DNA from: Octopus sinensis
Lineage: Eukaryota
Length of the DNA stretch: 38,653 bases
NCBI RefSeq assembly: GCF_006345805.1
Contig: NW_021828063.1
Coordinates: forward strand, 1-38,653
Direction of reading: 5' to 3'
Shown here: positions 1-38,653 of the stretch, in pieces
Numbering within the stretch: position 1 is the stretch's first letter
Layout of the letters: each line of letters opens with the position of its first letter
The notes under the pieces: model-generated
What the model saw: only the letters and a program-made list of their open reading frames with translations
The model's database searches: none
What the model was told of the DNA's origin: nothing
Made by a program: the position numbers and the translations under genes

Positions 1-13851: not shown

Positions 13852-13970
13852 GGAAGATGATGATGATGAGGATGATGATGATGATGAGGATGATGATGAT
13901 GATGAGAATGATAATGATGATGATGATGATGATGATGATGATAATGATGATGATGATGATGATGATGATA

Positions 13971-14009
<39 letters not shown>
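8625..14009. repeat. Intronic (GAT/GAG)n array 2, ~5.4 kb, with kb-scale higher-order repeats
   Basis: Seen directly. Marker motifs GCAGGAGGAT, GATATTATTATGATGATGGT, TAAAGCTGCTGCT and GAGGATTATGAGGATGGAA recur in order. Confidence 0.97.
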
Positions 14010-14015
14010 ATCTTC

Positions 14016-14076
14016 TTTCTTATTACTTTTGAAGAAAATAAATTGTGTTATTTTAGTTACGACTCTTTACGTTCAG
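14016..14076 (+). repeat. 61-bp direct repeat, right copy
   Basis: 59/61 identical to 8514-8574. Confidence 0.92.
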
Positions 14077-14200
14077 AGTTCAAATCCTGCCAAGGTCAAC
14101 TTCTCCTTCCATCTTTGCAAGATTGATAAAATACAATACCAGTCATGTACTGGGGTTCATATGATTACCTGTAGCCCTTCTTTCCTTCCTAAATTTCATG
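14060..14200 (+). mobile_element. Diverged SINE-like fragment
   Basis: GACTCTTTACGTTCAGAGTTCAAATCC (B-box-like) followed by GATAAAATACAATACCAGTCATGTACTGGGG, a recognisable cephalopod SINE body; a related fragment lies at ~8400-8475. Confidence 0.5.
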
Positions 14201-14469
14201 TTTATATAAGCTGTCAGAATTCTTAGCAGTATTTTCCTGTCTTTACATTTCTGGGTTTACTCAGGTGTGTATATATCATTGTTCTACTGTGTAGAGTGTG
14301 TATTGAATAAATATATGTGTGTGTGTGAGTATGTGTGTAATAATTGCTGTAATTAAGTTATTGTGACCTAATTACATTTGTTTTCTTTAATGACCTAATA
14401 ACTATTATCTCAAGCTGTGTGATGTTTGCTTTTTTTTCATGTTTTTCTTTCCTCATCCATTACTTTCAG

Positions 14470-14506
14470 GCAAGAGTACCAAGTGGTGTGTCTATTGCTG
14501 AAGCAG
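14470..14506 (+). CDS. Ankyrin micro-exon D (G-QEYQVVCLLLKQ), 37 nt
   Basis: Long pyrimidine tract plus TTTCAG at 14469; GTTAGT donor at 14507. Phase 2 to 0 bridges exons C and E exactly and completes an ankyrin helix. Confidence 0.85.
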
Positions 14507-14791
14507 GTTAGTTAATAAATACATATTATATACACTCTCCAGTATTATATTGATCTGTATAATATAAATATTACCAATGTACCAGTAAAATAATGGAAAT
14601 AGATTTAATCACATGTACTACAAAACCCTTGTGTTTGTGGAGGAATTGTATATTGATCATGTTGATATTAGCGGTGTTGACAGTCCAACTGACCACCACC
14701 ACTGATAATATTCTTTAATGGTCAAATGAAACAAGGTCATTATGAGATGAACCAAAATATAACAGATATCATGTATATATATATATATATA

Positions 14792-14833
<42 letters not shown>

Positions 14834-15176
14834 TTGTTTTAGACATTTGCCTGCGTCCATGCTGGGGCATCATCGAATTTTTAGCCAAATACATCGATCC
14901 CAGTACTTTTTTTTTATTTTAAGCATATCACTTATCCTCTCAGCCTCTTTGCTGAACCACTACACACACACGCACACACACACCCACACACACACACCCA
15001 TGCACACATACATAGGCACACACATAGACACATACATAGGCACACACATAGATTTTGTTCAGCCCAAGGCACGAGTAGAATATACTTTCCTGAGTTTCCA
15101 TGCAGAGTGATTCAACGTAGAACCGTGTATGGTTGGGAAAAAAGCTCCTTTCACTACAACCATATATGGATGTGTC

Positions 15177-15202
15177 TATCTATTTCTTTCTATCTATCTA
15201 TA

Positions 15203-15245
<43 letters not shown>

Positions 15246-15338
15246 ATATATATATCTATCTATCTATCTATATGTCTGTCTGTCTGTCTCTCTCTCTATC
15301 TCTCTCTCTGTCTATCTATCTATCTATCTATCTATCTG

Positions 15339-15375
<37 letters not shown>

Positions 15376-15500
15376 ATATCTATCTATCTATCTATCTATC
15401 TGTCTGTCTGTCTGTCTGTCTAACTGTCTGTCTGATGTCTGTCTCTCTATATCTCTTCTTGTCTATGTATGTAAGTATGTATGTATCTATCTATCTGTCT
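15177..15500. repeat. (TCTA)n/(TCTG)n tetranucleotide microsatellite
   Basis: Seen directly. Confidence 0.93.
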
Positions 15501-15785
15501 GATAAATTCTTTTACATGTCTGCATTAGTGTATAGGTTATAAATCATGCAGTGCCATCGTACAATTTACAAAGTAAAACTGGTATAAATGACAAGCACCT
15601 CAGTTCATAGAATATTATGTTTACATCCATTCTTCAATGCAATATACATATACAAGAACAGAATTTTATTTTCAAAATGTTAATGTATGGAAGACAATAA
15701 TTTACAACAGTTTTTTATAGAAGAGAGAAGGAGATTTAGTAAGATATCAAAAAGGAATCAGTAAATACACATACATGCATATATA

Positions 15786-15822
<37 letters not shown>

Positions 15823-15843
15823 TTATACATTTATATGTATGTA

Positions 15844-16347
15844 TATTAAAAATTGGGGGTGGTTTATGGGATTACTCTGGGTTTCCCATTCATAAAGGTT
15901 TTAGCTTTGTACCGTTTCGTAAGACCCTGTTAGCCTAAGACCTCTTCAAAAGCCTGGGATTTACGTTTTGTGCAAACGATCCTTTTCAGCTCCCTGGCAA
16001 GAGATTATCCCAGTGACCATGTGGTTCCTGTTAAATATCTCACCATTGAAGTGTTTCTACATATTCACTGAAACCAGGAGTCTCCCATAAATATGAAAGA
16101 ATTTGACCTCGGATACTCCAGCAATAACATCCCCACGTCATCCAACGAACTATACACCCGTATGCAGCTGGAAAAGCTATTGGACGGGATTAGGCGTATG
16201 AGGTGAACGGCTTTTCCACCCTCCATATTTGGAAGAGGTCTTAGGCCAACAGGTTTTGGGGTCTAATGATACGCCCTGAAGCTAAATCCTTTTTGGACCG
16301 GAAACCAAGGGTAATCCCGGAAACCGGCCTTCCCCAGTTTTAAAATA
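15844..16347 (+). mobile_element. Penelope-like retroelement remnant: ORF N-terminus enclosed by ~110-bp inverted arms
   Basis: 16093-16215 reads MKEFDLGYSSNNIPTSSNELYTRMQLEKLLDGIRRMR*TAF, resembling the YSxKNIPxPS...IKRMRWKA start of PLE ORFs. 15844-15950 is an imperfect reverse complement of 16228-16347. Confidence 0.55.
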
Positions 16348-16511
16348 TACACTGCTCTGCATCTTAGAGTGTGCTTCTTCTCCGGATTTATCTTTTCTAC
16401 AATCAAAACATATATATACATAGATATGTCATTATTCAGTTTATTTCCAGATATTCTATTTTTCACTTTACGTCAACATCCGCTGGACAGCTAAACTATG
16501 CACAGTTTCTC

Positions 16512-16620
16512 TATGTATGTATGTATGTATGTATGTATGTATGTATGTATGTATGTATATGTGTGTATGTATGTATGTATGTATGTATGTATATCTGCAC
16601 ACACATACACACACACACAC
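16512..16620. repeat. (TATG)n plus (CA)n microsatellite
   Basis: Seen directly. Confidence 0.9.
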
Positions 16621-16709
16621 GTAGTGATATAATTGTCATTTAGTCTACCTCAGGAATTTCACGGTTTTTTGAGTTTTATTACAAATGGGGTATTGGGAAA
16701 TGGTGTATT

Positions 16710-16965
16710 GACCCATTTTGCATCGGACGCTTGTGGGTTGGATACTGTATAATCGGATGTGTTGCATCCTCCAGTGCAGATGCATCTCATCTGGTGTCTT
16801 GTTTTACAGAAGAAACCTCACTAAATATTCTCGGTTTCGCTTGGCATGTTGTTGCCAGGAGGTTGTTGGCTATAATGCTATAATCCAAGAACCTACTGAC
16901 AACAACAATATACAAAGCGACACCGAGAACTCTCCCACCCGCAAGGAATCGATGCAACACGGGTC
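16710..16965. mobile_element. Fold-back/palindromic MITE-like element
   Basis: The outer arms GACCCATTTTGCATCGG..CTTGTGGGT and ACCCGCAAGGAATCGATGCAACACGGGTC are complementary; an inner stem spans 16826-16931. Confidence 0.55.
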
Positions 16966-17092
16966 AAACCAATGGTTGTGATGGATAAAGTTTCTCGTGA
17001 ACTTCATTTTACATATTCCTCATTCAACATATATATTTATATATCCAACAGTAATGTATATAAATCTCTCCCTCTCTCTCTCTCTCTCTCAC

Positions 17093-17147
<55 letters not shown>

Positions 17148-17581
17148 TTGAGTGTGTCTCTGTGTATGTGTGTGTGCACGCACATTAATTTCATGGTGGT
17201 GGACACTAACCACCTCAACAGTTTTATGAACCTCTTATTAATTATAGCAACATCAAAAGTATACTTTAGAAATTTTAATTCTTCTTTACTAGTCTTGATC
17301 TGTTAATCATGTGTTCACTCGTGTTCAGCTCCCCTAAAACTTACTATAGTTAGGAAGAAAGGTAGATTAAGCTGAAACAATCTATTTAGGACATCTTTAT
17401 CCTGTCTAGAACACATTCTCATAGCAACATCTAGAGGATCTTACGAAGGTTGATTTTACGGACAAACATCAAATGTACATGATCAGTTTGATCAAGTATA
17501 CAGTAGAAGACAATAATGACACATTGATATCCATCCTGATTTTCATGTAAATTTTCATTTTCTATTTTTACTTCCACAAAG

Positions 17582-17791
17582 GGTTCTGTTCAGTTGGATA
17601 TTCAAAACAATCAGAAAAGGACACCATTGCTTGAAGCCGTTTCCCGGGGTCACCTCGGAATGACACACAAGCTTATAGCCCTGGGTGCAAACATAAATGC
17701 TGTTGATGGTGAAGGTAACAGCTGTTTGCACCTGGCCGTGGAAAGAGAAGTGTTTGATTCCGAGGATGCACCCTTGGATTTACTAAACGAA
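17582..17791 (+). CDS. Ankyrin exon E (GSVQLDIQNNQKRTPLLEAVSRGHLGMTHKLIALGANINAVDGEGNSCLHLAVEREVFDSEDAPLDLLNE)
   Basis: Acceptor ..CTTCCACAAAG at 17581; donor GTAAGT at 17792; 210 nt, phase 0-0. Aligns with MIB1 LLVHQGNANLDIQN..TALHLAVERQH. Confidence 0.92.
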
Positions 17792-17812
17792 GTAAGTTTT
17801 TAAATTGTTTGC

Positions 17813-17854
<42 letters not shown>

Positions 17855-18429
17855 TCGTGTGTCTCTGTGTGTCTGTGTGAATTTGTGTATTTGTGAGTCT
17901 TTGTGTGAGTGTGAGAAAGAGACAGACAAGCAGACAAACTTTGGTTGTCATGTATCAATTCTCCCCTATCAACCCCATCCTCCATTACCATTCCGTGATC
18001 CAGTCTCCCCTTGTGACCCGAGTGATATTATGTAACAAACAATATTCCATCTCCTTTCACTTTCGAAGATGTCGTCTCACCACGGTCGAGAGGTGACCCA
18101 TCTCGGTTGTTGGCCATATAAACACAGCCATCACAATGTGACGGAGAAGTGGCCTATTTAAAAGAGGAGATATTATTCTCAATTAACAATGATGCAGGAT
18201 AGAAGAGATGTCTGAGCTTTATAGTGCTGTTGCCATGGTAAATACATCCAGTCCATTCTATGAAGAATTCTGAGTGAAACTGCTCTCTATCCTACTTCTT
18301 GTACACGACATGAATCCACTGACTTCTTGTGGACATGTCATAACAATGTTCAATGTTAAAACACTAGAGAATGAATACAATAAAGCATGGTCCTTAGTGA
18401 GTTTTCCAGTATTTAAGTTATGTACTTAG

Positions 18430-18430
<1 letters not shown>

Positions 18431-18466
<36 letters not shown>

Positions 18467-18513
18467 CACACTCACACACACACAAACGCACACACTCACA
18501 CAGACAAACACAC
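18431..18513. repeat. (CA)n microsatellite; its left flank 18393-18430 has an inverted copy at 8587-8624
   Basis: Seen directly; 36/38 identity in reverse complement. Confidence 0.88.
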
Positions 18514-19419
18514 AGAAGTAATGATTTTGAGTTTGAGTATATATCTTGTAAAATGCTGTTTAAAGCCCGTTTACTGTATTCGGCTATCCGATGTCATCAA
18601 CAGTATGGACTTCAATACTACTGGACTTTTTGCTGTCATCTCATAAATGAAGCAGTTTTTTATAATTCTTATACTTTTCAAAATTAAGATAAACAAAGTA
18701 CTTTTTTCTGTTAATCTAAAACATATTCTCCTTCATTTTCTACAATGCCCTTCCATCTATCTGGTAGACTTGCAAGTCACCTCTTCCAAAATTCACTTGT
18801 CCGTAATTAAAAATACTCCTCCATTACTCTTCTGACTTGACACTAATTCCTGCTTCCTTTACTTTACCGTCATCATTCAAAGATGCTTCTTGCTTAATTA
18901 TGGAAACATTATTGATATGTTGGTTATGTCTGTGTGGTATTGACTTTGTTATGTTATAGGTGTTTTTGTTTCTGATATAACTTATGTTCTTTCTTCTCAT
19001 GTTGTGTTATATTTATATATACAATACTATTTCTTATGGCCACATGCTCGCCTTTATCAAGCCAATTATATAGGTTGGTTCTTGTTGGTTTGTTCTTCCT
19101 ATATTTGACTTTTCTATTGAATATATTGACAAGTAAATATTTACTCATTAATAAGCTTGATGTTAATCAATACAGTTTGTCCTGCTCAATGTAATGACAA
19201 TATATTTAGAGAGTGTCTCAGTGTTGAAAATAAAGTAAAAACATGAAAATGGGAAATGGACTCAATTAAAGAATATGTAGGAACTCAATACTTTGTAATT
19301 GCTTTAATTGGTGGATAAACAACCTATGAGTAAATTTAGATGAACTTTTGTGTAATTAGGGGCATTTGCTTTGAATATTTGTGTAATATTGTCATCATTT
19401 TATATTTCATCATTTGTAG

Positions 19420-19595
19420 TGCTGCACTTCCCTTAACCTGAAAATAGAAGAAAGGCTCTCTGGTATAGTGGTTGCGAGATATCTCGCCAGCCAAGGAGCG
19501 GACTTTCACCATAAAAACAACAAAAATAACACACCATTGGACCTCATTAAGGACCCAAATTTGAGAAAAAAATTAGAAGCATTTTTACCACCACA
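19420..19595 (+). CDS. Terminal ankyrin exon F (CCTSLNLKIEERLSGIVVARYLASQGADFHHKNNKNNTPLDLIKDPNLRKKLEAFLPPQ)
   Basis: CATTTGTAG acceptor at 19419; GTAAGT donor at 19596; phase 0 to 2. The GAD...TPLDL..DPNL motif is typical of Mind bomb. Not represented in the ORF track. Confidence 0.92.
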
Positions 19596-20307
19596 GTAAG
19601 TATTTCCTGGCAATGGAACAGATAAACCAGTACATTTTCTATTTTGTATATAATCATGTTTATATGTTTATTTCGTTTTAATTCTACCAATACATTATAC
19701 TGTCGCTAGTGTTTTTGTCAAAGGCCACACAATAAACAATATGCAGTTGTCAGGAGATCAAAGAAAGAACACGATTTTGATTACATTCCCATGATTCGTA
19801 GTGTTGACATTTATACTTCACTGTCCATCACCACCTACCCCTCTTCGTTCCCTATTTTAAAGATTTGTGATCAATAGGAAAATATAGATCTAAATAATGA
19901 AGTGAATGAATTCCATTTTGAGACTGTTACTTAGAATTAAGTGGAATTTATCTGTCTACCAACATCTTTTTCTCACTCTTCTAAGTCCGAATCAGTCAAT
20001 ATTACGAATGATTTCATAGAAAAATAACCTACAAACACACACCAACTGTGTATATATTATATTTCTGCAAATACTGATGGAATATTGCCACATATCTTCA
20101 TAGAAAAAAAACTGCCAGGAAACGTAAATAATTCAAGTAACACATATACCATTACTAGGTGTTTTAGTCGCCTTTCACTCCCGTATTTTATAAGATTTGG
20201 CAATTTCTCTGCCATACATCTCTATGTATTTGCTACTTAAGAAGCAGACACATTTGCCCCTCGGTGAATATACAAAACTTTCTTTGTCTGTTGAAATTTA
20301 AATATCA

Positions 20308-20506
20308 CTCTTTTACTTGTTTCAGTCATTTGACTGCGGCCATGCTGGAGCACTGCCTTTAGTCGAAAAATTCGACCCCAGATCTTATTCTGTGTAAGCC
20401 TAGTACTTATTTGCTGAAACGCTAGATTACGGGAACGTAAACACACCAACATTGGTTGTGAAGCGATGGTGGAGGGACAAACACAGACAGACAAATATAC
20501 ACACCA

Positions 20507-20538
<32 letters not shown>

Positions 20539-20703
20539 GCGATGGGCTTCTTTCAGTTTCCCTCTACCAAATCCACTCAAAAAGCATTGGTCAGTCCGAA
20601 GCTATAGTAGAAGTCACTTGCCGAAAGTGCCACGCAGTGGGACTGAACCCAGAACCATGTGGTTGGTAAGCAAGCTACTTACCACACATCTACTCCTGCG
20701 CCT
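20308..20703 (-). mobile_element. tRNA-derived SINE, antisense to the gene
   Basis: Reverse complement of the 6891-7290 family (GGGACTGAACCC = B box; CTCTTTTAC = tail). Confidence 0.88.
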
Positions 20704-22399
20704 ATTGTTCAGAGATATTGATTTTTGGACTGTATAAATATTGATCTGTTTTCTTCAATTGACAAGCCTCAGAAGATTTTCTCTACTTTTACAAATGATC
20801 GTTTATGTGAATGTTGTAATAATAATATAATGTCTATAGAGCGCAGCTGAAGTTACTGGAAAGGGGCAAATAGGGGACAGAAAACTGCAATTAGTCAAAG
20901 AAAGGCAGCAATGGAAGCTAGAAGTAGATGCACGATACATATAATAAACAACCCGAAAGGAGGGAAACAGTAAAAGAGTTATATCAAAGAAAGAAGACAT
21001 AGGTACATCAGGAAGAGTGTTAGGGAATTTCAGGAAATATGGAAGTTTTGAAGAATGCAGTGTCCTGATATCTAACAAGAGATATCAGTTTATTTCATGC
21101 TTCAAAAATTCTGAACAGCGAAAAATATTTCTGAAAGTCATGGGTGCTGCACTGCTTTTCTCTTTGTTATAAGCATGTCTGCTGGTGTTAGAGAAATTGC
21201 TTTCAAAACGATTACCAAAGTTGTCGTTGGGAAGATGGTGGATATTCTTGTGGGATTCCACTGAGTCAGCTGTTAGACATCCAAATTTTAATGTACTCAG
21301 ATGATACCGAGAGAAACAATACATTCAAGATATGGTGAGTGACAGAGTGTATTTGCCTAGTTGTACGTAATATTCTAGACAGGTTGGGGTTCCAGATTGG
21401 AGGTGAATACCGTAAGTTTGGACATACCATTTTCCATACGTAACTTTAAACAGACAACTTGACAAAGTGCAAGACAAAGCGTTTTCAGAGAGATGCTAAG
21501 ATACTTTCGATCTTTTTGATGACTTTAGGAATGGGAATCATCCGTCAAATGTCCTTCTTGACATTAATCCCGAGGTCCAGTTCACCAGTAGACTTCTGAA
21601 GTTGGGTGTTGTGGAGGAAATTGGTAAATTCTGAGTTTACCTTCCATAATGTATAGTGGTGCACCTATCTACAACTAGCTTGATTTAGACAGCACCTTGC
21701 TGCAAAATGTCCAGATGAGGCTGAAGCAATGATCTGTAGCGTAGAGTAACCTGCTTCAGTTTGGCATCAATTAAATTAATACATTTCCAGAAACAACAAT
21801 GGACTAAAACAGATCCTACCAATCTTCAGGTGTGATTCTATAGTATCATTACACTGTGACTACTTCTTGTTAAGCAAGAATGAACGACATCAGAGATTTA
21901 AGTAAATTAATCCTCACCCAAAAATCAGACAGCTTCAACATAATTCGTTTGTGTGGCAGAGAATTAAAGGCTTTGGTGAAGTCGAGGTAAATAACATCTA
22001 CCCAAAAGCCACAATATGTTATTTAGGTGATTGTCTTGAAGAAATTCTGTGAGTTGGCTACAGCAGCTAGAATTAGGGATAAATCCAAATTGTGAGGATG
22101 GAATAAGGTTATGTGAATTCCAGATTCTTCAAAGTATCTCTCTCTGTCACAGAACACCATAAATTTGATGAGTTAGCTAATGAAAATGATTGGACAATAA
22201 TTGGTAGTTATTAAGGGGTCACCTTTTTTATACCCTTCTTGGATAAGGAAATGACAGTGGCAATTTTCCATAGTTTTGTAGTCAGCCAAATTAGAAGAGG
22301 AGAAAAATTTAATGTAGTAGAAAAGAAGATGTCACATTTAAGGAACAAATATACGACGCCATCAATAAAGGGGAAGCATCGTGACACATCGTGACACAT

Positions 22400-24143
22400 A
22401 ATCAACAGGTGTATCGATTGAGGACCCTTATCAGCAGAGTTAGTTATTTGCCGAGGCTTTTTCGACAATTTTCAAACAAGATGATGGTCGTGAACCCCCT
22501 CCATTTGATAGATCGGTACCTCCAATGCCTAGATTGGTCATCACTCGGGATGAAGTCGAACGCGTTATTCAAGGCCTCGATATCAACAAGGGTCACGGCC
22601 CTGATGGCATACACCCACAGGGTATCAAAGTGTTGGATCCGGTCATCTGCCAACCTTTAACACTTCTATTCAATATGTCATTAGCGACGGGTGTTGTACC
22701 TGCGGACTAGAGAACAGCGATAATCTGCCCTATTTTCAAGAAAGGGTGCCGCAAAGACCCACTTAACTACCAACCGGTTTCCCTTACTTCAATATTCAGC
22801 AAGATGTTCGAAACCATCCTTAAGAAAAGTATGTTGCTCCACCTCCAAAACACAGCCTCTATCTCTGATTCCCAACACGGCTTCGTGCTGAAGAGATCAT
22901 GCTTGACCAGCTTACTGGTAATGGAAGAATTGGTGGCGCGTATCCTGGATGATGGTGATGCTGTTGACATCGTTTTATTGGACTTTGCCAATGCTTTTGA
23001 CTCGGTTAACCACCGCCTATTACTTGTCAAGCTTCAAGCATATAGTTTCCATCCGGATATTGTACGATGGGTTGGTGCCTTCCTCTCAGATCGCTCCTTC
23101 CAAGTCCAAGTTAATGGTTCGCGGTCCGACATCTCCAGTGCGAGCAGTGGCGTGCCTGAAGGTTCAGTGCTTGGGCCGTTATTGTTTTTAGTCTCCATAA
23201 ATGACTTGCCCGACGACCTCACGCAACACACCCTTCTATTTGCCGACGATGTCAAACTGGTTGCTCCTCGCAGTGATATAGAGGATCTTCGTCGATGCCT
23301 CCACCAAGTTCGGAGGTGGTCAAACAAACGGGACCTGTGTCTGAATGTGTCAAAGTGCTGTCATCTGCCTGTTGGCTCTCCTCCTGCAACTCAACTTGAT
23401 TTCGAGCCGGGTCGTCTGCTGCTGGAGAGGACCGATCAGGTAAAGGACCTGGGTATCTTGGTACATTCCTCCTTTTCGCCTTCGGCCCAGTGCGGCCATG
23501 CTGCCGCCAAATCACGCGGAGTTCTGTTCTTGATTCGACAGTCATTCTGAATGCTCACAGCAGCCATATTCCTACCGCTCTACGTCACGCCGGTGAGACC
23601 CATATTGGAGTACGGGATTCAAGCCTCTTCTCCTTATCTCCTCAAAGACATACATAATCTCGAAAGAGTCCAGAAGCTGGCTACCCGCATGGTTCTTGGT
23701 CTTAAGCATTTGTCTTATGAAGAAAGGCTGAAGACGCTCGACCTTTATTCTCTAGAAAAACGACGACGCCGTGGTGATCTCATTCTTGCTCACAACATCA
23801 TAAGCAGAAAGTGTAACCTCTCGAAAGAGCTGTTCTTTACTCCTGCTCGAGAGCGTCGGCTGCGGGGTCATTCCGAAAAGCTCTATCTATGACAATTTCA
23901 TCTCAATCGAAGGAGAGGGGCTTTCTCCGTCCGGGTTGCGGGTCCGTGGAATAAGCTGCCGGACGACATAGTGAAGATGTCGACGACCGGTCAGTTCAAA
24001 GTCTCCCTTGACCAGAAATGGTCTGAACTCTTTGTATGACCACCCTCTCTGTACATAACTCCCTGTCCTCCTACATAACCTTGCTTTTGCTTTTTGAGCC
24101 AATAAAAAAATGAATTGAAAAAAAATATTGAATTGAATTGAAT
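22400..24143 (+). mobile_element. 5'-truncated CR1-clade LINE (ORF2 reverse transcriptase part), inactivated by nonsense mutations
   Basis: One frame from ~22402 to 24039 carries KGHGPDGIHP, PIFKKG..NYQPVSLTS, QHGF, LDFANAFDSV, SGVPEGSVLGPLLF, LFADD, KDLG, LERVQ, RRRRGDLI and PWNKLP. Stops at 22441, 22708, 23548 and 23890. AATAAA at 24101 and a (TTGAA)n tail. Confidence 0.92.
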
Positions 24144-24169
24144 ATGTATATATATATACATATATGATA

Positions 24170-24345
24170 GATCGCTAGCCACTACACATTCTTTATTTTC
24201 TCTCCTTGTTTCCTTCTGTATTCCTTCCTGTTGAAGAGTGTAGGCTCGAAACTTTAAAGACTTTTTCACTTCCCGAGCGTTAAACTTATACATATGTTTG
24301 TTGTCTACACTACTTGTCTTCGTCTTGTTTTTTCTTTTCGTGAAT
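24170..24345. mobile_element. Interspersed repeat fragment, possibly Penelope-associated
   Basis: GATAGATCGCTAGCCACTACAC...GAAGAGTGTAGGCTCGAAAC...CCCGAGCGTTAAACT resembles a common octopus repeat (recognition only). Confidence 0.4.
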
Positions 24346-25028
24346 TCTCTCTCTCACTCTCTCTCTCTGTATATGTATATGTATATGTATATATATATAA
24401 GTAATACTCGTAGGCCACGCCAGCATGAATATCTGTTCCAATGGACTCCACTGCGAATTTTGAACCCCAAGAGAACAACTCCTCCAGTTGGTTAACAATG
24501 CGGAACTGCATCCGATAAATTGCGAGCAGGGGAGCGAACCCCTACCATCTTCTAGGGATGTGTCTAGCTGACCAGTACTAGTTTCGGTAATTTCTGCCAC
24601 TCTGCAGTGCTGGAAACCTCATCTGCTAATCTGTTGACGGGATGTATACAATACAGTATGTGTATATAAAGAAACCTGTGTAGATATATTTCTTCAGAAG
24701 AAATGAGTTCGATGTTAGAAGTGAAATATATTTCTGGAATATATGTAGTTCACTGTGTGTCAACCAAATTTCTATGATGTGTCAGGGTCAAGACAAACAT
24801 TTATCAATGTATGTATGCATGTGTATGTATGTATGTGGTGTGTGTGTGTGAGCATGCCATTTAACTACACAAATATCTGTATGTATGTAATTGTTTAAAG
24901 AAGAGTTTCTGCTGTACTCTTGGTAGTTACTGATGTATCTTATAATATTCTCTATTCCGAACATGTAAATAATGTAATATTTGTTATAAATGAATGTTAT
25001 TGATTGGATGTTTCTGTTTTGTCCACAG

Positions 25029-25168
25029 ATGTTTGTGGTGCAGAAATAAAGCGGCCACAACAAAAGTCCATCCATGTGGACACCTTGTAATATGTAAGGG
25101 ATGTTCAAACGTTCCACTTCAACAATGTCTGAAGTGTTTAAAACCTGTAACAAGCAGAGGTCGAGTTG
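25029..25168 (+). CDS. RING-finger (C3HC4, MIB/IAP-type) exon G (CLWCRNKAATTKVHPCGHLVICKGCSNVPLQQCLKCLKPVTSRGRV)
   Basis: TTTTGTCCACAG acceptor at 25028; the phase 2 start matches exon F. All eight Zn ligands are present. Donor G|GTAAGA at 25169 (phase 1); read-through would stop at 25186-25188. Confidence 0.92.
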
Positions 25169-26281
25169 GTAAGAATATTCTTTGCTGATCTGTCTGTTTG
25201 TCTGCTTGTCCCATTGCCCTTATTGTGTAGAATATATACTTCATGTTGTTATGTAGACAGAGGTCTGCCATAATCTGGCAGATTTATGATAAAAGGTGTT
25301 CCTAGTGTCTGTTCTCTGTAATAGTATATCTCTCACACTACATCCACTAAACATTGACCTTATCCAAGTAGGAACATGTCACACTTCAAGAGGGTTGTAG
25401 TCTGCAACATAAAGAAATGGACGATTCTGCAAGATAATTAGTGAGTTAACTGAAGTATCAATAAATCTCCATCAACTCTATAATTAATTATGAGTTATTA
25501 GAAGATAATTATGAGTTATTAGAAGATAATTAAATACAACAGTACTTACAAGGACATCAGTGTCATCTTTGTAAAAAGTATTAAATTCAGTAGAATATTT
25601 AAAGGAGTAAAATTATATGTCACTAGTTTGAGAGACTTTAACACACAATTCCATGTTGTTATGTTTGTAATTGGAGGATATTAAGGCTAATAGAGACAGT
25701 TTTGTTTGTCAAGCAACCAGATCATGAAACCTTCAAATATATCTTGAATGAGATGACATTCTGGTGAACTGTGAAGTTAAAATTAGGGATTATCAGCAAC
25801 AATGTTTAACAAAGAGATTAGGTGTATGTTTCTCCTTCTTGAAGTGGTTGTGACATGTGTTTGTTGTTATATCTTTGATGAATAAATTTGTTGACACTGG
25901 AATCAAACAGGTTGTTAGTGAAGATCAGGGTTTTGAAAATGCAATAGCTTTGGTATAGATATAAGCAAGGAAACCAAAGCCTACAGATAAACTGTTATTA
26001 AGTGATAATTAAGTGATATAATTACAGCATTGTTAGATTATGTAGGATATCTTAACAGAGAGAGGAAATTTACAAAGATCAACTAGAGTTCGTTTTGGAG
26101 CTAAATATTGGCTATTACATGGGTCCACTGTTGAAAGTATAAAAATATTGACCAAATCAATTATGATCGCTTGTTGGCCATTGATGGTATGAATGTTTCT
26201 CATTAATAAAATATAGATTATTAATAAATATAAAGGGATTGTGATATAAATAAATATAAAACTTGGAGACACATATTTCAG

Positions 26282-26332
26282 AGAGTCCAAAGTTTGAAGA
26301 GAAGGGAGTGTAGACTGTGGCAGCGACAGTTG
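26282..26332 (+). pseudogene. Micro-exon copy 1, disabled or terminal (E-SPKFEEKGV*TVAATV)
   Basis: Acceptor ATTTCAG is intact. There is a TAG at 26311-26313 where the other copies have Gln, and the donor reads ATGAGT instead of GTGAGT (26333). Confidence 0.8.
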
Positions 26333-27036
26333 ATGAGTTTAAAATTAGAGATCTTAATTAATTTCTATAGATTTTATCTTCACCTGAACTATTTTGCGTA
26401 TTAGAATGATGGAGAATAAATCCTATTTCTAATTTCCATTTGAAAGGTTGGCTCTAAAGTAATTGTATTAAAAATATTACTGAAATTTCATAAAGTCACG
26501 GTTAACATGTTTGGTTAAAAGGATAAATTAAATGCCACAACAGAGTTAATATTGTCTTCTGGAAGAGGGAACTATAATGTATTTTTTTTAGGTGTAAACT
26601 TGTGAGTTAATAAGATAGTTGTTTGTTTTTCTACTAAGATCTTTCGTAAGTTTTCTGATAGGTTATTCTTGATGTTGTTATGTAGCCAGATGTCTGTCAT
26701 AATATGTTGTATTTTCTGGGGCTGTGTACCCTGAATGTCTCTGGTTAGAATACATTTTGTAGTTGCAAATTAGAAAATTCTAATTAAATATTAACTCTGT
26801 ATAAGAATATTCATCATGAACTTAATTTTATTAAATGTTAAATTTAGTATTGAACCGTGAATATCTGTTTATATTTAAACAAATTATTGGTGTTTATACA
26901 AAATATACGATCAGAAATTGAATATGACTTGAATACACATATCTTTGTTTGTAACTATATATAATATACACTTATTACATTGTTTGAACAACATTACCAT
27001 CCTAATATTCTTTTTCTCACTCTTGTTAGATTTTAG

Positions 27037-27071
27037 ATGATATTAATGCTAAAAGAGGCACAGTTTTCTGA
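27037..27071 (+). CDS. Candidate alternative terminal exon (D-DINAKRGTVF*), copy 1
   Basis: A strong pyrimidine tract TTCTTTTTCTCACTCTTGTTAG then ATTTTAG; phase-1 compatible; near-identical copy at 28952-28986. No transcript evidence. Confidence 0.3.
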
Positions 27072-28030
27072 GTGTTTCACCCTTTGGTCTTGATTGTTGC
27101 ATTCAAGTTATTTAATGAAAGATAGTCATTGTTATTTGACCAGGAAATGAATTAGTCATTAGTATTTGGCAGTGACTTGGTTATATCTTTCTTCGTTTGC
27201 TCATGGAACTACCATAATATTAGCTGTGCTGAGACACAATCATATTCATAGTAATGAAGGTTATATGTTCTTTACTCAGATTATATACAATCTATATTGA
27301 TATCTAGTATTGCACCGTCAAGCACAGTGCTATTGTATCACATATATACCCAATTATCATGATAATTAATAAGCTATAATTCATTAACACTCTTACATTT
27401 GTATTTATGAAATGTAGTTTATTTTGTCATAAGAACATCGTGTACCCTCACCTTACATTTTATATCTTGTTAGGGATTATGTTGGGGAAGGGTGTATGGA
27501 ATTTGGCTTGTGCAGATGTATTTTAGGGGACAGATTGTGTGCAGAGTGGAGGGTATTCACATAAAGGACATATTTATGACCTCAGTTTCACTTAATTAGA
27601 GAGGAATGTTGATTAGTGAATTCTAGAGATGAGAGGACTGTGCCATGCCATAGATTTGGCACAGTTATAAGAAGAGAAAGACAAAGCTAAGAGAAAACTG
27701 TTATCAAGTGTTAATTAAATGAGATAATTGGTACATTGTTAGAATATTTAATGTGTTTTTAGAGAGAGAGAGTGAGAGAGAGAGAGAGAGAGAGAGAAAG
27801 ATAGGGAGAGGGCGGATTTAGAAATGTTAGTCTGTTTTATTGTGGACATATTGGGCTATTACATGGGACCACTTTAGAAAGTACAGAAATATTGACCAAA
27901 ACCATAATGGTCAACAGTTGACCAGTAACAACAGGAATTGAATGTCTCACAATAACAAGATAGATTTTAATAAAAATAAAGATAAAGAAATTCTACTATT
28001 AAATGTAAAACTTGTAAATGTTTATTTCAG

Positions 28031-28102
28031 CGTCTCCAAAGTTTGCAGACAAGGGAGTGCAAACAGATTTACAATTATTAGAGCCTACATCCGAGCAAAG
28101 TG
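28031..28102 (+). CDS. Micro-exon copy 2 (A-SPKFADKGVQTDLQLLEPTSEQS-G), 72 nt, with an LC8-type motif DKGVQTD
   Basis: TTTATTTCAG acceptor and G|GTGAGT donor; phase 1-1; open frame; homologous to copies 1 and 3-5. Confidence 0.78.
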
Positions 28103-28362
28103 GTGAGTATAAAATAAGAGTTCCCAATTGATTTCTATAAGATTTAATTTACCTGGGTATAATGTGTTTGAAAGAATAACTGAAAATAGGATCCACTCCT
28201 ACTTTCCAATTGAACGATTATCTGAATTATCTGAACGATTAATTGAATTAAAGATATCGATTTACTGAGAGTTTATGAAATACCCATTGAGGTTAATGCG
28301 TTGGTATAATTTTCAAATTAGAAGACACAATAGAGTTAATTTTATCATTTGGTCACAGACCT

Positions 28363-28650
28363 CATCATCATCATCATCATCATCATCATTTAACGTCCGT
28401 TTTTATAGTAGCATGGGTCGGACGATTTCACTGGCAAGGCAGTAGGCTGCGCCAGGCCCAACGTGATCTGGCAGGTTTCCACATATGTATGCCATTCCTA
28501 ATGCCAACCACTCCGAGGAGAGTGTGGTGGGTGCTTTTGAGTGCCCCCACACAGGAGCCAGTTGAGGTGGGAGCTAGCATTGACCACGTCGGATCGTGCT
28601 TTTTACTTTCCCCCCGCACAGGGAACCAGCCAGGCGGAACTTGCAAACAA
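28363..28650 (-). mobile_element. 3' end of an RTE-associated retroposon with a (GAT)9 tail
   Basis: (CAT)9-TTAACGTCCG..AGCATGGGTCGGACG and CCTAATGCCAACCAC are characteristic RTE/SINE 3' sequence in reverse; it interrupts the duplicated intron unit. Confidence 0.65.
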
Positions 28651-28951
28651 ACCACTAATAACATTTTATAAATTAAAAGGATTAAAAATCAAATCTCTAA
28701 GATTATAAGTATAATGATCATTAACGTTGATTAAATTAAATTTGCATTGAACGGTGAACATCTGTTTACATTTAAACAAAATATTGGTGTTGACATAACA
28801 TATAAAGATAGGAATAAAATATGAGTTCCTGTGTGACTTGATCTCAACAAATCCTTGTTTTTAACTATATATAATATACACTTATTACATTGTTTGAACA
28901 ACATTTACCATCCATATAGTCATTCTTTTTCTCACTCTTGTTAGATTTTAG

Positions 28952-28986
28952 ATGATATTAATGCTAAAAGAGGCACAGTTTTCTGA
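28952..28986 (+). CDS. Candidate alternative terminal exon (D-DINAKRGTVF*), copy 2
   Basis: Identical coding sequence and acceptor to 27037-27071. No transcript evidence. Confidence 0.3.
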
Positions 28987-29039
28987 GTGTTTCACCTCTG
29001 GTTTTAGTTCTGACTTGATTGTTGCATTCAAATTTGACT

Positions 29040-29310
29040 ACTCCCACAGCTGTTGTCATCCTTTGTCAGGTTCAACTTCTTATTTCCTTCAATTTGGATC
29101 TTCTGGCACTTTTTTATCCACATTTTTTAAATCCCCCATACTCCTCCCATATATGTACCATCTCGTCTCTTGTGTGCTATCTCTGAATCTGCTAAACCCT
29201 AGTTTTGCTTCCAGCTCATCTCTGCTCCGGGACTTCAGCACATTATATTACACTTCTTCTGAAGTAGCTCACTTCATTTCTAACAGTTTTTCATACATCC
29301 TCTATACTCT
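29040..29310 (-). mobile_element. Highly degenerate RTE LINE fragment
   Basis: The reverse translation SRDELEAKLGFSRFRDSTQETRWYIYGRSM resembles the RTE C-terminal ..ERRLRWYGHV.RM region. Confidence 0.4.
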
Positions 29311-29319
29311 GTGAAACAT

Positions 29320-30355
29320 TCCACTTTACAAATACACACCAGAGTTCACCAACGATTAGTCCTCAGCCCCCTCCTATTCATTATAGTCCTCCAGACAATA
29401 AAAGAGGAATTCAAGACACTCTGCCCCTGGGATCCTCTTTATGCTGATGACCTTGCTCTGACAAACGAGTCACTGCCAGGACTGGAAACAAAGTTTAGCG
29501 TCTGAAAGCAAGGTCTAGAATCGAAGGGCCTTAGAGTTAACCTAGTCAAAACCAAAGTCCTTGTTAGTAGGAAGGCTGTTAAATCACAACCCCTTTCAGG
29601 TAGATGGCCCTGCTCTATCTGTAGAAATGGAGAGGGTAGAAACTCCACACGATGTAACCGGAGGAAGCTATGGACACATAAAAGGTGCAGCAATATCAAA
29701 GAAAGTTAACCAGGAAAATAGTTTTTGTGTGTGGCAGATGCTCTGGAGCAATAAACACTGAAAGTGTACAGAAAACAGATTCCATCACATGCCAGGGGAA
29801 GAAACTAGAAGTAGTTAATAGCTTCTGCTACCTAGGGGATCAAGTCTGTAGTGAGTGCGATTGCTCTGCGAATGTAGCGCCTAGAGTAAGAATAGCCTGG
29901 GCAAAGTTGAGGGAGCTCCTACCTCTGCTGGCAACTAAAGGTATATCGCTCAGGGTGAAAGGTAGACTGCATGATGCATGTGTGCGAACAGCCATGTTAC
30001 AGGGCAGGGAAACATGGGCCATGATGCTGAGAACATGCGTAGGCTTGAAAGAAATGAAGCTTGTATGATCCGCTGGATGTGTAATGTCAGTGTGCAATCA
30101 CGACAAAGTTGGGCATAAGAAGCATCAAATGTGGTGTGCAAGAGAGGCGACTGTGCTGGTATGGTCATGTGTTACGTATGAATGAAGACAGCTGTGTGAT
30201 GAAGTGCCACTCCCTCACTGTAGAAGGAACCTGTAGAAGAGGTAGACCCAGGAAGACATGGGATGAGGTGATGAAGTATGACCTTCAAACATTGGCCTCA
30301 CAATGGCAATAACAAGACACCGGGATCTTGGGAGATACGCTTAGATTGAGAAAAC
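29320..30355 (+). mobile_element. RTE-clade LINE fragment, frameshifted
   Basis: VHQ..VLSPLLFIIVL, LYADDLAL, FCYLGD, RVRIAWAKLRELLPLL..KGISLRVKGRL, ERRLCWYGHVLRM and RRGRPRKTWDEV, spread across several frames. Confidence 0.88.
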
Positions 30356-30499
30356 CCCCTAGTGAATTCACCCACACACTGTTGGGGTGTATGCGCAATA
30401 GTCCTCTAAATCCAAAATATTGACACCCATCAATACAGTAAGCATTTTGCATTCACTTTTACTCCGTATTTTGGCGACATTGAATATAAATTTCGAAGA

Positions 30500-31760
30500 G
30501 GCAACAATGCGCATTCGTTAACCTTTGTGCCAGTAATTTGGTCACGGAAATAATTTACTGGAACCTTTGATTTAAGTGATCATATGGTGCGGAAATCACA
30601 GCAACTGAGCAAAGAAGAGGCTATTTTGGCTCATCCTGACCCAAGGAAAGGTACGTCCCGGACGTCAGAATCGGAGGAATATTCACGTTGTTGTGCAGCT
30701 AAAAAGGGAAATTGTTACTGTAATTGAGAACGGATTAAAAGTCCACCGACTAAAATAGCCATTGCTTGTGAATCTTCAGAAATAGTTTTTGTGTGGATTA
30801 CAAGGAAAACGCTGGATATAATAAGTAGATTTTTGTAAGTTTTAGAATTGCAACTGAAATGAACGGATAATACAATTGTATGAGTCGGAGGAATATTCGC
30901 TTCTTTGTGACTTGCAACCAAATGCTGTGTTCAAGTTACTACCTCCTCAGGCAACCTTCAGTATGTGTCTGTGAGAATCACCAACATGCAAAACGTATCG
31001 CCGCTGCCATTCCTGGTAGTCACGACTACAGAGACTTGCTTGGCAAATGGTCTCTTCCGTGAGCAATCGAGATTGTATGTTGCTCCTATGTGAGGTCCTG
31101 TCCTTTGAACAAGGTTTTTTATTAGACGTATTTTATTCACTTGGAGGTTATTAACGCACAAACAGTTGGCACATGTGGACTGGTCAGCTCCTCCTTTATG
31201 ACTCAACTTCCCCATTAATGCCTTCATTCAAACCGCTGAGAGTGTGTTTTGAATCTCCACAACAACATCATTTCATAGCAGAGGCCCAATCTTGTTTCCT
31301 TAATCATCAAAAAGGTGACCTGACATCAAGTGAAGCAATAGTATTGTTGGACTTTACAGAAAATTATAGCTTTGTAGTACAGGACGCCCTGCAAGGGTTT
31401 CATCGGAACAAATCCCAGGCAAATATTCATCCATTCGCGATCTACTATAAGACTGGTTCACACCCACAATGCACTTCAATCTGTGTCATATCTGATTGTT
31501 TGAAATGTGACAACCACATTGTGCATGCTTATATTACAAGGGTGATATCGCATATAAAGACAGAACTTCCATTCATAAACCATCTCCTGTACTTCAGTGA
31601 CGGAGCAGCCGACCAATACAAGAACTAGAGACACCAAACAAATCTCTGTCATCATCAGAATGATCAAGGACTTGCAGCAGAGTGGCATTTTTCTCCATGT
31701 TATATGCAAAAAAGTCAGCAAGTAGCCACAGAAAGACATTTTCTCACGGATCCCAAGGTG
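30500..31760 (+). mobile_element. Degenerate DDD/E DNA-transposon transposase, Sola2-like
   Basis: SVCVCENHQ, NRDCML, LLDFTENYSFVVQDALQGFH, IHPFAIYY, YFSDGAADQYKN and LAAEWHF match the DF.ENY / SDG...QYKN / EWHF motifs recalled for Sola-type transposases. The superfamily assignment is less certain than the transposase call. Confidence 0.6.
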
Positions 31761-32482
31761 TGTAGCTGAGTATGTGCAAGCATTCCAGGAATAATGTTCT
31801 TTTACGTCTGAAACGAAAACAGTAGAACAGTGAAATTAATTGGCACACGATCCCATCACTGCTTCATTCTTTCTTCAAGATCTGATCTTCTAATGAAAAG
31901 AATATCAGCCGATGACAATTTCACTCTTTTAGGTGAGGAGCAGCCAGCATCTGAGCTGCATATTTCAAAGTTACAACCCTGAAAATATGTTGGATACACG
32001 AATGAAAATGTTTAACAAAGAGATCAAGTGAGCAGGTTTATTCTACGTGAAGTGTCTGTCATGTGTTTATGGTAAGATCATTGATGACAAACTGGTTGCC
32101 ATCGGATTAGCAAAGATGAAATAATGTTGGTTAGAGAAGGGCAGAAGTGAGGGCACAATTTCACGTCATATGTTTAGTGCAGATATAAGAAAGGAAAGAC
32201 AAACCTAATAAAAGATTGGTGTTATCAAGTGATAATTAAATGAAATAATGACACAGTTGTTAGATTATGTCGAATGTCTCAAGAGATAAAAGACATTTTG
32301 GAAGACTGTAAATATTAAACTATTAAATAGTAATCCTGTTCAAACTATAAACATTCTAACCAAAATTATTGTCTTCAACAGTTGATTATCTATGAAAGGA
32401 ATCCCTGATGTAAAATATAGATTATTAATAAAGATGGAGAAATTTTTCTATAATGTTTGAAACTTGGAAATATTTATTTCAG

Positions 32483-32533
32483 TGAATCGAACATTTGAAG
32501 TCAAGGAAACACAGACATTGGCTGAACCTGTTG
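32483..32533 (+). CDS. Micro-exon copy 3 (V-NRTFEVKETQTLAEPV-G), 51 nt, KETQT motif
   Basis: TATTTATTTCAG acceptor, G|GTGAGT donor, phase 1-1, open frame. Confidence 0.78.
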
Positions 32534-32841
32534 GTGAGTATAAAATAACAGCACTTGATTGATTTCTGTAAGGTTTATTCTCTGCTGAACTATTTTGATA
32601 TCAGAATGATAAAGATCAGCTTCCATTCTTACCTTTCAATGGGAAGTTTTAGCAGTAAACTAATCATATTAAACATATCGATACTATTGACATTTCATAA
32701 AGTATCCAATCAGGTTAGCATGGTTGGTGAAATGGATAAATTAGAAGCGAAATAGATTTCAGGTTCTCTTTTGGAACAGCCAAATAATATATGTTGTGGT
32801 TTAACAGGTGAGGTAATGACAAAGGTTTTGTTTGTTTTATA

Positions 32842-33261
32842 CTCTTTTACTCGGTTCAGTCATTTGACTGTCACCATGCTGGAGCACCACCTTTTTAGTC
32901 GACCAAATCGACCCTAGGACTTATTCTTTGTAAGCCTAGTACTAATTCTATCGGTCTCTTTAGCCAAACCGATGCATTACCTAGACGGAAACACACCAGC
33001 ACCGGTTGTCAAGCAATGTTGGGAGGACAAACACATACACACATACATACATACATACATACATACATACATACATACATACATACATACATACATACGA
33101 CGGGCTTCTTTCAGTTCCTGTCTACCAAAGCAACTTACAAGGCTTTGGTTGGCTCGAAGATATAGAAGAAGACACTTGCCCAAGGTGCCACACAGTGGGA
33201 CTGGACCCAGAACCATCTAGTTCGTAAGCAAGCTACTTACCACACAGCCACTCCTACGCCT
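32842..33261 (-). mobile_element. SINE in unit A
   Basis: Reverse complement of the SINE family; same insertion site in units B and C. Confidence 0.88.
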
Positions 33262-34606
33262 GTATTTTAAAAATGTTTACTGACAAGATATTCTTGTTAT
33301 TTTACCTGATGTCTCTCATAATCTGGCAGACTTGCAATGAAACGGGTTCCAAATATGACCACCCTCATATTTTTCACTGATAATAAATCTATCATTGCAT
33401 CCAGTAAACATTGTCTTTATTCAAGTGGAAGACGTTGGTTTGCTGCTCAGAAAACCGTTGTCTCTTTCCCTTTCTTCAAACTTCATAGAGGCTGTATGAT
33501 ACAATACAATCAAATACATTCAAAGAAACATCGGACGGGTTGAAAGGAGAACGGATAGTGAACACCTTAGATAAAAGCTCCTTAAGAACCCTTCTGATGG
33601 TACTAGGATATTTTTGCCGATGTTAAGTGGGGGAGATTATAATGCACTAAAGATGAAGTGAACAAGAATATACGGGAGACATAAGAGGACGTAGTGTTTC
33701 TTGGTTACAAGACCACATCCATACGAACCGTGATTATAGTCCCTATGTTTCAGTATGTTTTGATGGTATTGTGTTTTCGATTCATTTCATAGGAAACACT
33801 ATGTTGTGGAACATTTCTGTATACATACTTGACACTAATTAGATGTATTTTATAAAGCATTTTAGAAACATTTTCAATTAGTTGACATCAATGATCATTA
33901 GTCACAAATGTGGTAAAACAGTGATGGTGGAATGGGGTATGAGCAGGGTTTCATATTCCTTGTAATGTGGGTAACATCAGGAAGATTTCTACAGAGGTGT
34001 TCATTTCGTCCCCTCAGATTTGATTGAACTGAGTTTTCAGCCCCTTCAGAGGCACCGCATTGATTAAGGGGACATCAAAGGAGAGACGAATGTTTGGTTG
34101 ATATATAGAAGAGGGTTGTCAGAAATATCCTAGAGTCTTCAGAATCACTTCCATTCTACCACTTAAAGTGGTGTGTGTAATGTGTTTATGGTTAGATCAT
34201 GGATAACCAAATTGGTTGCCATTGGAATTAAGCAAAGATGAGAATAATGTTGGTTAGAGAAGGGCAGAAGTGAGGGCACAATTTCACGTCATATGTTTAG
34301 TGCAGATATAAGAAAGGAAAGACAAACCTAATCAAAGATTGGTGTTATCAAGTGATAATTAAATGAAATAATGACACAGTTGTTAGATTATGTCGAATGT
34401 CTCAAAAGATAAAGGAAATTTTGGAAAGCAGTGTAAATATTAAACTATTACAGGGTAATCCTGTTGAAACTATAAACATTCTAACCAAAATTATTGTCTT
34501 CAACAGTTGATTATCTATGAAAGGAATCCCTGATATAAAATATAGATTATTAATAAAGATAGAGAATTTTTTTTAAATGTTTGAAACTTGGAAATATTCA
34601 TTTCAG

Positions 34607-34657
34607 TGAATCGAACATTTGAAGTCAAGGAAACACAGACATTGGCTGAACCTGTTG
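34607..34657 (+). CDS. Micro-exon copy 4 (V-NRTFEVKETQTLAEPV-G), identical to copy 3
   Basis: Same splice sites; 51/51 identity with copy 3. Confidence 0.78.
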
Positions 34658-34965
34658 GTGAGTATAAAATAACAGCACTTGATTGATTTCTGTAAGGTTT
34701 ATTCTCTGCTGAACTATTTTGATATCAGAATGATAAAGATCAGCTTCCATTCTTACCTGTCAATGGGAAGTTTTAGCATTAAACTAATCATATTAAACAT
34801 ATCGATACTATTGACATTTCATAAAGTATCCAATCAGGTTAGCACGGTTGGTGAAATGGATAAATTAGAAGCAAAATAGATTTCAGGTTCTCTTTTGGAA
34901 CAGCCAAATAATATATGTTGTGGTTTAACAGGTGAAGTAATGACAAAGGTTTTGTTTGTTTTATA

Positions 34966-35348
34966 CTCTTTTACTCGGTTCAGTCATTTGACTGACACCA
35001 TGCTGGAGCAACACCTTTTAAGTCGACCAAATCGACCCCAGGACTTATTCTTTGTATGCCTAGTACTTATTCTATCTGTCTCTTTAGCCAAACCGATAAG
35101 TTACACGGACGGAAACACACCAGCACCGGTTGTCAAGCAATGTTGGGAGGACAAACACATACACACATACATACATATATATATACTATATACATACATA
35201 TATACATACATACAACATACATACGACGGGCTTTGGTTTGCTCGAGGCTATAGTAAAAGACACTTGCCCAAGGTGCCACACAGTGGGACTGAACCCAGAA
35301 CCATCTGGTTCGCAAGCAAGCTACTTACTACACAGCCACTCCTACGCC
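34966..35348 (-). mobile_element. SINE in unit B, with an internal deletion shared with unit C
   Basis: Same position as in unit A; lacks the TCTTTCAGTT..CAAGGC segment. Confidence 0.88.
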
Positions 35349-37004
35349 TTTATTTTAATAATGTTTACTGACAAGATATTCTTGTTATTTTAGCTAATGT
35401 CTCTCATAATCTGGCAGACTTACAATGAAACGGGTTCCAAATATGACCACCCTCTTATTTTTCACTGATAATAAATCTATCATTGCATCCACTAAACATT
35501 GTCTTTATTCAAGTGGAAGACATTCGTTTGCTGCTCAGAAAACCGTTGTCTCTTTCCCTTTCTTCAAACTTCATAGAGGCTGTATGATACAATACAATCA
35601 AATACATTCAAAGAGACATCGGACGGGTTGCAAAAGGAAAGGATAGTGAACACTTTAAATTGCAGCTCCTTAAGAACCCTGCTTACGGTGCTAGGATTCT
35701 TTTTGCAGCCGCTAAGAGCAGCAGATTATAACGAAATAAAGATGAAGTGAGCAAGAATATACAGGAGCTATAAGAGGACCCTGTGTTTCTTGGTTACAAG
35801 ACCACATCCATACGAACCGTGATTATAGTCCCTATGTTTCAGTATGTTTTGATGTTATTGTGTTTTCGATTCATTTCATAAGGAACACTATGTTGTGGAA
35901 CATTTCTGTATACGTATTTGACACTAATTAGATGTATTTTATAAAACATTTTAGAAACATTTTCAATTAGTTGACGTCAATGATCATTAGTGACAAATGT
36001 GGTAAAACAGTGATGGTGGAATGGGGTGTGAGCAGGGTTTCATATTCCTTGTAATGTTGTTAACTACGACATCAGGACGACCGTTTTCTGTCAGGTAAAT
36101 ATTTCTACAGAGGTGTCCATTTTGTCCCCTCAGATTTGATTGAACTGAGTTTTCAGCCCATTCAGAGGCACCGCATTGATTAAGGGGACATCAAAGGAGA
36201 GATGAAAGTTTGGTTGATATATAGAAGAGGGTTGTCAGAAATATCCTTGTGTTTTCAGAATCACTTCCATTCTACCATTTCAGATCTTTGCACTGCTATA
36301 ATGTAAGGACGAAGAGTTACCTGTAGTAGGGTGAAGTTTGTGCAAGTGTATCCTCTTTGAGGACACCTGCTATCATTTTCTGTTCCACCTGTGTAGAAGT
36401 AATCTTCACTCACCTTTATAAACACTGCTCTATTAAGGTGTTTTAAAGCATTTCATGCATCAGCTGACATTCTGGTGAACAGTGATGCAGGAAGTTGAAA
36501 ACTAATCATTACCTGCAGTAATGTTTAAGAAGGAGATCAGGTGTGAGTGTTTATACAACTTAAAGTGGTGTGTGTAATGTGTTAATGGTTAGATCATTGA
36601 TGACCAAACTGGTTGCCATCGGAATTAAGCAAAGATGAGAATAATGTTGGTTAGAGAAGGGCAGAAGTGAGGGCACAATTTCACGTCATATGTTTAGTGC
36701 AGATATGAGAAAGGAAAGACAGACCTAATAAAAGATTGGTGTTATCAAGTGATAATTAAATGAAATAATGACACAGTTGTTAGATGACGTCGAATGTCTC
36801 AAAAGATAAAGGAAATTTAGGAAGGCAGTGTAAATATTAAACTATTACATGGTAATCCTGTTCAAACTATAAACATTCTAACCAAAACCTTTGTCTTCAA
36901 CAGTTGATTATCTATGAAAGGAATCCCTGATATAAAATATAGATTATTAATAAAGATAGAGAAATGTTTCTAAAATGTTTAAAACTTGGAAATATTCATT
37001 TCAG

Positions 37005-37055
37005 TGAATCGAACATTTGAAGACAAGGAAATGAAGACACTGGCTGAACCTGTTG
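37005..37055 (+). CDS. Micro-exon copy 5 (V-NRTFEDKEMKTLAEPV-G), TQT anchor changed to MKT
   Basis: Splice sites intact, phase 1-1, five substitutions relative to copy 4. Confidence 0.75.
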
Positions 37056-37359
37056 GTGAGTATAAAATAACAGCACTTGATTGATTCCTGTAAGGTTTAT
37101 CTTCTGCTTATTTTGATATCAGAATGATAAAGATCAGCTTCCATTCTTACCTGTCAATGGGAAGTTTTAGCATTAAACTAATCATATTAAACATATCGAT
37201 ACTATTGACATTTAATAAAGTATCCAATCAGGTTAGCATGGTTGGTGAAATGGATAAATTAGAAGCAAAATAGATTTCAGGTTCTCTTTTGGAACAGTCA
37301 AATAATATATGTTGTGGTTTAACAGGTGAAGTAATGACAAAGGTTTTGTTTGTTTTATA

Positions 37360-37738
37360 CTCTTTTACTCGGTTCAGTCATTGACTGTCACCATGCTCCA
37401 CCTGCTGGAGCCCCACCTTTTTAGTCGACCAATTGACCCTAGACTTATTCTTTGTATGCCTAGTACTTATTCTATCTGTCTCTTTAGCCAAACTGCTATG
37501 GTACGGGGACGGAAACACACCAGCACCGGTTGTCAAGCAATGTTGGGAGGACAAACACATACACACATACATACATACATACATATATACATACATACAT
37601 ACAACATACATACGACGGGCTTTGGTTGGCTCGAGGCTATAGTAGAAGACTCTTGCCCAAGGTGCCACACAGTGGGACTGAACCCAGAACCATCAAGTTC
37701 GTAAGCAAGATACTTGCCACACAGTCACTCCTACGCCT
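37360..37738 (-). mobile_element. SINE in unit C
   Basis: Same insertion site and same internal deletion as in unit B. Confidence 0.88.
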
Positions 37739-38653
37739 GTATTTTAAAAATGTTTACTGACAAGATATTCTTGTTATTTTACCTGATGTCTCTCATAATC
37801 TGGCAGACTTACAACGAAACGGGTTCCAAATATGACCACCCTCTTATTTTTCACTGATAATAAATCTATCATTGCATCCAGTAAACATTGTCTTTATTCA
37901 AGTGGAAGACGTTGGTTTGCTGCTCAGAAAACCGTTGTCTCTTTCCCTTTCTTCAAACTTCATAGAGGCTGTATGATACAATACAATCAAATACATTCAA
38001 AGAGACATCGGACGGGTTGAAAGGAGGATAGTGACACACCTAGATAAAAGCTCCTTAAGAACCCTTCTGATGGTACTAGATTTTTTGCCGATGTTAAGTG
38101 GGGAGATTATAATGCACTAAAGATGAAGTGAACAAGAATATACGGGACATATACAAGATCCAAGCGAAGTCAACTTTACCTGCTCATGTTTGGATTGAAA
38201 TGTCCATGAAACCAGTAATCAATATTTCAGCTTTGCGATTTCAGCAAGAAACAAGTATAAACTTAGTGAAGAAGGCAAGAACGGAGATTGCAACGGGAGG
38301 TGATGTGTACCATAGAACGTGTACAAATGTTTGCCCAGGTGTTATAAGCATTATTACTATTTAGGGAGTTGTGGGATAAAGTGGACTGATTGATGAATGG
38401 TGCAAGACAAAAGGATTTTATTCATCAAAGTAAGTTTGCAGAACTAAGTGACCAATTGAAGCCAATTTCAATCTTGACTGGCAAGATTTACATTGGTGTA
38501 CTTGCCATGAAATCAGCTACATGTCAGCAAAATAATGGTTATATGACAGAAATATCCAGAACTAGAATCCGGAGAATGTCTGTGTGTGTGAACATGTATT
38601 TTAAATCTGGATACCATATAAAAAGCAAAGAAGAATAAAAGGGATTCGGATGT

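What the first reader, a model, noticed from the sequence alone, without database searches (positions are those of the whole stretch)
26282..37055. Tandem symmetric micro-exons build a multivalent LC8/DYNLL-binding tail on a Mind bomb-like E3 ligase
Seen: five homologous phase-1/phase-1 micro-exons (51, 72, 51, 51, 51 nt), none visible in the ORF track, follow the phase-1 donor of the RING exon. They encode PKFEEKGV*T, PKFADKGVQTD, TFEVKETQT, TFEVKETQT and TFEDKEMKT. Established: the LC8 (DYNLL1/2) anchor consensus is [DS]-K-x-[TVI]-Q-T-[DE], and KETQT is the dynein intermediate chain site. Arrays of such motifs in disordered tails (ASCIZ, Nup159) form LC8-zippered dimers. Inference: exon duplication has built a one-motif-per-exon LC8 ladder at ~17-residue spacing. 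Any exon can be skipped without a frameshift, so splicing could set the valency and hence the dimerisation, localisation or activity of the ligase. I do not know of this architecture in canonical Mind bomb proteins.
Basis: partly seen in the sequence, partly recalled or inferred. Interest (0 to 1): 0.88.

Follow-up and report, generated by a model that had tools for sequence, protein, structure and literature searches.

The report
Octopus RING ligase with LC8-motif micro-exons
Five tiny repeated exons behind the RING exon of an octopus ubiquitin-ligase gene are real. Four are already in the public gene model, and they build a flexible linker that in relatives leads to a Death domain; only one exon clearly looks like a docking site for the dimer-forming protein LC8, two look weak, and two look dead.

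Summary
**Observation: confirmed.**
- All five units sit at the stated coordinates, with the stated sizes (51/72/51/51/51 nt), phase 1-1 and the stated peptides.
- Units 2-5 have AG/GT splice sites. Unit 1 has an in-frame TAG and an AT donor.
- The RefSeq model of this contig (XP_036354558.1, Octopus sinensis "MIB2-like") already splices RING exon > unit 2 > 3 > 4 > 5.

**Interpretation: partly supported.**
- The "tail" is a linker. In paralogs the same exon chain runs on into a two-exon Death domain; the contig ends before it.
- The protein is not a true Mind bomb. It has ankyrin repeats, one RING and a Death domain, but no MIB/HERC2 or ZZ domain.
- It belongs to a large family seen here only in Octopus: at least 55 exon-1 copies and at least 118 Death-domain exons.
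- Annotated isoforms of three genes differ by exactly whole units.
- Exons with intact flanks never carry a stop (0 of 64, about 8.5 expected). Missense change is near neutral (pN/pS about 0.86).

**LC8 scoring** (matrix from 79 validated binders):
- Unit 2, ADKGVQTD, scores strong.
- Units 3 and 4, EVKETQTL, are borderline.
- Unit 5 scores as a non-binder.
- About a third of family units are canonical. Large subfamilies carry VQA or VKT instead.

LC8 binding is plausible but unproven.

The parts
530..708 (+). Exon 1 (start ATG at 530, first ankyrin repeat). The frame is broken near 676-680.
   Evidence: this copy matches only residues 1-49 of 61, while at least 50 paralogous copies are open over 59-61 residues.
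3815..3967 (+). Ankyrin exon. It contains the internal Met (3947) at which the RefSeq model starts.
   Evidence: tblastn; splice contexts.
7838..7992 (+). Ankyrin exon.
14470..14506 (+). Short exon (QEYQVVCLLLKQ).
   Evidence: it is present in P0010.
17582..17791 (+). Ankyrin exon.
19420..19595 (+). Exon before the RING exon. It is 100% identical to the product of another locus (P0002).
25029..25168 (+). RING exon (zf-C3HC4_3) with a phase-1 donor G|GTAAGA. If the donor is not used, the frame stops 7 codons later (GKNILC*, stop at 25186-25188).
   Evidence: Pfam on P0010: 28.3 bits against a cut-off of 27. P0004 of O. bimaculoides ends the same way.
26282..26332 (+). Unit 1: a dead or pseudo micro-exon (SPKFEEKGV*TVAATV). 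It has an in-frame TAG and an AT donor.
   Evidence: The four copies fetched from other contigs (three distinct sequences) keep CAG (Q) but share the ATGAGT donor. The RefSeq model skips this unit.
28031..28102 (+). Unit 2: a 72-nt phase 1-1 exon (ASPKFADKGVQTDLQLLEPTSEQS). This is the strongest LC8-like site, ADKGVQTD.
   Evidence: Matrix score 16.7: 75th percentile of validated binders and above all 32 decoys.
32483..32533 (+). Unit 3: a 51-nt phase 1-1 exon (VNRTFEVKETQTLAEPV). It has the KETQT core but V at -4 and L at +2.
   Evidence: Score 8.7, borderline. Positional rules are in PMC6607443.
34607..34657 (+). Unit 4: its exon is identical to unit 3.
37005..37055 (+). Unit 5: a 51-nt exon (VNRTFEDKEMKTLAEPV). 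The anchor is degraded to MKT.
   Evidence: Score -0.9, a predicted non-binder.
32031..38653 (+). Three tandem 2.1-2.4 kb duplicated blocks, each carrying one micro-exon. The third runs to the end of the contig.
   Evidence: Repeat families D1-D3, D5-D7, D10, D14 and D16, mostly 82-98% identical.

Best explanation
**What it is.** The window holds most of one member of a large family of E3 ligases seen here only in Octopus. The layout is ankyrin repeats, one C-terminal-type RING, a linker encoded by phase 1-1 cassette micro-exons, then a C-terminal Death domain. In this copy the Death domain lies beyond the contig end.

**Origin (shown).** The micro-exon units arose by tandem duplication of the first Death-domain exon together with its intron flanks.

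**Linker (shown).** It stays stop-free but otherwise evolves almost freely. The number of units varies through gene-level duplication, and exon skipping appears in annotated isoforms.

**Mechanism (inferred).** In this gene, unit 2 (ADKGVQTD), and probably more weakly units 3 and 4 (EVKETQTL), bind the conserved octopus LC8 dimer. LC8 would zip two linker chains in register and bring together two RINGs and two Death domains. How many units are spliced in would set how strongly that happens.

**Dead units.** Unit 1 is dead (stop codon, lost donor). Unit 5 has lost the anchor.
For: **Exons are real**
- Splice sites and phases.
- The RefSeq model of this contig uses units 2-5.
- 84 flank-defined units against 0 controls.
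- 0 of 64 with a stop, about 8.5 expected.
- Intron flanks are 79% alike among diverged units and the exon 68%, as expected for regulated cassette exons.
- Isoforms differ by whole units in O. bimaculoides (563/545/528 aa and 424/407 aa) and O. sinensis (210/184 aa).

**Death domain downstream**
- P0001 continues from KETQT units into a Death domain.
- Pfam Death scores 43.9 and 45.1 bits in full-length members.
- The order RING > units > Death exon recurs on many contigs.

**Origin from the Death-domain exon**
- nhmmer E = 1.6e-14 and alignment A1.

**LC8**
- Motif identities with validated sites.
- Matrix scores.
- Every hit scoring at least 12 in 61 family proteins (16,711 residues) falls in the linker.
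- Shuffled tails give 0.07 hits against 3 observed.
- The 17-residue anchor spacing equals that of 53BP1 (Q1155 and Q1172), and FAM83D is 18.
- Octopus LC8 is identical to mammalian DYNLL2 over residues 33-89.
Against: - There are no binding data and no RNA reads. Isoform evidence is at annotation level only.
- Units 3 and 4 carry V at -4 and L at +2. PMC6607443 lists both features as unfavourable. Their score equals the median of TQT-containing non-binders.
- Family-wide pN/pS is about 0.86, with no excess of third-position changes.
- K at -3 and the terminal E-P are the best-kept residues, not Q or T.
- Roughly two thirds of the 84 flank-defined units have non-canonical anchors (VQA, VKT, SQR) yet stay in frame. 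The repeat therefore persists without an LC8 site.
- VQT may be a relic of the LQD segment near the start of the Death-domain exon the units derive from.
- This copy has a broken exon 1.
- The single-sequence AlphaFold model was too poor to say anything firm about disorder.
Confidence: 0.5

Rival explanations
1. The micro-exons encode only a disordered spacer of variable length between RING and Death domain. Under this view the LC8-like motifs are incidental: they were inherited from the duplicated Death-domain exon (…[KR]-C-L-Q-D-V-A… drifting to …K-x-V-Q-T-V-A…) and are not selected for LC8 binding.
For: - pN/pS is about 0.86, and anchor positions change as often as other positions.
- Large subfamilies with KAVQAV or KAVKTV are kept in frame and amplified.
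- The units are homologous to Death-domain exon 1.
- Units 3 and 4 score only borderline, and unit 5 scores as a non-binder.
- Some family members join the RING straight to the Death domain with no unit at all (P0018, P0019, P0027, P0030).
Against: - K-x-[V/T/I]-Q-T recurs in otherwise very different unit contexts in O. bimaculoides, O. vulgaris and O. sinensis: EEKEVQTV, TKQVQTV, EKGVQTV, SDKGVQTV, EDRCVQTE, AEKEIQTE, KDKETQTQ.
- Several of these score like validated binders.
- Changes at -1 stay largely within T/V/I.
Confidence: 0.3
2. This particular copy (unplaced 38.6 kb contig) is a decaying duplicate or a haplotig with errors, so its tail is not made even though the family architecture is functional elsewhere. 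This is not exclusive of the other explanations.
For: - Exon 1 is frame-broken only in this copy.
- Unit 1 has a TAG where paralogs have CAG.
- Unit 5 has MKT where a paralog has MQT.
- The RefSeq model starts at an internal Met and runs into the intron at the contig end.
- Three other contigs hold RING exons 99% identical to this one.
Against: - Long-read assemblies often carry single-base indel errors (own knowledge).
- All other exons are open with good splice sites.
- Units 2-4 are intact.
Confidence: 0.25
3. The units are not expressed exons at all. They would be artefacts of ab initio gene prediction on a repeated non-coding element.
For: I could reach no RNA data. Intron flanks are as conserved as the exons or more so, as a non-coding repeat could also show.
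Against: - There are no stops in 64 distinct units where about 8.5 were expected, while the other two frames are full of stops.
- Length is strictly 51 or 72 nt, phase is 1-1 and splice sites are canonical.
- The position is always between the RING exon and the Death-domain exon.
- The two units whose donor is mutated away from GT/GC are not seen spliced onward: the unit-1 type is skipped or read through in gene models, and the other is L021.
- Multiple RefSeq isoforms exist in three species.
Confidence: 0.04

Closest known systems
Multivalent LC8 (DYNLL) clients: ASCIZ/ATMIN, Nup159, Chica/FAM83D, RSP3, 53BP1
   Same: - Several 8-residue motifs with a T/V/I-Q-T anchor sit in a low-complexity stretch.
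- The 17-residue spacing lies within the range seen in known clients: 53BP1 17, FAM83D 18, RSP3 20-25.
- The expected effect is in-register duplexing of two chains (PMC10046861).
   Different: - Each motif here is its own symmetric micro-exon inside a tandemly duplicated genomic unit, so valency can change by splicing and by copy number.
- Motif quality is mixed in this gene (1 strong, 2 borderline, 1 dead), and many family units lack the anchor.
- Binding is untested.
Mind bomb E3 ligases (MIB1, MIB2)
   Same: Ankyrin repeats are followed by a zf-C3HC4_3 RING whose end (C-x-K-C-x-K-P-V-T-S-R-G-R-V) lines up with the C-terminal RING of MIB proteins. RefSeq names the genes "MIB2-like" or "MIB1-like".
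   Different: - There is no MIB/HERC2 domain and no ZZ finger, and only one RING.
- Canonical MIB proteins end a few residues after the last RING (own knowledge). Here a donor inside that position leads on to the linker and a Death domain.
Ankyrin plus Death-domain proteins (ANKDD1, ankyrins, DAPK1, NF-kB p100/p105) and invertebrate Death-domain expansions
   Same: Ankyrin repeats are combined with a C-terminal Death domain in a lineage-specific expanded family.
   Different: - A RING sits between the two, and a micro-exon repeat linker follows it.
- I found no description of this layout in the searchable literature.
Regulated cassette micro-exons (for example neuronal micro-exons)
   Same: They are short (51 nt) and symmetric, their flanking intron sequence is conserved more than the exon, and they encode surface or disordered peptide inserts that can alter interactions.
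   Different: They are arrayed as tandem near-identical copies produced by recent segmental duplication. Tissue regulation is unknown.

Membership tests
Mind bomb (MIB1/MIB2) E3 ligases | N-terminal MIB/HERC2 domains flanking a ZZ zinc finger | tested here: not met
   A Pfam scan of full-length family members P0053, P0017 and P0025 finds only Ank, zf-C3HC4_3 and Death. Exon 1 of the window gene starts directly in an ankyrin repeat.
Mind bomb (MIB1/MIB2) E3 ligases | Ankyrin repeat block followed by two or three C-terminal RING fingers | tested here: not met
   Ankyrin repeats are present, but there is a single RING per protein and one RING exon in the window.
Multivalent LC8/DYNLL clients | Two or more 8-residue motifs matching validated LC8 sites (T/V/I-Q-T/V anchor and favourable -4, -3 and +2 positions) | tested here: inconclusive
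   Scores from a matrix built on 79 binders of PMC6607443 Table S4: unit 2 = 16.7 (strong), units 3 and 4 = 8.7 (9th percentile of binders, median of decoys), unit 5 = -0.9.
Multivalent LC8/DYNLL clients | Motifs lie in an intrinsically disordered region | tested here: inconclusive
   The AlphaFold2 single-sequence model of P0001 shows no secondary structure in residues 1-117, but pLDDT is below 50 throughout. Near-neutral missense evolution fits disorder.
Multivalent LC8/DYNLL clients | The organism encodes an LC8 with the conserved binding groove | tested here: met
   There are 22 Dynein_light matches. The ORF at C25:12066054 is 89 aa, scores 188 bits to DYNLL2 (1pwj), and is identical over residues 33-89.
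Multivalent LC8/DYNLL clients | Physical binding to LC8 and LC8-dependent dimerisation | not testable with these tools
   This needs ITC, pull-down or SEC-MALS. No multimer structure prediction was available.
Death-domain superfamily (C-terminal module of the gene family) | Significant match to the Death domain profile | tested here: met
   PF00531 scores 43.9 bits (P0017) and 45.1 bits (P0025) against a cut-off of 22.6. P0001 scores 20.5 bits, just below the cut-off. The domain is not present inside the window.
Alternatively spliced cassette micro-exons | Symmetric phase, canonical splice sites, and isoforms that differ by the exon | tested here: met
   Phase 1-1 and AG/GT sites. RefSeq isoforms differ by exact units in three genes. 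This is annotation-level evidence only.
Alternatively spliced cassette micro-exons | Junction-spanning RNA reads for inclusion and skipping | not testable with these tools
   No RNA-seq access. No transcript-derived proteins appeared in the protein search.

The most novel reading that the evidence does not exclude
A gene family of about 50 to more than 100 loci, seen here only in Octopus, encodes ankyrin-RING-Death-domain ligases. It turned duplicates of its own first Death-domain exon into a bank of cassette micro-exons, each encoding one LC8-binding site. Splicing and copy number would then programme how many LC8 dimers clamp two chains together. That in turn would set RING dimerisation and Death-domain assembly in cell-death or immune signalling. 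It would be the first splice-tunable multivalent LC8 scaffold.
Probability: 0.25. Interest if true: 0.75.

Novelty: new variant of a known kind. Interest (0 to 1): 0.5.

Why it matters
Multivalent LC8 clients are known, but their valency is fixed in the protein sequence. Here each candidate site is a separate symmetric micro-exon in a tandemly duplicating unit. If LC8 binds, the number of clamps could be set by splicing and could change quickly in evolution.

The finding also uncovers an undescribed, strongly expanded ankyrin-RING-Death-domain family in Octopus. It gives a clear example of a folded-domain exon being duplicated and recycled into a disordered, motif-bearing linker.

The hypothesis is directly testable with a few peptides and existing octopus RNA-seq. 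If LC8 does not bind, what remains is an ordinary repeat-expanded linker in an already annotated gene.

Tried and rejected
- **Death-domain exons in the window.** I looked for them with tblastn; none are present, because the contig ends first.
- **Locus of P0001.** An exact-sequence look-up found nothing on record. I located it on C11230 by genome search instead.
- **Bulk fetch of 20 paralog regions.** I worked from the about 3 kb loci already held, plus the sequences printed by the pattern search.
- **AlphaFold2 of P0001 without an alignment.** It gave mean pLDDT 40.6, so I used it neither for fold search nor as proof of disorder.
- **Selection test.** I expected purifying selection on the TQT anchor. 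The minimum-spanning-tree substitution count showed near-neutral missense change and no special conservation of Q and T, so I lowered the LC8 claim.
- **Other short motifs.** I considered TRAF-binding, caspase-site and KFERQ-like readings of the unit by eye. None fits the conserved K-x-V-Q-T core.
- **Transposable-element origin of the unit.** Rejected. Copies occur only between RING and Death exons of this family, always on the gene strand.
- **Literature.** I found no prior description of the octopus family or of LC8 motifs in micro-exons.
Full report
**1. What is in the sequence**

The window is the whole 38,653-base contig C4534 of a 2.72 Gb assembly with 13,516 contigs. The protein databases identify the assembly as Octopus sinensis.

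The exon limits are given below.

| Unit | Coordinates | Size |
|---|---|---|
| 1 | 26282-26332 | 51 nt |
| 2 | 28031-28102 | 72 nt |
| 3 | 32483-32533 | 51 nt |
| 4 | 34607-34657 | 51 nt |
| 5 | 37005-37055 | 51 nt |

- Each unit is preceded by a pyrimidine-rich tract ending in TTTCAG.
- Units 2-5 are followed by GTGAGTATAAAAT.
- All are phase 1-1 and fit the phase-1 donor of the RING exon (25029-25168, GTTG|GTAAGA).
- Unit 1 has an in-frame TAG, and its donor reads ATGAGT.
- Units 3-5 sit in three tandem blocks of 2.1-2.4 kb that are 94-98% identical, introns included. Units 1 and 2 are older copies.

**2. The exons are real and already annotated**

A protein search with my conceptual splice product returned Octopus "MIB2-like" models. 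An exhaustive HMMER search returned P0010. This is XP_036354558.1, the RefSeq product of this very contig.

P0010 joins RING > unit 2 > 3 > 4 > 5 exactly as proposed and skips unit 1. It then runs into the intron (GEYKITALD*) because the contig ends.

I then ran a test that does not depend on the exon interior. The pattern TTTCAG-N51-GTGAGTATAAAAT has 84 matches in the genome and none with the reversed control.
- The 64 distinct 51-mers have no stop in the proposed frame. In the other two frames 38 and 57 of them have stops.
- Given the observed substitution spectrum, about 8.5 stop-creating changes were expected among 213 substitutions on a minimum spanning tree. Poisson P is about 2e-4.
- Among diverged unit types the intron flanks are more alike than the exon: 79% against 68%. 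This is typical of regulated cassette exons.

Annotated isoforms differ by exactly whole units:
- O. bimaculoides XP_014776758 (563 aa), XP_014776763 (545 aa) and XP_014776764 (528 aa);
- O. bimaculoides XP_014768682.2 (424 aa) and XP_052833829 (407 aa);
- O. sinensis XP_036354468 (210 aa) and XP_036354469 (184 aa).

I had no access to RNA reads, so this is annotation-level support only.

**3. It is a linker, not a tail, and the gene is not a true Mind bomb**

The paralog product P0001 (contig C11230) runs through three KETQT units and two RPKFKEKASQRV units. It then enters a two-exon domain that Pfam reads as Death: 20.5 bits, just under the cut-off.

Full-length family members score 43.9 and 45.1 bits for Death. 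They otherwise contain only ankyrin repeats and one zf-C3HC4_3 RING, with no MIB/HERC2 and no ZZ domain.

In the genome, the order RING exon > units > Death exon on one strand recurs on many contigs. The family is large:
- at least 55 exon-1 copies;
- at least 40 RING exons;
- at least 118 Death-domain exons.

The window has no Death-domain exon. The third duplicated block runs into the contig end.

All linker-bearing relatives whose source I looked up are from O. sinensis, O. vulgaris or O. bimaculoides. Among 1.84 billion representative proteins, the only non-octopus hit identified was a weak coral Death-domain hit.

**4. Where the units came from**

The first Death-domain exon of C11230 is 72 nt and phase 1-1. 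It matches the unit profile through both intron flanks (nhmmer E = 1.6e-14; alignment A1).

At the peptide level, Death exon 1 reads …PKLEERCLQDVAKLLG… and the units read …PKFEDRCVQTEATCQELG… or …PKFEEKGVQTVAE…. The units are therefore tandem duplicates of the exon for the start of the Death domain. They have since been released from the fold.

**5. The LC8 question**

*For LC8 binding:*
- KETQT is the human dynein intermediate-chain site (SYSKETQTP, TYTKETQTP), and yeast Pac11 uses TYDKGIQTD (PMC3145545).
- Validated binders include ZFPM1 SDKGVQTP, gephyrin EDKGVQCE and BMF EDKATQTL (PMC6607443 Table S4).
- I built a log-odds matrix from those 79 binders. Leave-one-out median for binders is 14.6. 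The median for 32 TQT-type non-binders is 8.8.
- Unit 2 (ADKGVQTD) scores 16.7, which is above every decoy.
- Paralog units score as follows: KDKETQTQ 17.0, EDKASQTE 14.3, SDKGVQTV 13.7, EDRCVQTE 13.1, AEKEIQTE 12.9.
- All hits of at least 12 in 61 family proteins lie in the linker. Shuffled tails give 0.07 hits where 3 are seen.
- The 17-residue spacing equals that of the two 53BP1 sites.
- The genome encodes a canonical LC8 that is identical to mammalian DYNLL2 over residues 33-89. Motif rules from other animals should therefore transfer.

*Against LC8 binding:*
- Units 3 and 4 (EVKETQTL) score only 8.7. V at -4 and L at +2 are both classed as unfavourable (PMC6607443).
- Unit 5 (EDKEMKTL) scores -0.9.
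- Across the 64 distinct units, pN/pS is about 0.86 and there is no third-position excess.
- The least-changed residues are K at -3 and the terminal E-P, not Q or T.
- About a third of the 84 units are canonical. Large, recently amplified subfamilies with 166-nt periods on C27, C10645, C10766 and C11515 carry KAVQAV or KAVKTV and stay in frame.
- The repeat therefore persists without an LC8 site. VQT could partly be a relic of the ancestral LQD.

**6. Verdict**

- The structural part has high confidence: cassette micro-exon linker, RING to Death domain, and origin by exon duplication.
- LC8 binding has about even odds for unit 2. It is less likely for units 3 and 4.
- This copy also shows signs of decay or assembly error. 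Exon 1 is frame-broken in this copy, unlike the other exon-1 copies detected. Unit 1 carries a TAG. Unit 5 has a degraded anchor.
- I found no prior description of this family or of exon-modular LC8 motifs.

Noticed in passing
window 530-708: Exon 1 of the gene is frame-broken near 676-680: …AKLGAKD then GSTALHWAVEG continues in another frame. At least 50 paralogous exon-1 copies elsewhere in the genome are open over the whole exon. This is either decay of this copy or an assembly indel. It explains why the RefSeq model starts at an internal Met (3947).
   Followed up: partly
window 828-3744 and 8624-14008: Two giant trinucleotide arrays lie inside introns: (ATG)n of about 973 copies and (GAT)n of about 1794 copies. 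They produce the long poly-D/S/H/I/M pseudo-ORFs in all frames.
   Followed up: partly
window 22711-23547 and 29284-30312: Reverse-transcriptase fragments lie in introns. The first scores RVT_1 98.5 bits; a piece of the second (29284-29502) scores RVT_1 17.2 bits, below the cut-off. The second swells the intron between units 2 and 3 to 4.4 kb.
   Followed up: partly
L066 6090-6266 (G000:C11230:18089-18265) versus window units: The first Death-domain exon (72 nt, phase 1-1) shares both intron flanks with the micro-exon units. The linker repeats are therefore duplicated copies of a Death-domain exon.
   Followed up: yes
G000, 22 places; for example L067 (C25:12066054-12066305): The genome has at least 22 Dynein_light (LC8 family) matches, about 16 of them full-length and stop-free in a single reading frame. 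One is a canonical DYNLL2-like LC8. I did not examine whether the others are retrogenes or a real expansion.
   Followed up: partly
window 19420-19595: This exon is 100% identical at protein level to the product of another locus (P0002), while the neighbouring exons are only 78-86% identical to it. This suggests gene conversion or mosaic paralogs.
   Followed up: no
window 25169-25188: If the RING-exon donor is not used, the frame ends after GKNILC*. An O. bimaculoides model (XP_014783436.1) ends the same way (GKNTLC*). A short form lacking linker and Death domain may therefore also be made.
   Followed up: no
G000:C27:15807859-15808888, C11515:86-1480, C10645:29208-30103, C10766:24757-25490: Arrays of 5-9 micro-exons have a 154-166 nt period (51-nt exon plus an intron of about 103-115 nt). 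They encode CPKSEEKAVQAVVESV or CPRCREKAVKTVVESF. These are very short introns, and the repeat type lacks the LC8 anchor but often carries a CxxC.
   Followed up: no
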